DNA of 63,889 nt, counting the filler, from an uncultured Methanosarcinales archaeon (GTDB taxonomy: Archaea; Nanobdellota; Nanobdellia; Woesearchaeales; CAYZNE01), in NCBI GenBank assembly GCA_964405295.1. It is 7 parts of 7 records of this genome, joined end to end, with 100 filler letters (N's around TTAATTAATTAA, not from the genome) between each part and the next. Parts side by side here need not be neighbours in the genome. Positions count along the whole stretch, not along the records: positions 1 to 14,440 come from CAYONI010000014.1; positions 14,541 to 24,596 come from CAYONI010000017.1; 5 more parts are not named here. The stretch is one strand, 5' to 3'. The translations under genes were made by a program, and so were the position numbers. How positions within the stretch are numbered: position 1 is the stretch's first letter; each line of letters opens with the position of its first letter. Below are positions 1 through 63,889 of the stretch, piece by piece. The notes under the pieces are model-generated. The model did no database searches and was not told the DNA's origin. It saw nothing but the letters and a program-made list of their open reading frames with translations.

Positions 1-944
1 CCTTCTGCTGCAGCAGTAATCAATTGTTTTGTTCCATTTGATTCTGTTGTTATATCTCCTGCTGCATAAATTCCTTTAATGTTTGTTTCTTGTTTTGAAT
101 TTACCTTAATATACCCTACATTATCAAGTTCTAATCCAATATTTTTAGATAATTCAGTTATAGGTATTACACCAACATCAATAAATATTCCGTCAAGTTC
201 TATCTCAGACTTATCAGGATTATCTGTTTTTATTTTTGTAACACCTGAATTACCAATTACTTCTGTGACATTTGTATTCATGACAAATTCAACTCTAGAA
301 TCATTCTTCATCTGATCAACAATACCTGGTTTAGCTCTAAATTCTCCTCGTCTATGAATTATATAAACTTTCTTTGCATGCTGCAATAAGATAAATGCTG
401 ATGCAAAAGCAGAATCTCCACCACCAATAATTGCAACTGTTTTATCTTTATAGAATGCACCATCACAAGTTGAACAGTAACTTACACCTCTTGCAATAAA
501 CTTTTTTTCACCGGGAACACCTAACATTCTTCTCTTTGTTCCCAATGCAACAATTATAGAATTTGCATAATAAATCGAAAACATTGTTGTAACTTTAAAT
601 TTGTTGTCTATCTTTTCTATGTTCTCAACTTTGTCCATAACTATCTCTGTCCCTAGATCTTTAGCATGATCTGCAAATTGGATCATTAGATCTCTACCAA
701 TTATTTTTCTAAAACCAGGGTAGTTTTCAACTTCATAATCAATATTCATTTGTCCGCCGAGTTCTTCACCGACAATTAAGGTTTTCAAATTGTATCTTGC
801 AGAGTAGATTGCAGCAGTATAACCTGCACCACCTGCGCCAACAATAAGTATATCATAGATTTGATTTACTTCTTTTTTTGGTGTAGATGAAACTACTTCT
901 GTTGTTTCTGTATCTTGTGTTTTTTCAGCTAGTTGAATATTCAT
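1..944 (-). CDS. trxB: Thioredoxin reductase (3' end runs off the window)
   Basis: Manual translation: glycine-rich FAD-binding motif, ENYPGF, active site YCSTCDGAFY, IIGGGDSA NADPH motif. Absent from the ORF track because there is no stop in the window. Confidence 0.95.
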   Translation of the reverse strand, partial: MNIQLAEKTQDTETTEVVSSTPKKEVNQIYDILIVGAGGAGYTAAIYSARYNLKTLIVGEELGGQMNIDYEVENYPGFRKIIGRDLMIQFADHAKDLGTEIVMDKVENIEKIDNKFKVTTMFSIYYANSIIVALGTKRRMLGVPGEKKFIARGVSYCSTCDGAFYKDKTVAIIGGGDSAFASAFILLQHAKKVYIIHRRGEFRAKPGIVDQMKNDSRVEFVMNTNVTEVIGNSGVTKIKTDNPDKSEIELDGIFIDVGVIPITELSKNIGLELDNVGYIKVNSKQETNIKGIYAAGDITTESNGTKQLITAAAE

Positions 945-953
945 TTAATTGCC

Positions 954-1280
954 TCATAGATTTTTCATCATTGTTTCAATTTTTTGTTTAAGCATTGACT
1001 TAGGTGCAAATCCAGAAAACCTATCAACTTCTTTACTTCCTTTTACTAAACTAACTGTTGGTATTCCCCTTATTTGAAACTGCTGAGCCAATTCTTCATT
1101 TTCTTGTGTGTCAATTTTTACAAACTTTAAATCAGTCATTTCAGCGCTTAACTCTTCAAATACAGGACCCATCATTTTACACGGACCACACCAAGGTGCC
1201 CAAAAATCAATTAAAACAGGTCTGTCCGATTTTAATACTTCCTTCTCAAAATTTTCTTTATTAACATGAACTATTGTCAT
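954..1280 (-). CDS. trxA: Thioredoxin
   Basis: WCGPC motif; ATG at 1280 preceded by GGAGGT Shine-Dalgarno. Confidence 0.97.
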   Translation of the reverse strand: MTIVHVNKENFEKEVLKSDRPVLIDFWAPWCGPCKMMGPVFEELSAEMTDLKFVKIDTQENEELAQQFQIRGIPTVSLVKGSKEVDRFSGFAPKSMLKQKIETMMKNL

Positions 1281-1313
1281 TTTTTTAACCTCCATGTGCA
1301 TAAATACACACGC

Positions 1314-1375
1314 TTGTGAACTAAAAATGCACAACCACTTATAAACTTTATGGATTGTGCATCACAGATGCACAA
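1314..1375. promoter_or_regulatory. Paired palindromic operator-like sites around a TATA box upstream of trxA-trxB
   Basis: TTGTGCATC-aca-GATGCACAA (1355-1375) and degenerate TTGTGAACT-aaa-AATGCACAA (1314-1334) flank a minus-strand TTTATAAG (1339-1346). Confidence 0.6.
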
Positions 1376-1429
1376 CCGAATTAATACAGTAATACACAAA
1401 ACTTAAATAATCATAAAATATTACAAACA

Positions 1430-2143
1430 ATGCAAATGACAAATCTACAATTAATTAAAAAAGACATTAAAAAGCTTGCAAATAAAGAAAAAAAAGCAAT
1501 TTATCAAAAGTTCTTTAAAACAGGCAGAGGGGAATATGGAGAAGGAGATATATTTCTTGGATTAACAACACCACAATCAAAAGAAATTACAAAAAAATAT
1601 GCTAATTTAACATTAAAAGATTTACAAGAATTACTAAATAGTAAAATACACGAACATAGATCAATTGCACTTGGAATATTAGTTAATCAATACGCAAAAG
1701 CTGATGAAAAAAAGAAAATGTCAGTATTCAAATTCTATATGAAAAACTACAATAACATAAACAATTGGGATTTGGTTGATTTAACAGCATATAAAATTGC
1801 AGGGTTCTACTTATTAGATAAAAATAAGAAAATACTTTATGACTTTGCAAAATCAAATCATTTATGGAAAAAGAGAATTGCAATGATTAGTTGCTTCCAA
1901 TTTATTAGACATAATGAATTTGTAGACACACTCAAGATTGCAAGAATTCTTCTTCATGACAAACATGACCTTATTCACAAAGCAGTTGGTTGGATGCTTA
2001 GAGAGGTAGGAAAGAGAGATCAACCACTAGAAGAGAGATATCTAAAAAAATATTATAAAGTTATGCCAAGAACCATGTTGCGTTATGCAATAGAAAGATT
2101 TGAAGAGAAAAAAAGACAAAGGTATTTGAAAAATGGATATTGA
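1430..2143 (+). CDS. AlkD-family DNA alkylation repair protein
   Basis: FFKTGxGEYGEGDIFLG, NNWDLVD, HKAVGWMLREVGKR, MPRTMLRYAIE motifs. Confidence 0.92.
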   Translation: MQMTNLQLIKKDIKKLANKEKKAIYQKFFKTGRGEYGEGDIFLGLTTPQSKEITKKYANLTLKDLQELLNSKIHEHRSIALGILVNQYAKADEKKKMSVFKFYMKNYNNINNWDLVDLTAYKIAGFYLLDKNKKILYDFAKSNHLWKKRIAMISCFQFIRHNEFVDTLKIARILLHDKHDLIHKAVGWMLREVGKRDQPLEERYLKKYYKVMPRTMLRYAIERFEEKKRQRYLKNGY

Positions 2144-2540
2144 ATCAATTACAAAAAGGGCAACCCCTTTGAGTGAACTTGTAACAAGATTAACAAAACA
2201 AGTAGATTATATCAAACCAGTCCCAACAGAGAAATATATAAATAATCAAATACATCTTCATACAACTGATGGAGGGAAAACCTGGACAATGTCTTTAATT
2301 AAAAATGCAGACCCACCAAACAGCACATTTTTACAGTGTGATGCTAGGAAACATGAAATAATAGGTTCAAGATTAGGTTATGACGATGAACCTGAAGACG
2401 TAGCAAACGATATAACAAACATAATTCTACATATTCCCATACCCTCAGAAGTGACATATTTAATACTTGCACCAGATCAATATGATTCCTATGTTCTACT
2501 ATCAAATCCTAAGAAATATATGGAAAATAACAAAAATTGA
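2133..2540 (+). CDS. Hypothetical protein
   Basis: 135-aa ORF overlapping the upstream stop; no recognised motif. Confidence 0.6.
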   Translation: MDIESITKRATPLSELVTRLTKQVDYIKPVPTEKYINNQIHLHTTDGGKTWTMSLIKNADPPNSTFLQCDARKHEIIGSRLGYDDEPEDVANDITNIILHIPIPSEVTYLILAPDQYDSYVLLSNPKKYMENNKN

Positions 2541-2695
2541 TTTACTATAGAATCAATTTTTGAACTTGTAAGAAGCTCATCTTTAAGTTAAATACTCAAA
2601 AACATAGTTTTTGGCACACCAGAAAAACTGGTTGACTTAAAGTATTCTTGCAAATAACAAAGATATTTAAAGACAAAAATCTAAATTAAGTTAAA

Positions 2696-3280
2696 ATGTG
2701 GGAAATGCTTACTTATCTCGGAGTTATAATCATAATTAACGTAGTTCTATTCATTCTTAACTCAATATTCAAAAATAAAATCATAAAAAGTTCTTATTAT
2801 TTATCTTTTGTTTTGTTAGCTTTAGTATTATTGTTACAGTACAGATTAGTTTGGGGCAAACTATTACTTTTCATATTTATCCTAGCTTGGGCAATGCACT
2901 ATATCTTTTTAATACTTGAAGCAAAACTTAAGAAATCAGGGGCATCATTAAAATTCTGGTTTTTACAAACTTCACTAGTTTTTATTACTGCACTCCCAAT
3001 AATTTTCTACATGACTTATGATTCTTTTAAGTTTAATGTTTTTTCAATTATTGGAATATTGTTTTTCTTAAAGGGATTCTTTATCTTGATTAACTTTAAA
3101 GGATTAAGAAAGCTCTACAAAAGATTTGAAAAACATAGACACTCCTGGGCAGAAATATTTATTTGGTCAGGATTATACCTTTATGTTATTGCATCATTAC
3201 CACTAATTCCTGCAATAATTAGTATTCTGAGCCCTGCATTGGTTATTTATACTAAAGTAAGAATAATTCGTTCTAAGTAA
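2696..3280 (+). CDS. Multi-pass membrane protein, DUF1295-like (divergent)
   Basis: Several hydrophobic helices; GLRK...RHxWAEIFIWSG resembles the DUF1295 C-terminal motif. Confidence 0.55.
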   Translation: MWEMLTYLGVIIIINVVLFILNSIFKNKIIKSSYYLSFVLLALVLLLQYRLVWGKLLLFIFILAWAMHYIFLILEAKLKKSGASLKFWFLQTSLVFITALPIIFYMTYDSFKFNVFSIIGILFFLKGFFILINFKGLRKLYKRFEKHRHSWAEIFIWSGLYLYVIASLPLIPAIISILSPALVIYTKVRIIRSK

Positions 3281-3321
3281 TCCATAAATCTTTTAAATAA
3301 AATATTCTTATCTCTCTAAAA

Positions 3322-3576
3322 ATGAACAAGAAATTACTACAAAAATACTGGATAGACGTTGTTTTGGCAATCTCATTTGTGCTTTCTTTTACAACAGGAG
3401 TAATCAAGTTACCAATACTTCTTGGAAAATTTAGTTTTAGCAAATTAACACTGCTTACTTTAATGAGAGTGCACGATATTTCTGGGATAATAATGGGATT
3501 ATTAGTCTTAGTCCACATAATTCAACATTGGAAATGGATTGTTACAATGAGCAAAAACATATTTAAGAAAAAATGA
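3322..3576 (+). CDS. DUF4405-like small membrane protein
   Basis: HDISGIIMGLLVLVHIIQHWKWI histidine pattern. Confidence 0.75.
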   Translation: MNKKLLQKYWIDVVLAISFVLSFTTGVIKLPILLGKFSFSKLTLLTLMRVHDISGIIMGLLVLVHIIQHWKWIVTMSKNIFKKK

Positions 3577-3884
3577 AAAAAGTAACAACAATAAACACAA
3601 AAAACCTAAAACATACAAAACGGTTTTTTGGTTATTATAACTTGAAATCTTATTGGACTCTGCAAAACAACAGAATATTAACTCAAGTTATAATAATTCT
3701 ATTAATACTTGTACTAACCTTACTTAGTGGTTGCACTGAAGAAAAAGTAGAACAAAATGAGATAACTGCAGAAGCAGTTAATACTCCTTCTTGCCCAAAA
3801 GGATTAACAAATGATCCTGCACCAGGTATATGCTACCTATACCAAGATGAGAATTCTAATAATGTTTGTGATTTGAGTGAGTAA
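3573..3884 (+). CDS. Putative lipoprotein with Cys-rich C-terminus
   Basis: Hydrophobic stretch plus LSGC lipobox; CPKGLTNDPAPGIC...NNVCDLS. Confidence 0.6.
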   Translation: MKKVTTINTKNLKHTKRFFGYYNLKSYWTLQNNRILTQVIIILLILVLTLLSGCTEEKVEQNEITAEAVNTPSCPKGLTNDPAPGICYLYQDENSNNVCDLSE

Positions 3885-3960
3885 TTATAAGTATATAAGA
3901 CTAAATCACTATAGAAACATTAATAAATAAAACTTCTAAACCTCATTATAGGTGTTTTAG

Positions 3961-5727
3961 ATGAGCGCAGAGAGATCGTTAGCAGATTACCAGGAAGAAG
4001 TTGCAGAAGAAGAGATAGTTCTAGAAAAAGAAAAGCTCAAAAATCAACCAGATTCTCAAAAATCAAAAATTGCTGTCGCATCACAAGAAACTAAAGCAGA
4101 TATTCTCGCACGGAAACAGAGAGATATCGGTGTTGCAGAGTTTTTCTCAAGAAATAGACACTTATTAGGATTTGACAATAAGAGAAAAGCATTAATGACA
4201 ACTATAAAAGAAGCTGTTGATAATGCCCTAGATGCTTGTGAAGAAGCGGAAGTTCTACCAGAAATCTTTGTTGAAATAGTTGACATGGGTAATGACCGAT
4301 TTAGAATAACTGTAGAAGATAATGGGCCAGGAATTGTTAAAGCTCAAATCCCAAAAATCTTTGCAAAATTATTATATGGAAGCAAATTTCATTCTTTAAA
4401 ACAATCGCGAGGTCAGCAGGGTATTGGTATCAGTGCTGCAGTTATGTATGGTCAACTTACAACTGGTAGACCTGCAAGAATTATTTCTAAAATAGGAAAG
4501 GATAAACCTGCACACTATATTGAACTTAAGTTAGATACCCAAAAGAATAAACCTGAAATCTTAAAATATGAAGAAAAAACTTGGTCAAAAGATCATGGAA
4601 CAAAAATAACAATTGATTTAGAAGCTTCATATCAAAAAGGAGGACAAAGTATTGATGCATATCTTAAAGAAACTGCAATTGCAAATCCTCATGTTACTAT
4701 TGTCTATGTTAATCCAAAAGCAGAACAGCACATTTTTCCTAGAGCAATGAATAAATTGCCTAAAGAAGCTAAAGAAATAAAACCTCATCCTTATGGAATT
4801 GAATTAGGAGTTCTTATTAAGATGCTTAAAACAACTACAACAAAAACTTTGCAACAATTTTTCACAACAGAGTTTTCAAGAGTTACATCAAAAGTTGTAA
4901 AAGAAATCTGCGAACATGCAAAAATTGAACCTAAGAAAAAACCAAAATTAATTTCAAGAGAAAATGCAGAAAAACTAGTTAAAGCAATTTCTGAAGTAAA
5001 AATAATGAATCCTCCAACAGATTGCATAAGCCCAATTGGAGAAGCAGAACTAGAAAAAGGTCTTCGTAAAGAAGTGAATGCAGAGTTTTATGCTGCAACA
5101 TCAAGACCTCCATCTGTTTATAGAGGAAACCCTTTTCAAATAGAAATCGCACTTGCCTATGGTGGAAATCAACCAGGTGATAAACAGATTTCTCTAATGA
5201 GGTATGCAAATAAAGTTCCACTTTTATTTCAACAAGGTGCTTGTGGTTTCACAAAAGCAGTTGTCCAGACTTCATGGAGAAATTATGGACTAAATCAATC
5301 TCAAAAATCGATTCCTGTTGGGCCAATGACTTTGGTTTTACACATTGCATCTGTATGGGTTCCATTTACATCTGAAAGCAAAGAAGCACTTGCACAATAT
5401 CCTGAAATATTAAAAGAAATTAAATTAGCGATTCAAGAAGTTGGTCGAAAATTAGCCCGTTATACTTCTAAAAAGAAGAGAGTTAAAGATGAATTTCAAA
5501 AAAGAAATTATATAGAAAAATATATTCCACACTTAGCAGGTGCGATTAAAGAGTTAATTGATATCTCTGATGAGCAAGAAGCTCAACTTGAAACAGAATT
5601 AAAAGGTTTATTAGAACAGGAAAGAGGCAAAATAGCTAAAATGGTTTTTGATGAAAAAGCTAACACAGACTTTGATGAAAAACTTGCAAAGAAGTTTGAT
5701 GATGATGAAGGGAGTGATGAGCAATGA
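3961..5727 (+). CDS. top6B: DNA topoisomerase VI subunit B
   Basis: GHKL motifs EAVDNALDA, EDNGPGI, SRGQQGIG; IKPHPYG; WVPFTSESKE. Confidence 0.97.
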   Translation: MSAERSLADYQEEVAEEEIVLEKEKLKNQPDSQKSKIAVASQETKADILARKQRDIGVAEFFSRNRHLLGFDNKRKALMTTIKEAVDNALDACEEAEVLPEIFVEIVDMGNDRFRITVEDNGPGIVKAQIPKIFAKLLYGSKFHSLKQSRGQQGIGISAAVMYGQLTTGRPARIISKIGKDKPAHYIELKLDTQKNKPEILKYEEKTWSKDHGTKITIDLEASYQKGGQSIDAYLKETAIANPHVTIVYVNPKAEQHIFPRAMNKLPKEAKEIKPHPYGIELGVLIKMLKTTTTKTLQQFFTTEFSRVTSKVVKEICEHAKIEPKKKPKLISRENAEKLVKAISEVKIMNPPTDCISPIGEAELEKGLRKEVNAEFYAATSRPPSVYRGNPFQIEIALAYGGNQPGDKQISLMRYANKVPLLFQQGACGFTKAVVQTSWRNYGLNQSQKSIPVGPMTLVLHIASVWVPFTSESKEALAQYPEILKEIKLAIQEVGRKLARYTSKKKRVKDEFQKRNYIEKYIPHLAGAIKELIDISDEQEAQLETELKGLLEQERGKIAKMVFDEKANTDFDEKLAKKFDDDEGSDEQ

Positions 5728-6299
5728 GTGAACAACTTAAAAAACTTAATTACTTGTATAAACTTAAAGAAGTCTATAGGCACTCTACTTTAAAAGGCAG
5801 AACAGAAAGTAGTGCAGAACACAGTTGGAGCGTAATGATGTTAGCAGAATACTTTCTTATAAAAAAAGGATTTGTTGAAAAATATAATATTGATAAATTA
5901 AAAGTTTTTAGATTATTACTTTATCATGATTTAATTGAAATAGAGGCAGGTGATACACCCCTTTATGGACCAGACAGAGAAAAGAAAGATAAAAAAGAAA
6001 CCCTAATCCTACCAAGATTGTTAGAAGAAATGCCTGAAGCAATTGCTAAAGAACAAATATTATTATTTCAAGAATTTGGAGAACTAAAAACAGTTGAAGC
6101 AAAATTTGCTAAAGCAATTGATAAACTTGACCCTTTGGTTCACGCTGCGCACATAAAAACAGATTGGAAAGCAGTTAAAGCAACAGAACAAGTTTTACGG
6201 GATAAACATCAAAAATATCTAGTTCCATTTCCAGAATTAATGAAATTATTTGAAGAAATAATCAAACACGCAAAAGAAATGGAATTTATTACTGAATAA
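5724..6299 (+). CDS. HD-domain hydrolase (HD_3/YfbR-like)
   Basis: ESSAEHSW, YHDLIEIEAGD, EAKFAKAIDKL. Confidence 0.9.
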   Translation: MSEQLKKLNYLYKLKEVYRHSTLKGRTESSAEHSWSVMMLAEYFLIKKGFVEKYNIDKLKVFRLLLYHDLIEIEAGDTPLYGPDREKKDKKETLILPRLLEEMPEAIAKEQILLFQEFGELKTVEAKFAKAIDKLDPLVHAAHIKTDWKAVKATEQVLRDKHQKYLVPFPELMKLFEEIIKHAKEMEFITE

Positions 6300-6300
6300 A

Positions 6301-6645
6301 ATGTTAATTAAAAAAGATCAAGCAAAGACAATCAAAATATCTGAAAATATGTCTATTACAGAATATGATATGAATACAAAAGATATAGGTATCACTGTTG
6401 CTAAAATAAATGGAAGATATCCTGAAGAAGGATTTGCACTGAATAAAGAATGCCAAGAAATTTATTATGTACTAAGAGGAACAGGTGAAGTCTTTATTGA
6501 CAATCAATCTTTCAAAATAGAAGAAGGAGATACAATTTTAATAAATAAAAATAAAAAATATTATTTGATAGGAAATAGTTTAAAAATAGTTTGTCCAACA
6601 GTTCCTGCATGGACAGAAAAACAACATGAAACTATAAAAGATTAA
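6301..6645 (+). CDS. Cupin-domain protein
   Basis: EIYYVLRGTGEVFID...IEEGDTILI cupin motif. Confidence 0.85.
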   Translation: MLIKKDQAKTIKISENMSITEYDMNTKDIGITVAKINGRYPEEGFALNKECQEIYYVLRGTGEVFIDNQSFKIEEGDTILINKNKKYYLIGNSLKIVCPTVPAWTEKQHETIKD

Positions 6646-6646
6646 A

Positions 6647-7732
6647 ATGACAGAAAGAAACCTAGTTAAAGAAATAAAAGACATTACAAAATATATTTAT
6701 CAAACTATTTTGCAAAAGAGAAAACCAACATTAAAATCTCCAATAAGAAGTTTAAGTAATGTAACTTATAATAAAAAAGATGGCTACTTTCAATTAAATG
6801 GTTCAGAAAAAACAAGAACTCTAAGTGCAAACACAGTTAAAAGTTTTGCACAGACTCTGAAAATGATGGGTTTATCAAAACAATTAATTGAATCGAAAGA
6901 CATTGCATCAAAAAGAGAGGCATATTATATTTCTAAGAACTGGGGAGATGCCAGATTTAAAGAACAACCAGAATCCGATTCTATAATGGACGATGTTGAA
7001 GCAATGATGAAAGTTAATAGAGAACAACTTGGCTTTATTCCTGAAGAGAAAGGTGGAGATATTGCAGGATCATTAATTGTTATAGACAAAGATGATAAAG
7101 GTAAAGAGTTAAGAATTGATTGCACTAAGTTCGGAAGCGGAGCATATTCTATTCCTTCAACAGTTGAACAACTAAAATTTGAAACAAAAGCAAAATTTAT
7201 CTTAGCAATAGAAACTGCAGGTATGTTTCAAAGACTTGTAAAACACAATTATTGGAAAAAAGCGAACTGTATTCTGATAAGTATGGGTGGAGTTCCAACA
7301 AGAGCTTGCAGAAGGTTTATCAGAAGACTAGCTGATGATAAAAAACTTCCTGTTTATGTTTTTACAGATGGAGACCCATATGGGTATCTTAATATTTATA
7401 GAACTCTTAAAGTAGGAAGTGGAAACGCCGCACACATCAACAAATACTTCTGTGTTCCTCAAGCACACTTTTTAGGCGTAACTCCCTATGACATTGAAGA
7501 TTACAAATTACCAACACATCCCCTTAAAGAAATTGATGTTAAAAGACTTAAGGATGGTTTGAAAAATGATCCTTTTATACATGCACATAAAGAATGGCAA
7601 AAAGCTTTGGAAAAACAAATAAAATTAAAAGTTAGAGCAGAGCAGCAAGCACTTGCAGCCTGGGGACTTAACTATGTTATTGAAAAGTATCTTCCAGATA
7701 AGATAAGTAATGTTGATAAGTTCTTGCCTTAG
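6647..7732 (+). CDS. top6A: DNA topoisomerase VI subunit A
   Basis: KREAYY catalytic Tyr; TOPRIM AIETAGMF and FTDGDPYG; AEQQAL. Confidence 0.97.
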   Translation: MTERNLVKEIKDITKYIYQTILQKRKPTLKSPIRSLSNVTYNKKDGYFQLNGSEKTRTLSANTVKSFAQTLKMMGLSKQLIESKDIASKREAYYISKNWGDARFKEQPESDSIMDDVEAMMKVNREQLGFIPEEKGGDIAGSLIVIDKDDKGKELRIDCTKFGSGAYSIPSTVEQLKFETKAKFILAIETAGMFQRLVKHNYWKKANCILISMGGVPTRACRRFIRRLADDKKLPVYVFTDGDPYGYLNIYRTLKVGSGNAAHINKYFCVPQAHFLGVTPYDIEDYKLPTHPLKEIDVKRLKDGLKNDPFIHAHKEWQKALEKQIKLKVRAEQQALAAWGLNYVIEKYLPDKISNVDKFLP

Positions 7733-7895
7733 GTAAAAATAATTGTTTAAGCTAAGATTAAAAATAACTAAATTTTAAATAAAAAGCTAAAAACTTAAAA
7801 TTTTGAACTTGTAAAATATTCTATTAAAATAGTATAGTTAGAAACTTTTACAAATAACGAAACAATTTTAAAAGAAAAGTAACAAACTAAAGGTA

Positions 7896-8816
7896 ATGAA
7901 AAAAAAGACTGTGAGAAAACCTAGTTCTAGAACTAAATGGGCACAAAAAGATACAAGTAGAATTATTAAGGATATTAAATCTCTAAAAATTCAAGGTGCA
8001 ACCAATGTAGCAAAAGCAGCATTAAAAGTTCTACATAATGAATATCTCACAAACAAGGATTCTGCACATATCAATGAACTTCTTAATAAACTTCACAGAA
8101 CAAGAGCAACCGAACCTATGATGAGGAATGCTCTAAAATACTACCTTCATCTTATTAAGAAAAAAGGAGACACTCCTAGACAAGCATTTAAGAAAATATC
8201 AAATTATTTTGAATACTCAAAAAGAAAAATTGCATACTTTGGTTCTCAACTAATAAAAGATGGGAAAACATATTTTACTCATTGCCATTCAAGTGATGTT
8301 ATGGTTGTATTCAAAAAAGCAAGAGAAGACAAATTATTTCGAGTTTTCAACACTGAAACAAGACCCTTATACCAGGGGAGAATAACTGCAAGAGAACTTA
8401 GCAGTGCAGGAATTCCTGTTGTCCACTTTACTGATAGTGGGGCAAGAATTGCTTTAAAAGAATGTCAATCCATGTTTATTGGTTGTGATGCAGTTACTGC
8501 AAAGGCAGAAGTCTATAATAAGATTGGTAGTGAGATGTTTGCAGAAATAGCACGATCTCAAAGAAAAAAAGTTTATGTTTGCACAAATTCTTGGAAACTT
8601 GATCCATACACTTTTTTTGGTTTTGATGAACAAATAGAGAAAAGGCATGAAAAAGAGGTTTGGAAAAATCCTCCTAGGGGAGTTATAGTTACAAATTATG
8701 CTTTTGAAAAGCTTAAAGCAAATAAAATAACAGGAATTATTAGCGAATTTGGCATTCTTACACCAAAACAATTTGTTCAAACTACAAAAAGAAAGAATAA
8801 ATGGATGTTTAATTGA
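7896..8816 (+). CDS. Ribose-1,5-bisphosphate isomerase / eIF-2B-like protein
   Basis: KIQGATNVA, TRATEPMMRN, THCHSS, TETRPLYQG, NKIGS. Confidence 0.88.
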   Translation: MKKKTVRKPSSRTKWAQKDTSRIIKDIKSLKIQGATNVAKAALKVLHNEYLTNKDSAHINELLNKLHRTRATEPMMRNALKYYLHLIKKKGDTPRQAFKKISNYFEYSKRKIAYFGSQLIKDGKTYFTHCHSSDVMVVFKKAREDKLFRVFNTETRPLYQGRITARELSSAGIPVVHFTDSGARIALKECQSMFIGCDAVTAKAEVYNKIGSEMFAEIARSQRKKVYVCTNSWKLDPYTFFGFDEQIEKRHEKEVWKNPPRGVIVTNYAFEKLKANKITGIISEFGILTPKQFVQTTKRKNKWMFN

Positions 8817-8949
8817 TTTATTTTAATAATATTTTTAAAGGATATCATTTATAATACAATATAAGGTGTCTAGTTAAAGGATATCCAACAAGAATATAAA
8901 ATTATTTAGTATTCAACTTTGTCGAATAGTCACAAAAAAGAGGTGTATA

Positions 8950-9810
8950 ATGGGTTTATTTGGTTTTCATAAGAAGAAAAATAAAGTTTCTAAAGAAAGT
9001 AAAAATCTAGATATCCCCATACCTAATTATGATGGAAGTAAAGATTCTGATAATCAATTAAAAAACGTTATTAGCGCAGATTTAAAAGAAAAAACAAAAT
9101 TTGATATTAAAAAAGTCAATAATGAAATGGATTATCTTGATGAAGTTATGGGAAAAAACCTTGATTTGAATTCTAAAGATATAAAGAAAGCCGTATCTTC
9201 ATCTAAGACACAAGATTCAAGTGAGGTCGAATTAGAATTACCAGAAAACCCTAATGACTCAGATGTTCATCCTGAAATAAAGAATAAACTCGAACAGCAT
9301 AATGAAACTATTAACATTGATTTACCAGATGAGACAAAACCAAATCAAAATTTTATTAATGATCCTATGCTAGAAAAACTAATTAAAAAGAAAGAAATTA
9401 AAGAAGAGAATCCTACAACCGGTCTTATTTCTGAACCAACAGAAAGCATGGAAGAAATTGAAACTGAAATAGAACCTCCAAAAAAAAATGACTTAAAAAA
9501 ACTTCCAGATTTTAACGATGGAAGGATGGAAATAAATAAAACAGAAAAACTTGTTGAGAGTTTCAAGAAAAAAAGGACGTTCAAAGAAAATGTTTTCGTT
9601 AAGTCAAAACTGTACAGAGAAATTTTACATTCAAATCTTACAATAAAAGAAGATATTAAAGTTTGTGATAACAAACTTAACAATTTAACAAAAAGCATTA
9701 ACTCTCAAAGCGCTAAAGGGGAGAATTTAAGGCAAGAACTTGAATTTATACAAGAAAGTATTTTAACAATTGAAGATAAACTATTTGATAGTAATCCATT
9801 AACGAGGTGA
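8950..9810 (+). CDS. Hypothetical protein: acidic disordered region plus C-terminal coiled coil
   Basis: SD GAGGTG; low-complexity middle; C-terminus resembles the next ORF. Confidence 0.75.
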   Translation: MGLFGFHKKKNKVSKESKNLDIPIPNYDGSKDSDNQLKNVISADLKEKTKFDIKKVNNEMDYLDEVMGKNLDLNSKDIKKAVSSSKTQDSSEVELELPENPNDSDVHPEIKNKLEQHNETINIDLPDETKPNQNFINDPMLEKLIKKKEIKEENPTTGLISEPTESMEEIETEIEPPKKNDLKKLPDFNDGRMEINKTEKLVESFKKKRTFKENVFVKSKLYREILHSNLTIKEDIKVCDNKLNNLTKSINSQSAKGENLRQELEFIQESILTIEDKLFDSNPLTR

Positions 9811-9815
9811 AAAAA

Positions 9816-10040
9816 ATGAATAATACTCCTGTATTTATAAAAATTGATTCGTACAAGGAAGTACTTGATATCATTGATGTTATCAAAGCAAAACTTGACA
9901 AATCAAAAAGCTTACTCAAACAAATAAATCAAATAAAAGCTGAAGAAGACGAAGAATTACTTGAATGGCAAACTACATTAGATAATATTTCAGATAAAGT
10001 GTATTTTATTGATAAAACATTATTTGAACCAAACATATAA
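9816..10040 (+). CDS. Small coiled-coil hypothetical protein
   Basis: SD GAGGTGA; PVFIKIDSYKEVL...IDKTLFE. Confidence 0.75.
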   Translation: MNNTPVFIKIDSYKEVLDIIDVIKAKLDKSKSLLKQINQIKAEEDEELLEWQTTLDNISDKVYFIDKTLFEPNI

Positions 10041-10047
10041 AATAAAA

Positions 10048-10422
10048 ATGGAATCAAACAGATTTGTTACAGTTGCAAGACCGAGAGATATAAGAGTTAA
10101 AGGCCTGAATGCTGCAAAAGAAACAATTAATGCAACTAGACAACACTTTAGAATTGAAATATTAAGAAATAAAAAAGTAAAACTAATTAAAGAGCTTAAA
10201 GAAGAAACAAAAGAATTAAGTTTATTATTCGGAAAATTATATGAATTCTTACCTGATCACGAACTTCTTGAAATTAAAAAAGAAAAAACGATTACTAAGA
10301 AAACAAAGGCAATAAAATCAAAGAAAAAATCTACAGAGGATAGAACGACTAAAAGTGAAAATGAACTTGATAGATTAGAAAAAGCTCTTATGCAGGTTGA
10401 ACAGAAACTGAAGAATATTTAA
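10048..10422 (+). CDS. Basic coiled-coil hypothetical protein
   Basis: ATG at 10048; ends ELDRLEKALMQVEQKLKNI. Confidence 0.7.
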   Translation: MESNRFVTVARPRDIRVKGLNAAKETINATRQHFRIEILRNKKVKLIKELKEETKELSLLFGKLYEFLPDHELLEIKKEKTITKKTKAIKSKKKSTEDRTTKSENELDRLEKALMQVEQKLKNI

Positions 10423-10480
10423 AAAATATGCAACTCAAGAACAACAAAAATCAAATTCTTTGAGCATCGTAACTTCTCAA

Positions 10481-11575
10481 CTAAAATATATGAAGTTCCA
10501 ATATATCTTCGTCTTTAAGAACATGTTTAAGCATTAACTTCTGACCACCGAATTTTGCAGATGGACCCCAAACTCTAGAAAACTTAAATCTTTTTACAAA
10601 ATCTTTATGCAACTTATTACAAACATCTCTTATCCTACAATCTCTAAACATAATTAAGGGAACATTCATATCAGGTTCTTTAGCTGGCTCTTTAAGATAA
10701 ATTCTTATTAAATCTAACTTTCTAAAAATTAACTCTTTTAATTCAATAATATGATTATTTTTTTGTGCACTAATACATAAATCAGGTTGAAACTTTTCTT
10801 TTAACACGTCAAGATCATCTTCTAAAACAGTATCTATCTTGTTGAAAACAGTGATTGCAGGAATATAAAGTTTATTTGCTTCAATAATATCAATTAATTG
10901 GTCATCATTTATATCCTCTCTAACAACCACATCTGCATTATTAACTCTAAAAGTTCTTAACATATCCTTAATTGTTTTATTATCTAAATGAGTTAACTTA
11001 GTGGTTTTACCTATTCTTATTCCACCTTTAGAAGTTTTTTTGATTTTAACATCAGGTTTTCTTTGATTAATACGAACATGGGCATTATACACTTCTTTTT
11101 CTATAACCTTAAGATACTGTGGAGAATTAACATCTAACAACATAATAATAAGATCTGCACTCTGAAGTGTTGCCAGAACTTCTTTTCCTCTACCTTTACC
11201 AGAAGCTGCACCTTTAACAATTCCAGGCATATCACAAATCTGTATTTCAGCGTGTTTGTATCTCATTACACCGGGAACAACATCAAGAGTTGTAAATTCA
11301 TATGCAGCGATTGGTGACTTAGCACCTGTCAAACTATTTAGCAAAGTAGATTTACCTACACTAGGAAATCCAAGAAGAATAACTGTCCCATCACCAGTTT
11401 TACGAACTTGATAACCATGGCCTTTTCCACCTTTAGAAGATCTTGCCTCCTGAGATTCTTTTAGTTTTGCAAGCTGTGCTTTATATAAACCAATTGCATG
11501 CTGAGTTTTCTTATTATACTTTGTTTTAGCAATTCGCTCTTCTAATTCCTTGATTTTTTCATCATACTTACCCAT
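10481..11575 (-). CDS. DRG/Rbg1-family OBG GTPase with TGS domain
   Basis: GFPSVGKST, YEFTT, DMPG, NKID; C-terminal WGPSAKFGGQ. Confidence 0.95.
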   Translation of the reverse strand: MGKYDEKIKELEERIAKTKYNKKTQHAIGLYKAQLAKLKESQEARSSKGGKGHGYQVRKTGDGTVILLGFPSVGKSTLLNSLTGAKSPIAAYEFTTLDVVPGVMRYKHAEIQICDMPGIVKGAASGKGRGKEVLATLQSADLIIMLLDVNSPQYLKVIEKEVYNAHVRINQRKPDVKIKKTSKGGIRIGKTTKLTHLDNKTIKDMLRTFRVNNADVVVREDINDDQLIDIIEANKLYIPAITVFNKIDTVLEDDLDVLKEKFQPDLCISAQKNNHIIELKELIFRKLDLIRIYLKEPAKEPDMNVPLIMFRDCRIRDVCNKLHKDFVKRFKFSRVWGPSAKFGGQKLMLKHVLKDEDILELHIF

Positions 11576-11670
11576 TAATGCATAGAGTAATTATTTTATT
11601 TATAAAATTAGCTGATAAAAACCTAAGAGAATTCATAAAGTATATAAAACAAATTTTGTTCCTAAACAAT

Positions 11671-12369
11671 ATGAAACTGCCAAAAAAAGATATGTGGTTT
11701 ATTCTTGCAGCATACAATGAAGAAAAGAGTGTTGCTAAAACAATTAAAGATCTACAAAGTAAAGGCTATTTTAATCTAGTTGTTATTGATGATGGCTCTC
11801 AGGATAAAACTTTTGAAAAAGCTAAAAAAGCAGGTGCAATAGCTCTTCAACACAGAGTAAATTTAGGCCAAGGTGCAGCACTCAGAACAGGAACAGACTA
11901 TGCATTAAAACATGGAGCAAAATATATTATACATTTTGATTCAGATGGCCAACACAGAACTAAAGATATATCTGCAATGATAATGCCTGTGCTTAAAAAA
12001 GAAGTTGATATAACACTTGGGTCAAGATATATTAATAAAACTATGAAAACAAAGATGCCATTTAGAAGAACACTATATGTTAAAGGAGGATTGATATTCA
12101 CAAAAATAATGACTGGATTAAAATTAACCGATACTCACAATGGCTTTAGAGCTATGAATAGAAAAACTGCAAAAAAATTAGAAATAACACAAGACGATAT
12201 GGAGCATGCTTCTGAAATATTGGAGTTAATTGCAAGAAAAAAAATAAAATATAAAGAAGTCCCAGTTATAATAGAATATAATGATGAAATCATGCAGAAT
12301 TCCATGAATAGTTTTGGAATGGCTATCAAAATAATTCTTAGAACGATATATTATAAGTTGTTCAAGTAG
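11671..12369 (+). CDS. GT2 glycosyltransferase (Dol-P-Man synthase-like)
   Basis: AAYNEE, VIDDGSQD, NLGQGAAL, FDSDGQH, DTHNGFRA. Confidence 0.92.
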   Translation: MKLPKKDMWFILAAYNEEKSVAKTIKDLQSKGYFNLVVIDDGSQDKTFEKAKKAGAIALQHRVNLGQGAALRTGTDYALKHGAKYIIHFDSDGQHRTKDISAMIMPVLKKEVDITLGSRYINKTMKTKMPFRRTLYVKGGLIFTKIMTGLKLTDTHNGFRAMNRKTAKKLEITQDDMEHASEILELIARKKIKYKEVPVIIEYNDEIMQNSMNSFGMAIKIILRTIYYKLFK

Positions 12370-12373
12370 AGAT

Positions 12374-12487
12374 TTACTATCTTAAGGTGAGCTGATTAGA
12401 AATTTACTAAAAGTGCGTCGTCGAGGGTCGTGTCTTACGGACCGGCAGCACAATCAAACAATAAATGTATTCAGCGAAAGATAGTAA
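12374..12487. ncRNA. 114-nt structured intergenic element, copy 1 (family unknown)
   Basis: Homologous to 15806-15919; terminal stem TTACTATCTT/AAGATAGTAA; compensatory changes between copies. Confidence 0.7.
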
Positions 12488-12537
12488 GGATTAAGAGTTC
12501 ATAAATTATATAAACAAAATTCTAAATACATAAAATT

Positions 12538-13530
12538 ATGAAAATTCTAGTTACTGGAGGGGCAGGCTACATTGGAAGCCATTTTCTTAAAGAGCTGAGA
12601 GATACAGGTTATAATTCTGAAGATGTTTTGATTATAGATAATCTAAGTAGAGGATTTAAAGAAAATATTATTTTTGGTAATTTTATTGAAGCAGATATCA
12701 AAGACGCACATCAAATTGAAACAATAATTTCTGATTTCAAACCTGAGCTAATTGTTCACTTCGCAGCATTAATCTCTGTTCCAGAATCAGAAAGAGAACA
12801 AATGAAGTATTACAATAATAATGTTGTTGGTAGCGTAAATTTATTGAATGCAGCAATCAATAATAATGTTAAAAAATTCATTTTTTCTTCTAGTGCAAGT
12901 GTTTATGGCCCAACAAACATTGTTCCCACGCCTGAAGACACCCAATTTGATGCTAAAAGCAGATATGCAAAGGATAAAAAAATATTTGAAGAAGTATTGA
13001 AAGATAAAAAAGCTCAAGGTAATGATTATAACTATATAATTTTAAGATATTTTAATGTTGCAGGTTCAGATCCAGAATTAGAAGTGGGCAATAGAAAAAA
13101 AGACCCTGAAAATCTTATTTCTATAATCCTAAATAATTTAGTAAATAAGAAATACGAGATAAATGTTTGTGGAACTGATTATGAAACAATAGATGGAACA
13201 GGGGTAAGAGATTATGTTCATGTTTCAGACATAGCAAAAGCACATATGAAAGTTATTCCCCTATTGGATAAAGGTGATTATATTTTTAATGTTGGTTATG
13301 GTGAAGGATCTTCTGTCCTAGAAGTAATTCATGAAGTTGAAAGTGTTACAGGAATTCAAATAAAAAGAAATTTTATTGAAAGAAGAGCTGGAGATATTGC
13401 GACTTCTATAGCAGATAATTCTAAACTTATGAAATATACTGACTGGAAACCCAAATATAATGATCTAAGATCAATGATTAAAAATGAATGGGATTGGAGA
13501 AGAAAGATGACAAGAGAAAAGAAAAAATAA
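12538..13530 (+). CDS. galE: UDP-glucose 4-epimerase
   Basis: GGAGYIGSH, FSSSASVYG, YxxxK, LRYFNVAG, DGTGVRDYVHV. Confidence 0.93.
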   Translation: MKILVTGGAGYIGSHFLKELRDTGYNSEDVLIIDNLSRGFKENIIFGNFIEADIKDAHQIETIISDFKPELIVHFAALISVPESEREQMKYYNNNVVGSVNLLNAAINNNVKKFIFSSSASVYGPTNIVPTPEDTQFDAKSRYAKDKKIFEEVLKDKKAQGNDYNYIILRYFNVAGSDPELEVGNRKKDPENLISIILNNLVNKKYEINVCGTDYETIDGTGVRDYVHVSDIAKAHMKVIPLLDKGDYIFNVGYGEGSSVLEVIHEVESVTGIQIKRNFIERRAGDIATSIADNSKLMKYTDWKPKYNDLRSMIKNEWDWRRKMTREKKK

Positions 13531-13579
13531 TTAATCTAATTCTTTCCTAAGAATGTTGACTTTATTAAAAACTAGATTA

Positions 13580-14407
13580 TTAGCTTAATTTTTTATTAGT
13601 CTTTCTTTTTGGTAAAAAGTTATTCTTAGAAATAAGATTCTGTCCAAGATTATCTTCTATGTCTTTTCTTGTTCTTTTTGCAATATTTCCACCTTTATTG
13701 GCTGAATCTTTACATTCTTTAAATCCTTGCGAATCTTTTTCTTTGGTAATGTCTGTTGTTGCCTTTTCTCCTATCATTGTAAGAATTAATTCCCAATCAG
13801 TCATATGATCTCTTAGATTTTGGTTCTTTCTTTGCAATTGTTTAAATTCTTTATATTCTCCGACAGTTTTTCCAAAAGTTGCATTAGAAATCTCATTAGT
13901 CAGTATTGAAAACTCTTTTTTTGTTTTTATTTCTCTATTCGCCCATTCCCCTGTTAATTCTTGGCGAATTGCTATTCCTCGAATTCTTTTATCAATCCAT
14001 TCTTTAGGATATCCTTTGAGTTCATAATATTTTTTAATTCTATCCTGTCCTAATTCAGGATTTTCTATTTCTTCTATTCTTTCATATCCTACTTGTGCTA
14101 ACCATTGTTTGAATGGTTCTGCCTTTTTAGAAGGAATTGATTGTATTATTCTAAATATATTCTTAGTATTTGCACAATCTGTAAATCTCATTTTGCCATC
14201 TGTGGCTAGTAATTTCAAGTGTACGATTTTATCGTACAGTTCAAATCCTTCTTGGGAAAGTTTGGTTTTAAGATCCGACCAATATCTTTTAGGTATAGAA
14301 CTTGTTTCTAATGCACTAATAATATCAATTACTGAGAAATACCATTCATCTTTATGCCAAATTCTTCTTATTTTTTTGTGCTCAAAAACACAAAATCTTT
14401 TTGGCAT
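13580..14407 (-). CDS. Bro-N domain (phage antirepressor-like) protein
   Basis: IRRIWHKDEWYFSVIDII, IIQSIPSKKAEPFKQWLA, NLRDHMT; start uncertain at the contig edge. Confidence 0.88.
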   Translation of the reverse strand: MPKRFCVFEHKKIRRIWHKDEWYFSVIDIISALETSSIPKRYWSDLKTKLSQEGFELYDKIVHLKLLATDGKMRFTDCANTKNIFRIIQSIPSKKAEPFKQWLAQVGYERIEEIENPELGQDRIKKYYELKGYPKEWIDKRIRGIAIRQELTGEWANREIKTKKEFSILTNEISNATFGKTVGEYKEFKQLQRKNQNLRDHMTDWELILTMIGEKATTDITKEKDSQGFKECKDSANKGGNIAKRTRKDIEDNLGQNLISKNNFLPKRKTNKKLS

Positions 14408-14440
14408 GTCAGAATTCTTTGAATTCTTCACGTCTTGAAA

Positions 14441-14540
14441 NNNNNNNNNNNNNNNNNNNNNNNNNNNNNNNNNNNNNNNNNNNNTTAATTAATTAANNNN
14501 NNNNNNNNNNNNNNNNNNNNNNNNNNNNNNNNNNNNNNNN
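14441..14540. other. Artificial contig-joining spacer (also at 24597-24696, 33882-33981, 43064-43163, 51806-51905, 60204-60303)
   Basis: N runs enclosing the all-frame stop linker TTAATTAATTAA; gene content changes abruptly across most spacers. Confidence 0.98.
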
Positions 14541-14550
14541 AACAAAAAAA

Positions 14551-14633
14551 CGCCACGGATGAGATTTGAACTCATGCTCCCAAAAGGGACGGGATTAGCA
14601 ATCCCGCGCAATACCAAACTATGCGACCGTGGC
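14551..14633 (-). tRNA. tRNA-Ser(GCT)
   Basis: Reverse complement folds as a cloverleaf: acceptor GCCACGG/CCGTGGC, anticodon arm CGGGA-TTGCTAA-TCCCG, long variable arm, TTCAAAT T-loop; no encoded CCA. Confidence 0.95.
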
Positions 14634-14674
14634 ATATTTAAATAGAAACAGAGTTTATTTTTAAAGTTAATCTT

Positions 14675-14845
14675 TTACCATCCATCAGAATTGTCAACAA
14701 TTTTTTGTGCAGAATGACTATCTTGAGTGACTTCTTCAATCATATCTGATTCTGAGCCACAATTAGGACATCTTATTGTTCTATTTTCTCCTAATAGGAA
14801 TGAGAACTTGCATTTTAGACATTTATACTTTTTTCTTTCAACCAT
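14675..14845 (-). CDS. Small zinc-ribbon protein
   Basis: CLKC...CPNC; ATG at 14845 with AAGGAG SD. Confidence 0.75.
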   Translation of the reverse strand: MVERKKYKCLKCKFSFLLGENRTIRCPNCGSESDMIEEVTQDSHSAQKIVDNSDGW

Positions 14846-14930
14846 ATCTCCTTCTGGGCATTGGTTATATTTAAATTTAGCGGTTATTAAACCCAAAACA
14901 CATTTAAATCCTAACAAGAACACTATTACT

Positions 14931-15803
14931 ATGGCAGATAATGAGTTGAAAGAGTTATTCATAACTAAGATTATAGATAAGAGAGAATTATTACATATTA
15001 ATAGGTCTTTTGTCAGTAAAGAACTGGCCCTTTTTCTTCTGCAAGAAAAGAAATTATTCCTTAAAGTTAAAGAAAAGTTCAAGGCTGATAAGAAAAGAAC
15101 AACTAAATCTAAGGAGTTTAAGACAATAGTTAAGCATGTTAGATCTAGATTAAGAGAACTGTTTGGTGTGTTTTACGCCAGAGGTTTTGAGAGTACAGGG
15201 CAGTTAGTAAATTCGATAGTTGCAGGAAATGCAGAAGAGGTTGCATTTGAACTATTAAAGTTACATAGGTCTTCTAAGGAAAGATTGAGATATTATGAAG
15301 AGATATATGATGCTATTGCGAGAATAATCAAGATTAAGCCAAATGTGATTCTGGATTTGGCATGTGGATATAATGGTTTTAGTTACTTTTTTATGAAGGA
15401 GAGTTTCCAATCTTCCCCTGATTATGTTTGTTGTGATTTAAGTAATAAAGATGTTCTTCTATATAGCAAGTTTTTTCAGAATGCAGAGATAAAAGGTAAT
15501 GCTTTTTACTGTGATCTTACTGTAGATATTAGTAAGGCAAAAAAAGTAAAAGCAGACATTTGTTTCTTGTTAAAAACTCTAGATTCTATAGAAAGTGCAT
15601 CAAGAAATTCTTCTGAAAGGTTACTAAAAGAGATAAACACTAAGTATTTTGTTGTTTCTTTTCCAACTAAAAGTATTGGTGGAAATAAAACTATTGCTAA
15701 AAGTAAAAGAGCTTGGTTTTTCAAACTTTTAGAAAGATTAAACTACGCTTATGAAGAGTTTTCTATACATAATGAGATCTTCTTTGTTGTTAAGAAGAAG
15801 TAA
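14931..15803 (+). CDS. FmrO/ArmA/Rmt-like 16S rRNA m7G1405-type methyltransferase homolog
   Basis: HRSSKERL, ILDLACGYN, LLKTLDSIE, VVSFPTKSIGG and NEIFFV match family motifs. Confidence 0.8.
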   Translation: MADNELKELFITKIIDKRELLHINRSFVSKELALFLLQEKKLFLKVKEKFKADKKRTTKSKEFKTIVKHVRSRLRELFGVFYARGFESTGQLVNSIVAGNAEEVAFELLKLHRSSKERLRYYEEIYDAIARIIKIKPNVILDLACGYNGFSYFFMKESFQSSPDYVCCDLSNKDVLLYSKFFQNAEIKGNAFYCDLTVDISKAKKVKADICFLLKTLDSIESASRNSSERLLKEINTKYFVVSFPTKSIGGNKTIAKSKRAWFFKLLERLNYAYEEFSIHNEIFFVVKKK

Positions 15804-15805
15804 TT

Positions 15806-15919
15806 TTACTATCTTAAGGCGAACTGGTTAAGGAGATATTATTGAGTGCGTTGTCTGGGTTGTGCCTTACGGGCAGACAGCACCATAGAATTAAATATTG
15901 ATTCAGTGAGAGATAATAA
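15806..15919. ncRNA. 114-nt structured intergenic element, copy 2
   Basis: Same length and conserved blocks as 12374-12487; fills the gap between two convergent stop codons. Confidence 0.7.
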
Positions 15920-16255
15920 TCACTTCAAACCAAATCTTCTTACTGTACCACACTCACCACATGTGTAAATCAATCTAGAACTGTGAACTCTTACTCTGCA
16001 ATTCTTTCCTGGCACCATAAATTTGTGGCAGTTTTTACAGAGCCTTCTCTTGATTACAGGGTTAAGCTTAACTTTATACTTGAGTTTTAATTTGTGTGCA
16101 AGTTCTGCATATCTGTGACTTCTTTCAGGGTGATTAGAAAAGTTTTTCTCTGCTTCTTTTAGGAGAATATTAATTCTTTCTTCTGCAATCTTTCCATACT
16201 TATTTCTATTGTTTGTAAATATTTTCTTTTTTCTTTTGGAAATTTTATCAATCAT
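15920..16255 (-). CDS. rnp4: Ribonuclease P protein component 4 (Rpp21)
   Basis: IAEERINIL...RYAELA, KRRLCKNC...TCGECG. Confidence 0.93.
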   Translation of the reverse strand: MIDKISKRKKKIFTNNRNKYGKIAEERINILLKEAEKNFSNHPERSHRYAELAHKLKLKYKVKLNPVIKRRLCKNCHKFMVPGKNCRVRVHSSRLIYTCGECGTVRRFGLK

Positions 16256-16338
16256 AGTTATATCAACTGATTAATCCTTTAAAAAGTTAATCGCAAAGTT
16301 TTTATAGTTATACCCCTTCTACTATATTAGGGGTAATT

Positions 16339-17502
16339 ATGGGTCTTTTTAAGAAAAAACAGCAATCTGTGAATATTATTGAATTAACAGAGGTTGAAGG
16401 ATTTATAGATCATATATTTGAGGAATTAGATGATTATGGTAAATTCCTAAAAATCAAAGAAAGTTTTGATTATGAAATTTCAAAGCTTAAGTCTTATTCT
16501 GAACTATTATTGGGTCCTGATTTCGAGAAAAGAATAACTCAAGATAAAGAATATTTTAAGAAGAGCGCGATCAAAGCAAATAATTTAATAAATATCTTTT
16601 TGGAACAAATTAAAATTCCTAAATCTGCATTTAAGTTAGTAAGTTTTGTAACTGATTCAATTACTCTTATAGAGGAATTTGATAACAAAATTTCTATACC
16701 TCTTAACCATCTTAATGATATAATGCCAAAACTTCTTCATAGAATAAGGTTAAAGATTGATGCAATAAGTGAATCTTTTGCAGATTTTAATAAGTTTATA
16801 GATTTAGGTAATATAAATACAATAAAGGCTATTGGAGATTTAATTGTTGAGTATCATTCACTAGAAAATAAAATTTTTTCTCTTAAGGAGGGAAGGGTTC
16901 CAATACTTGATGAACTTACACAAGTAAGTATGATGAAGGATAGGGTTGAGGCAAGATTGTCTTCTTTTAAGTCAAAAAGAAGTATGGGCGATTTATCTGA
17001 ATTAATGATTGAAAGAGATAAAATAAGAGAAGATTTAACTAAGTTGTCGTTGATTATTAAGGTTAAATTATCATATATAAGCGAATTATTAGATGATAAA
17101 GATTATTCTAAAGTTAAAGATTGGATTATGAAATTTATTTCAAGTCAAGATGAGGATATTAACGAAGAAACATTTTTAGATATAAAAAGTAATATTGGTG
17201 CCATAAGTTCTAATAATGAAAAGTTAAAAGAATTGATTAATTTAGTTTTTTCTTTTGAGGATAAAATTAAAGAATCTGGTGTTCAGTTAAAAAATATTAA
17301 TTCTCGTCTTCACGATAACATTCTTTACTTAAATGTTAAGGAACAAGAAGATTCATTTGATTTGTGGAATTCTAAGTTCAAAGATTTAAAATCTAAGATT
17401 AGAAAGATTGATAGTACTATTTCTGATATAAGTCTTAGATTAATAAAACAGAACATCAACAAAGAAGTACAAAAGCTTTCGAGCAATACTATTGTTGAAT
17501 AG
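16339..17502 (+). CDS. Coiled-coil hypothetical protein
   Basis: 387-aa ORF with helical/heptad composition. Confidence 0.75.
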   Translation: MGLFKKKQQSVNIIELTEVEGFIDHIFEELDDYGKFLKIKESFDYEISKLKSYSELLLGPDFEKRITQDKEYFKKSAIKANNLINIFLEQIKIPKSAFKLVSFVTDSITLIEEFDNKISIPLNHLNDIMPKLLHRIRLKIDAISESFADFNKFIDLGNINTIKAIGDLIVEYHSLENKIFSLKEGRVPILDELTQVSMMKDRVEARLSSFKSKRSMGDLSELMIERDKIREDLTKLSLIIKVKLSYISELLDDKDYSKVKDWIMKFISSQDEDINEETFLDIKSNIGAISSNNEKLKELINLVFSFEDKIKESGVQLKNINSRLHDNILYLNVKEQEDSFDLWNSKFKDLKSKIRKIDSTISDISLRLIKQNINKEVQKLSSNTIVE

Positions 17503-17533
17503 TTTTTTAAATACCAACATTTTCTAATATTCT

Positions 17534-18007
17534 ATGGCAGAGAACAAAGAACTTAAGAAATTTTATGATTTTATTTCAGATTTTGGCCTAGAATCATCAG
17601 TGCTTGATAAGTTAGGAGTTATAATAAAAAGATCAAGATACGTTTTTGCTTCTAGTATAGAACTTAAGAATAGTATGGAGTTAATTTCAACTGATTTCTT
17701 TTCAATAGGAATGCCTATTGGAGAGATAAAAAAAGATTTTATTCCTACACCTGAACTTATTGATTTTTTATCTTTACATTCTCCCAGAAAAGTAATTGTT
17801 GATGATAAAAGCGAATGGATGTTTCTTTGCAAAAAAGATATTTTTAAGAAGGGACTAAAAAAAAGTTTTCTTAAAAAAGATCATGGGCGTGTTTTTGTTC
17901 AGAATAAGTTTAATGAAAATCTTGGTCTTGCAAGATTTGTTAGAGATGGAAATATCGCATTAAAGCATCTTGTAGATAAAGGTGCGTATATTAGAAAAGA
18001 AATATAA
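17534..18007 (+). CDS. Nip7/PUA-like ribosome biogenesis protein
   Basis: KVIVDDKSEWMFLCKKDIF...VFVQN...NLG...VDKGAYIRKE. Confidence 0.7.
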   Translation: MAENKELKKFYDFISDFGLESSVLDKLGVIIKRSRYVFASSIELKNSMELISTDFFSIGMPIGEIKKDFIPTPELIDFLSLHSPRKVIVDDKSEWMFLCKKDIFKKGLKKSFLKKDHGRVFVQNKFNENLGLARFVRDGNIALKHLVDKGAYIRKEI

Positions 18008-18008
18008 A

Positions 18009-18809
18009 ATGGTTAATAAAATTCTTCATCAAAGAAATTTGCAGTCTCCAAAAAGTTATGCTAGTGGTAGAAAATCTTATGGTAAGCATGAGAATATGTT
18101 CTTAAAAGAAATTAGGCTTAGCCAAGATTTACACTTATCTTATGATATTATTCCCAAAGAAGAGTTAAATAAACAAGGTAAGATAAAAACCAAGAAAGAT
18201 AAAGAGGCATATATTTTTGATGCAAGTTTTACTGATAATTTCAATAATTTAACAAGAGCTGCACAAATTATTAACTTAAAGGATGCAGCAGTTATTCTCG
18301 CTGAAACAGGAATTACTAATGAAAGCATTGTTTTTGATTCTGGTTCCGGTTCAGGAGGATTAGCATTATTCCTGGCAAAGCATTGTAAACAAGTTTATTC
18401 TTTTGAGATTAAAGATGAGCACTTAGAAGCTTGTGAAAAGAATAAGAAGTTTCTAAATATTGATAATGTTAATTTCTACAAAGCAAATGTTTCTAATAAG
18501 AAAGAAATTAAAGATATTGTAAAAGAAATAAAAGCAGATGTTTTTGCAATTGATGTTCTAAAACCAACAGAAACAATTGATACTGTTAGGGAATTTCTAA
18601 AACTTAGTGGTTATGCAGTGTTTTATGTTACTCAACTTAATCAAGCAAAAGAAGTGGTTGTTGTACTTGACGAGTCTGATGATTTCTCTGTAATAACTAC
18701 AAAAGAAATTTTGCACAGAGAATGGGATCTGCACAATAAAAAGTGCAAACCTAAAGGATTAACTCATAATCATACCGGTTTCTTAGTATTTGCAAGAAAG
18801 GTTTGTTAA
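18009..18809 (+). CDS. trmI: tRNA (adenine-N1)-methyltransferase, TrmI/GCD14 family
   Basis: RAAQIINLKDAAVI, DSGSGSG, HTGFLVFARK. Confidence 0.85.
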   Translation: MVNKILHQRNLQSPKSYASGRKSYGKHENMFLKEIRLSQDLHLSYDIIPKEELNKQGKIKTKKDKEAYIFDASFTDNFNNLTRAAQIINLKDAAVILAETGITNESIVFDSGSGSGGLALFLAKHCKQVYSFEIKDEHLEACEKNKKFLNIDNVNFYKANVSNKKEIKDIVKEIKADVFAIDVLKPTETIDTVREFLKLSGYAVFYVTQLNQAKEVVVVLDESDDFSVITTKEILHREWDLHNKKCKPKGLTHNHTGFLVFARKVC

Positions 18810-18903
18810 TAGCTTATTATTCTTCCATAACCTTTATAAACATAAATTATATAAAAGACAATATTATAATTATTATATAATTATTACAAAAAGAGGTGTG
18901 TGA

Positions 18904-21306
18904 GTGGATAGGAATTCAGAGTTTATTCTATGGTTTGATCAATTGGGTATTGAAGATGTTCCATTAGTCGGTGGAAAAAATGCATCATTGGGTGAAATGT
19001 ATAAAACTCTTAATCCTAAAGGTGTTAATATTCCAAATGGTTTCGCTGTTACCGCATTTGCATATCGTTTTCTTCTAGAAAGGATGGGTATAAGAGATCA
19101 AATCAAGCAGATTCTTTCAGATCTCAATACAAAAGATTTGTATAATCTTCAAGATAGAGGAGAAAAAGTTAGAAGGTTAGTTAGAACAACTGAAATTCCT
19201 GAAAGTTTAAGAAAAGAAATTGTTGAAGCGTATGATCATCTTTGTAAACAATATGGTGATAACACAGATGTTGCAGTAAGAAGTAGTGCAACTGCAGAAG
19301 ATTTGCCTGATGCAAGTTTTGCAGGGCAACAGGATACTTATCTTAATATTCGTGGTGCAGAAGAATTAATAGATTCTTGCAAAAGGTGTTTTGCCTCACT
19401 ATTCACAAATAGGGCAATTTCCTACAGAGAAGATAAGGGATTTGATCATTTTTCAATTGCACTTTCTATTGGTGTGCAAAAAATGGTTAGATCAGATATT
19501 GCCTCCAGCGGGGTAATGTTCTCATTAGATACTGAATCTGGATTTGAGGATGTTGCATTTATTACTGGGGCCTATGGGTTAGGTGAGAATGTTGTTCAGG
19601 GTGCAGTAAATCCTGACGAGTTTTATGTTTTCAAGCCAACATTAAAACAAGGTTTTAAGCCCATTATTTCTAAAAAAGTTGGTAGTAAAGAAATAAAGAT
19701 GATTTACACTAAAGATGGTAAACATCCAACTAAAAATGTTGGTGTTGATCCTGTTCACAGAAAACAATTTTGTATCAGTGACGATGAAATTCTAACTCTA
19801 GCTAATTGGGCTTGTATTATTGAAGATCATTATTCTGAAAAAGCATGCCATCATAAACCAATGGATATGGAATGGGCTAAAGATGGGATAACAAAAGAAT
19901 TATTTATTGTTCAGGCTCGGCCAGAAACAGTTCATAGTCAGAAAAATAAAAACCAACTTGAAGAATATGTTCTAAAAGAGAAATCAAAAGTTCTTGTTGA
20001 AGGAAGAAGTGTTGGTTCAAGAATTGGTGCTGGAAAAGTTAGTGTAATTAAAGATGTTAAAGATATACATGGATTCAAAGAAGGAGAAATTCTTGTTACA
20101 GATATGACTGATCCTGATTGGGAACCAATAATGAAGATTGCCTCTGCTATTGTAACTAATAGAGGTGGAAGGACTTGTCATGCTGCAATTATATCAAGGG
20201 AATTAGGAATTCCCTGTGTTGTTGGAACAAAAAAAGGAACAGAAATACTAACTTCAGGCCAGAAAGTTACTGCTAGTTGCTCTGAAGGGGATGTTGGTAA
20301 AATCTATGAAGGAATATTGAATTTTGAAATAGAAAAACATGACTTAGAAAATCTTCCAGAAACAAAAACAAAGATCATGATGAATGTGGGAAACCCTGAA
20401 GAAGCATTTGAATTTAGTTTTATTCCTAACCAAGGTGTTGGTCTTGCAAGAGAAGAGTTTATTATTAATTCTTACATAAAGATTCATCCATTGGCACTAC
20501 TTCACTTTGATAACGTGCACGGTAAAGACAGAGAAAAAATTGAAGAATTAACTGCTGCCTATGAAGATAAAAAACAGTATTTTATTGACATGCTTGCTCA
20601 AGGAATTGGTAAAATTGCAGCTGCATTTTATCCAAAGAAAGTTATTCTAAGGCTTAGTGATTTCAAAAGTAATGAGTATGCAAATTTAATTGGCGGAGCT
20701 TATTTCGAACCTTCTGAAGATAATCCTATGATTGGATGGAGAGGAGCATCAAGGTATTATGATAAAAATTATAGAGATGCTTTTGCATTAGAATGTGAAG
20801 CAATTAAGAAAGTTAGAGGAGAATATGGTCTAAAGAACGTTATAATAATGATTCCTTTCTGTAGAACAATAGATGAAGCACACAGTGTGATTGCAGAAAT
20901 AGAAAAGTCTGGTTTAAAACATCATAAAGATGGATTACAAATTTATGCAATGTGTGAAATTCCTTCAAATGTTATTCTTGCAGATGAATTCTTAGATATT
21001 TTTGATGGATTTAGTATTGGAAGTAATGATTTAACTCAGTTGATTTTAGGTCTTGATAGAGATTCTGAAATTGTTTCTCATATTTATGATGAAAGAAATC
21101 CTGCAGTTAAGAAATTAATTGCAGAGGTAATTGAGGTTGCAAATAGAAAAGGAAAATATATTGGTATTTGTGGGCAAGCACCTTCTGATTATCCTGAATT
21201 TGCAGAGTTCTTAGTTGAGAAAGGAATTCAATCAATAAGTCTTAATCCAGATACTGTTATCAAGACTACTTTAAAAATTGCAGAGACTGAGAAGAAGTTG
21301 AATTAG
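18904..21306 (+). CDS. ppsA: Phosphoenolpyruvate synthase
   Basis: VGGKNASLGEM, VRSSATAEDLPDASFAGQ, GGRTCHAAI, SIGSNDLTQ. Confidence 0.98.
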   Translation: MDRNSEFILWFDQLGIEDVPLVGGKNASLGEMYKTLNPKGVNIPNGFAVTAFAYRFLLERMGIRDQIKQILSDLNTKDLYNLQDRGEKVRRLVRTTEIPESLRKEIVEAYDHLCKQYGDNTDVAVRSSATAEDLPDASFAGQQDTYLNIRGAEELIDSCKRCFASLFTNRAISYREDKGFDHFSIALSIGVQKMVRSDIASSGVMFSLDTESGFEDVAFITGAYGLGENVVQGAVNPDEFYVFKPTLKQGFKPIISKKVGSKEIKMIYTKDGKHPTKNVGVDPVHRKQFCISDDEILTLANWACIIEDHYSEKACHHKPMDMEWAKDGITKELFIVQARPETVHSQKNKNQLEEYVLKEKSKVLVEGRSVGSRIGAGKVSVIKDVKDIHGFKEGEILVTDMTDPDWEPIMKIASAIVTNRGGRTCHAAIISRELGIPCVVGTKKGTEILTSGQKVTASCSEGDVGKIYEGILNFEIEKHDLENLPETKTKIMMNVGNPEEAFEFSFIPNQGVGLAREEFIINSYIKIHPLALLHFDNVHGKDREKIEELTAAYEDKKQYFIDMLAQGIGKIAAAFYPKKVILRLSDFKSNEYANLIGGAYFEPSEDNPMIGWRGASRYYDKNYRDAFALECEAIKKVRGEYGLKNVIIMIPFCRTIDEAHSVIAEIEKSGLKHHKDGLQIYAMCEIPSNVILADEFLDIFDGFSIGSNDLTQLILGLDRDSEIVSHIYDERNPAVKKLIAEVIEVANRKGKYIGICGQAPSDYPEFAEFLVEKGIQSISLNPDTVIKTTLKIAETEKKLN

Positions 21307-22133
21307 TGTTTTTGCAATTTTATTTTTATTATAATTTTTGTAATATATTCACATAGTGTAGTAAATGACATTCTTAATAATAAACTTACGCTTTGTTTTT
21401 TGGCTGTATCATAAAAAACTTTACCATTGCCTAAGTTGTTTGAAATTATTTTAAACATTTTGTTTTTATTAATTTTTTTTGGGTAAAGTATTTCATAGCA
21501 ATTACCTATTTCTTCTACATGATGAGCATCACTACCTGCACTAAGAAATTTAATTTTTTTTGGGTAATCTGATTTTGGTAAACTTTTTGTTTTGATGATT
21601 TTTTTAATTTTTGTTTTGAAAAAATATTTGAATGGAAATGTATTCATAAAAAAATAGAGATTATCAAACGCGCCATTTGATATTTCAATTGCATTAAGCA
21701 TATTTAGCGATTTCTTATAATCTTTTGTTCCTAATTTATTTATTACTGACGTTAATCCCAAAGTGTATGGGTGTGTGACAAATGCAAATAAGTTAGTCTT
21801 TGATTTTACAAAATCAATTAAATCAAAATATGTTGTTTTAAAAGATTTTAACTCTTTGTAGTCATAAATCTTTTTGCCTAATGAAAAAATTATAATGTCT
21901 ATTCCTTCTTTTGTAATATATTCTACTCCTGGAAAACAGAAACAATTTTTAGGTTTTTCTTTTATCATTAAATCATAAGCTCTTTTGGGATTTTTATACG
22001 AGTGTTCAGTGATTATTACACAATTAATTTCTTTTTTTTGAAACTTTTTCCAAATCTTTTTACATTTTTTTATAGCTTTCTGTTTATTTCTAGATAAATT
22101 TGGATGGAAGTGATAGTCAATTCTTATTTTCAT
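21303..22133 (-). CDS. PHP-domain metallo-phosphoesterase
   Basis: DYHFH, ITEH, PGVE, THPY, GSDAH. Confidence 0.88.
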   Translation of the reverse strand: MKIRIDYHFHPNLSRNKQKAIKKCKKIWKKFQKKEINCVIITEHSYKNPKRAYDLMIKEKPKNCFCFPGVEYITKEGIDIIIFSLGKKIYDYKELKSFKTTYFDLIDFVKSKTNLFAFVTHPYTLGLTSVINKLGTKDYKKSLNMLNAIEISNGAFDNLYFFMNTFPFKYFFKTKIKKIIKTKSLPKSDYPKKIKFLSAGSDAHHVEEIGNCYEILYPKKINKNKMFKIISNNLGNGKVFYDTAKKQSVSLLLRMSFTTLCEYITKIIIKIKLQKH

Positions 22134-22252
22134 TTTTTCTCATTATCAACTAAATGCATTAGTTATTTTTATAATTGCTTAATTTTCTTGTATTAGTAAT
22201 TGTGATTATTGATTAAATAGTTATAAATCTAATTATCAATTAAGAATAGAAT

Positions 22253-22477
22253 TTAATAATTTAAGTTATAACTAGCAGAAGCAATTACCCCAGGATTTTT
22301 TATTTTCTTAAAATAATCAGGATTTGTTTCTTGATCATGCATATTAATGATGATATTTTCTTTTACGTTAAATTTATCTAAATCACAAAGATTCATATCT
22401 ATTATAACATACCCTCTTTTGGTTTCTTCTTCATTCACTTTATCTTTTAGTCTCATTCTAAACTTTCTTAGTTCCAA
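22253..22477 (-). CDS. Hypothetical protein
   Basis: 74-aa ORF overlapping the glyS end; GGGGAG upstream. Confidence 0.5.
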   Translation of the reverse strand: MELRKFRMRLKDKVNEEETKRGYVIIDMNLCDLDKFNVKENIIINMHDQETNPDYFKKIKNPGVIASASYNLNY

Positions 22478-23966
22478 TAATTAACTCCCCTAAAAAACTA
22501 TCCAGTTCAGATATTTTCACTCTGACTTGTTTCTCTGTCTCACGATCACGAACTGTAACTGTATTATCTTTGATAGTATCATAATCTATTGTTATGCAGA
22601 ATGGAGTTCCGCTTTCACCTTCTCTAAGATATCTTTTTCCAATACTTCCAGCAGCATCATATCTAACAATATAATTTTTATTCAATAGTTCATAAACTTC
22701 AGTTGCTTTAGAAATAAGTTCTGGTTTTTTCATCAGGGGAAAGATTGCTGCTTTTACAGGTGCGATTCCAACAGGAATACTAAAAACATTTTTACCATCG
22801 TCAATATTCTTTTTTTCATAGAACATATCTAACAAAGCAAATACGGGTCTATCAATACCAAACGCGATTTCTATTACATGGGGAAATTCTCTTTTTCCTG
22901 TGGTTTCATTAAGAACATCCAGATTAACTTTAGAAAATTTAGCGTGTTGCTTAAGATCATAATCTGTTCTGTCATGAATACCTACAATTTCATACCAACC
23001 AAAAGTATTTAATTTAAATTCAATATCCCACGCGTCGTCGGCATAGAAGGCTTTTTCATCATCTCTGTGTTGTCTTAATCTTATTCTATCAATTGGGAAT
23101 CCTAATTCTAGAAATATACTACAGGTTAGACCAAATGCATAGGCATATGCTTTATTTTTTAGGTATTTTTTATCATATAGTTTACCAACAGTCCATTTAT
23201 TAGAGGTCATTTCTTTTCCTTTTTGATCATCTTTGGTTATTGCATTAATTTCAATATCTTTAAGTTTATCAAAACCAGAAAACTTATCTTTATCGTCTTT
23301 AAACACAACCAGTTGTGCTTCCGCTTGTGTAAACTCACGCATTCTCATCATTAATTGTCGAGGACTAATCTCATTTCTAAATGCTTTACCAATTTGAAAT
23401 ATTCCAAAAGGAACTTTACTTCTAAAAAATTCTACATATCTCTTAAATGGTAAATATGTTGTGGTTGCAGTTTCTGGCCGACAATAAGCCTCTTTATCTA
23501 CACCAACATTTGTTTTCATCATAAGATCATGTTTTTTTAGTTCAGAAATGAATCTTCCCTTGCAACTGGGGCAGGTAATCTTTTTATCCTCAATAATCTT
23601 TAAGATATCCTCTTTTTTAAAATTTAAATCAGGAAATAAATCTTCAATCAGATTGTCTGCTCTAAATAACGCACTGCATTTAGAACATTTAATTAAGGGG
23701 TCTGTAAAACCTGCTAAGTGCCCTGATGCTTCCCAAACTTCTTTTGGTTGAAGAATCGGTGCTTCTATCTCCCAGAAATTTTCCTGTTGAAACTTTTTTC
23801 TTATAAAGTTCTCTACATTGTTCTTTAGTAGCTTTCCAAGAGGACCATAAGTGTAAAAACCAGCCATTCCACCATATATTTCAGGAGAAGGACCCCAGAT
23901 AAAGCCTTTGTTCTGTAAGAATTCCATTAAATCTTGAAGTAATTGTTTATTATTTTTATTTACCAT
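22458..23966 (-). CDS. glyS: Glycine--tRNA ligase (archaeal/eukaryotic type)
   Basis: RPETA, QIGKAFRNEISPRQ, RMREFTQAE, PHVIEIAFGIDR, anticodon-binding domain. Confidence 0.97.
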   Translation of the reverse strand: MVNKNNKQLLQDLMEFLQNKGFIWGPSPEIYGGMAGFYTYGPLGKLLKNNVENFIRKKFQQENFWEIEAPILQPKEVWEASGHLAGFTDPLIKCSKCSALFRADNLIEDLFPDLNFKKEDILKIIEDKKITCPSCKGRFISELKKHDLMMKTNVGVDKEAYCRPETATTTYLPFKRYVEFFRSKVPFGIFQIGKAFRNEISPRQLMMRMREFTQAEAQLVVFKDDKDKFSGFDKLKDIEINAITKDDQKGKEMTSNKWTVGKLYDKKYLKNKAYAYAFGLTCSIFLELGFPIDRIRLRQHRDDEKAFYADDAWDIEFKLNTFGWYEIVGIHDRTDYDLKQHAKFSKVNLDVLNETTGKREFPHVIEIAFGIDRPVFALLDMFYEKKNIDDGKNVFSIPVGIAPVKAAIFPLMKKPELISKATEVYELLNKNYIVRYDAAGSIGKRYLREGESGTPFCITIDYDTIKDNTVTVRDRETEKQVRVKISELDSFLGELIIGTKKV

Positions 23967-24337
23967 AGTAATAATCTAGTTAGATGTTCTATTTTAATAC
24001 TTTTTTGTTTATACCGTTCTTAATCAACCACAATCTTTATAAATGAATCGAGGTTCGCTATGTCTACACTTAAAACTAAGTGTTCTATCATCTCCAAACA
24101 CGTTTAACGTGTAACTAGTAAAAGCAGTGAATTTTCATTGTTTTGAAAAAAGATTTTGCATGAACTATTTTGTTCTATGCAAATTTGATATTCCAAAATT
24201 CATAAAAAAATTTTGGTTAGTAGGAAAATTTATAGAAACACTTTTTTTGACGAAAAGTGTGTGTACTATATACTCTAAATATATAAACAACCCACAATTC
24301 CATAAAGGCGAAAAGTACGTTAAGGATTAGTATAAAA

Positions 24338-24596
24338 ATACCCGTTGATCCTGCGGGAGATTGCTGCTATGGGGATTCGACTAAGCCATGCAAGTCTTCT
24401 AGCAATAGAGGCGGAATGCTCAGTAACACGTCATTAACATGCCCTAGAGTCGGGGATACCCTTGGGAAACTAAGGTTAATACCCGATAGGGAAAAAAATC
24501 TGGAATGATTTTTTCTTCAAACTCGAGCTCTAGGATTGGATGGCGGCTGATTAGGCTGTTGGTGAGGTAATGGCTCACCAAACCTGTGATCAGTAC
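24338..24596 (+). rRNA. 16S rRNA, archaeal, 5' fragment
   Basis: CCCGTTGATCCTGCGGGA start, CTAAGCCATGCAAGTC, GCTCAGTAACACG, GATTAGGCTGTTGGTGAGGTAATGGCTCACCAA. Confidence 0.96.
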
Positions 24597-24798
24597 NNNN
24601 NNNNNNNNNNNNNNNNNNNNNNNNNNNNNNNNNNNNNNNNTTAATTAATTAANNNNNNNNNNNNNNNNNNNNNNNNNNNNNNNNNNNNNNNNNNNNTTCA
24701 TCCATACTATTTTCGTGCTAATTTTGCTCCGTCTATATTTATTATTCTAAAACCAGAGTCATTCTTTTCGAATTCAACTACCATACAGTCGCCAATTC

Positions 24799-24952
24799 CT
24801 CCCCTAGTCGGTCCAGAACTTTTAGAAATCAAGCTCTATAAGGGTTTCTGGGGTGCTTTTTGAGAATCAATTTGATACCTCTTGGTCGGGGGTATCTTAG
24901 ATTATTTTACCATAAAATGAGACAAACGAGACACTACCTAGGGATATATTTT
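24799..24952 (-). repeat. ~155-bp non-coding direct repeat, copy 1 (promoter plus structured leader/ncRNA)
   Basis: Aligns along its length with 28604-28769; contains TGGTAAAAT extended -10 on the minus strand. Confidence 0.9.
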
Positions 24953-25063
24953 CGTTTCTCCTTTTTAAATTATTCTACGCCTGTACTCTCGCTTGACTAA
25001 CTAATTTCAACGCGACTATGAAACCAACACAACAAAACTTTTGCAATGACTATCCATTATGTC

Positions 25064-25831
25064 TTATGTTTTTTGATTTCTTTTTTTCTTATCCCCTATT
25101 AGGTTTTCTATTACTGTATCCAGATCTTTTACTGGTTGCTTCTCAAAATTAATATAAGAAATCACCGAGAAATCCAACTTGTTAAACAAAAGCCCTATAA
25201 AGCTTTTCACAATATTCAACAGAACTCTAATCTCTCTGGCGCTTGTTTTTACTTTAATCTCTTCAATATCATCGTGTGCTAGATATGTATTCCTATATAC
25301 TATTAATTTCTTAATAAGCACTTCGTTTCTATTCAGCCTCTTTTTGATTTTTCTCAAATCGGCCAATGATAATTGTTTATACCTTGCAAACAATTCTGGT
25401 AAAATTTTTCTATCCTTATGATATGTTAAAAAATCTTGTTTTGTTAATTTGGAAATGTTCTTTTCTGCATAATTTAGCACCTGATATAATGTTAACGATT
25501 TTTTGTGCGGATCAAAAAATTTAGCGAGTTCAATTAAAGAGTGACACCTCGCTGATTCTTTTATTGTAAGGAAAAAATACCTAAAATTATTAAAAGTTTT
25601 TACACTCTTTTCTGCTCTCTTTTCGCCAACCCTATTAGGGGCAGCTAATTCCCTAAATCTTTCAAAGATACTAAAGGCGGCTAGAGTCTGTAAGTATCTA
25701 TGTCGTAATCGTTTTGCATAATCAAATAAAGTTTGGAACTCTTGGTTCATATTTAAAATATTTAAGATTTTCGAGTTTTTTGTTGACTGATTAGGATTCA
25801 TATTTCTTGAATAGATCTCGTATCTATTCAT
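25064..25831 (-). CDS. HEPN (AbiU2-like) RNase domain protein
   Basis: Helical protein with IELAKFFD..SLTL and YRNTYLAH (Rx5H); true start may be an internal Met. Confidence 0.75.
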   Translation of the reverse strand: MNRYEIYSRNMNPNQSTKNSKILNILNMNQEFQTLFDYAKRLRHRYLQTLAAFSIFERFRELAAPNRVGEKRAEKSVKTFNNFRYFFLTIKESARCHSLIELAKFFDPHKKSLTLYQVLNYAEKNISKLTKQDFLTYHKDRKILPELFARYKQLSLADLRKIKKRLNRNEVLIKKLIVYRNTYLAHDDIEEIKVKTSAREIRVLLNIVKSFIGLLFNKLDFSVISYINFEKQPVKDLDTVIENLIGDKKKRNQKT

Positions 25832-25834
25832 CTT

Positions 25835-26533
25835 CTACTGTTCGCTTGGCAATATGAAATCTCTTTTCGACCAAGCAACCGTTGGATAGACGCGAATCAT
25901 AACATTAAATTTATTTTCCTCATTATACGAAATCAATATCTCGGAATCTGTATTTCTCAAATCAAGACCAAGTAACATTTTATTTATTTTACGGAAATTT
26001 ACACCCGACAAGTTACCATCTTTTGACTCAAGCGTTACCAATAAATTTGTTTTTCCAAGAGTATTGCCGTAGTGTAATAGTTTTTCTTGCAAAAATTTAA
26101 ACAAGTCATCTGTCTGTAATATATTACGATATCTTTTGAGCTGAAATATTCTAGCTCTGCTAGAAGTTATAACAATAAAATCGTTCAATGTATTCTCTTC
26201 ACATACTTCCTTTAAATCTACAAGATTATTTATTTCTATGTTTAAAGAAACGCCATTCTTTAATTCAAAACAAATTTCACAATCTTTCTCGTAAAAATTG
26301 CTAAAAACATATAGCACTAAAAATATCTCGCAATCTTCTTTATTTCGTACAAGTTCTACCTTTTTTGTAAACTCTAACATTTTTGCTCCGTTGCCGCGAA
26401 AATCATCAAGCGTATATCCTTGTTTACTGATTTGTTCCGATAGAATCCTTCTTCCTGTAATTTTAAACAAATCTTTTAATTCATTTCTTGACATGCATAG
26501 AATATTTTTACCCTCCAATTTTTTACAATTCAC
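25835..26533 (-). CDS. Hypothetical protein, possible PD-(D/E)xK nuclease fold
   Basis: E...NDFIV...IFQLKRY pattern. Confidence 0.45.
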   Translation of the reverse strand: MNCKKLEGKNILCMSRNELKDLFKITGRRILSEQISKQGYTLDDFRGNGAKMLEFTKKVELVRNKEDCEIFLVLYVFSNFYEKDCEICFELKNGVSLNIEINNLVDLKEVCEENTLNDFIVITSSRARIFQLKRYRNILQTDDLFKFLQEKLLHYGNTLGKTNLLVTLESKDGNLSGVNFRKINKMLLGLDLRNTDSEILISYNEENKFNVMIRVYPTVAWSKRDFILPSEQ

Positions 26534-26542
26534 AATTATTTT

Positions 26543-26642
26543 TTATTAACCTTAATAAACCTTTGTCTTTTTTGATTTATATCTTTGAGGGTTTACTCTT
26601 CTATCAATTTTGAGAAGTAATTCAAAGAATCCCAACAGATTC
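26543..26642 (-). pseudogene. 5'-truncated remnant of the 30104-30307 small gene
   Basis: Translates NLLGFFELLLKIDRRVNPQRYKSKK versus NLLGFFDLLLKIDRRVNPQEYKSKK. Confidence 0.85.
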
Positions 26643-26698
26643 TTTTTTGCTCTTTTGCTTTTCGGGCTTTATCCAATTTTTTTCAACGGACGAGCAGT

Positions 26699-28108
26699 TT
26701 AATATTTTGTATCTACATAATAACCCGATCTGCCCCCACATGGATAGCCACTTTTGTCTTTGTGTGCTCTGATGCTATTGTCATGCTTGGTTTTGGGGAA
26801 TTTTCGCCCACAATAATTACACTGATAAATATACTTTGGCCCGTACGATGAAGGTCTTGATGCTCTCGTTGCGCCAAATGCTTTACGGGTCCGTAGCGCA
26901 GGTGTTGGTTTGTTTGGGTCAAACAAATATGGATTTTCGGGTGTTTCGCCTGCCTTTGATACTTCAATCGGAAAGCGTGGCTCAAATTTTTCTTCTGTGT
27001 TCTCAATTGACTCAATCCTTCCTGCAACAAAACACCGAACGCCCGGCTCGTTATCCTCACCACTTTTGTTGTAAACATAAAAATATTCTCTCTTCGCCCC
27101 GGTTCTCCGCTGTAAATATTTCAGGGAGTACGGCTCAACGATTCTGTCCGCGCCTTTGTAGCGAATTTTCAAAAGCGTTTGGTCTCTACCTGCTTTCATT
27201 ATAGGTACCCTTAACTCCGGACCGAAATATGCGAATTCGATAAATCCATTGTCAGGGTAAATACTAAAAAGAATTTTAAGGTCGGCAAGAAGTACATCAA
27301 TTGCTTCTTCAACACCGAAAATAAATTGTTTGGCACAGACAATGGATTTATCCCAGTATTCTTTGAAATAATCAAAAGGTGTTTCGTGCAAAATTCCTTT
27401 CAAAACGTGGGGATTTTTGCTAAAAATTGTTTTTTCTACAAGAGCTTGGACAACCTCCTTTTTGTTTAATTCGCCACCAAGCAATTTGACTGAGTACGCA
27501 TAATCAAATAAATCGGGAACATGTTGTCTTTGCAAAAGACACTTTAATTTAGTGGCGATAATTTCTTCCAATTTCATACACCGTATTTTACAAACAAGTC
27601 CGGCATTGTCAGAGTATGGATGAATCAGATCAACAGCTTGTATGGGCAACAAAACTTTATCAAAGCGGGTTATATCCATTGATACCCGAATTGTTATATG
27701 CTCGGATTTTCCATAAAAATCTTTGAAGTAAATCCGCGCTTCATATACACGCAACCCCGGGATAGGTACATTAGTAGCAGTAAATTTTTCTTCAACCCTA
27801 TTGTCCTCTTTCACAAACATAACTTCTGCTTTTTCTTGGATAAAATCACAAACTTTATTCATTTCTTTGAGCAGAACATTTTGTTCTATATCGTCAGGAA
27901 TACCAAAATCTAAATCAGATGAAAAACGAGTATTCTTGAAATACCCTTTCCGCAAAGCATTTCCACCTTTAAGAAAGATGGTATCTTTTAGGTTGCTTGC
28001 TGTAAAAATCCCGAAAATAAACCAGCCAAAAACATAATCACGCTGAACATTTGCTTCGTGAATTTCAAACTCTTTTGCTTTTTTCTCAATCTCGTCTTTT
28101 TTAATCAT
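26699..28108 (-). CDS. AbiEii-family nucleotidyltransferase fused to a WYL domain and C-terminal Zn finger
   Basis: FLKGGNALRKGYF..RFSSDLDF, EEIIATKL, DLFD; WYL-like IRYKGADRIVEPYSL...VRCFVAGRIESIE; CNYC...H...C. Confidence 0.85.
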   Translation of the reverse strand: MIKKDEIEKKAKEFEIHEANVQRDYVFGWFIFGIFTASNLKDTIFLKGGNALRKGYFKNTRFSSDLDFGIPDDIEQNVLLKEMNKVCDFIQEKAEVMFVKEDNRVEEKFTATNVPIPGLRVYEARIYFKDFYGKSEHITIRVSMDITRFDKVLLPIQAVDLIHPYSDNAGLVCKIRCMKLEEIIATKLKCLLQRQHVPDLFDYAYSVKLLGGELNKKEVVQALVEKTIFSKNPHVLKGILHETPFDYFKEYWDKSIVCAKQFIFGVEEAIDVLLADLKILFSIYPDNGFIEFAYFGPELRVPIMKAGRDQTLLKIRYKGADRIVEPYSLKYLQRRTGAKREYFYVYNKSGEDNEPGVRCFVAGRIESIENTEEKFEPRFPIEVSKAGETPENPYLFDPNKPTPALRTRKAFGATRASRPSSYGPKYIYQCNYCGRKFPKTKHDNSIRAHKDKSGYPCGGRSGYYVDTKY

Positions 28109-28131
28109 GCTTGGTTAAATTCGGTTTTAAT

Positions 28132-28392
28132 TTAAGAATAAATACAGAAGCCACCATAAATATTCCAATAATCACAGACGTTCCAAATTTCGCTGTTTAG
28201 GCGAATAACGATAAGCGGATTGAAAAGCACTGCAAGAAATCCAAAAATCCAAATCCACTTCTTTTTTTGCGCTTCATACGCCATCCATGTGACATGCGCC
28301 GAGCTTACAAACACAACAGACCGCAGGAGCGTAAAAACCCCGTAAGGCCAGCCGTCAAACAGGGCAACAAACAAAAAGACGGCGGCGATACC
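28132..28392 (-). pseudogene. DUF6804-like membrane protein, probably degraded
   Basis: WPYGVFTLLRSVV...LAVLFNPL; no proper start and aberrant C-terminus. Confidence 0.6.
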
Positions 28393-28543
28393 TAATATCT
28401 CTCCAACAATTTATTATTTGAGTAATTATTGTCGATAGGACTCCAGAACCTATGATAGATAATGTAATTATTGTTGTTGTTTCCATGTTCTAAAATTTAT
28501 TTTACTTACTTTTAGAATAATCCTATTTTTGAGAAGTTCAAGA

Positions 28544-28571
28544 GAAATAAAAAACCCAGCTTATTGCTGGG
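28544..28571 (-). terminator. Rho-independent terminator
   Basis: Minus strand CCCAGC-aataa-GCTGGG followed by TTTTTTATTTC. Confidence 0.8.
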
Positions 28572-28603
28572 CCTCTCGGTCGCTCGAACTGAGCACTAGC
28601 CTG

Positions 28604-28769
28604 CTCCCCTAGTCGGTCTAGAACCTTTCGAAATCAAGCCCCATAAGGGTTTCTGGGATACTTTTTGGGGATCAATTTGATGCCTCTCGGTCGGGGGGGG
28701 GGGGGGGGTATCTTTGATTATTTTACCATAAAATGAGACAAATGAGACACTACTTAGGGATATTTTTTT
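28604..28769 (-). repeat. Non-coding direct repeat, copy 2
   Basis: Homolog of 24799-24952 with G16 in place of G5; its edge overlaps the stop of the PIN-like gene. Confidence 0.9.
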
Positions 28770-30096
28770 GTGTCTTGCTTTGGGCTCTCTTGCTATGAAT
28801 TTTGTAATTCAAAATTTGATTTTTCCCAGATTCACAATGCCTAATTAAAGTTTCAACAAAATTGCTTGGTGGCTTTCTATATGAATCAACGAGAACAAAT
28901 TTCTCAGACCGGCATCGTTCTCTACAAATCTTTAACACTTCCAAGCATGAAGTATTTGGTTGAATTTTAATCACGTGTACGCTCTGAAGACCATAAAACG
29001 GCAAGGATAATTTCAATTCTTTTTTAAGTTGATACTTAGGCATATTACCATCGTCGAAACCATAGATATCTACCCATTCCTCGCTATACGATATATCGCC
29101 AGACATCACGCCCAAATCATAAAACAATTCAAAAGAATGATTCTTGATACTATTATCTGATAATACAAAAATAGAAGCTTTTGGAATATTTACGGGCTTA
29201 CTATTGGCTAAATAATCCCTGAGGTAAATTTCAAAACTTTTGAGACTTTTCTGTTTTGAAGAAAAAATAGCTGTTCGATATCTTTTATCAAGCCCTGACT
29301 CTTTAGCCAAATTAGCCATGAATGAATCAGTTGCCAACACGTCCACATAAGGGAAAAAGGTAGATATAATATTAACATCTGTCATGTCGCTGCTTCTTAT
29401 TTTTCTGTCTTTGTAGTGGGTAAGCAGTTTTGTCCACATCTGCGAATAAATACTTACTGCTGGCATTTCTTTAAAATAATTAGATTCTAAAAATTCATCT
29501 ACTTTTTTTGGATTATTTTTGAATAAGTAACGAAAGGTATAACTTTCTTGTTGTTTTAAAAAATCTGCTTGGGCTTTTAGTTCTTTTTGTAATTGTTCTT
29601 TATAATCAATTTTATTCTCCTCTATGCTCTTTCTTAATTGGTCCAACTTTTTTGCTGTTAATATTCGCTCATCCCTATAATTAAAGCGTTCCAAATGGCT
29701 ATCTATTTTAACCTCAAGCATCCTTGTTCTTTGATCTGGATTCTCGTGGAAAGCAACGCTGTGGTTTATTGATTCAACTCTTTCCTCCCCAAGAAATTCC
29801 TTAGCCGCTCTTCCTAGCTGAAATCTCCATATGTCTTCGGGAAAATTCATGCATATTTGGCCTAAAGATCCTTGGCATCTTGCAATCTTCTCCTTAAGGC
29901 TGGGGGACAAGCTCGTTTCAACTTTATGGAACCAAGAAGCAGGTACAACAATTTTCTCGTCAATAAAACCCAAATGAAGCAATTCATATATATTTTTAAA
30001 CTGACGACTTGCCTCTTTCTTGCTCTCAACTTTTGCCATTTCGCTTATAAAGTTTTGATCGAGGTATACAATCAACTTTTTGCTTAGCTTTCCCAT
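28750..30096 (-). CDS. PIN-like nuclease domain protein with C-terminal extension
   Basis: IVYLDQNFIS, H..E, SDMTDVNII...YVDVLATD acidic pattern. Confidence 0.6.
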   Translation of the reverse strand: MGKLSKKLIVYLDQNFISEMAKVESKKEASRQFKNIYELLHLGFIDEKIVVPASWFHKVETSLSPSLKEKIARCQGSLGQICMNFPEDIWRFQLGRAAKEFLGEERVESINHSVAFHENPDQRTRMLEVKIDSHLERFNYRDERILTAKKLDQLRKSIEENKIDYKEQLQKELKAQADFLKQQESYTFRYLFKNNPKKVDEFLESNYFKEMPAVSIYSQMWTKLLTHYKDRKIRSSDMTDVNIISTFFPYVDVLATDSFMANLAKESGLDKRYRTAIFSSKQKSLKSFEIYLRDYLANSKPVNIPKASIFVLSDNSIKNHSFELFYDLGVMSGDISYSEEWVDIYGFDDGNMPKYQLKKELKLSLPFYGLQSVHVIKIQPNTSCLEVLKICRERCRSEKFVLVDSYRKPPSNFVETLIRHCESGKNQILNYKIHSKRAQSKTQKNIPK

Positions 30097-30103
30097 TGTT
30101 CCA

Positions 30104-30307
30104 TTATTTTTTGACTAGTTTTAATAAATCTTCTTTTTTTGATTTATATTCCTGAGGATTTACTCTCCTATCAATTTTAAGAAGCAAATCAAAAAATCCC
30201 AATAAATTATAGGCTGACTCGAAGGCTTCTTTTTTGCTTAATTTTCTACCGTAATCTTTTTCAAATATTTTCTGAAATCTTTTGATAGTTTCTTCTGAAA
30301 TTTGCAT
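30104..30307 (-). CDS. Small helical protein of a type seen in CPR genomic islands
   Basis: MQISEETIKRFQKIFEKDYGRKLSKKEAFESAYNLLGFF; family recognised from memory. Confidence 0.7.
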   Translation of the reverse strand: MQISEETIKRFQKIFEKDYGRKLSKKEAFESAYNLLGFFDLLLKIDRRVNPQEYKSKKEDLLKLVKK

Positions 30308-30414
30308 AGATTATGATTTTTTCTTTTTGTTGTTTTGAATCTAACTTCTTGTTATCCATGTTATCAAATCTTTTCCAAATACATTAGTTAAAGTTCATTA
30401 TTTAAACATATTTA

Positions 30415-32076
30415 TTATTTAATTCCCCAATCATAGTGTTTGTCAATCTCTATCAAATCTATATCTTTTTCATTTACCCAACTTAAAAATTCAGAGGGCG
30501 TTACCCATTTGCCAGCAAAATTTCTAGTAGACAAGAGATAACACTGCTTTCTAGTTCTGGTTATAGCAACAAGTAGTTTACAAACTTCAATATCAGAAAT
30601 TAAATTAGGATTTCTTGGGAGATCGCCATCTTGTAATCCTAATATGAAAACACGCTGCGCTGATAAACCTTTGGCTCCTTCGAATGTTGTAAGTTTAATA
30701 GTTGGTTTTGATTTATCAATTTCTGGTTCATTTTCAACGATTTCTGCCCCTCCCTCTTTATGTAATTTTGCTTCAGCAAGAATTTTTTGCTTGAAGCCAT
30801 TAGGTATTATGTTAACAAAATCTATGTTTTTAGTTATAGAAATTAAGATGGTTTCTTTGTAAAAATCTGGCTTCAGCACTTCTAAGATTATTCTCCAACC
30901 TAAATTAGAAGATTCATCTTTATTCAAAAGTTTAAATCCATCTTTTAAATCAATTTTTATCCCTTGCTCTGTCTGTTTGAATTCGTAATCATAACTATTA
31001 TTATCAAATATTGGAATTAGAGTCTTTAAATAATAATTTGGCCCAATGATTAATACGGTTGGGAAATTTTTCTCACGAGATTCTTCTATTTCATGTCTTG
31101 GAATATTCGCGATTTCTTGCGAGACATATCTGCCGAAATAATTAGCTCCGAGTGGAAATTTCTTCTGGATTGAAGATATAATTAATTTTATCCTTGGGTA
31201 TATTTCGCTATCTTTGCCCTTGACTGGTGGAAAAAAAATAAATTTTTTAGGAATCCTTTTTTCGCTTAAAATCCCCTTAGATTGAGAAATCTTTATTATG
31301 CTATCAAAAGAAGATATAACAGCTTTTGGACACCTCAAGCAAAAAGGTAGTTCAAAATTTTGGAAGTCATCACCTTGGTGTAGCTCCCGAATAAAATCTG
31401 GCTTAGAATCTCTTAGCTGACAATACAGTGCTTGGTCATCATCACCCACTATAAGCGATGGACTAAAATCAATAATATGTGACAAAACAGAAGTTTCTAA
31501 TGCGTTAAAATCTTGATACTCGTCTACAATAATAAGCTTATATTTGTCTTGAAAATTCCTGCCGTCCTTTAATGTTCTATATACGCGGAACACGGAATCA
31601 TCATATCCAATAGTGTTATAATAATTTCCGCGTGCTATAAAAAAATCTAATTCTTTAGCTCCTGATGTATTGCGCATTAATTTTCCAAACTTCGGAGCAT
31701 CTTCCTTGTTCATAATACTCCAGTCCGATTTAACTAGCCCTATTAAGGGTGGGTAGTAATGAAATTTATGCTTTAGCCCTATTCTTAAGTCAGGGTATTT
31801 TAACAACAAAGAATAACAATAACCGTGAAAGGTAAAAACTTTTGCGATATCCTCTAAATCTTTCTTAAGTTCATCTTTCAAACTATTAATAAATGTAAGG
31901 ACCAGATAATCTTTAGAGGTGCCACCATAATGCTTAATGGCTTTTTCAAAAAAACTACTTTTCCCTGTTCCGGGTCCAGCAACGATTAATTTTTTAAAGG
32001 CATTTGAAGCCAATATTTCTTTTCTGTATTTGTTAAGTTCATTGTCGTATTGTTTTTCATTCATGGGTTTTCTCAA
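30415..32076 (-). CDS. UvrD/Rep-like SF1 helicase (GajB-like size)
   Basis: AGPGTGKS, TFHG, VDEYQD, VGDDDQALY, TFEGAKGL, VAITRTR. Confidence 0.9.
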   Translation of the reverse strand: MRKPMNEKQYDNELNKYRKEILASNAFKKLIVAGPGTGKSSFFEKAIKHYGGTSKDYLVLTFINSLKDELKKDLEDIAKVFTFHGYCYSLLLKYPDLRIGLKHKFHYYPPLIGLVKSDWSIMNKEDAPKFGKLMRNTSGAKELDFFIARGNYYNTIGYDDSVFRVYRTLKDGRNFQDKYKLIIVDEYQDFNALETSVLSHIIDFSPSLIVGDDDQALYCQLRDSKPDFIRELHQGDDFQNFELPFCLRCPKAVISSFDSIIKISQSKGILSEKRIPKKFIFFPPVKGKDSEIYPRIKLIISSIQKKFPLGANYFGRYVSQEIANIPRHEIEESREKNFPTVLIIGPNYYLKTLIPIFDNNSYDYEFKQTEQGIKIDLKDGFKLLNKDESSNLGWRIILEVLKPDFYKETILISITKNIDFVNIIPNGFKQKILAEAKLHKEGGAEIVENEPEIDKSKPTIKLTTFEGAKGLSAQRVFILGLQDGDLPRNPNLISDIEVCKLLVAITRTRKQCYLLSTRNFAGKWVTPSEFLSWVNEKDIDLIEIDKHYDWGIK

Positions 32077-32118
32077 TTATTTCAATTTCCTTGTTCATCA
32101 AGCCATAAAGTTTATAAA

Positions 32119-32412
32119 CTAATTGGTTAATTTATCTACAAAGAAAAAAACTGATCCTATAATCCCCGCCACAGCACTTAAAACCATTAGCATTTGTATC
32201 CATGTCTTCTCCCACCATCTGGGTTTGATTATTTTGTTTTGCTGATTGAGATTATTAAGTTGACGAATAATCTTAGTGCGGTCACATTCTCCAGCCCCTT
32301 CAACGCTCTTAAAAGAATACAAGCGAGGGTTCAGTTCTTGTCTTTTTGCTTCTGCAACTAACCTATCCCAATCCATGTCTTTATAGTCTTGTTTCTTAAA
32401 AATTGATTTCAT
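32119..32412 (-). CDS. Small protein with C-terminal TM helix
   Basis: WWEKTWIQMLMVLSAVAGIIGSVFFF; ATGA overlap with the MTase gene. Confidence 0.65.
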   Translation of the reverse strand: MKSIFKKQDYKDMDWDRLVAEAKRQELNPRLYSFKSVEGAGECDRTKIIRQLNNLNQQNKIIKPRWWEKTWIQMLMVLSAVAGIIGSVFFFVDKLTN

Positions 32413-33881
32413 ATTTTTTGGGCCTCTACTATCTTAATCTCCTCTTTTGTCAAGCCGTAGAGTTTATACGCCATTTTATCAATTTTCTGCTCGTATTCTT
32501 CGATCTTTTTTTGTTTAGTTTCGTTTTGTAAATAATCATCATCTTTGGTAATAGCAAAAATTTTATCCACAACTTCAATAATAAATTTTTGGTTGTTTTG
32601 CGAAATTTGACTTACCGGTAATTTCCCAATAGTTTCATGTTTTAGAGTAAACGCACCACCTGCTGTCATAACGCCAATAAGACTAAAATAAAACCGCATT
32701 ACCTTGCTGTTAAGCAAGGCGAGAATATACTTGATTGGCATTTTGGACGATGTAAGCATATAGGCATTGCTTGGCAAATGATAATTTTGATTATCGTATG
32801 CAAATGCCCATCTATTGGCAGTTAAACCCCAGACTATTTTTTCTTGCTCAAATTGAGAATAGTAAGTGCATGCTCGTAAGTTCCACCATTTTATTCCTTG
32901 ATCGGCCCTCTTTTTTAACTCATTCTCAAATTGTTTTAGGAACTCAAAGACCTTTGGAAAATCACTAGGAATATCTAAATCATAACCCGTGAGTATTAAA
33001 AATTTATTACTTTTTGCATAATACCATCTCTTAATATTTCTTCCTTGCAGTAGAGGTTTAATAATTTTTTTATTTCTACGGTCATCGTCGATAAGTTTAT
33101 CTTTTAATGTTTTATCAATGATAAAAGCAGAATTATAACCGGTAGTTATCCCTCTGGAAATTTTAACTCCTTCTATATCGCCTAATTTTTTATTATTCTT
33201 TTCAATTTTTAATTTTAACGCTGTTTTTTCTTGGCCCTCTAATTGCCAAATTTCATCAGACAAATTCTTAGAAGGCAACTTAATATGATGTTTCTTTATA
33301 AATTCCGAAAGGTCTCTAGATTCAAGCATTGAATCATCTACAAAAGACACGATTATATTACTATCCTCCTTAATTTTTGAAACTATAACAATGCAACTTG
33401 CAACTAGTGCGTCAAAAACGTGAACTTTTGTAAAATCGATGAATTGGCAGAGTTTATTCCTTGCCAATAATCCTCTCAATTTCATTCCATATTTTGTTTT
33501 TATAAACTTATTAGAAGATATAAAAGTTAAAAAACCAGAATTCTTCAAAATATTTAATCCAACTTCATAAAAATATACATACAAATCCGTTGTCCCAGAA
33601 TAAGTAAAAAATCTATTCTTAAAAAAAGGACTAAATTGTTTCAGTTTTTTATGTTCTACATAAGGAGGATTGCCGATAACTATATCAAATCCCTTTTTCT
33701 CGTGGAATACTTCGGAAAAATAAATTTCGAAATCAAAATCTTTGTGTCCGTTGGTGATTTTGCCAATTAATTCATCGATTTGGTTTTTGTATTCCTGTTT
33801 CTTCCTGTTATTCGTTTCATTAAAAAACAGTGGCTTCAATTTTTCAAGTTTATCAAATAAAGGAAAATTAAGAAGATTTTT
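32409..33881 (-). CDS. N6-adenine DNA methyltransferase / type IIG RM enzyme, C-terminal part (Eco57I/TaqI-C)
   Basis: GFDIVIGNPPY, DLYVYFYE, KPLLQGRNIKRW, LALLNS; 5' end truncated by the contig edge. Confidence 0.9.
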   Translation of the reverse strand, partial: KNLLNFPLFDKLEKLKPLFFNETNNRKKQEYKNQIDELIGKITNGHKDFDFEIYFSEVFHEKKGFDIVIGNPPYVEHKKLKQFSPFFKNRFFTYSGTTDLYVYFYEVGLNILKNSGFLTFISSNKFIKTKYGMKLRGLLARNKLCQFIDFTKVHVFDALVASCIVIVSKIKEDSNIIVSFVDDSMLESRDLSEFIKKHHIKLPSKNLSDEIWQLEGQEKTALKLKIEKNNKKLGDIEGVKISRGITTGYNSAFIIDKTLKDKLIDDDRRNKKIIKPLLQGRNIKRWYYAKSNKFLILTGYDLDIPSDFPKVFEFLKQFENELKKRADQGIKWWNLRACTYYSQFEQEKIVWGLTANRWAFAYDNQNYHLPSNAYMLTSSKMPIKYILALLNSKVMRFYFSLIGVMTAGGAFTLKHETIGKLPVSQISQNNQKFIIEVVDKIFAITKDDDYLQNETKQKKIEEYEQKIDKMAYKLYGLTKEEIKIVEAQKI

Positions 33882-33982
33882 NNNNNNNNNNNNNNNNNNN
33901 NNNNNNNNNNNNNNNNNNNNNNNNNTTAATTAATTAANNNNNNNNNNNNNNNNNNNNNNNNNNNNNNNNNNNNNNNNNNNNA

Positions 33983-34681
33983 GAGGTAGCAAATACAGAT
34001 GATACTATTCTTGATGCTCAAGAGCAAATCAATGAGGCCGTGCTAGACATTACTAAAAAGTTTAAGATGGAAGTAATGCGGTGTGTCAACTGCCCTGTTT
34101 TGATGGAATGTAAATACCCAAGAAAAAGACTTGAAGCTCTAAGAGCAGAAGCAAGTAAAGTAAGCGAAGCTATTTATGAAGAAGAAGTAGAACTCGATGA
34201 TTCCGCAGAGAATACCCTCCGTGCTCAAAACAAAAGAGACGCGACATATAAAGCTTATATCGAAGGCAGAGCATATGATGTGCTTCAAAACGACCGATGC
34301 ATATATGAAAAGGAAGAGGTTCTAAAAGTCCTACAAAAATTCGTTAATGCAGGATATGATATCTCAGATCCTCGAGCATTCCTAATTATCAGTGAATTAA
34401 TTGGAAACATATTGAACTCAGGACGAGCAAACAAAGCATTTACTTCACTTGGAGTGATACTCAAGAAAGAAACCCCCGCTGGCCCTATTTATTATGAGAA
34501 TCCTTTACTCAAGACGAAAATGAAATTCTCCGAGCTTATAATCACTGCCACAGAAGCTTTAGATAGAATGCTTAAATCAGATGATGACCAAAAAGCAGAG
34601 AAAAACTTTACAGCTCATCTGCTCCAACAACTTAGAATAAGAAACGAAAACATAAAAGTAATTGAGAGCGATACAAAATGA
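33983..34681 (+). CDS. Putative terminase small subunit (5' partial)
   Basis: Frame open to the contig start; upstream of TerL; GPIYYENPLL motif; Cys cluster. Confidence 0.5.
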   Translation, partial: EVANTDDTILDAQEQINEAVLDITKKFKMEVMRCVNCPVLMECKYPRKRLEALRAEASKVSEAIYEEEVELDDSAENTLRAQNKRDATYKAYIEGRAYDVLQNDRCIYEKEEVLKVLQKFVNAGYDISDPRAFLIISELIGNILNSGRANKAFTSLGVILKKETPAGPIYYENPLLKTKMKFSELIITATEALDRMLKSDDDQKAEKNFTAHLLQQLRIRNENIKVIESDTK

Positions 34682-34842
34682 TTGCTCGAGACGCAAATAA
34701 TGTATTAGCTGCAGAACAGTTGTTCGCTTTGTTTAAAGAATATATAAAAGCAGGATTCACTGAGAAGCAAGCTTTAGAATTAATACTAGAGGCCGTAAAT
34801 GCTTCTATCATGGCACAGGCAATGAACTATGGACGAGAGTAA
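34678..34842 (+). CDS. Small hypothetical viral protein (54 aa)
   Basis: Manual translation MIARDANN...YIKAGFTEKQALEL; overlaps both neighbours. Confidence 0.65.
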   Translation: MIARDANNVLAAEQLFALFKEYIKAGFTEKQALELILEAVNASIMAQAMNYGRE

Positions 34843-36412
34843 ACTATCAGCAAACGATGCAGAGAAAATCATTCAATCAATGGAGAATGATCCAGCTTCT
34901 TTTATTGAAGTCTTCTTAGAAAGAGAGTTGTCACCGAAACAGAAACTTTTTATCAATTCTACTAAAACACATAAACATTTATTAGCTATCTGGAGCAGAC
35001 AGTCAGGTAAAAGTACTGTAATTGCCTCTTATATATTATGGAGAATTTTATATGGTAAAGGAATAGTAATCAATAAAGAATGGATGCCTGAGCATATTGC
35101 AATCGTTGCTCCTATTAAAGACCAGATAAAAAACCTTTATGAGAAAATTCAAGTATTGATTAATAAATCAGATTTCATAGCAGGGTTTATAACTAAACTA
35201 AATACCGAAGTCATCAAATGTAAAAACGGAAATGAAGCAAAATTCCTTTCTGCTTCACCTGGATCGCAAATCAGAGGATATACCGCAACATGTATTATAA
35301 TAGACGAGTCACAAGATATCACTGATTCGAAGTATAATGCAGATATTCTACCTTTTGGAGCGACAACTAATGCATTGGTAATCGAAGCTGGTACACCTAA
35401 AACTAAAAATCACTTCTACCAAAGCGTTCAATCTAAGAATGTATTAACTATTAAGCAACCTTGGTTCGAATGTCCCTTTCTTTCGGAAGCTTATGTTATG
35501 GGACAAAGAGATATATCACCAAAAGCTCTATGGAGACAGGAATATTTATGTGAATTTATGGAAGAGGGAGTCCTTGCGTTTCCTTCTATATGGTTCGAAC
35601 CTGAAATGTCTGAGAACAAAACTTTAACTGGTCGTTGGAATTTAGGAGATTATGATTATCTGGACAAGATAGAACAGTTTACAAAAGAAAAGGCGGCACA
35701 TATAAATGAATTAGTTAGAGATGGTGCTACATTCGTTGCAGGATTAGACTTAGGAAAACAAAACGACAACACTGTTTACACTATCCTCCGGGATGACATA
35801 CGTCCCATTAAGCTCTACGCACAGATTACTTTCGAATTAGATACGCCATATAAATTGATTGCAAAACAGATTGCACTATTTCATAAAATATTTCAGCCTT
35901 ATGAATTTAATCTAGACTATTCAAATGAAAAAGGTTTCGTGGAAAGACTAATTGAAAATGATGTCCCAGTAATACAAAATAAAGAAAATAAAAGAGGAGC
36001 CATTGCTTTTACAAACAAGAATAAAGCTGAAATGATATCTACTACTAGAATGCTCCTGGAAAGCTATCATTTACAATTACCTAAACGAGCAGAAACATTA
36101 TTATCACAGTTCTTAAATCAACAATTCGAAGTATCAGAACAAGGATTATTTAAGTATTTCCATCCGTCTAATGAACACGACGATGCACTATGGTCAACTC
36201 TACTCGCACTTAAGAATATTGCTATGTCTTCAGCAACTGATATCATTAGCTTTACAAATCCGTGGGACAAATATGATGACGTACATCATCCAATGGATGA
36301 TTCAGCTAAGGAAGTTCTAGTTGTGAATAAAGGAAGACGTGACAGAGGTCGTAATAGAGATGGCTACATGTCTGCAGAGTTTAGAAGAACAGGCGGCAGT
36401 ATGAGGATGTAA
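34829..36412 (+). CDS. terL: Terminase large subunit
   Basis: WSRQSGKST Walker A, IIIDESQ Walker B, AGLDLGKQND and HDDALW nuclease motifs. Confidence 0.93.
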   Translation: MDESKLSANDAEKIIQSMENDPASFIEVFLERELSPKQKLFINSTKTHKHLLAIWSRQSGKSTVIASYILWRILYGKGIVINKEWMPEHIAIVAPIKDQIKNLYEKIQVLINKSDFIAGFITKLNTEVIKCKNGNEAKFLSASPGSQIRGYTATCIIIDESQDITDSKYNADILPFGATTNALVIEAGTPKTKNHFYQSVQSKNVLTIKQPWFECPFLSEAYVMGQRDISPKALWRQEYLCEFMEEGVLAFPSIWFEPEMSENKTLTGRWNLGDYDYLDKIEQFTKEKAAHINELVRDGATFVAGLDLGKQNDNTVYTILRDDIRPIKLYAQITFELDTPYKLIAKQIALFHKIFQPYEFNLDYSNEKGFVERLIENDVPVIQNKENKRGAIAFTNKNKAEMISTTRMLLESYHLQLPKRAETLLSQFLNQQFEVSEQGLFKYFHPSNEHDDALWSTLLALKNIAMSSATDIISFTNPWDKYDDVHHPMDDSAKEVLVVNKGRRDRGRNRDGYMSAEFRRTGGSMRM

Positions 36413-36433
36413 AATCTATCCAGTGACTACGTA

Positions 36434-36472
36434 AAAATAGAAATATTTATAAACAACCCTAGCCCTATATAT
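36434..36472 (+). promoter_or_regulatory. Archaeal BRE/TATA-type viral promoter (second copy at 39510-39543)
   Basis: AAAATAGAAAyATTTATAA...TAGCCCTrTAyATA found before both the portal and protease genes. Confidence 0.7.
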
Positions 36473-36475
36473 ATT

Positions 36476-38524
36476 ATGGCAACAAATAATTCTACTGAAA
36501 AGATCTTACTAGCTGGAAAAGATGGTAAGTCTGATCTTACGGATAATCCTTTAGCTGCTTCTAATAATTCTTGGACAAAACATTTCGATGAGTTTCTTGC
36601 TGAAGAAAAAGCTAAAAATTCTATGAATAAAGATTTCGAAAAAGATATGACAAAGCTTAAAGCAGATTTCACAAGTAAAGGTATGTTCGATAAAGATGGA
36701 CAATTCAATGAAAATCAAAGTCTAGCTCGTGGTAATGTAAGACAACTTAAAGCATGGAGTGCTAAGAATCCTAACTTAATTGCAGAAGTTGCCGATTCTG
36801 GCAAACTCAGGATATTTGAACGAGCAAACAGGTACGAGGATGCTGGTGAGCAATTCGTACAGAAGAGAAAACTAGAGACAGCAGAAGATGATCGAGTTCT
36901 AGGTATCCCATACGCACAGGCCATGGCTGGGGATAGGGTTTATATCGTCAATGGTAAGATCTTCACGGGCTGGGCATTATACTTCTCACTAAGTTCTATC
37001 AAGTCTCCAGAAGACTATGCCAGAAATGTAGACTTAGTTTATAACGTTCCTTACTTGAATGCAAGCATATTATTAAAAGCACAACTATCATTAGGATGTG
37101 GCTTCGATGTTAATTACGGAGCAGAGTCAATGGAAGTTGCAGAAGAAAAATTATTAAGACGATATCTATTTGACAGACTAAAAATTAAAACTCAGAAATT
37201 AGTTAAGACTGGTTTCCACTTACATACTTATGGTAATGCATATTGGGCATTAAGGAGAGACGAAAAGGGATTAGTAGACAAGATTACAATTCTACAGCCA
37301 GAGAGAATCAAGATATTCTTAGACCCAATGACTACAAAGATTCTATTCTACATATATCTGCCCCCAGTTATAGGTGGAACTACAATCGCTTCTTATCCAA
37401 GTGATGGTAGAGTTAACCCAAATATCTTATCAGGTGTAACCCTTTCTTATCCAACGCCAATTGTAATGCATCCTGAGGATATTTGCCACTTTAAAATCAA
37501 TGACTTTACTGAATATCCGTTTGGTTTCTCAGATGTTAAATCTTGTATAGACCCAGCAACAGCTCGTCTAGACGTAAACATCTTAAGTCCTATCTTGTTT
37601 AAGAAATACACTAAACCAATGATTCATTGGAAATTAACTACAGAAGGTATATCACCTAAACAAGTAGCAGCTAAACAAACAGAAATGTCTAATATCTTAG
37701 AAAATATGGAACCAGGTTCCGATCCTATTACTACAGATAGATGGGATGCAACTGTCATCTCAGTAAGCCAAGGTAAAGACGAAATCGGTGTATTAGCAGC
37801 TGATATGGATACTCAAATGTTTGCAGCAACTGGTGTCCCTGAAACATATTTCAAGTCAGCTGGTTCCACCGATAGAATGATTTCAGAATCAGATAAGACT
37901 TTCTTGTCCAGAATGAAAATACCACAACAAATCGTTGCCGAACAAATTGAAGACAAAATCATGAACCCAAGAATACATTACGAGTACTTGAATAAAAAGA
38001 AAGTCAAAGAGATGGTAAACGGGTCAGATGTAGTCGAAGATATTTTAACTGTATATGATTCTTGGTTAGCATCCGAACCTAAACTACCTAAGGTAGAATG
38101 GGAAAACATATTCAAACAAGACGAAACACAAACTATATCAAATGCAATTGCGTTATTAAATGCCGGTATTATCGATGTAGATAGAGCAAAATTCATGGTA
38201 GGAGAAATACCATCTACACAGCAAGTTGCAGAAGACATAAACAAAATCGGAATCGACGACCCTCTATCAGATGATGTGCCTAATCCACCAGCAATGAATG
38301 AACCTGAAGAAGAAACTCCAGAAGACTTCGACACTCAAGCTAATATGCAATTATTAAGAGGCTCAGGCGACGTAGGTGGCAAACAAGACGATTCAAGTCG
38401 AAATGTTAATGATGTCAAAGACCCATCTCAATTAGGTGGCTCACGATATGAACAACATGAATTAAAAGGCGATAAAGGAGAATTATCTCAAAAACATGTT
38501 GGCTTAGAAAGTCAAGAAATGTAA
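36476..38524 (+). CDS. Portal protein
   Basis: Follows TerL; TYGNAYWAL...ITILQPERIKI, DICHFK..YPFGFS, AATGVPETYF. Confidence 0.88.
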   Translation: MATNNSTEKILLAGKDGKSDLTDNPLAASNNSWTKHFDEFLAEEKAKNSMNKDFEKDMTKLKADFTSKGMFDKDGQFNENQSLARGNVRQLKAWSAKNPNLIAEVADSGKLRIFERANRYEDAGEQFVQKRKLETAEDDRVLGIPYAQAMAGDRVYIVNGKIFTGWALYFSLSSIKSPEDYARNVDLVYNVPYLNASILLKAQLSLGCGFDVNYGAESMEVAEEKLLRRYLFDRLKIKTQKLVKTGFHLHTYGNAYWALRRDEKGLVDKITILQPERIKIFLDPMTTKILFYIYLPPVIGGTTIASYPSDGRVNPNILSGVTLSYPTPIVMHPEDICHFKINDFTEYPFGFSDVKSCIDPATARLDVNILSPILFKKYTKPMIHWKLTTEGISPKQVAAKQTEMSNILENMEPGSDPITTDRWDATVISVSQGKDEIGVLAADMDTQMFAATGVPETYFKSAGSTDRMISESDKTFLSRMKIPQQIVAEQIEDKIMNPRIHYEYLNKKKVKEMVNGSDVVEDILTVYDSWLASEPKLPKVEWENIFKQDETQTISNAIALLNAGIIDVDRAKFMVGEIPSTQQVAEDINKIGIDDPLSDDVPNPPAMNEPEEETPEDFDTQANMQLLRGSGDVGGKQDDSSRNVNDVKDPSQLGGSRYEQHELKGDKGELSQKHVGLESQEM

Positions 38525-38556
38525 ACAATGAGGAACAAAACACGGAGGTGTTTATT

Positions 38557-38826
38557 ATGACAGAAAAATATGAACCACAAACAGTGGACGGTAAATTCAT
38601 GGCAGGCATGAAAAAGAAATTTGACACAAAACAAAAGGACAAAATCAAGGTGGAAACACAAACAATGAAAGGCATCTTAGGAGATATTGTACAAGTTCCT
38701 GATAAGCTTCACATGACTGGTTCACCAGATAAAGTCTCAGCTAAACCAGCTAAAGAAGGAGAAAATCAACTTCACACAGGCTCAGGCGAAGACATGTTTA
38801 AATCTACTATGAAAAAAGAGGATTAA
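38557..38826 (+). CDS. Hypothetical viral protein
   Basis: SD GGAGGTG before ATG 38557. Confidence 0.7.
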   Translation: MTEKYEPQTVDGKFMAGMKKKFDTKQKDKIKVETQTMKGILGDIVQVPDKLHMTGSPDKVSAKPAKEGENQLHTGSGEDMFKSTMKKED

Positions 38827-38827
38827 G

Positions 38828-39532
38828 ATGTCTAAGAAGGAAATGGGTAGTGACCCATTAATGAAAGAAGAAATCCCTGGAAAGAAAGTATTTTCAGACC
38901 TATGGATGAATCTTCATCAGACACCTCCAAAGCAAGGCAGACAATTAGAAGCGGCAGATGCACAAGATTCTCTTATGGGAAGATTAGCATCAAGAATGGC
39001 GGCTAGAGACATGATTGACGAATTAGACTTAGGTCCCAAAGGAAAGAGCCCAGATGCTAAAAAAGCATCAGTTGCAGACAACTCAGATTATCCTACAAAG
39101 ATGACAATGAGTGGCCCAGCAGTAGTTACAGGTAAAAAAATTGAGAAGGAACACAAAGATACTATCGATAAGGTTAAGAAAAATCCTAAGATGGATAATG
39201 AACAAGCTTATGAAGGTATCGCAAAAGATCACCTCAAGGAACACCCGGACTATTACAATAAAGATAAAGGACTCCCAGCAATGGAAAAAGGTCTAAAAAA
39301 AAACGAAATAAGTAGCTCAGCTATGCCTGGAGCAGGCTTACATCAACAAACAATGGACTTAAAAGCCAGTAATATGTCGGACCCTATATCGACAGCGTTG
39401 CCAAAAAGCAACACTTTTTCGAATCCTATACCAGAAGGAAAACCAACACCAGGAGCGAATATGGCAGACCAAGCCAAATATCAAGGAAATGTTTATAATA
39501 CTATGCATAAAAATAGAAACATTTATAAGTAG
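38828..39532 (+). CDS. Viral protein with DUF5661-like motif
   Basis: IEKEH...IAKDHLKEHPDYY..L..ME. Confidence 0.6.
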   Translation: MSKKEMGSDPLMKEEIPGKKVFSDLWMNLHQTPPKQGRQLEAADAQDSLMGRLASRMAARDMIDELDLGPKGKSPDAKKASVADNSDYPTKMTMSGPAVVTGKKIEKEHKDTIDKVKKNPKMDNEQAYEGIAKDHLKEHPDYYNKDKGLPAMEKGLKKNEISSSAMPGAGLHQQTMDLKASNMSDPISTALPKSNTFSNPIPEGKPTPGANMADQAKYQGNVYNTMHKNRNIYK

Positions 39533-39564
39533 CCCTGTACATAATATATAATATAAATAGGTTA

Positions 39565-41196
39565 ATGAATCACATGGAAGCATTAAATAAACCAAACGAC
39601 AGTTTTTCTATCTTTACTTCTAGCTTTAATAACATCGAAATAGCAGATGACCATTCAAGAGCAATTCTAATTATTCCTTTAATGCACGTTGGTGCTAATA
39701 AAAAGGGACTTTTTTGGACAGCGAAAATGCTAAAGAAAATTGCACCTATGTTTAGGTCAGTTCCTTACAGATATGACTTACAAGGCTCAGAAGGTTCATC
39801 ACATACATTAAATAAACTTAGTTCTCCACACTTTGACGTTGGCTGGTCTTATTCATCCGATGAAGGAGCATGGTACGACCCAAAAACTAAATCCCTATGG
39901 ACAAAGGGAGAAGTTACACATCCTGATGTCATTGCTAAATTAAGCAGAATGACTTCTGACGGGAAAAGAGAAGTTAACTTTGCCTCAATGGGAGTAATCG
40001 TCGAAAAAGCTGTTTGTTCTTTATGTGGTTCTGAAATGGAAGGTAATACTTGTGAAAATAATCACGAGAGGAATAAAAAGTACGATGAAGGAAAATGTTA
40101 CAAAGTTCCGACAGAAGTTTCTAAAGCTTTACACATAGCTTTAACAAATGACCCTGCTGATGGTGAGGCCAAAATTGAAAATGTGTTAATTCAAGAATTA
40201 GGTGATCACATGAATGACGAACAAGATAAAAAGAAACCAAATAATTTTGAAAAGAAAGGTGCTGATGATACTAATGGTTCTGAGGATAATTTTCAAACCA
40301 AAGGTACAGACGATACACCAGATAATAATACAAACACTACTCCAGCTGAAAATAGAGACCAAGCAGGTCAACAGATGGATAAATCACAACTTGACAATCA
40401 AATACCAGGTGGTCTGGCCCCCTCAAGCCCGCAGACGGCGCAGCCAGGAGAAGCCCCAAGTGCTGAAACAATACTCAGAGATTTGGCAGAGCGTATAAAG
40501 ACAATAGAAGGTAAAGTAGGACAACAAGAACTTCAAACCGGTACTCCAGAATTAGTGAACTCTGCTCCACAAGATCAGTTCGTTCAAGATAATATGGGGA
40601 ACACAAGCCAGTTTGATGCATCGGAGGAAAATAAAATGGACGTAAAAGACGGACAAGCTTCCAATGAAAAAACAGTTGTTAATCCAGAACCGGAAATGCA
40701 AGACCAAATGGGAGACCCTATGCAACAAATCATGGGCATGCTACAGCAAATTCTTTCTAGAATGGGCGGAGCAGAAACTCAAGATATGGGTAAAGAAGCA
40801 CTCTCAGCAAATAAAAGTCAAGCAAAGAAAGCACAGGATGACATCGCAACAGAACATTTAGGTGAAGGCACAGTTGGTGCTTCAGAAGATGAAGGCAATG
40901 CTAAAAACAAAGCTAACATGATGAAACCAGGTTCAGTCGCAACAGCTGATGATTCAACAGAAGTTAAAGAGAATACAGAACTAGCTGATTTAACAGCACA
41001 AGTTAAAGCTTTAAGAAGTAAACTTGAAGTACAAGACAATAATGTACCAGAATTTGGTGGAAGTAATTCCCAAGTAGGACTAGATGTGGCTGATATGGGC
41101 GCAAATGGAAGAACTGAAAAATTCGGTGATTTTGGAAAATGGGACGCATGCTTCAATGGAGCAAACAGCGCTCAGAAATTCGTGAGGGATATGTAA
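39565..41196 (+). CDS. Prohead protease-scaffold fusion (putative)
   Basis: Globular N-terminus with H and ASMG...CSLCG...C..H; long acidic, disordered C-terminus; lies between portal and MCP. Confidence 0.7.
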   Translation: MNHMEALNKPNDSFSIFTSSFNNIEIADDHSRAILIIPLMHVGANKKGLFWTAKMLKKIAPMFRSVPYRYDLQGSEGSSHTLNKLSSPHFDVGWSYSSDEGAWYDPKTKSLWTKGEVTHPDVIAKLSRMTSDGKREVNFASMGVIVEKAVCSLCGSEMEGNTCENNHERNKKYDEGKCYKVPTEVSKALHIALTNDPADGEAKIENVLIQELGDHMNDEQDKKKPNNFEKKGADDTNGSEDNFQTKGTDDTPDNNTNTTPAENRDQAGQQMDKSQLDNQIPGGLAPSSPQTAQPGEAPSAETILRDLAERIKTIEGKVGQQELQTGTPELVNSAPQDQFVQDNMGNTSQFDASEENKMDVKDGQASNEKTVVNPEPEMQDQMGDPMQQIMGMLQQILSRMGGAETQDMGKEALSANKSQAKKAQDDIATEHLGEGTVGASEDEGNAKNKANMMKPGSVATADDSTEVKENTELADLTAQVKALRSKLEVQDNNVPEFGGSNSQVGLDVADMGANGRTEKFGDFGKWDACFNGANSAQKFVRDM

Positions 41197-41197
41197 A

Positions 41198-41647
41198 ATG
41201 GCAGTAGGAGGAACAGTTTCCACACCAGTTTTCATTAAAGACGGCCAGTACATGAGCTTTACAGTTGATGCTGCTGTTGACATTGGGAATTTAGTGGAAT
41301 TAACAACAACTGGAACTGACACATGTACAGTTTCAACTGTAGCCGACGGTGCAACAACTTATTTAGGAGTTGCAGTAGGAGGAGACAGATTTAGTAGAAC
41401 AAGCACAGATAATGAAATTGCAACAGGTAACAAAGTTACTGTATGTAGTAGAGGAGTCGTTAGAGTTTATGCAGACGCAACAACTATTTTAATTGGTTCA
41501 CACGTTGAAGCATCAGCAACTGCAGGTTCCGTCGCTTTATCTGGAACAGCAGGAACTGCAGGATATGCAGGCGATATAATTGGTGTAGCACTCGACGCAA
41601 ATGGCGGCGCAGCAACAACTATTAGAATCCAATTGAGGTTAAGTTAA
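41198..41647 (+). CDS. Capsid cement/decoration protein (DUF2190-like)
   Basis: Small G/A/T-rich protein, YLGVA...VTV..RGVVRV...IIGVALD; directly before the MCP. Confidence 0.75.
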   Translation: MAVGGTVSTPVFIKDGQYMSFTVDAAVDIGNLVELTTTGTDTCTVSTVADGATTYLGVAVGGDRFSRTSTDNEIATGNKVTVCSRGVVRVYADATTILIGSHVEASATAGSVALSGTAGTAGYAGDIIGVALDANGGAATTIRIQLRLS

Positions 41648-41648
41648 G

Positions 41649-42536
41649 ATGGCATACTCAGGAATAGCAGCATCTAGCAACTCAACATGGGCTTTATTTA
41701 AAGAACAAGTTGATGATACTATCGTCAAGGCATTACAGCCTAAGATTATATATCCGCTTTTAGCTAAAGTATACCCAGCAAATGGGCCAGTAGTAGATTA
41801 TAACACAACAGATTCATGGTTAAACCCTGAACAAGAATCAGAAAGCGGAGAATATCCAAGTCAAGTAATGGACTTTACTAGACAATACGCAACTATCAAA
41901 GACGTAGGAGTTGCTCCAAGAATTCCAATTAATTGGATTAAAGATTCTAGATGGGACTTAGTCAATGATCACGTAGAAGCAATTGGTTTCGGTATCGCAA
42001 GGCACATAAACTCTGACTTCTTAACAGCACTTAATACTTTTGTATCAGGTGGTACTTATGCAGGACAAACTTTTACTGCACCAACAAACCACGTAGTTAC
42101 AGCAGGTGCATTATGGTCAGCTACTTCAGCAGACATAATCTCTGATATAAGTGATGGTTTAAGCGTATTAGAAGCAGACGATGCAGGAGACGGAAGAAAA
42201 TTCTTAATCTTACACCCAAGCGCTTTCAAATATCTAAGAACAGACCCTAACTTACTAAAGTTTATTAACTATGGTAACGCAGATCTTATCCAAAAAGGTA
42301 TTTACCCAACTCCATTCGGTGTTGACATTCTAGTAACTAGTCAGGCAACTGCTACTTACGGACTATTGGTAAATGTTGACTTGGCTAGTATTAGATACTA
42401 CGAAAGAGAACCATTAACTGTTGAGATTGAAAAGGCAGCACGTTCTAAACACTTAGACGTTGTAGCATATATTAGATATGCAATTGCTTGTGCAAGACCT
42501 AAGGGAATTGTTAAAATCAACACTATTACTGCTTAA
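41649..42536 (+). CDS. Major capsid protein (HK97 fold)
   Basis: ESGEYP E-loop, WIKDSRWDLV, LILHP, RYAIACARPKGIVKI C-terminus. Confidence 0.88.
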   Translation: MAYSGIAASSNSTWALFKEQVDDTIVKALQPKIIYPLLAKVYPANGPVVDYNTTDSWLNPEQESESGEYPSQVMDFTRQYATIKDVGVAPRIPINWIKDSRWDLVNDHVEAIGFGIARHINSDFLTALNTFVSGGTYAGQTFTAPTNHVVTAGALWSATSADIISDISDGLSVLEADDAGDGRKFLILHPSAFKYLRTDPNLLKFINYGNADLIQKGIYPTPFGVDILVTSQATATYGLLVNVDLASIRYYEREPLTVEIEKAARSKHLDVVAYIRYAIACARPKGIVKINTITA

Positions 42537-42684
42537 GTTCTGGTCTTTTACCAGAAGTGTTGCTAAATAGCAACACATTGCAGTACTTTTTTATTTTTTA
42601 TCTCTTCGTTGAAACTCAACTAGGAGCTGTGGTGCCATAGTTTAACTATGGGTTGGACTACAAGAAACAAGAGGACAAACTAAA

Positions 42685-43050
42685 ATGACACAACCAAGAA
42701 ACATAATGAAAAACCTAAGGGTTAAAGGTTATTTACTATCCGAAGGTATTATCGCTGGAGCAACAGCTAATGCAGCAACAAATGGAGCAGTTACATGCCC
42801 ATTAAATGAAGTTTATTCCGGTTATATTACTAACGCAACAGCAGATATTACTATCGCTTTAGCAGATGGTGTAGCAGGACAAATAAAAATCATTAAATGT
42901 GAAACTCTAGATACTAGCGATGTTGTTATAACACCTACTAATCTAGGTGGTTACGCAACTATTACATTAGATACTACAGGAGATGTCGTAGTTTTAGTAT
43001 TCGACGGCACTAACTGGCAAATTGTATCTAGTACAGCAACTCTAGCTTAG
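42685..43050 (+). CDS. Small beta-rich virion protein
   Basis: LADGVAGQIKII...ITLDTTGDVVVLVFDGTNWQIV. Confidence 0.7.
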   Translation: MTQPRNIMKNLRVKGYLLSEGIIAGATANAATNGAVTCPLNEVYSGYITNATADITIALADGVAGQIKIIKCETLDTSDVVITPTNLGGYATITLDTTGDVVVLVFDGTNWQIVSSTATLA

Positions 43051-43450
43051 GCTAGTTTTTATTNNNNNNNNNNNNNNNNNNNNNNNNNNNNNNNNNNNNN
43101 NNNNNNNTTAATTAATTAANNNNNNNNNNNNNNNNNNNNNNNNNNNNNNNNNNNNNNNNNNNNTCAAGGCACCGGTAAGTACGGCAAAGATAAGGAAAAT
43201 GGATACTATTTTTTGTGTATTCATAATCTGATAACCTCCTGGTTCTCTAAATGTAAATACGTCAAGTTCCTATTTATGGGTTGCTTAAGCTACAGTTCAA
43301 TTCGAAGTATTGTACATCGACTTTTTGGGCTTACAGATTATTGTTTTGAGTAAATGTCTGGGACAATTTCAACTTTCCTTTTTATACTCCCAAATCTCCT
43401 TTCTTCCTGTGGAGAACCCACATCCTTGACCGATCAGGAGGACCCTGTCG

Positions 43451-43885
43451 ATGGCACGCATACTCACAACTGCACAAAAAAAGGCTATTTTCATCTCGAT
43501 TCCCACACAGATCACGATCGATACCACGGACATCGACGCATCGATCCAGTGGGCGAACCAGGACATCACATCATATCCTACCATCTCGCTGAACATCGCA
43601 TCTGACGGCATCACCGCGATCGAAGATGTTTCGGATGGCATCCTGTACTCAACCGCTACCCTTACGATTCACATCCTGACCAAAAACGCACAGGGATTCA
43701 ATGGTGCGATCATTGCGGAGACCTTTTCTCAGGCGATCATCGACGAGATCACGACATGGACCACACCACTGACCGGAGATGTGCGAATATTCGACTCACA
43801 TGAAGACATCGCATCATTACAGAACAACGGATTCTCCGACGACATCTACGATTACATTCTCTCAATCACAATCCATCACGGGTGA
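43451..43885 (+). CDS. Putative tail terminator/completion protein
   Basis: YPTISL..., TLTIHILT; size and position upstream of the tail tube gene. Confidence 0.55.
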   Translation: MARILTTAQKKAIFISIPTQITIDTTDIDASIQWANQDITSYPTISLNIASDGITAIEDVSDGILYSTATLTIHILTKNAQGFNGAIIAETFSQAIIDEITTWTTPLTGDVRIFDSHEDIASLQNNGFSDDIYDYILSITIHHG

Positions 43886-43890
43886 TACCA

Positions 43891-44367
43891 ATGGCAGAAA
43901 TCGAAACACCAACCGAACCACCAACAGAACTTGAACTTGTACAGGCAGAGCTCACAGCCAAGACGGCTGAACTGGAAACAACCAAGGCTACACTTGCAAG
44001 CACCACTGCCGAACTTGACCAGGCAAAGGCAGATCTTGCGAACACCGCAAGTGAACTTGATCTGGCCAACGTGGAGGTCGAGATCACGAACACGAAACGC
44101 GTCACACTTTCCGGACAGCTGGCAGCTGCAACTGCGGAGCGCGATGATCTCGTCGCAACGATCAGGACGAACGATGCACTTCGCACGAAGCTGCAGGGTG
44201 AGATCAGTTATTTCGACTCGATGATACAGGCACTGCAGGCGGACCTGTACGATATCCCACCACTCGACCAGGCCGAGCATGACATGATCGTGGCGTCGAG
44301 GCGGGTGGAGATTGACGAACTGGTAGTGAAGCGGAACAAATACACTGTATATCTGAAGGAGGTCTAA
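43891..44367 (+). CDS. Coiled-coil viral protein
   Basis: Heptad repeats AELETTK/AELDQAK. Confidence 0.7.
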   Translation: MAEIETPTEPPTELELVQAELTAKTAELETTKATLASTTAELDQAKADLANTASELDLANVEVEITNTKRVTLSGQLAAATAERDDLVATIRTNDALRTKLQGEISYFDSMIQALQADLYDIPPLDQAEHDMIVASRRVEIDELVVKRNKYTVYLKEV

Positions 44368-44368
44368 T

Positions 44369-45344
44369 ATGGTAATCGATACATCAAAACTCAAATACAT
44401 CGAATGGCTGGAAGAAGCGGCCTTTGCAACTGCACCGACGAATGGAACGTGGAAGAGTATGGGTGGACGACTGCCCGACGCATCGTTCAAGGGCGGGTCC
44501 ACAATAGAGGATTATTCGTATCTGCCGGGNNNNNNNNNNNNNNNNNNNNNNNNNNNNNNNNNNNNNNNNNNNNNNNNNNNNNNNNNNNNNNNNNNNNNNN
44601 NNNNNNNNNNNNNNNNNNNNNNNNNNNNNGGGATCTACCGACGCAGTCAAGACCGGCGAGGAGATGTCCATATCCGCAACCATCAACCCGACCGACTGGT
44701 CACTGCTCCCCGTCGTACTGTCATCCGACTCGTTGTCGGCGTACACCCCGGGCGATACCAAAAACTACGTCTCGATCGGCATGATCGCGGGATCTGAATA
44801 CGGGGTGATGTCTGGCGGTATGATCTCAAATTACCAGTTCTCCATCGAACACGGTAGACGAGCTGAGGTTTCCGTGGATATCCCGGGTGCGAAGTTCGGC
44901 GGCTGGTCAGGAACCGATTACATCGGAACAGGAGCACATGCGTTGGTGCCATCGGGGATACTGATGTGGGATGACCTGACGGACATCAAATATGATGCAG
45001 CTTCGATCAGCAGCAGTGAGATGATACTCGATTCACTCAAGTTCACCATCGAACAGCCGGCCGATCCGGTAGGCGATCTGTCCAGCTCACTCGATTCCGG
45101 GGTTGCAGATTGGGATTACAAGCCGAGGAAGATCACCACAGAGCTGGGTATCAGCTGCGTTGATATGTCCATCGATACGGATATCTTTGCAGGTGCAGCT
45201 CATACGGTTGCATTCACCGCAATGTCCAAGACACTTACATTCTCCAACGTGGTCTGGAAACCATCCGATCGACCCCTGAGTGCAGCCGACAAGCTCGGGA
45301 TGACACTGAGCAGTACACCAGCCACACAGCTGGCCATCGCATGA
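44369..45344 (+). CDS. Major tail tube protein (spans N gap 44530-44629)
   Basis: SD GGAGGT; N-terminus YIEWLEEAAFATAP typical of tail tubes; frame continues after the gap to 45344. Confidence 0.65.
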
Positions 45345-45354
45345 GGTGATCGTG

Positions 45355-45771
45355 ATGCGTGATATCCAGATATACGAGAAACCCCGACATCGATCGGTCA
45401 TCCGGACGCAGAACATTGTCCGTGACTGGCAGCTGCGGAACATCCCACTCTGCGAACTCGACCAGGCGAAACCCGTCGATACGGCTGTGGAAGAATACCT
45501 GAAAGGTAACGGGGACATCCTTGCGGACTTCCTCGACTTCCAAGGAACCGTTGAGACCTACCAGACGATCATGCTGGCCACCACTCTCACACTCCGTGAG
45601 ATCCAGCAGCTCGATGATGAGGTTGAATCCGACGAGTTCGACGCATTCGTGGAACGATGCCGTGATGCGATCGGGGGTGGTGCATCGGATTTTTTCGATA
45701 CATCGCGTACCGATTCAGCCTCGGTAATGACGATGACGGATACTGCAGAACCATCTACGTCCACGACGTGA
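45355..45771 (+). CDS. Tail assembly chaperone (gpG-like)
   Basis: Follows the tail tube gene; contains slippery T TTT TTC at 45690-45696. Confidence 0.7.
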   Translation: MRDIQIYEKPRHRSVIRTQNIVRDWQLRNIPLCELDQAKPVDTAVEEYLKGNGDILADFLDFQGTVETYQTIMLATTLTLREIQQLDDEVESDEFDAFVERCRDAIGGGASDFFDTSRTDSASVMTMTDTAEPSTSTT

Positions 45772-45971
45772 CCCGGCCAGCATGGGCACTGTATCGCGAT
45801 ATCAACATATCAATGCAGAAAGGACGATCCAATATGCAGGAACTGGCAGACTTTGTACTGTGCGAATCGATGAATCTAACGCCTGACACACTCGACTCGA
45901 TGGCCCATGAGGATGTACTGACGTGGTCGGTAATATTGAGTCGAAGGGCCCATTATCAGGGGGTGGCGTGA
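45696..45971 (+). CDS. -1 frameshift extension of the tail assembly chaperone (gpT-like)
   Basis: -1 frame open from the slippery site to 45971; LCESMNLTPDTLDSM resembles gpT motifs. Confidence 0.7.
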   Translation, partial: RYIAYRFSLGNDDDGYCRTIYVHDVTRPAWALYRDINISMQKGRSNMQELADFVLCESMNLTPDTLDSMAHEDVLTWSVILSRRAHYQGVA

Positions 45972-47051
45972 TTGTACATAGGTGCTGTACCCCTCCCTGC
46001 GGTCCAAACGTTCAATGTGAGCGATGTATCGAAGGACACAGAGGCCGTTGGTGGCCTTGGAACCGATGGGTATGACATGGCACAGTATGCGTCGAAACCA
46101 TCTGCAGTTGAGTTGTCTGGCTACCTGCTCAGGACCTACGGGTCCAGTCGAACCGTGGCAGCTCGGGTCGAGGATGCTCAGGCGATCAGGCAGAGATCCG
46201 GAGCGTACAATTACGTGCACGGTGTCGGTGGAATGGCCGGATGGTTCTACTGCAGCCGGGCGAACATCCCGTACAGTTCAGGCAATCTCCGTGACTTCGA
46301 ATTATCCGGCCAATGGCTGGACGCAAGTGTATATACAGTTCGTCAACACTGTCGATCGTTGACTCGACCGAACGACTGGAGTATTTCGGGTGATAACTGG
46401 ATCGCTGTACCGATCGGTGCGGACTGGTCTGGTGGGAGTACATCCACAACACTATCTACTGAAGACGGAACGATGACACTTATCCAGTCGGATATCGTCC
46501 AGTTCGATCTCGCAGCAACCGAGCGGAATGTCGGCGAGTGCAGGGCATACGATGGATCGACGGAGATCTTCAACTGCGAGCATATTTTCTCTGGTAGTAC
46601 GGTGATATCGAACGGTCGCTACAAGGTCACGCTGACGGACGATACCATCACAATCCACTACTGGAACGGGGCAGTGTATATCAAGATCGATGACTTCGAT
46701 GCAGGAACATTCGACCGCGTACACATGACTGAACTCACTCCCGATGTGGTCAGATGCAAGACGAACAACTCGATTGAGATCACCCTGGAACGCGGCCGAG
46801 TGCCACTCATCGAGACTCCTGTGGATCTGACGTGCAGCGCATTGTCACCGTCCGACCAGTCGACATCCACGGATAATTATCTCACACTCGGTACTGATCT
46901 GTACGCATGCTCTGATCATAATTTCTCGATTGCGTCGGGTGTGATCGGTTCAGGCAACTTGTGGATATTCTACGATGTGTCGACCGAACAGACCACCGCA
47001 CACAACGCATTGGTGAAATCGAATTTGAAGAGGGAGGTATTTGAACGATGA
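45972..47051 (+). CDS. Putative tail/baseplate structural protein
   Basis: 359-aa beta-rich ORF in the tail operon; start uncertain. Confidence 0.6.
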   Translation: MYIGAVPLPAVQTFNVSDVSKDTEAVGGLGTDGYDMAQYASKPSAVELSGYLLRTYGSSRTVAARVEDAQAIRQRSGAYNYVHGVGGMAGWFYCSRANIPYSSGNLRDFELSGQWLDASVYTVRQHCRSLTRPNDWSISGDNWIAVPIGADWSGGSTSTTLSTEDGTMTLIQSDIVQFDLAATERNVGECRAYDGSTEIFNCEHIFSGSTVISNGRYKVTLTDDTITIHYWNGAVYIKIDDFDAGTFDRVHMTELTPDVVRCKTNNSIEITLERGRVPLIETPVDLTCSALSPSDQSTSTDNYLTLGTDLYACSDHNFSIASGVIGSGNLWIFYDVSTEQTTAHNALVKSNLKREVFER

Positions 47052-48871
47052 CTGAATCGATAGATAAACTGACTGTGAAGATCGGTGCAGATGTAGATAG
47101 TGCGATTCGTGGCATCGGGAGAGTCGACAAGTCGGTCGATAAACTTGATCAGAATACCAGCAAATCGTCCACAAGCATGCAGACGGCAACGGGTAAGATG
47201 TCAAAGTCATTTGCAACTGTGGCGAAGGCCGGTCTTGCTGCTGCAGCTGCAGCTGCTGCAATCGGTGCAGCACTGGCCACAAGATCCGCAGCGAACGCAT
47301 CCGCCGACATGGAACAATATGTCACCACTCTCCGCAACTTATACGGAACGCAGGAACAGGCAGCTGAACAGATCAAGTGGATCCTGGACTTTGCCAAAAC
47401 CACCCCGTTCGAGGTCAAGGGTCTGGTCGAGGCAACTACAAAACTGAAGGCCTACGGTATCGAGGGGCAGGACGTGCTCGGGACGCTCGGTGATACTGCT
47501 GCAGCCATGGGGAAACCGATCAACATGGCCGTCGAGGCACTTGCAGATGCACAGACCGGTGAATTCGAACGGTTGAAGGAGTTCGGTGTCAAGGCCGTCC
47601 AGATCACCCAGAGCAACGCGGTTGCAATCGGAGTATCTGCCGAACAGGCAGGCCAGACGGCACTCACGTACACAGACAGATACGGTCAGCAGCGAGCACA
47701 GGTAATCGATCGGAACAACCGTGAGATAATCCAGTCCACTCTGACATCTATCTGGAACGAGAAGTATGCAGGTGGTATGGAGGCACAGTCAAAGACATTC
47801 AGGGGTTTGGTATCCAACATCAAGGACGGTATGTTCCAGGCAGGTCTGTCCGTGATGGGGTTCGAGCAGGATACCGCAACGTTCCGTGACGGATCACTAT
47901 TCGATGGAATGAAGAAATCTGTGTCAGGGATGTTGGGATCGCTCAATTCAATCGATTTCACTGCGATCGGGCAGGGGATCGAGTCGGCCATCAGTACGAT
48001 ATCCACAAAGTTGGCACCTGCAAGAGAAGCGATTGGTAGTGTCATCGGGTCGATCAAAGGCATTATTGATGATTTTATGCGAGGGTTCAGTGGTACAAAC
48101 GCTGACCTGTCAGGATTCGTGAAATACATCAACGCAGCTGCAGTCATACTCGGTCGATTGTTCAAACTAATAGATGAAAGCGATATCTTCAAACAACTCG
48201 GTCAGGATATCAAATTCGTCATCAACATTATGTCAACGTTCTACAACACAATTGCCGATACAATCGTGGGTGGCATCAATCTGGCCATAGATGCGTATAA
48301 TCGGCTCGTTCCCGCAATGCAAGCTGTAGGTATGGACGTAGAGCGCGTGATGAAAATCACGTTCGACAACGTGGCCAAATCTGCGGAGGAAGGAATGCAG
48401 TCGGCTGCCGATGCGGTCAAGGACGGACAGCAGGATGTCAATGGCCCGGACGGTCCTGGTGGCGGCCCCCCAACAAGTCCAGGGACAGAGGCAGCTGCAG
48501 CAACGGTTGCGGGTAGCATCCCATCGTGGGCTGGACATGGGGATTACATCCGCGGACAGCTACAGCAAACTGGTGCATCGAATATTGGCGAACTGCTGGA
48601 CGTTGGAGCAAGCACACCAGAGGCCACGACCACACCGACGATACCCACCGCACAGAAGGAGGCAAATCCTAACGGGAGCACAGCACAGAAGGAGGGCAAT
48701 GCGTCTATCATAGCGCGCCTGCAGGCCATAGAAAAGGCAATCCTCAGCGAACCGCGGAAGGTGGATATTGATATGGATATCGATATTGAGAATCATTCCG
48801 ACATATCGGGATTTGAGACCACTCTAGCCAAGGCAACTGCAGCTGGAGTACATGGGAATACGAGTATCTGA
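47048..48871 (+). CDS. Tape measure protein
   Basis: IDKLTVKIGAD, FAKTTPFEV...LGDTAAAMG...GEFERLKEFG, GGMEAQSKTFRGLVSNIKD. Confidence 0.92.
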   Translation: MTESIDKLTVKIGADVDSAIRGIGRVDKSVDKLDQNTSKSSTSMQTATGKMSKSFATVAKAGLAAAAAAAAIGAALATRSAANASADMEQYVTTLRNLYGTQEQAAEQIKWILDFAKTTPFEVKGLVEATTKLKAYGIEGQDVLGTLGDTAAAMGKPINMAVEALADAQTGEFERLKEFGVKAVQITQSNAVAIGVSAEQAGQTALTYTDRYGQQRAQVIDRNNREIIQSTLTSIWNEKYAGGMEAQSKTFRGLVSNIKDGMFQAGLSVMGFEQDTATFRDGSLFDGMKKSVSGMLGSLNSIDFTAIGQGIESAISTISTKLAPAREAIGSVIGSIKGIIDDFMRGFSGTNADLSGFVKYINAAAVILGRLFKLIDESDIFKQLGQDIKFVINIMSTFYNTIADTIVGGINLAIDAYNRLVPAMQAVGMDVERVMKITFDNVAKSAEEGMQSAADAVKDGQQDVNGPDGPGGGPPTSPGTEAAAATVAGSIPSWAGHGDYIRGQLQQTGASNIGELLDVGASTPEATTTPTIPTAQKEANPNGSTAQKEGNASIIARLQAIEKAILSEPRKVDIDMDIDIENHSDISGFETTLAKATAAGVHGNTSI

Positions 48872-49484
48872 GGCGACCATGGTGCAAATGCGAACATACC
48901 TGAACATACTAGCACAGAAAGTTGGAACATCGTACACATGGGCGAGTACCGATCACTATAACCTGCTGTTCAAATCCGATGATACCGTCCCCACGGATGT
49001 GAAGGTTTACTCGGATATACGAGAGGACGTTCCTCGGGATGGGGTGGAGCGCGAGGAACTCAACCAGCTGTTCCTGTTCCCGTTCCCGCTGGATTATGCA
49101 TCTGTGATCGATGGGACGGTATCTGGGAATGTCACGGTATCATGCCATGCGGATAGCAATTATTCGTATTATAAGATCGAGGTGGGTGGCATTACGGTTG
49201 ATCTGGTCAAGATCGATAGTTCCGGTACCGAAACAAGCCTGATAGGCGGAGACCATGAAGTCACGCCGAGCGGGCCGCGGGCGAGTCTGGATACTACCAC
49301 CACAGCAGGGTACTTGTTCTGGATCAATGTTTCCGATGTTGAACTCGAGGCAACTGACCGATTTGGACTGCGAGTGAAAGTTGATGCATTGGCCAATACA
49401 TCGACAACTTCGCCAACGTGGGTACAAATCGATATCGGGAAGAATGAAGACGACTGTATGCTGAAAATACCGTTTGTGATGTGA
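48852..49484 (+). CDS. Putative tail protein
   Basis: Beta-rich ORF overlapping the TMP stop. Confidence 0.6.
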   Translation: MGIRVSEATMVQMRTYLNILAQKVGTSYTWASTDHYNLLFKSDDTVPTDVKVYSDIREDVPRDGVEREELNQLFLFPFPLDYASVIDGTVSGNVTVSCHADSNYSYYKIEVGGITVDLVKIDSSGTETSLIGGDHEVTPSGPRASLDTTTTAGYLFWINVSDVELEATDRFGLRVKVDALANTSTTSPTWVQIDIGKNEDDCMLKIPFVM

Positions 49485-50851
49485 TTGAGATGTTAATGGG
49501 ACACTGGAAACTGGACGGACATTTGAAGGATTCGAGCGGGTTCGCGAATCACGGCACGCAGCACGGCGGTGTGACGTTCGCATCGCCGGGTAAGTGGACG
49601 CAGGCAGCATCATTCGATGGAGTGGATGATTATATCTCGACTGGGTGCAGTATCGACATCGATACTAGCGTGAACGGATATACTCTCTCAGCATGGATAT
49701 ACCAGACCGATGACAAGGGGTATCAATGGAATACGATCTTTGGTGATTCGTATCCTTCTAATTTTGGAATCATAACCGTGGCTGGAAACCAGATCGCTGC
49801 TTGGGCGGGTGGACGAAGAGGAGATTTTGTGAGTGTTGGTGATCTTGAGAGTGGCTGGCACCACGTCGCGGCGGTTTATCACCCTAACGCGAGTGGATGG
49901 ACACCCGTTGATATGTACTTCGATGGTGCATACGTCGGTCAGAGCGTCACAGATCGGACAACTCCATTGTTTATCACCGTGATCATCTATGTGGGGAACA
50001 CGTATTCTGGATATGCTACCGATTTCTGCGGAAAGATCAACGACGTGCGGATCGACGACACCGCACTCACCGCATCAGATATCCGATATCTCTACCGTCT
50101 GCCTGGGATCACACGACGGGCTCATTATCTCCAATCGAGCGGAACTGAAGTATTCCTCGATACGCTCCAGCGGGTTGGCACTACGACCAGCAGGGAGATC
50201 GTATCATATCGATCGCATACGTCACGACATACGAAATCATTCGCTCGGTACGTGGATCCGACCATCTATTCGATGCAGGGGACGATGCTCTATGACCGTA
50301 CCAACACTGCGGACAAGCTCAAGTACCTGGCAGCGATCGACGATAAGGTGATCATGATCGCTGATCCTGATGTGGCATACGGGAATATCCAGAGATTGAC
50401 ATTCAACCGCGACTCGCCCGCATCGATGGGATTGGTGTTCGGGTTCGAATCGAACACAACGACTCCGGGCCAACTGCGGAACTGTGCCACTGTCGATGAT
50501 TGTGAGGCGAGCAATGGAACATCAATACTACTCGACGCGCAGAATGAGGACGTGTCATTCCTTCGATTGCAGGAAGATGTCACCCTGCCTGAGGGGGACT
50601 ATCTGCTATTCGCACGGGTAAGGGATACCCAGCAGGTGGCCAACGATCTTGAACTGCTGGTGTACAATGAATCGGACTCGTCGTCAATCGCGACGAGCAC
50701 GGAGACGTTGTCCTGGGATTATGATCTGTACACCCTGGCGTTCACCATCGACTCGGCAGATAGTGGAGACACGATCAAACTATCGGTATCAAAGGATACC
50801 GCGACAACGAATGACATATACGTCGACTTCGCGGGGATGGTGAGGATATGA
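49481..50851 (+). CDS. LamG/ConA-like domain tail protein (possible receptor binding)
   Basis: GHWKLDG..DSSG..NHG, FDGVDDY, TLSAWI, WHHVAAVY, GKINDVRI..ALT. Confidence 0.85.
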   Translation: MIEMLMGHWKLDGHLKDSSGFANHGTQHGGVTFASPGKWTQAASFDGVDDYISTGCSIDIDTSVNGYTLSAWIYQTDDKGYQWNTIFGDSYPSNFGIITVAGNQIAAWAGGRRGDFVSVGDLESGWHHVAAVYHPNASGWTPVDMYFDGAYVGQSVTDRTTPLFITVIIYVGNTYSGYATDFCGKINDVRIDDTALTASDIRYLYRLPGITRRAHYLQSSGTEVFLDTLQRVGTTTSREIVSYRSHTSRHTKSFARYVDPTIYSMQGTMLYDRTNTADKLKYLAAIDDKVIMIADPDVAYGNIQRLTFNRDSPASMGLVFGFESNTTTPGQLRNCATVDDCEASNGTSILLDAQNEDVSFLRLQEDVTLPEGDYLLFARVRDTQQVANDLELLVYNESDSSSIATSTETLSWDYDLYTLAFTIDSADSGDTIKLSVSKDTATTNDIYVDFAGMVRI

Positions 50852-51282
50852 TCGCAGGATTCATACAGGCGGTTGTCGATGCAATGTCACCCCCTCAGCA
50901 GGCGGGTTCCAAGCGCATCGATCGCAGGGTATTGTCGTCCCTTGTGCCGACGAGTGATGGGTTCGTGAAGGTCACCGATCGCGACTACAAACGGGTGGAT
51001 CGCGCTGCATTGGAACGATTCCTGCAATTCAACCGCGTGGATCGTCGGGTATATCGGAAAACAGCCAATGACTGTGATGATTTCGCATACATACTCATGG
51101 GTGATGTCACCCGGTGGGATTCGGATCTCGCGTTCGGCATTGCGATGGTATCGCGGCCATCGGGGCGGCATGCACTCAATTGTTTCGTAGGCCTTGACAT
51201 GCAGATGTACCTGGTCGAACCACAGACCGATGAGATCTTCACCGTGCCGGATGACTGGCATGTCTACTTCTTGTTATTTTGA
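50848..51282 (+). CDS. Papain/transglutaminase-like Cys protease (Agglutinin_C/MOA-like)
   Basis: NDCDDFA...HALNCF...LVEPQTD. Confidence 0.75.
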   Translation: MIAGFIQAVVDAMSPPQQAGSKRIDRRVLSSLVPTSDGFVKVTDRDYKRVDRAALERFLQFNRVDRRVYRKTANDCDDFAYILMGDVTRWDSDLAFGIAMVSRPSGRHALNCFVGLDMQMYLVEPQTDEIFTVPDDWHVYFLLF

Positions 51283-51960
51283 ATCTCCATGACAAACGGC
51301 CTCACGGATCGAGGTAGGTGAATTGATCGACAGGATGATCCGCGGGCTGTGTGGGTGCTACCGCTTGAACAGCGTTTACCTGGACCCGGTGATACCAACA
51401 AAGAGTATTGTTGCAGCAACCATTATCAGGTATCCGAGGATAATAACAATAATACGTTTTACTCTAGCCGAGTCATTTGGTAAAAGATTATTTATATGCA
51501 TTACCATCACACGAGCGGTAGTACGAGATACTTGCATATAATATCTATCCCTGTCATTTCTGACAATCATCAATTATACTCGCCTCGAACCCAGCGATTA
51601 GCGCGTCTACTTTTTATTGTTCTGAATTTCGACGGCATTTATGGTATATTATTAGGCATAATTACAATACTACCAATGCGATCTTCGGTCTCTTCGCCTT
51701 GGCCGCTATTGGCAAGACCCGCAGTGGGGCCATGGTGGCCGTCGACAAGCTCGTGGATGCAGCATCCTTCGACACTTCAATGATCATCCTGCTGTTGCTT
51801 GTGATNNNNNNNNNNNNNNNNNNNNNNNNNNNNNNNNNNNNNNNNNNNNTTAATTAATTAANNNNNNNNNNNNNNNNNNNNNNNNNNNNNNNNNNNNNNN
51901 NNNNNATTAAAGCACTTATAAATAATGGTATAATTAAAGTATAAACATAACTCAATTTAT

Positions 51961-53769
51961 ATGGAAGAAACAAAAATCAAAACATTAGTAGAAGATTTCA
52001 TTGATTTATCAGGTGAAAGTGTTGAAGTAACCACAGGCAATCATTTTAATATGCCTAATACTATTAACAAGATTTCATTATATAAAGCAAGTAAATTCAA
52101 ATCAGGAGATAAAGATTCACAAGGTAATAAGAAATTCTTTTATAATATTATTACTCAAGCAGTTATAAATGCACAGAAGAACTTAGATCTAGATACCAAA
52201 GATGTATTAATTAAAGCAACCAAACCTGAATATAGGATAAATTCACTTGTATATAATGATTTATTCAATCAATATGTAAAAGAAACAGGACTTGGAATAA
52301 GAATAAATAAACTTATAGAAGTTTTAAGCACTTATGGAAGTTGTATTACTAAACAAACTAAAGATGGATTCAAGGTTGTTAATATGAATAAGATTATGAT
52401 AGATCCCGGTGTTTCTAATTTAGATAATAGTTTTGATTTACAAGGAGCTTATGCTATTGAGAAAGTAACAATGACTTATTCAGAGTTAGAGGAAATGAAA
52501 TCTAAATGGAATACAGATGAAGTAATACAAGTATTAGAAAGTTTTAAGAAATCAAACAAAGGTGATTCTAATAAGACAGAAATACCTATATATGAAAGTT
52601 ATGTTTATTCTCCTAATGAATACTTTGATGATGGAGATGATGGATATGGATTCCATAAAGTAATTTTAACTTTAGATTCTAAGAAAACAGAGTTTAATGA
52701 GGACTTAAATGATACTGAAGCTGATGTAGTTGGTAGAGTTTTATTTACAGAGGAGATAGAAAAGATACCTTATAAAAAGATAGATTATTACACAATAGAG
52801 GGTAGAAACTTAGGTTATGGTGTTGTAGAGGTTTTATTTGACCCACAACAAAGAGTAAATGAAATCAAACACGATGTTAAACTTTCAATGAATATATCTG
52901 CTAAACATTTATTTCAAACTGCAGATGATACACTAGCTAGAAACATTCAAAGAGATTTAAGAAATGGTGATATTATAAAGACTAAGAATGGTATCAATCC
53001 TGTATCTACTGAAGAAAGGAATCTACCTGCTTGGAATGTAGAAATAGATAACTGGTCTAATATAGGTAGACAAAATACTAATTCTCCAGAAGTAATGACT
53101 GGTGAAACGCTACCATCAAATCAAACTTTAGGTGGGCAACAAATATCTACTGTTCAAGCTGCTAAGTTCTTTGATTTATTAAGAGAACAGATTGGCTTAT
53201 TCTTAAAAGAGAACTTAAAAGATTTTGTATTACCTAAATTTGAAAATACACCATTAAAAGATATAGTTGAAATGACTACACCAGAAACTATTAAAGTAAT
53301 AGCTGAAAGAGATATTAATAGGAGAGTAAATGATAAGATAATAAGAGCTATATTAAATAAGAAAACAGATGTTAATGTTAAACCCAGCAAACAGGAAACT
53401 GATATTATGAAACAAAGGGAAATGGAGAATATAAGTAAAGAACAATTTGTTAAAGCAAGCAAGGAGTTCTTAAAGTTTGAAAAGAAAATAGATATTATAA
53501 TAACAGGTGAAGGTAAGAACTTAATGCAAGAAATTAGTTCTATAACTCAAATTATAAATATGATAAGTAACCCAGCAATGCTACAAGACCCTACTATGAA
53601 AAGGTTATTGGATATGTTGTTAGAAGATATTGGAATAGACGAAGGGTTGTTTGGTAAAGGAACAGTTCAACCAGTTCCTACACCACAAGCACAAGGGCAA
53701 CAAGTTAAAGCTAAGATAGATGCAGAAGCAGTTACTCCCGGACCTAGTCCAGTAACACCAAAAGTTTGA
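51961..53769 (+). CDS. Portal protein
   Basis: 602 aa; STYGSCITK, GRNLGYGVVEVLFDPQQRVNE, VMTGETLPS; upstream of scaffold and MCP. Confidence 0.85.
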   Translation: MEETKIKTLVEDFIDLSGESVEVTTGNHFNMPNTINKISLYKASKFKSGDKDSQGNKKFFYNIITQAVINAQKNLDLDTKDVLIKATKPEYRINSLVYNDLFNQYVKETGLGIRINKLIEVLSTYGSCITKQTKDGFKVVNMNKIMIDPGVSNLDNSFDLQGAYAIEKVTMTYSELEEMKSKWNTDEVIQVLESFKKSNKGDSNKTEIPIYESYVYSPNEYFDDGDDGYGFHKVILTLDSKKTEFNEDLNDTEADVVGRVLFTEEIEKIPYKKIDYYTIEGRNLGYGVVEVLFDPQQRVNEIKHDVKLSMNISAKHLFQTADDTLARNIQRDLRNGDIIKTKNGINPVSTEERNLPAWNVEIDNWSNIGRQNTNSPEVMTGETLPSNQTLGGQQISTVQAAKFFDLLREQIGLFLKENLKDFVLPKFENTPLKDIVEMTTPETIKVIAERDINRRVNDKIIRAILNKKTDVNVKPSKQETDIMKQREMENISKEQFVKASKEFLKFEKKIDIIITGEGKNLMQEISSITQIINMISNPAMLQDPTMKRLLDMLLEDIGIDEGLFGKGTVQPVPTPQAQGQQVKAKIDAEAVTPGPSPVTPKV

Positions 53770-53794
53770 CAATAAGTCAATAGGTTTCTATAAT
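53766..53794 (+). promoter_or_regulatory. Consensus sigma70 promoter with inverted repeat over the -35 box
   Basis: TTGACA-17 nt-TATAAT; TTGAC-aataa-GTCAA. Confidence 0.85.
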
Positions 53795-53819
53795 GAATAT
53801 AGCAACTAAAACAAAATAA

Positions 53820-54095
53820 ATGGTTCAAATCTCAGAAGATACAATTATCTCAATGAAAAATCTAAACAAAAATTTAGATTGGAAGTTGATTAGAAACGAT
53901 TGGATTATTCCAATGATGAAAGAGCTAAACAATATCTATGATAGTAAATTAAACCCTGACTGTTGTGAGAATGACTTTAAAGCTGAGTATATGGCTAAGG
54001 TCAAAGCATTTGGTAGGCTTGAAATGATAATATCTAAAATAGATGATTATGCTGGTGCTGATGAGAAGAAAACACTAGCAGAGGACTTTGAGTAG
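53820..54095 (+). CDS. Small head-module protein
   Basis: 91-aa helical ORF between portal and scaffold. Confidence 0.7.
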   Translation: MVQISEDTIISMKNLNKNLDWKLIRNDWIIPMMKELNNIYDSKLNPDCCENDFKAEYMAKVKAFGRLEMIISKIDDYAGADEKKTLAEDFE

Positions 54096-54167
54096 TTTAA
54101 ACAATCTACCTCTGTCCACCGATGATGACTAAACATCTAAAAATGAATAAATTTTAACATTTTCCTT

Positions 54168-54674
54168 ATGGAAGACGAGAAAAAGGACTTGCAAGATCCA
54201 AAACTTGCAGATGACCAAACATCTAAAAACGAAACAGAGGCTGAATCTTCTAACGAAGATATGGCAAAGGAACTAGCTTCATTCAAAGCACAAAAAGAAC
54301 ACTTTAGAACCAAATATCAAAAGGCTCAAGAGTTGTTAGATACTTTAGATGAGAAAGAACCTACAAAGGAGGTGAAGTCTAATGTGCCAGATAATGACAG
54401 GTTAGATATAATAGATTTTTCTGTTATACATAGAGATTTAGATAGAGATGATGTTCTTAAAATAAATAAGTATGCAAAATCATTAGGCATAACAATGGAA
54501 CAAGCTCTTGAAGATGACTTTGTAAAAGCAGGACTAGAGAAAAAAACAAAGGACAGAGCTTCAGAAGAAGCTAAGTTCGATTCAAATCGTTCTCCTAGAA
54601 GTAAATCAGGTAAAAAGATTGAATATTATAATGGTATGCCTGACGCAGAGTTTAAAAAGGCGGCGGGATATTAA
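54168..54674 (+). CDS. Putative scaffolding protein
   Basis: Acidic, coiled-coil, directly upstream of the MCP. Confidence 0.7.
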   Translation: MEDEKKDLQDPKLADDQTSKNETEAESSNEDMAKELASFKAQKEHFRTKYQKAQELLDTLDEKEPTKEVKSNVPDNDRLDIIDFSVIHRDLDRDDVLKINKYAKSLGITMEQALEDDFVKAGLEKKTKDRASEEAKFDSNRSPRSKSGKKIEYYNGMPDAEFKKAAGY

Positions 54675-54771
54675 AAAATAACTTTATAGGAGAGTGCTAT
54701 TTTATAAATATAGGCACTAAATACTCCTAATTAAACAACTAAATGGAGGAATGGTGTCATAAAACGACAAT

Positions 54772-56200
54772 ATGGCTTATCCTACAGATACTTTTACAGA
54801 CGCAGATATGGAGGTCTTTTTTCCAGAGATCTGGGCTGCAAGAATAAATGACTTTTTTAGAGCTAGATTACAACTTGGAGCATTTTTTACTGATATGTCA
54901 GAGGACTTTGCTGGAGGTGGTGATGTTTTAAACATTCCTAACTTCACAGAAATGTCAGCTAACACTAAGAATAATGCTACAGCTGTAACCCTTAACATAT
55001 TGGGGGCTTTTGTAAAGTGTATTTATCAGTTGGGTATTTAACATAATTATNNNNNNNNNNNNNNNNNNNNNNNNNNNNNNNNNNNNNNNNNNNNNNNNNN
55101 NNNNNNNNNNNNNNNNNNNNNNNNNNNNNNNNNNNNNNNNNNNNNNNNNNTAATTATTCAAGAATACAAAGATAAACACACAAAGCTAAATGTAGATGAC
55201 GATATATTTTATAACATAAAGAACGGGGTAACTTTATGTAGAAAATGTCATAAACAACTACATAAGCAACAAAAGAGAAATGGGTGAATTGCTGGAACGC
55301 TAAATTGTTTTTAACAACAAGCCAATCAGCAGCCAAGTTATAACTTAAATGGTTATAAAAGGTTCAACGACTAGGTATTGAAACTCTATAAGAGAATATA
55401 ATATACCCAAGAGCGCCCATACCGAAAGGTATGATATAGTCTGAGCTTATAGGAAACTATAAGATGTGTAAATTAAAAAATACACGATAACAAAATGCAA
55501 TAGTCCTACAGAAACAGATATTAATTTATCTATTGATACTTGGAACGAAGTATCATTTATGATAGAAGATTTCCAAGGTGCTAAACTTAAAAAGTCTTAT
55601 AACATTAAGGAAAAATACGCAAAGAATGCTGCTTACACAGCTGCAGCAAGTTACGAAGATGCTATTATAGCGTTAATAGATGACTTCAGTAACACAGTTG
55701 GAACTTCTACAGCAGTTATAGCTGATTCTAATATTAGAGCTGCTATAAACTACTTAGAAACTGCCAACGTAGAATTAGAAGATTGTGCTTTCTTCTTCCA
55801 CCCATCAGTTGTTAATACTCAATTATTGAATATTGACAGATATGTGGACTTTGACTTTACAACTTCTAGGCCAATAGATGGTGGTGGTTTGGCTACAAAC
55901 ACTACTGTTGGAGCAATGAGCACAGTTGGACTTAAACCTAGAGGAAACTTATATGGAATCCCTGTTTACAGCTCAACTAGAATGGCTTATGTTTCAGGAA
56001 GCGACGGAAGATATGGATGTTTAGCACATAAGGATGCTATCGTTCACGCAGCAATTACTCCAAATCCTAATTCAGGAATGAGAGTAAGAGTTCAAGAATC
56101 TTATAAACAAGAATATCTTGGAACTTTAGTAACAGCAGACATTATGTTTGGTGTTATAGAAAATAGAGATACAGCCGGTGTAACTATTTTAACAGACTAA
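54772..56200 (+). CDS. Major capsid protein (P22-coat-like), two exons 54772-54992 and 55498-56200, 307 aa spliced
   Basis: FPEIWA, GDVLNIP; splicing gives AVTLNSPTETDINLSIDTW in frame; GNLYGIPVYSS, HKDAI, VTADIMFG. Confidence 0.88.
54993..55497 (+). ncRNA. Group I intron in the major capsid gene
   Basis: 5' exon ends in U; IGS TATTGGGGG pairs with CCCT (P1) and CAATA (P10); AATTGCTGGAA, AATCAGCAG, GTTCAACGACTA and GATATAGTCT core elements; terminal G. Confidence 0.93.
55153..55287 (+). CDS. Intron-encoded HNH homing endonuclease, C-terminal fragment (rest presumably in N gap 55051-55150)
   Basis: Manual translation ...FYNIKNGVTLCRKCHKQLHKQQKRNG*. Confidence 0.8.
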   Translation: MIQEYKDKHTKLNVDDDIFYNIKNGVTLCRKCHKQLHKQQKRNG

Positions 56201-56275
56201 TTAAACAATAAGTTTATCTGCCTTAGAGGAGTCTTTTCTCCGACATTCTTTAGGGCAGGAGAAAATGTAAACTAT

Positions 56276-56626
56276 ATGATTAAAACATCAAGAAACTTAC
56301 CAAGCAGACCTACTAGAATAGAAATAAATGGTAGGACTGGTCAAATAAAAAAACAAGATGACTCAACAAGAAAGACAACTGAGGATAAAACAAAGCCTCA
56401 ACATAGCCTTGACCAAGCAATCTCTGGACAAACAATGGGAAAAGACAATGGAAAAGGAACAAATGAAGAAGCGAATAGTGCTGGACTCAATGGAATAGAC
56501 AACGCTTTGAATAAAGCAATAGAAAAAGCAGCTATAAATGCAATAGAGAAAAACCCTGAACTTATACAAGATGCAGTAGCTAGTTTAATTGCTAAAAAAA
56601 TCAAAGACAAACTAAAAGACTTATAA
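56276..56626 (+). CDS. Hypothetical phage protein
   Basis: 116-aa ORF coupled to the next gene (TAATG). Confidence 0.7.
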   Translation: MIKTSRNLPSRPTRIEINGRTGQIKKQDDSTRKTTEDKTKPQHSLDQAISGQTMGKDNGKGTNEEANSAGLNGIDNALNKAIEKAAINAIEKNPELIQDAVASLIAKKIKDKLKDL

Positions 56627-57671
56627 TGAACATCTATATGTTATGGTCTAGGTATGGTGGTTGTGGATATGTTAGACAATTCCTACCTATGAAATATAAT
56701 AATTGGACTGGTGATTACTTAAAATTAGGAGAAGAAAGAGATAAAAGGGAAAAAGCTAAAGAGATGATAGCTTCTGATATAATAGTGGCTCACAGATTAG
56801 ATGATGTAGGAAAGATAAACTTCATAGATAAAATGCAATTAGATGGTAAAAAGCTAGTTGTTGATAATGATGATACTACTTTAATAGATGAGATGGGTTC
56901 ATTAAAGAAGTTTATGGTTTATCAGGGATTAGTTCATAGCTCAATTAAGAAAGCTGATCTAGTTACCTGCTCAACAGAGTTTCTAAAGAAAGAATATGAG
57001 AATTACACAGATTCTCCAGTTGTCGTGCTACCAAATTGTGTAGAACCAAGTGCTTACCCAAACTCTAAACATAAACAACATAAAAAGGTTAGAATAGGTT
57101 TTATAGGTTCAGTTATGTATAAAGAAGATAGAGGAGCTATACAGGACTTAATAGTAGAACTATCTAAAAGAGAAGATGTTACAGTAGTTTGTTTCGGTTT
57201 GATTCCACCTATGTTAAGGAAGAATAATAAAGATTTCTATGAGGGAATGAAAGAAGATTGTGACTTCTGGGATACAATAGATTGTGAATGGACTCCTTTC
57301 ACACCAATAGAAAAATATATAGATACTATTAATGACTTAGATATTGATATAGCAGTAATGGCTCGTAAAGATAATTACTTTAATAGATGTAAGAGTAATA
57401 TTAAGTATTTAGAGATGTCTATGTTAAAAATACCTTGTATATGTCAATCTTTTAAAGATAACCAATCACCATACGATAATGATATTATAGATGGTTGGAA
57501 TGGTTACTTAGCAGAGGATGAAGATGAGTTCAGAAATAGAATAGAAGAACTTATAAGGTTTCCAAATGTAAGAAATAGAATAAGGAGAAATGCTTTTAAA
57601 TATGTAAAAGAAAATTACGATATTAAAAATAAAGCTCACTTATGGAAAGAAGCATACAATCAAATAAAATA
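56626..57671 (+). CDS. Glycosyltransferase, GT-B (GT4-like)
   Basis: GGCGYVR, DNDD, ADLVTCSTEFL, LPNC, FNRCKSNIKYLE; ends at an N gap. Confidence 0.85.
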
Positions 57672-57771
57672 NNNNNNNNNNNNNNNNNNNNNNNNNNNNN
57701 NNNNNNNNNNNNNNNNNNNNNNNNNNNNNNNNNNNNNNNNNNNNNNNNNNNNNNNNNNNNNNNNNNNNNNN

Positions 57772-58374
57772 CATCACGATAGACACGACCATTTAAAGAA
57801 CTGCCTAGATTCTTTTGATAATACCCTTTTTAATATAATAATAGTGTCAGGTGCAACTTTTGCACAGAATTGTAATAAAGGTGCTAAATTAGCAGAAACA
57901 AACAAACTTATATTCTTAAATGATGATACTTTACCTAGCACAGAACATTTAAAAGCTATATGCGACAATTTAGGTAGGTTCCATTTTGTAGGTTCAACCC
58001 AAATTACAGGTAAAGGAGTTAAATACTATGGATTGGGAATAAATGCTACAAACGATAAATTTGTAGTTTCTGTCCAATTAAAAAATAATAGGAGTTTATT
58101 ACCTAGTGGTTTCTGTTTTGGATTCAGAAAAAATGAATGGGAAAGTTTAGGTGGATTCAATGAAAGTTTTAAGAATGGTGATGAAGATGTAGATTTAGGA
58201 TTTAGAGCAAAAGATAAAGGTCTGAAAATAAATATACTAGATTTAGAGATAAAACATTTAGAAAGTCAAAGCATAGATAGGTTTAAATTTATTGCCGAAA
58301 ATGAAGACTTGTTTTATAATATATATAATCAAGAATATCTTAAAAATCAATATGAACATTCTACTCGCTTGTAA
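57772..58374 (+). CDS. Glycosyltransferase, GT2 (5' partial)
   Basis: FAQNCNKGA, FLNDD, GGFNESF..GDEDVDL, HLESQS. Confidence 0.85.
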   Translation, partial: HHDRHDHLKNCLDSFDNTLFNIIIVSGATFAQNCNKGAKLAETNKLIFLNDDTLPSTEHLKAICDNLGRFHFVGSTQITGKGVKYYGLGINATNDKFVVSVQLKNNRSLLPSGFCFGFRKNEWESLGGFNESFKNGDEDVDLGFRAKDKGLKINILDLEIKHLESQSIDRFKFIAENEDLFYNIYNQEYLKNQYEHSTRL

Positions 58375-59230
58375 TGAAATGGTTTCTCTAACTGGTAGCC
58401 CCTTATATCATTACACTTTAGCAAAAGAATTAAGGCAACAAGGTCATAGAGTATTTATATTTTCTATATGGGGTAAGCGTTTTAAAGATTTACCAAGATT
58501 TGGTGTAATAAAATATGGCTCAATGCACAGAAACATAAACTTTGATTTATTCTTAGTAAGCCAACCTATAATGGAGGAAGTAATAGATAAAATAAGGGCT
58601 AAAAAGGTTGTAAATGTAGTTCATTCTGAATATCCCTGTGAAACTCCTATGACACATAAAAGAATAGACCATTACATAGCCATAAGACCTGAAATAAAAC
58701 AGCATTTGATTGATTATCACGAGATACCAGAAGATAAAATATCAGTTATATATAATGGGATAGATACCAAAAGATTTTCTACTAATAAAAGAAAAAAACA
58801 CGAAGGAGATTATACTAAGGTTGTTTTACCTTGTTCTATACATCCATTAAGAGCTAAATTTATAAATTATTACACTAAACAGGCTTGTGAGAAGTATAGA
58901 GTGTATATATATGGAAAAACAACAGGTAATGCTAAAATATATAGGAATGAATGGGTGTTTATAAGTGATGAAAAGGAAAATATAGAAGATTATATAGCTG
59001 ATGCTGATATTGTAGCTGGAATATTATTAGGCAGAATCAATTTAGAAGCGTATAATATGGGTATACCTAATTACATACACGATCCAGACAATCCTAAGAA
59101 GAAATACTTATATTCAATAGACAAAGAAGAATTTAACAATAGACATAATATAAAAAACGTAGCTAAACAAATAACAAACTTATATGAGAACACTAGAAGT
59201 AACAAACAAGACACTTATAGATGGCATTAA
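58352..59230 (+). CDS. Glycosyltransferase, GT-B (GT4-like)
   Basis: MNILL...TGS..Y.LAKELRQQGHRV, ISVIYNGIDTKRF, ADIV...GRINLEA..MG. Confidence 0.82.
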   Translation: MNILLACNEMVSLTGSPLYHYTLAKELRQQGHRVFIFSIWGKRFKDLPRFGVIKYGSMHRNINFDLFLVSQPIMEEVIDKIRAKKVVNVVHSEYPCETPMTHKRIDHYIAIRPEIKQHLIDYHEIPEDKISVIYNGIDTKRFSTNKRKKHEGDYTKVVLPCSIHPLRAKFINYYTKQACEKYRVYIYGKTTGNAKIYRNEWVFISDEKENIEDYIADADIVAGILLGRINLEAYNMGIPNYIHDPDNPKKKYLYSIDKEEFNNRHNIKNVAKQITNLYENTRSNKQDTYRWH

Positions 59231-59555
59231 TAAAATGTATGAACTTTCATCTAAATTAGAAACAGAGAGTAAAATAGCTCAAAAGTTATTTGATGAATTC
59301 AATACATTAAGAGAACAAATAGGAATGGAAATAGATAAGATTAAGATAGGGAGGGAAAAAACAGTAGAAAAATGGGAAAAAGAATTGGGAGAATACGAAA
59401 TTATAAGCAATTTGAGAAAAGAGAAAGGTAAATACATAGCAGAAATAGTAGATGAGTTTGAAGAATGGAAACTATCTCAAATAGAAAAATTAAAGAAAGA
59501 GAAAGAATTATTAGCCGATAGAAAGAAAGAAATCAAGAAATTGGAGAAAAAATAA
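59184..59555 (+). CDS. Coiled-coil hypothetical phage protein
   Basis: 123-aa charged helical ORF. Confidence 0.65.
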   Translation: MRTLEVTNKTLIDGINKMYELSSKLETESKIAQKLFDEFNTLREQIGMEIDKIKIGREKTVEKWEKELGEYEIISNLRKEKGKYIAEIVDEFEEWKLSQIEKLKKEKELLADRKKEIKKLEKK

Positions 59556-59565
59556 ATATACTTGC

Positions 59566-59611
59566 AAAAAGAGGGTAGTTTAAAAAGCTACCTTTTTTTT
59601 TGTGGTATAAT
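59566..59611 (+). terminator. Intrinsic terminator abutting an extended -10 promoter
   Basis: GGTAG..CTACC stem with T-run, then TGTGGTATAAT. Confidence 0.6.
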
Positions 59612-59636
59612 ATATATATAAGAATAAACTAAAACA

Positions 59637-59936
59637 ATGTTTTCAAATAGGACTAAAAAATCTACTAATTGGGGAAAGCCAACAATCATAAGCTATTGGA
59701 CTTTTGAACAAACTGGTATAACTTTTGACCAAGAGTATCTTTTATTCGAATCTATACAAAATACATCAAAACATAGAGTAAATTCTACTTTATGGACTCA
59801 AATAAGAGAATTCTTCTATAAAACTTGGTATTTTGGAAGCAGAAATGTAAAATTTGGGTCATACAGTTACAATTTTGGTGGAACTGACTTCAAAGAAGAA
59901 CAAACATTTACGAATAGAACAAAGCCTAAAGAATAA
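59637..59936 (+). CDS. Hypothetical phage protein
   Basis: 99-aa ORF downstream of the promoter; FxNRTK at both ends. Confidence 0.6.
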   Translation: MFSNRTKKSTNWGKPTIISYWTFEQTGITFDQEYLLFESIQNTSKHRVNSTLWTQIREFFYKTWYFGSRNVKFGSYSYNFGGTDFKEEQTFTNRTKPKE

Positions 59937-59945
59937 TTAAATTAT

Positions 59946-60203
59946 ATGTCAATAAATTACCCAACAAGCCTAGACACTTTTTCAGCAGTAACAAATGATA
60001 CTGATGTAAGAACTACTCATCCAGCTATGCATAACACTAATAGCGATATTCTTGCGGCACTTGAAGCTAAGGTAGGTGTAGATAGTTCAGCAGTAGTAAC
60101 TTCATTAGATTATTTAGTAGCTGCATTAGACAGCACAAAGTTTGATACTTCTGATTTTGCTAGTTACTTTGATACTAGATTGGCTACTAAAGACACAGCT
60201 GAT
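59946..60203 (+). CDS. Putative tail fibre/appendage protein N-terminus (3' partial)
   Basis: MSINYPTSLD...H...H...ALEAKVGVDSSAVVTSLDY. Confidence 0.5.
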
Positions 60204-60303
60204 NNNNNNNNNNNNNNNNNNNNNNNNNNNNNNNNNNNNNNNNNNNNTTAATTAATTAANNNNNNNNNNNNNNNNNNNNNNNNNNNNNNNNNNNNNNNNN
60301 NNN

Positions 60304-63298
60304 GGATATTTTTAATCAATCTAATAAACTTAGCTTTATCTTCTGCTCTTAGTTTAGATTCTTCTAGTTTATTAATTATATCAGTTTGAACTTGTCTAGC
60401 TTCTTTTTTAGTTTTAATTTCACCTTCTTTAATTCCTTGAATATGTCTTGTAAATGTTTCTCTAAATCCTTTAAGTTCTGCTTTTCTAATTGCTTTTTCT
60501 TTTCTTAGTTCTAATATATTTTTTTGCCTAGCAAGTCTTTGTTCACCTTTTCTTTTTTCTTTAATAACAGGAACTTTTTTAGCTATTTTCCTAGTTATAT
60601 CTTTTTCAATACCTTTAACAAATCTTTTCTTTTCAGCAATAGCTTTTTTAGTCTCTTTTTTTACTTCTACTTTAGCAACTTCTTTTACAACTTTCTTAGT
60701 AGGTTTATTAGCTTCTTTATATATTTGTTCTAGTTGGGATATTGTTTCTTTTTGAACCTTTAATTCATTAAGTCTTTCTTTATTAGATTTAACTAATTGT
60801 TTATAAAAATTATCCTTTTCGGCTTTTTCTATAACATCTTTAACAACATTTTCTTGATTTTTAATTTTAAAATCAATGAGTTCAATATTACTTTTTGGTT
60901 TAGATATAATTTTTACATCATTTTCACTAAAGTATGAACTGGTATCCCTTGCCGTTCCTTCTCTTAGACTTTTTAAATGTTCTCCAAAACCAAGCCTTTT
61001 GGCATTATTTATATTTTTAGCAGGAACATTATATTGTTTTCCTCCAATTTCAACTGTAAACTCTTTGGACTGTTTGGACTGTCTAAAATCTATTTGTTTC
61101 TCAACAAACTCCTCTACACTCTTAGCATTCTTAGCTTGTTCTGATAAAGATGTATCAGTTGTTTCTTTATTAGCATCTTTATATATTTGTTCTAGTTGGG
61201 GTTTGGTTTTGACTATATTGGCATTGACAATGGCTGATTCTGGTACAAGACCTTGAGGGTCAACTCCATATTCTACAACATCATATCCTTTAGATTTAGC
61301 ATATTTTGCGATTTCTATCCCATCACCATTGTCTTTTGGTATAGCAAATCCATCTTCCATATTATAAAGTTCTTTTGGTGTATTATTAAATGTGAGAACT
61401 TTAGCTTCAGGATTTATATAAAGTTCCTCTATTTTTACTTTAGAATTTAAATACCCTTCAGCTACGCTTTTTTTAGGAGAAACAAATAAGCCATCATCAG
61501 TTAATAATTTTACATCAAAACTTTTATCAGTTGCTCTATAAACTAATTTATTACTCTTAATAAACTCCTCTACACTCTTAGCATTCTTAGCTTGTTCTAA
61601 TAGAGAGGTATCAGATACCACTTTTGTTGGTTTAACCTCGCTAACAGCCTCCTGTGGCTTCTGAGGGGGTGTTATTTCAACTTTCTTTATTTCTTCTTGT
61701 CTTAATTCATCTAATTCTTTATTTATATTATCAAGATTAGTTTGTATATTTTTTCTTACATTTTTATTGGTAGTTTTTCTTAATTGTGTCATTAAAGATT
61801 TATAAGTTCCTATAAGTTGTTTTTCTTGTGGAGTATAAGGAACTGTATCTGATTTAGATACATCTTTTATAGATAAACCAACATTACCTTCACTAACTTT
61901 TTGTAATCCTTTAGCTACAACAGTTCCACCACCACCCATAATTCCAAGAGTAATAATCTCATCTATAAGTCTATCAGTTCCTTCTTTAGTTATAAATGGA
62001 GCATAGTATTTTCTTTCTTCTATAGGAGCTTGTCCTAGTTCAGTTATTTCCTCTTCTAATACCTCAGAAACCATAGAATCAAATTTAACCTTATCCAATA
62101 TATCTATAAATGCTTTAGGAGTTCCTTTAACATTCTTGATATTCATATATCTATTTACAAATCCTAATTTAACAGAATCAAAAATTTCATCTAATGAACC
62201 ACCTAGATATTCAACTCCACCTTCTATCATCCTACTAATAGAAGTTCTTATTATATCTTCTGCTAGACTATTTTTATTTTCAGGATTTTTATGATAAGCC
62301 TGTAAAAATTCAGGTTGTAATTGCTTACTATCCTGTATTGTTTTATTTAAAACATCTGCTCCAAGTTGAGGAACATTTGTCATAGAAGCTAAAGCACCAC
62401 CAGTTAGTCTTGCTCCTAATCTTGCTAAAAATGGAGTAGCTTTAGTCATAGCTCCTAATTTAGAAGTAATACCAGTAACACCAGCACCAACAGATAATTC
62501 AGTCATAAACTTTAAAGAACCTGCTAGAGATTTAACTACTCTATCAGTTCTACCCTTATCTACTTGAAAGTTTTTAGCTCTTATCTTTTCTAGTTCTGCT
62601 TTCTCTTGTCTTGATAATTCTTCTCCTCTTTCTAATTTACCTTTAATCTTATTAGCTTCAACAGCACTCATTACATTAAATACAGTTCCTAAGAACGGCA
62701 TATATTCTTCAGCAGTTAAACCTAAATCATCGAATGCTATATCTAAAGATCTAAGAAAAGTAGGTTTATTTCTTAATACTTCTAAATTATTTTCATATAA
62801 CTGTCTAGCTTTTATCAAGTCATTTCTTCTTTGAACATCTTTTATCTTTAAATCTCCACTTAATACTCCTTTTAAATCGCTACCAACTGTTCCACTTATA
62901 TCTTCATCTCTCAACATCAAATCAATATTAGATATAGCTCCTTTGACTCCTTGAATTAAATTTCTTTTTTCATCAAGTTCTTTAGTAGATTTAATTTTAA
63001 TTTCAGGAAATGTTGGTTTAGTTGTTTTTACATCTAACCTATCTAAAAAAGTAGTTGGTTTTTTAACACTAACTTTAGTAGTATCTATTGGTTTTACTAC
63101 ATTTAAACTAGGTATTTTAATAGGTTGTCCTTGATATTGAGGTCTATCTTTAACTACTATCTTTGACATACTTATAGGACTAACAACTCTAACTTGTGGT
63201 TTAGGTTGAGTATTAAAATAACTTTGTTGTGGTTGGTTAAATGGTTGGTTAATAGTAGGAGTTTTTAACCTCTTTAATCTATCTAAAAGTAATGACAT
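60304..63298 (-). CDS. Large polyvalent / internal virion (ejection-type) protein, 3' partial, with ART-like domain
   Basis: >990 aa; G/A-rich helices with EGGVE and EVLEEEITE; ART-like LVYRA..GLFVS..VAEGY...GYDVV..E..V; internal repeats. Confidence 0.7.
60704..61614 (-). repeat. Two pairs of direct repeats bracketing two unrelated domains
   Basis: 37-bp identical 61562-61598/61106-61142; 35-bp with 1 mismatch 61166-61200/60704-60738. Confidence 0.95.
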
Positions 63299-63311
63299 AA
63301 TTTTTTATATT

Positions 63312-63889
63312 TTAATAATTTCCTAAAGTTGTTTTTATTTGTTTGTCAGTATAGTTTTGAAGTCTTAATTTCTCTACTTGTTTCATAATATCAGCCAAAT
63401 CATCTTCATCTAACACATTACTACTAGTAGTCTTTAAAAACTCAGCATCAATAAAATTTCCTAGAATTTCTTCTTCTGGAGCATTGTATTGAGTAGATGT
63501 TTGTCCTGACATTATACTTCTCAATGTTTTAACTTTTTTATCCCAATTAGGTATAGCTTCTACACTATTTGGATCAAAATATCCTTTTCCAGTATCATCT
63601 ACTTGAGGTTTAAGCATTTCTATAACAGCTTCTAATCCGTCAGTAGCAATTATTTCTCCCATAGCATCTATTTCAGCAACAGTGAATCCAGCTGATAATA
63701 GTCTATTCTTTGTTGCTTGACTACTAAATATTTTAGAACCCTCTGTTGGAGTTGCTTTAGGAGCGGTAGGTTTATAAGCAGGTCCAGCATTCTTTCTATA
63801 TAGCTCTTCTCCAGTTTCTTTATCAATAGCAACTTTATATTTAATACCACCTACAATTTCATCATATACATATTCAGTAGTAGTATCTT
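63312..63889 (-). CDS. Hypothetical phage protein, 5' partial (possibly internal virion)
   Basis: Frame stays open from the window end through the annotated 63312-63662 ORF. Confidence 0.7.
   Translation of the reverse strand, partial: DTTTEYVYDEIVGGIKYKVAIDKETGEELYRKNAGPAYKPTAPKATPTEGSKIFSSQATKNRLLSAGFTVAEIDAMGEIIATDGLEAVIEMLKPQVDDTGKGYFDPNSVEAIPNWDKKVKTLRSIMSGQTSTQYNAPEEEILGNFIDAEFLKTTSSNVLDEDDLADIMKQVEKLRLQNYTDKQIKTTLGNY

Follow-up and report, generated by a model that had tools for sequence, protein, structure and literature searches.

The REP/REPIN, ERIC, Correia and BOX repeats are intergenic palindromes with modular growth, and integron attC sites have RYYYAAC...GTTRRRY ends, keep one orientation and lie between cassette genes. 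Prokaryotic MITEs such as Coxiella QMITE2 are non-coding, shorter than 500 bp and bounded by terminal inverted repeats; their direct repeats fade with age, their targets are AT-rich and intergenic, they form a stable stem-loop, and transposases of insertion sequences (IS) act on them in trans (consulted parts of PMC10969869). In archaea, the Sulfolobus MITE SM3A measures 164 bp, depends on ISC1058 and persists without its partner transposase (consulted parts of PMC3718332). A MITE census, as far as consulted, counts 105 MITEs per Mb in a single Woesearchaeote (10.1101/2024.01.18.576219), so that abundance by itself would not be new in this group.

We analysed a window of 63,889 nucleotides, the whole stretch of DNA joined from seven contigs of one genome (G000), in which an earlier note had reported two copies of a structured 114-nt element. 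Both are real, each is 114 nt long, and they lie on different contigs (C14 and C17), starting 4 nt (copy 1) and 2 nt (copy 2) after plus-strand stops (the ORFs end at 12369 and 15803), with copy 2 between convergent genes as the note had it; the genome as a whole holds 11 copies rather than two, all of them intergenic. We consider the two copies probable members of a non-coding, non-autonomous, MITE-like family of mobile DNA in Woesearchaeales that carries a conserved structured core. Their features are as follows.

12368..12374, plus strand: possible imperfect direct repeat of 6-7 nt left of copy 1, partner at 12487-12492, seen by eye and of low confidence
12374..12487, plus strand: copy 1 of the element, consisting of the core with no IS-type outer ends and flanked by galE and a glycosyltransferase gene
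12375..12395, plus strand: left arm of the basal module of copy 1, comprising basal stem, 1-base bulge, T-A pair, AAGG bulge and upper stem, the tandem GA being internal to the upper stem
12413..12451, plus strand: apex module of copy 1, comprising a 4-bp stem, G and Y bulges, a 4-5-bp stem, an 8-nt G-rich bulge (12424-12431), a 3-bp stem and a TTACG loop (12435-12439)
12471..12486, plus strand: right arm of the basal module of copy 1
15806..15919, plus strand: copy 2 of the element, between the convergent genes for an Rmt-like methyltransferase and RNase P component 4
15846..15883, plus strand: apex module of copy 2, with a 7-nt G-rich bulge and the hairpin GCC-TTACG-GGC

Like REP/REPIN, ERIC, Correia and BOX, the element is intergenic, palindromic and modular in its growth, but it has no constant terminal tetranucleotide or TA duplication, and no linked RAYT/Y1 gene was found. 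It resembles prokaryotic MITEs in size, lack of coding capacity, targets, fold and, in its end-bearing members, terminal and direct repeats, and differs from them, as far as the consulted parts of the source describe them, in that a single conserved and covarying core is combined with ends from either of two unrelated transposase families, or stands without ends, so that the Woesearchaeales family is defined by its core and not by its ends (PMC10969869). SM3A is likewise a short archaeal non-autonomous element, but it has one partner IS, and the consulted parts of its description include no cross-family structured core (PMC3718332).

Copies 1 and 2 alone are thin evidence for a fold, since the fold of each taken singly has a weak advantage over shuffles (z of -1.5 and -0.9 for the plus-strand RNA) and both sides changed in just 2 of the 27 pairs of their two-sequence consensus. 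The covarying hairpin stems that the note had read from them are strongly supported by a ten-copy alignment (nhmmer, E <= 2.4e-7, next match 3.2), in which 93.5% of cells are paired and 16 of the 26 pairs changed on both sides; none of 500 shuffles reached as high, and slid controls paired at most 51%. The core, of about 105-115 nt, consists of basal and apex modules at fixed spacing, joined by linkers of free sequence, with 27 nt from apex end to bulge in most copies. Some details of the fold needed correction: the basal stem is present, but the 3' basal arm of copy 2 reads GAGATAATAA and not AAGATAGTAA, and the apex bulge module is conserved, but T6 pairs with A35, leaving G5 and Y7 bulged. 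Linker-linker pairing is unsupported in this genus (p 0.4-0.6) and gave p=0.15 for RNA and p=0.011 for DNA in other families.

The core is multicopy, sits between genes at unrelated sites and in both orientations, and has been gained and lost between congeners. Of 101 related genomes, 20 gave matches and 81 did not, and a wider set gave 25 of 150, the positives in both sets all belonging to one order (Woesearchaeota-type); forms of the element range from about 107 to 450 nt. Of the copies at syntenic positions, 23 of 27 in the nearest congener (G002) and 7 of 8 in another (G001) are missing from the source genome, one site of which keeps only a remnant, and in the MCM-RPA gap the element has been inverted in place. 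Orientation relative to the upstream gene is random (sense in 29 of 62, p=0.70), and no recurring neighbour gene was found, the neighbours being housekeeping genes. Recent bursts are seen in nine equal-scoring copies in one genome (G302) and in a near-identical pair (L062/L063). The label 'Methanosarcinales' stands on 12 of 80 titled loci. It was not taken as a sign of spread across phyla, as five genomes so labelled are of 1.1-1.5 Mb and one of these five shares match coordinates with a same-order genome. Two core patterns gave 0 matches in viral contigs, and the element was unmatched in plasmid and phage collections.

At the two sites themselves, about 120 nt at copy 1 are absent in a related contig, and the same site in the nearest congener holds a diverged copy; the size of the possible direct repeat at copy 1 agrees with that difference. 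At the copy 2 site two congeners lack 114 bases, making copy 2 a net insertion of 114 nt, in which about 2 bases at most are duplicated and no 8-9-bp target duplication is seen; stop codons adjoin it on both sides. Neither copy has IS-type ends, only a basal stem of 9-10 bp that varies in sequence. The element is thus short, non-coding and multicopy, with empty sites in relatives, and terminal repeats shared with autonomous IS are found in the family and not at copies 1 and 2.

In other families the core is enclosed by either of two kinds of transposon end: IS66-type ends (GTA..) with 8-bp duplications (8 bp in 35 of 40) or IS5-type ends (GGC..) with 9-bp duplications (9 bp in 17 of 27). Among 109 copies from these families, 39 have a duplication of at least 8 nt beside an inverted repeat, against 0 of 600 controls. 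Both end types are identical or nearly so to terminal inverted repeats of intact transposase-bearing elements, the IS66-type ends matching autonomous L285, L297 and L298 (IS66 above cut-off) and the IS5-type ends matching L250, L251, L246/L247 and L309 (best family NF033579 IS5), which we take from their end sequence to be IS903-like; ISC1058, the partner of SM3A, is also of the IS5 family. These autonomous Woesearchaeota elements (the IS66 of single-transposase type) thus match end-bearing members in terminal repeats and duplication lengths but, unlike them, do not carry the core in full; no complete core was found in the autonomous IS, RT or Y1 loci. The IS5 ends seen around the core also enclose other hairpin cargoes. 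In the source genome, the IS5-like gene has a right end only, while the contigs that bear the IS66 and RT genes are short, and the GC of two of the three looks foreign.

The hairpin MITE/REP-type element that the note had offered as one option is thus backed by the copy number, the empty sites, the transposon-type ends and the target duplications, these last being of typical length (8 or 9 bp) in end-bearing members. The end-bearing copies would be moved in trans by cognate DDE transposases, and the core appears to have changed ends at least once; its apical loop may also take up additional hairpins, and copies may swap modules. Copies 1 and 2 are end-less members, probably immobile now in this genome, that would derive from end-bearing MITEs after end loss or from a subfamily whose route of insertion was less strict. 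The fold most likely acts at the level of DNA, not as a host RNA gene: a DNA hairpin, single-stranded or cruciform, could align both ends and present conserved extrahelical bases to a protein.

Some observations sit poorly with a MITE. Standard MITE theory leaves the invariant bulges and the fixed 27-nt spacing unaccounted for, copies 1 and 2 have no IS-type ends, strict duplications are few in this genus, and no two copies within one of its genomes are more than 86% alike. DDE_Tnp_1 is present in 8 of 20 positive and 30 of 81 negative genomes and IS66 in 4 of 20 and 12 of 81, neither showing family-level co-occurrence with the element; none of the 101 genomes yielded IS1595, and IS6 was rejected as partner for want of both co-occurrence and matching ends. 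The family-typical duplication of 8 or 9 bp in end-bearing members is variable or absent in this genus, where 7 of 67 copies pass a strict test (lengths 8 to 16), and an end-plus-duplication call is absent at 128 of 197 loci.

We therefore weighed a core that is itself a mobile structured element, its bulges recognised by a putative enzyme (reverse transcriptase, HUH or recombinase), which we judge unlikely, though the stronger of the two rivals. Such a core would insert into AT-rich gaps and small IS-derived palindromes with variable-length duplications, so that the IS ends are colonised hosts in which it hitch-hikes; equally doubtful is its form as a SINE-like/REP-like hyperparasite of archaeal transposons, read by its enzyme through both the bulges and the fixed spacing and possibly moving by reverse transcription of an RNA copy. 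A self-mobile core would fit the end-less copies of this genus, of which 33% of 67 have at least 7 of 8 direct-repeat matches against 12% of controls (p=3e-4), with repeats varying in length and end position, and a 19-nt repeat that flanks an end-less copy of another family (L065). The core also occurs in many different wrappers, its tree needing 8 end-type changes of which at least 3 are forced by starred branches, but an AU test does not reject a single clade of IS5 type (p=0.13). Kin are not independent. RVT_1, one of five families tested, occurs in 9 of the 20 positive genomes and in 12 of the 81 without the element (p=0.006, uncorrected), but the core has no linked enzyme gene: a transposase is adjacent at 1 of 243 loci (a Y1, on the opposite strand), no model match lies near 12 RT and 20 Y1 loci, nothing convincing was seen near 20 further stretches, and the RT of the source genome is likely foreign, its 4-kb contig having 43% GC where the genome has 31.5%. 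Nor do the linkers appear to serve as guides for flanks, as a rule matching neither their own flanks nor the genome above shuffles; guides of bridge RNA, box C/D or H/ACA type gain no support from that comparison.

The least probable of the three readings, and to us an improbable one, is a dispersed functional RNA (an sRNA bound by L7Ae, or a stabiliser or terminator in the 3' UTR) kept by the host or by insertion sequences, its spread by transposon ends being secondary. UNCG is a stable RNA loop, and the element's loops are UNCG-like; covariation is strong, unpaired bases are conserved, and even same-site copies of two congeners differ by compensatory changes. In three IS elements a weak apex-like piece of 27 nt follows the transposase stop on the sense strand (E 0.02, 0.09 and 4.7); such a piece lies within the 3' UTR of some elements of IS5/ISH3-like type. 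Where copies were selected by pattern, G-U in the apex outnumbers A-C by 17 to 4 with the bulged column set aside, a hint of strand preference, whereas the 69 genus copies give no significant excess (86:67, p=0.15). Against a host RNA stand the random orientation, the patchy presence and frequent loss, and the MCM-RPA inversion; the new ncRNA or 3'-UTR motif that the note had put first is therefore unsupported (sense in 29 of 62, not found in 81 of 101). Rfam gave no relevant match for copies 1 and 2 at the gathering threshold or at E <= 5, and none to 20 loci including long variants (Rfam 15). The suggested likeness to SRP helix 8 is put down to chance, the true SRP RNA gene lying elsewhere (G000:C4:76511-76782). 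Promoters of sigma-70 type and terminators were also looked for and not found, a scan that says little about archaea.

The kink-turn proposed for the GA/GA motif does not hold either. A kink-turn has tandem G-A, A-G pairs directly adjoining a 3-nt bulge, whereas here the bases flanking GA/GA (5' of GA, 3' of the opposite GA) pair in 10 of 10 copies (7 U-A, 3 C-G), so that the tandem GA lies inside the helix, with this covarying Y-R pair between it and a 4-nt bulge. Outside the genus the GA/GA is mostly Watson-Crick, at 123 of 196 loci against about 30 of GA type in a rough regex count.

RAYT-mobilised REP/REPIN elements were rejected, as no core lies near the fetched Y1 loci and many members carry duplications (Y1 in 10 of 20 positive and 25 of 81 negative genomes, p=0.12), and integron attC sites fail on variable ends, random orientation and housekeeping neighbours.

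A MITE-like family with a structured core removes a false ncRNA candidate, and covariation among such repeats can mislead RNA-motif screens of DPANN genomes. The family is large and undescribed in the literature searched, which included few subscription journals; supplements of the census may list its copies without describing them (10.1101/2024.01.18.576219). Its conserved unit is the folded middle and not the transposase-binding ends, and this core is tied to two unrelated transposase families with testable signatures of end and duplication. If the end-less copies do move themselves, they would represent a new mobility mechanism in streamlined archaea.

Both copies of the 114-nt element were confirmed where the earlier note had placed them, on contigs C14 and C17 of the window's own genome (G000; 1.27 Mb, 31.5% GC). 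These copies, and two other genes of the window, are:

12374-12487, plus strand: copy 1 of the element
13580-14431, minus strand: gene for a putative BRO-N-like protein
14727-15803, plus strand: Rmt-like gene
15806-15919, plus strand: copy 2 of the element

In NCBIfam the Rmt-like gene, a surprise for a DPANN archaeon, matches best to the Rmt family of 16S rRNA G1405 N7-methyltransferases (E 3e-35; 122 bits, under the 250 cut-off). Its true start is probably downstream of the listed GTG, and congeners G001 and G002 preserve synteny at its 3' end. The BRO-N-like gene has many divergent relatives within the same marine runs.

Neither window copy matched Rfam, and the pair from which a fold had been read is by itself weak evidence for one (shuffle z -1.5 and -0.9; both-side changes in 2 of 27 pairs). 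A profile search recovered 10 copies in G000, with a clear gap above background, and an eleventh came from a covariance model; its basal module is retained and its apex is different. Over the ten copies the proposed covarying stems were borne out, with 93.5% of cells paired and 16 of 26 pairs changed on both sides, a pairing that neither shuffles nor slid controls approached; 82 copies from other families gave 88.4%, in an alignment already fitted to the model.

Every bulge of the core is on the left arm, and its linkers are free in sequence and fixed in length (the right linker is 27 nt in 26 of 35 and 62 of 91 parsed copies). The basal module opens with a variable stem of 7-13 bp, followed by a single-base bulge, one T-A pair, an AAGG-type bulge of 4 nt and a stem of 8 bp. 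In the window's genus a tandem GA sits in this last stem, separated from the bulge by one pair, and outside the genus Watson-Crick pairs mostly take its place (123 of 196 by a rough regex), which together exclude the kink-turn suggested earlier. In the apex module a 4-bp stem leads to a bulged G, a T-A pair and a bulged Y, after which come a stem of 4-5 bp, a bulge of 8 nt (GGGGWYGY), a 3-bp stem and a loop of five bases. Most loops read CTACG, ATCCG, TTACG or ATACG (172 of 226 parsed copies, a base conservation that is overstated because many of these apexes were selected with a pattern containing these very bases). The final base of the GGGGWYGY bulge covaries with the opening base of the loop, as like bases. 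The apical loop accommodates extra hairpins, of 34-35 nt in two G000 copies and elsewhere bringing the element to as much as 450 nt. Between them, the L348 right flank and loci L093, L151 and L172 show tandem duplication of an element's left end and hairpins inserted into the right basal arm, evidence that the arms take inserts as well.

The earlier note had offered either a structured RNA or a hairpin MITE/REP-type element. G-U pairs against A-C numbered 86:67 in 69 genus copies, an excess that is not significant and is as expected of a palindrome decaying on both strands; apexes of pattern-selected copies gave 17:4, pointing weakly the opposite way. Compensatory pairs could arise without selection by arm-to-arm template switching, which would not, however, maintain the bulges. 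The genes beside copies are unrelated to one another, and orientation is random (sense to the upstream gene in 29 of 62).

Model R1 matched 20 of 101 relatives, with hits per genome running up to the limit of 37 scored candidates, and a broader model, R2, matched 25 of 150 genomes sampled from the phylum, all 25 in the window's order. In genome contigs an apex pattern found at least 122 stretches, in metagenomes at least 121, and in the viral contigs searched none. Those of loci L072-L139 that are labelled 'uncultured Methanosarcinales' come from small genomes with Woesearchaeota-like gene order, and the label looks wrong.

In G002 and G001 the gap that holds copy 2 is shorter by 114 nt, the comparison being limited to these two since G003 is not syntenic there. 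At the copy 1 site a related contig of run X1 (~83-88% alike, depth 4) is ~120 nt shorter, and G002 has a diverged copy, 70% alike, whose differences include compensatory ones. A syntenic G000 site could be paired for 35 of the 58 copies of three congeners (G001-G003), and was empty for 23 of 27 G002 copies and 7 of 8 G001 copies; at least one such site retains a remnant, so the element is lost as well as gained between congeners. In the MCM-RPA gap the G002 copy is inverted, yet the G000 copy there resembles it more closely than any other copy.

Of 109 copies in other families, 39 had an inverted repeat plus a duplication of at least 8 nt (control, 0 of 600). Among 197 distinct loci, 35 of 40 with GTA-type ends had an 8-bp duplication and 17 of 27 with GGC-type ends a 9-bp one; 128 yielded no call of ends with a duplication. 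The GTA type matches intact IS66-family elements scoring above the family cut-off (L285, both ends and an 8-bp duplication; L297, left end; L298, both ends), and the GGC type matches intact IS5-family elements (L250, L251, L246/L247, L309), whose best family was NF033579 in those scanned (over the cut-off for L250 and L246, slightly under for L251). Thus two unrelated DDE families supply ends within which the core is carried. A tree of 100 of the 220 cores, those with a single end type called on both sides, needed 8 end-type changes vs 33 when shuffled, at least 3 of them forced by starred branches. The tree rests on a short alignment in which at least one label, that of L078, is wrong through a regex error, and it does not reject a single IS5 clade (p = 0.13). 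One exchange of ends by the core is certain, and several are likely. These IS5 ends also hold hairpin cargoes of other kinds: at loci L516-L535 (mainly G056) they surround several families of branched hairpins assembled from recurring modules, with 9-bp duplications. IS66-type L285, L297, L281, L283, L286 and L299 have a small conserved ORF directly upstream of their single transposase.

The window copies are without IS66-type or IS5-type ends. In their genus, 7 of 67 copies passed a strict duplication test (lengths 8-16; control, 2 of 600), and a relaxed test gave repeats in excess (33% vs 12%). The length difference between filled and empty sites exceeded the model hit by a median of 9 nt (range -4 to 23; 19 clean pairs hand-picked from the syntenic comparison), and copies inside one genome are at most 73-86% alike. 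End-less genus copies fit old MITEs with eroded ends, or the product of a second, looser insertion route.

No enzyme partnering the core emerged from 243 loci inspected for a neighbouring transposase (one adjoined) or from five families tested for enrichment in element-positive genomes, of which RT alone showed it (9 of 20 positive against 12 of 81 negative genomes, p = 0.006 uncorrected); the RT of G000 looks foreign. L307, L260 and L306 each carry, behind the transposase stop, a stretch weakly resembling the apex. The short G000 contigs C54, C83 and C93 look as if they do not belong to the bin; they bear an RT gene (43% GC) and three-gene IS66 elements (47% and 30% GC). L234 / L562 (G000 contig C5) is an intact IS5-like transposase of 363 aa with only its right end recognisable, and its close relatives in other genomes have single ends too.

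Our literature search found no account of this core; a published report already describes high MITE density in a Woesearchaeote (10.1101/2024.01.18.576219). The element works like a MITE, the family showing most of the features tested for membership, as set out in two sources (PMC10969869; PMC3718332), and the two window copies, which fail on the ends, are best called end-less members.

Follow-up and report, generated by a model that had tools for sequence, protein, structure and literature searches.

Small protein domains unrelated to one another are very probably exchanged between phage genes at a pair of conserved border peptides that frame each domain inside a larger protein, a conclusion read from comparison of natural genes. 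The border family is uncatalogued in family libraries, and what is new in it is an in-frame border pair with codons fixed at the DNA level, linker shuffling and the domain mixing of polyvalent proteins being known. The whole model, which we consider fairly probable, is that the borders delimit in-frame slots in a likely injected phage protein and that their DNA cores act as annealing handles.

Two bordered units in one phage gene

The window (the whole stretch of DNA that was analysed, 63,889 nucleotides) joins several contigs of a 98-contig, 1.27-Mb bin from an uncultured Methanosarcinales archaeon (GCA_964405295.1), and the locus lies on one of them, contig C58 (3,586 bp, window 60304-63889), which carries just two ORFs (Table 1). 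A single minus-strand ORF of 998 codons, with its start at 63298 and running off the contig at 60304, contains both units in frame. The first-pass annotation had described two consecutive units with the same borders and unrelated interiors, and coordinates and frame check out on the minus strand: the left borders are exactly identical over 37 bp (61562-61598 versus 61106-61142) and at 55/60 positions over a wider copy, the right borders are identical at 34/35 (61166-61200 versus 60704-60738), and the interiors, compared over 113 and 119 aa, reach a best E of 6.1. That they might be diverged paralogues is rejected, sequence similarity being absent and the predicted folds different. Pfam and PHROG searches gave no family for the whole host protein, the best PHROG match of the upstream gene is weak (E=0.0076), and the bin's 98 contigs hold no further copy of either window border. 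No RNA data set containing the window sequence is listed, and the only Rfam match is a chance snoRNA outside the units (E=0.45).

Table 1. Features of the bordered locus, in window coordinates
Feature	Position	Strand	Remarks
End of upstream gene, 191 aa visible	63312..63887	-	Putative preceding virion/ejection gene, role suggested by position
Host gene, large phage protein	60304..63298	-	3' end cut by contig end; putative virion/ejection (polyvalent-type) role
Unit 1	61166-61612	-	Left border, cargo 1, right border
Left border of unit 1, DT + SLLEQAKNAKSVEEFI	61559..61612	-	Two short helices predicted; G/T-rich, C-poor DNA core
AGTT of left border 1	61563..61566	-	Conserved (family count 141/161); within exchange zone
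Cargo 1, 117 aa	61208..61558	-	ADP-ribosyltransferase fold, Arg...Ser...Glu type, from model and structure matches
Right border of unit 1, TKPQLEQIYKDA + NK	61166..61207	-	Helix predicted; C/A-rich, G-poor DNA core
AACT of right border 1	61194-61197	-	Within right DNA core
Inter-unit linker, 7 codons	61151..61171	-	Most frequent inter-unit length in the border family
Unit 2	60704-61156	-	Left border, cargo 2, right border
Left border of unit 2, DT + SLSEQAKNAKSVEEFV	61103..61156	-	AGTT at 61107-61110
Cargo 2, 119 aa	60746..61102	-	Unrecognised; low-confidence model; no homologue
Right border of unit 2, TISQLEQIYKEA + NK	60704..60745	-	AACT at 60732-60735

The mis-assembly at the repeats that had been foreseen as a possible source of the tandem was not seen: in run X2 the stretch from cargo 2 through the junction and cargo 1 to the first left border is covered by error-free unitigs of comparable depth (5.5-9), although no single record covers both units, so that their order in the window is supported by the graph rather than proven. 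Unitigs of all four public runs, of which X1 or X2 may be the sample of origin, break at the borders; in the community DNA border depth reaches up to tens of times cargo depth (419 versus about 5 in run X3), and other cargos attach at the inner edges of the borders. The right-linker-left junction of the window recurs in three other contigs at 84-95% DNA identity. The unitig graph also shows several weak joints, for example 61720 to 60397.

The earlier reading of the unit 1 interior as an ADP-ribosyltransferase (ART) fold stands, with the refinement that the domain lies outside the ART-PolyVal family proper. Cargo 1 is modelled at pLDDT 92, and the top 11 VIA matches of this model, covering residues 21-142 and thus just the cargo, are all ART-fold proteins; the structures compared are 6kyf (AcrIF11; Z 8.2, rmsd 3.1, 102 aligned), 9r35 (RES; Z 7.7) and 6d0h (ParT; Z 6.6), with identities of 6-14%, a likeness of fold that reveals no substrate. 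AcrIF11 is a phage ADP-ribosyltransferase. Foldseek against the PDB gave a best E of only 0.002, and BFVD yielded 33 viral matches at E<=0.001, many of them named ART-PolyVal; on the ART-PolyVal model itself (PF18760) cargo 1 scores 14.1 bits and fails the curated cut-off of 31.2. The active site of that family is an H-Y-D triad, according to the available text of its description (PMC5512222), whereas cargo 1 lacks the triad and has, picked by eye, an Arg (not His) in strand 1, a Ser in the region of strand 2 and a late Glu, a pattern kept in P0002-P0006. By its predicted fold cargo 1 thus belongs to the ART superfamily, with a putative NAD-dependent activity. Five other proteins contain this cargo at 72-76% identity, set in backbones that cannot be aligned over any stretch, and in them the domain sits inside the commoner form of the borders; P0001 carries a domain of this type without borders. 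The interior of unit 2 was called unrecognised and is so still: its low-confidence model has a beta hairpin and long helices, the structure search returned generic helix matches only, no homologue was found at any length class, and Pfam, PHROG and Atlas were likewise empty.

The border family, its cargos and its carriers

A search of metagenomes for the border peptides, suggested at the outset, uncovered a large family with 407 catalogued cargos and a varying unit count, in which homologues carry varied cargos and not always the two interiors of the window. Degenerate patterns in which third codon positions were free matched at least 124 IMG/VR stretches for the left border in its common form, and 99 among the matches listed for the right border; the left pattern also occurs in 48 stretches of genome bins, many labelled Patescibacteria or DPANN, labels to be read knowing that binning of viral contigs is unreliable. 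These pattern searches yielded 173 distinct units of left border, cargo and right border, the right border being strong in 161, and their cargos measure 31-244 aa (median 133); among them there is no empty slot with the left border fused straight to the right, the smallest cargo having 31 aa. A left border lies upstream of 154 of 180 strong right borders, and in 19 of the other 26 the frame leaves the fetched DNA. Border pairs are in frame and open in 144/147 cases. Of ten further metagenome matches, five (L126, L128, L130, L133 and L134) were dropped as an unrelated cellular protein and L127 as border-free. A search of IMG/VR with both window units, and another with the exact window-border pattern, gave no match.

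A profile built from 45 diverse units, cargo columns included, was run against 1.84 billion clusters made at 50% identity; it matched 2,267 of them with E <= 0.001, 879 with E as low as 1e-10, and the best 150 were examined. The pooled proteins contain 407 distinct cargos in 97 single-linkage clusters, an ART-like cluster of 275 and 76 singletons included; 202 proteins have one unit, 94 two, nine three and seven none, under a ranking that favours multi-unit proteins. When 83 units were scanned, ART-PolyVal was matched at E <= 0.01 in 29 and above its cut-off in 17, GNAT in one and ParB, weakly, in one, and wider scans found further GNAT and ParB-like cargos. Pfam, PHROG and NCBIfam contain no model of the borders, and no single family among them matches more than 5 (PHROGs) or 1 (NCBIfam) of the 45 diverse units. 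Neither one unit nor one junction gave a tblastn match in 50,697 cultured phage records. An Atlas search with a minimal unit returned unnamed viral clusters of low recognition. No published description of the border peptides or of the concept was found, subscription papers and supplements lying outside the coverage.

The borders also have features of a protein element. Their helices, two left and one right, are modelled at pLDDT 85-98, with conserved residues L2, A6, Y9 and F15 on the left and L5, I8, W/Y9 and A12 on the right, and this hydrophobic pattern outlasts loss of the right border's DNA core. Going by the confidence of the models, the three helices may pack as a small clasp that joins the ends of the cargo, so that a domain of 30-250 residues would loop out and leave the carrier unharmed; residue covariation between left and right is barely at the shuffle ceiling (top z 6.3 versus 6.1). 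Other identities of the borders were rejected: PF07862 (Nif11-type leader) scores 19 bits against a cut-off of 23.8 and matches the left border only, and the splicing residues that mark inteins are absent from the border sequences. The left border may resemble the capsid-targeting sequence of T4; capsid targeting as a concept is described in the available part of PMC9026906.

Polyvalent proteins, as presented in the available parts of two sources, are large late-gene products with ART, GNAT, ParB-like, PBECR and LPD38 domains, for which injection has been proposed (PMC5512222, PMC9503650), and the bordered carriers share their domain set and large-protein type. The carriers belong to phages of about 40 kb in the set examined, and in three relatives the unit-bearing gene comes after tail/virion genes and closes a run of large genes. 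Besides their slots, bordered carriers have ART, GNAT, zeta-toxin, PBECR5, LPD38 (in P0005 and P0098) and peptidoglycan-binding domains. Because of the gene position after tail genes and the LPD38, PBECR5 and zeta-toxin domains, the carrier is likely an injected virion protein of polyvalent type. The window protein itself combines unrelated effector-type domains, the ART-fold cargo and a second, unrelated cargo, and has no MPTase/LPD hallmark domain within the 998 residues present of a gene cut at its 3' end. The carriers probably include phages of Patescibacteria.

Cargo exchange and the DNA of the borders

The cassette exchange at borders claimed from the window is borne out in genes with the same flanks and different cargos and in a recombinant triangle. 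Two stretches, L066 and L225, agree at every position of 3,220 nt upstream and of the 60-63 nt available downstream, yet one has an ART-like cargo of 149 aa and the other a cargo of 90 aa that, judged by eye, is ParB-like; their identity ends right after the left GAG-TTT and returns just before the right core. The flanks of L207 are those of L016 and L040 (100% in both 300-nt flanks and 99.9% along 1,897 nt downstream), whereas its cargo is that of L199 (100% in two tested 60-nt windows, 99.3% aa), the flanks of which are only 27-35% identical; both of its borders carry private bases, which argue against a chimera since they match neither flank donor nor cargo donor, and relatives of the gene have one cargo in 4/5 cases and the other in 1/5. 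Within the lineage of the window (L125, L129, L131 and L132) the carrier proteins are 22-36% alike, cargos differ, the junction is 84-98% identical in DNA (95% in L125 and L129), and five left borders diverge directly after the same GAG-TTT. The proposed in-frame array of variable cargo and unit number appears in L129 and L131, whose 2,996 nt preceding and including the right border are 99.3% identical and of which L129 alone then goes on to a second unit, and in P0013, P0055 and L273, with backbones 92-96% identical and different arrays. Cargos 70-92% identical, diverged and not copies, occur in unalignable carriers, and a 50% identical homologue of the L066 carrier is border-free over the 1,140 residues seen.

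Where exchange falls was mapped on pairs that are not independent of each other. In 80 same-protein pairs with unrelated cargos, likeness follows the carrier at left residues 1-15 and at right residues 6-16, exceeding that of random pairs mostly by 0.2-0.65, and there is no excess from left residue 16 onwards; in 26 same-cargo pairs with unrelated flanks, residues from left 17 onwards and up to right 1 track the cargo, and the outer border does not. The DNA of 17 same-gene pairs agrees with this residue-level map. Such tracking implies that the recipient keeps its borders and that the cargo alone moves, exchange being limited to a zone of about 12-15 nt on the inner side of each border, the left E-F-V-K and right T-K-S-Q-L codons, which is a short span for homologous recombination of the ordinary kind. 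Immediately inward of the left border, positions follow neither the carrier nor the cargo, a pattern that points to a zone more than to a single bond.

Identity at synonymous sites had been taken to imply cassette recombination; exchange is supported, yet the identity of the two window copies mostly reflects borders staying with their host gene, and at the DNA level a stronger signal comes from codons that are fixed throughout the family. Synonymous identity is 79% within and 63% between genes, against an expected 50%. Counted in 126 non-redundant units, for which binomial p-values overstate significance since units share ancestry, left K10 is AAG in 108/116 (background 22%), S11 AGT in 93/98 (29%), E13 GAG in 106/111 (24%) and a second left codon GAG in 112/120 (left-core backgrounds 22-29%); in the right core ACC stands in 70/93 (8%), S3 is TCC in 93/101 (6%), Q4 CAA in 120/121 (75%) and another codon GAC in 86/108 (27%). 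This fixation holds in low-GC phages too. Beside the fixed codons E5 is GAG in merely 18/119, and third positions are randomised at A6, A12 and left codons 1-4, next to codons 93-99% fixed. The bias is sharply bounded, to left codons 7-17 (C 6% versus 14% in cargo) and right codons 0-8 (G 2% versus 21%), and is mirrored between strands: fixed codons use G and T alone in the left border and C and A alone in the right one, the G/T-rich strand running 5' to 3' into the cargo on both sides. Of 161 units, 141 have AGTT in the left border and 151 have the reverse complement, AACT, in the right, the sole significant inverted register (4-mer p=0.003, 6-mer p=0.037, by column shuffles that ignore codon structure). 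The border cores are GC-richer (40% versus 29-31%) but less self-structured than synonymous recodings. An RNA or ssDNA stem between the borders was rejected for want of compensatory pairs or a common register, the left-right duplex having -12.9 kcal/mol for cognate pairs, -12.3 for composition shuffles and -12.6 for non-cognate pairs; so was an internal start at the left border preceded by a Shine-Dalgarno sequence, since only 62/161 units have GGAGG, 1/161 has ATG at the codon concerned and 3/71 non-start cases have a start nearby. A dual constraint, a peptide together with a strand-mirrored DNA handle, would if true be an unusual case of dual coding.

A census of recombinases covered 50 unit-bearing phage genomes, 29 of them near-complete. 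Tyrosine integrase (PF00589) is present in 3/50 (1/29 near-complete), serine recombinase and reverse transcriptase in 0/50, annealing proteins in a minority (ERF 8/50, RecT 3/50, Rad52 1/50) and a NinG-like HNH nuclease (PF05766) in 9/29 near-complete and 8/13 partial genomes. With tyrosine integrase rare and serine recombinase and reverse transcriptase absent in these genomes, short-homology annealing appears the likeliest mechanism. A break or gap within a cargo would be resected, the two G/T-rich 3' tails of the recipient would anneal to borders in the DNA of a co-infecting phage and copy the donor cargo, and the agent could be the phage's general annealing proteins or host RecA, a dedicated recombinase not being required; unequal pairing of borders would gain or lose whole units, and a drifted border would be shut out of the cargo pool, which would keep the codons fixed. 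Gap repair or annealing from 3' tails predicts host-retained borders, exchange at the inner edges and mirror composition. RecA has a high affinity for TGG-type repeats, as stated in the available portion of PMC5587095.

The near-invariant inverted AGTT is a trace that a site-specific enzyme would leave as well. Such a dedicated enzyme, host-encoded or of an unrecognised family, would cut at or near this tetramer in integron-like or double-site exchange, an explanation we regard as unlikely. To its credit, AGTT is the one inverted register to reach significance, lies in both exchange zones and, presumably, contains the triplets invariant in integron attC sites, and the left borders of the window lineage part after an identical GAG-TTT; against it, most genomes are without a phage tyrosine or serine recombinase, the NinG-like nuclease is the sole shared candidate gene (8/13 half-genomes), no inverted cargo occurs among 228 left borders examined, a fixed hairpin and covariation are absent, the positions tracking neither side suggest a zone, and many units retain just the outer half of the right border. 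In its boldest form, which we put forward as a long shot of about the same standing, the borders would be the recognition sites of a new recombination system, cut at the inverted AGTT and doubling as a clasp, a domain-level integron spread across thousands of phages; its enzyme would come from the host, probably Patescibacteria, or belong to an unknown family, and the system would, if true, give the whole community a plug-in library of injected enzymes that act against hosts.

Less probable still is that the borders are purely a protein element (a clasp, packaging or processing signal), with codons set by a founder effect and homologous recombination incidental. The strong residue pattern, kept where the right DNA core is gone, and the movement of whole borders between genes, as in junctions 95% identical in proteins about 30% alike, speak for this, but it fits poorly with randomised third positions adjoining fixed codons, with a codon bias mirrored between strands, and with outer positions unlinked to cargo, which is not what crossovers scattered along the entire homology would give. 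Assembly chimeras at shared border repeats, for which one could cite the unitig breaks in four runs, the want of a record spanning both window units and the start or stop of L125, L129 and L132 at a border, are a very improbable source of the swaps or the tandem, given that the private border bases of L207 leave no exact overlap, that the left border of L066 is atypical and a close relative with another cargo would be needed anyway, that similar cargos sit in unalignable carriers and that nearly all border pairs are in frame and open. Inversion of shufflon type was rejected, no opposite-strand border lying within 1.5 kb of any left border, as was a DGR or retroelement, reverse transcriptase being found in none of the 50 genomes; a template-copy scan of about 40% of each of 13 genomes found no border copy.

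Known systems and the meaning of the slots

Under the annealing model the border system is analogous to linker-mediated shuffling inside a polyvalent protein. Integron cassettes form arrays of unrelated cargos, with gain and loss of units and short inverted conserved triplets, and the border family has cargo arrays, unit gain and loss and inverted motifs of this kind in its AGTT and AACT; it differs from integrons in having no integrase and no hairpin site, in borders that stay in the recipient and in cargo that is an in-frame domain. An integron proper was rejected on the scarcity of PF00589 and on an attC-type hairpin supported neither by covariation nor by left-right duplex energy.

Closer parallels come from phages, as far as the available parts of the sources describe them. 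In PeSL cassettes and T4-type IP loci short conserved repeats guide exchange of variable genes (Arbiol et al. 2010, PMC2839356), and these, like Botstein's linker model, resemble the borders as proposed here in using homology handles for gain and loss, injected defensive proteins included, no dedicated recombinase having been found; there, however, the repeats are intergenic promoter/terminator sequences and whole genes move, whereas here the borders are coding and single domains move, between two different sites in one reading frame that form a peptide pair and have mirror-image strand composition. In the gp38 adhesin of T-even phages, motifs rich in glycine separate hypervariable segments (Trojet et al. 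2011, PMC3157838) and exchange is likewise in frame, in or near conserved motifs of one gene, but what is swapped are short homologous receptor loops in one fold, and not unrelated domains of 31-244 aa in unalignable carriers. For polyvalent proteins, Iyer et al. 2017 found ARTs to be the commonest enzyme and considered that kinase loci might recombine as cassettes, again in the available text (PMC5512222); that text gives no border motif, exchange site or DNA-level signal.

How polyvalent proteins gain and trade domains has been open since their first description, and here the sites of exchange are mapped to a dozen bases, with natural recombinants caught for the swapping of cargos at borders. 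The border pair is a search key that gives the exact ends of hundreds of small domains apparently selected by phages for delivery into the host, and the resulting cargo list, with its 76 singletons among 407, is one of candidate anti-defence or host-takeover proteins. The phages of Patescibacteria, probably among the carriers, are almost unstudied. The payload probably changes rapidly and consists of enzymes that use NAD or modify the host in other ways, arriving together with the phage DNA and directed against host defences.

Composition of the bin and phage contigs

Two further contigs of the window, C21 and C20, are placed in the table together with the coordinates of the other features discussed here. 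The phage contig C21, separate from the unit-bearing contig C58, carries genes for a portal-like protein (phrog_332), a scaffold-like ORF, a major head protein (phrog_267) and glycosyltransferases. The GC content of C20 is 49-52%, compared with 30% in the large contigs of the bin, and many small contigs of the bin deviate as well, so that the bin looks contaminated.

Coordinates of the window features and of irregular or unusually placed units (L-numbers are related DNA stretches)
Sequence	Position	Strand	Feature
Window, C20	43164-51805		Contig of deviant GC content
Window, C21	51906-60203		Phage contig
Window, C58	61615-61720		Stretch upstream of the first left border
L125	~200-450	-	ART-like cargo with in-frame TAA
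L065	~3930-4900	+	Two consecutive left borders, then a frame break
L269	~4750-5100	+	Left border cut off immediately
L251	9965-10486	+	Free-standing ORF of 174 aa
L290	9600-11780	+	Unit-bearing phage gene fragment

Irregular, unusually placed and short units

In L125, which belongs to the window's own lineage, the frame of the interrupted cargo runs on past the TAA to the right border and a second unit, and the stop codon is either a sequence error or the mark of an inactivated cargo. Judged by eye, the frame break of L065 is followed by DNA methyltransferase-like sequence, and the truncated border of L269, a possible prophage remnant, by an apparent tRNA gene on the opposite strand. The L251 ORF, consisting solely of a single bordered ART-like unit, lies in a prophage-like region behind large virion genes and 3′ of an HNH-type nuclease gene. 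The L290 fragment (right border, linker, full unit and C-terminal region) is surrounded by ordinary cellular genes on an 89-kb contig of a bin labelled Saccharibacteria. Short, mainly helical cargos, with the right border reduced to its outer half, occur in L015, L025, L047, L049, L052, L054, L069, L075, L254, L255 and L270, and possibly represent the first entry of new domains into the slot.

Apparent movement of whole slots

Identity of 77-87% also extends over the 60-100 nt that precede the first left border in the window, L125, L129 and L131, whose host genes are otherwise unalignable in DNA, and this stretch shows a peak in depth. Entire slots, together with their linker, seem to move between host genes. 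A homologue (L318) of the host protein of L066, a phage gene with an ART-like cargo, lacks borders in the portion seen and has instead, as judged by eye, zincin-like and methyltransferase-like domains.

Units in recoded phages

The units of L002, L011, L027 and L250, and likewise of L008, L081 and L121, have an open frame only if TGA is read through, and these TGA positions correspond to Gly in relatives. Phages of genetic-code-25 hosts thus bear these borders too, and the cargo pool may therefore cross genetic codes.
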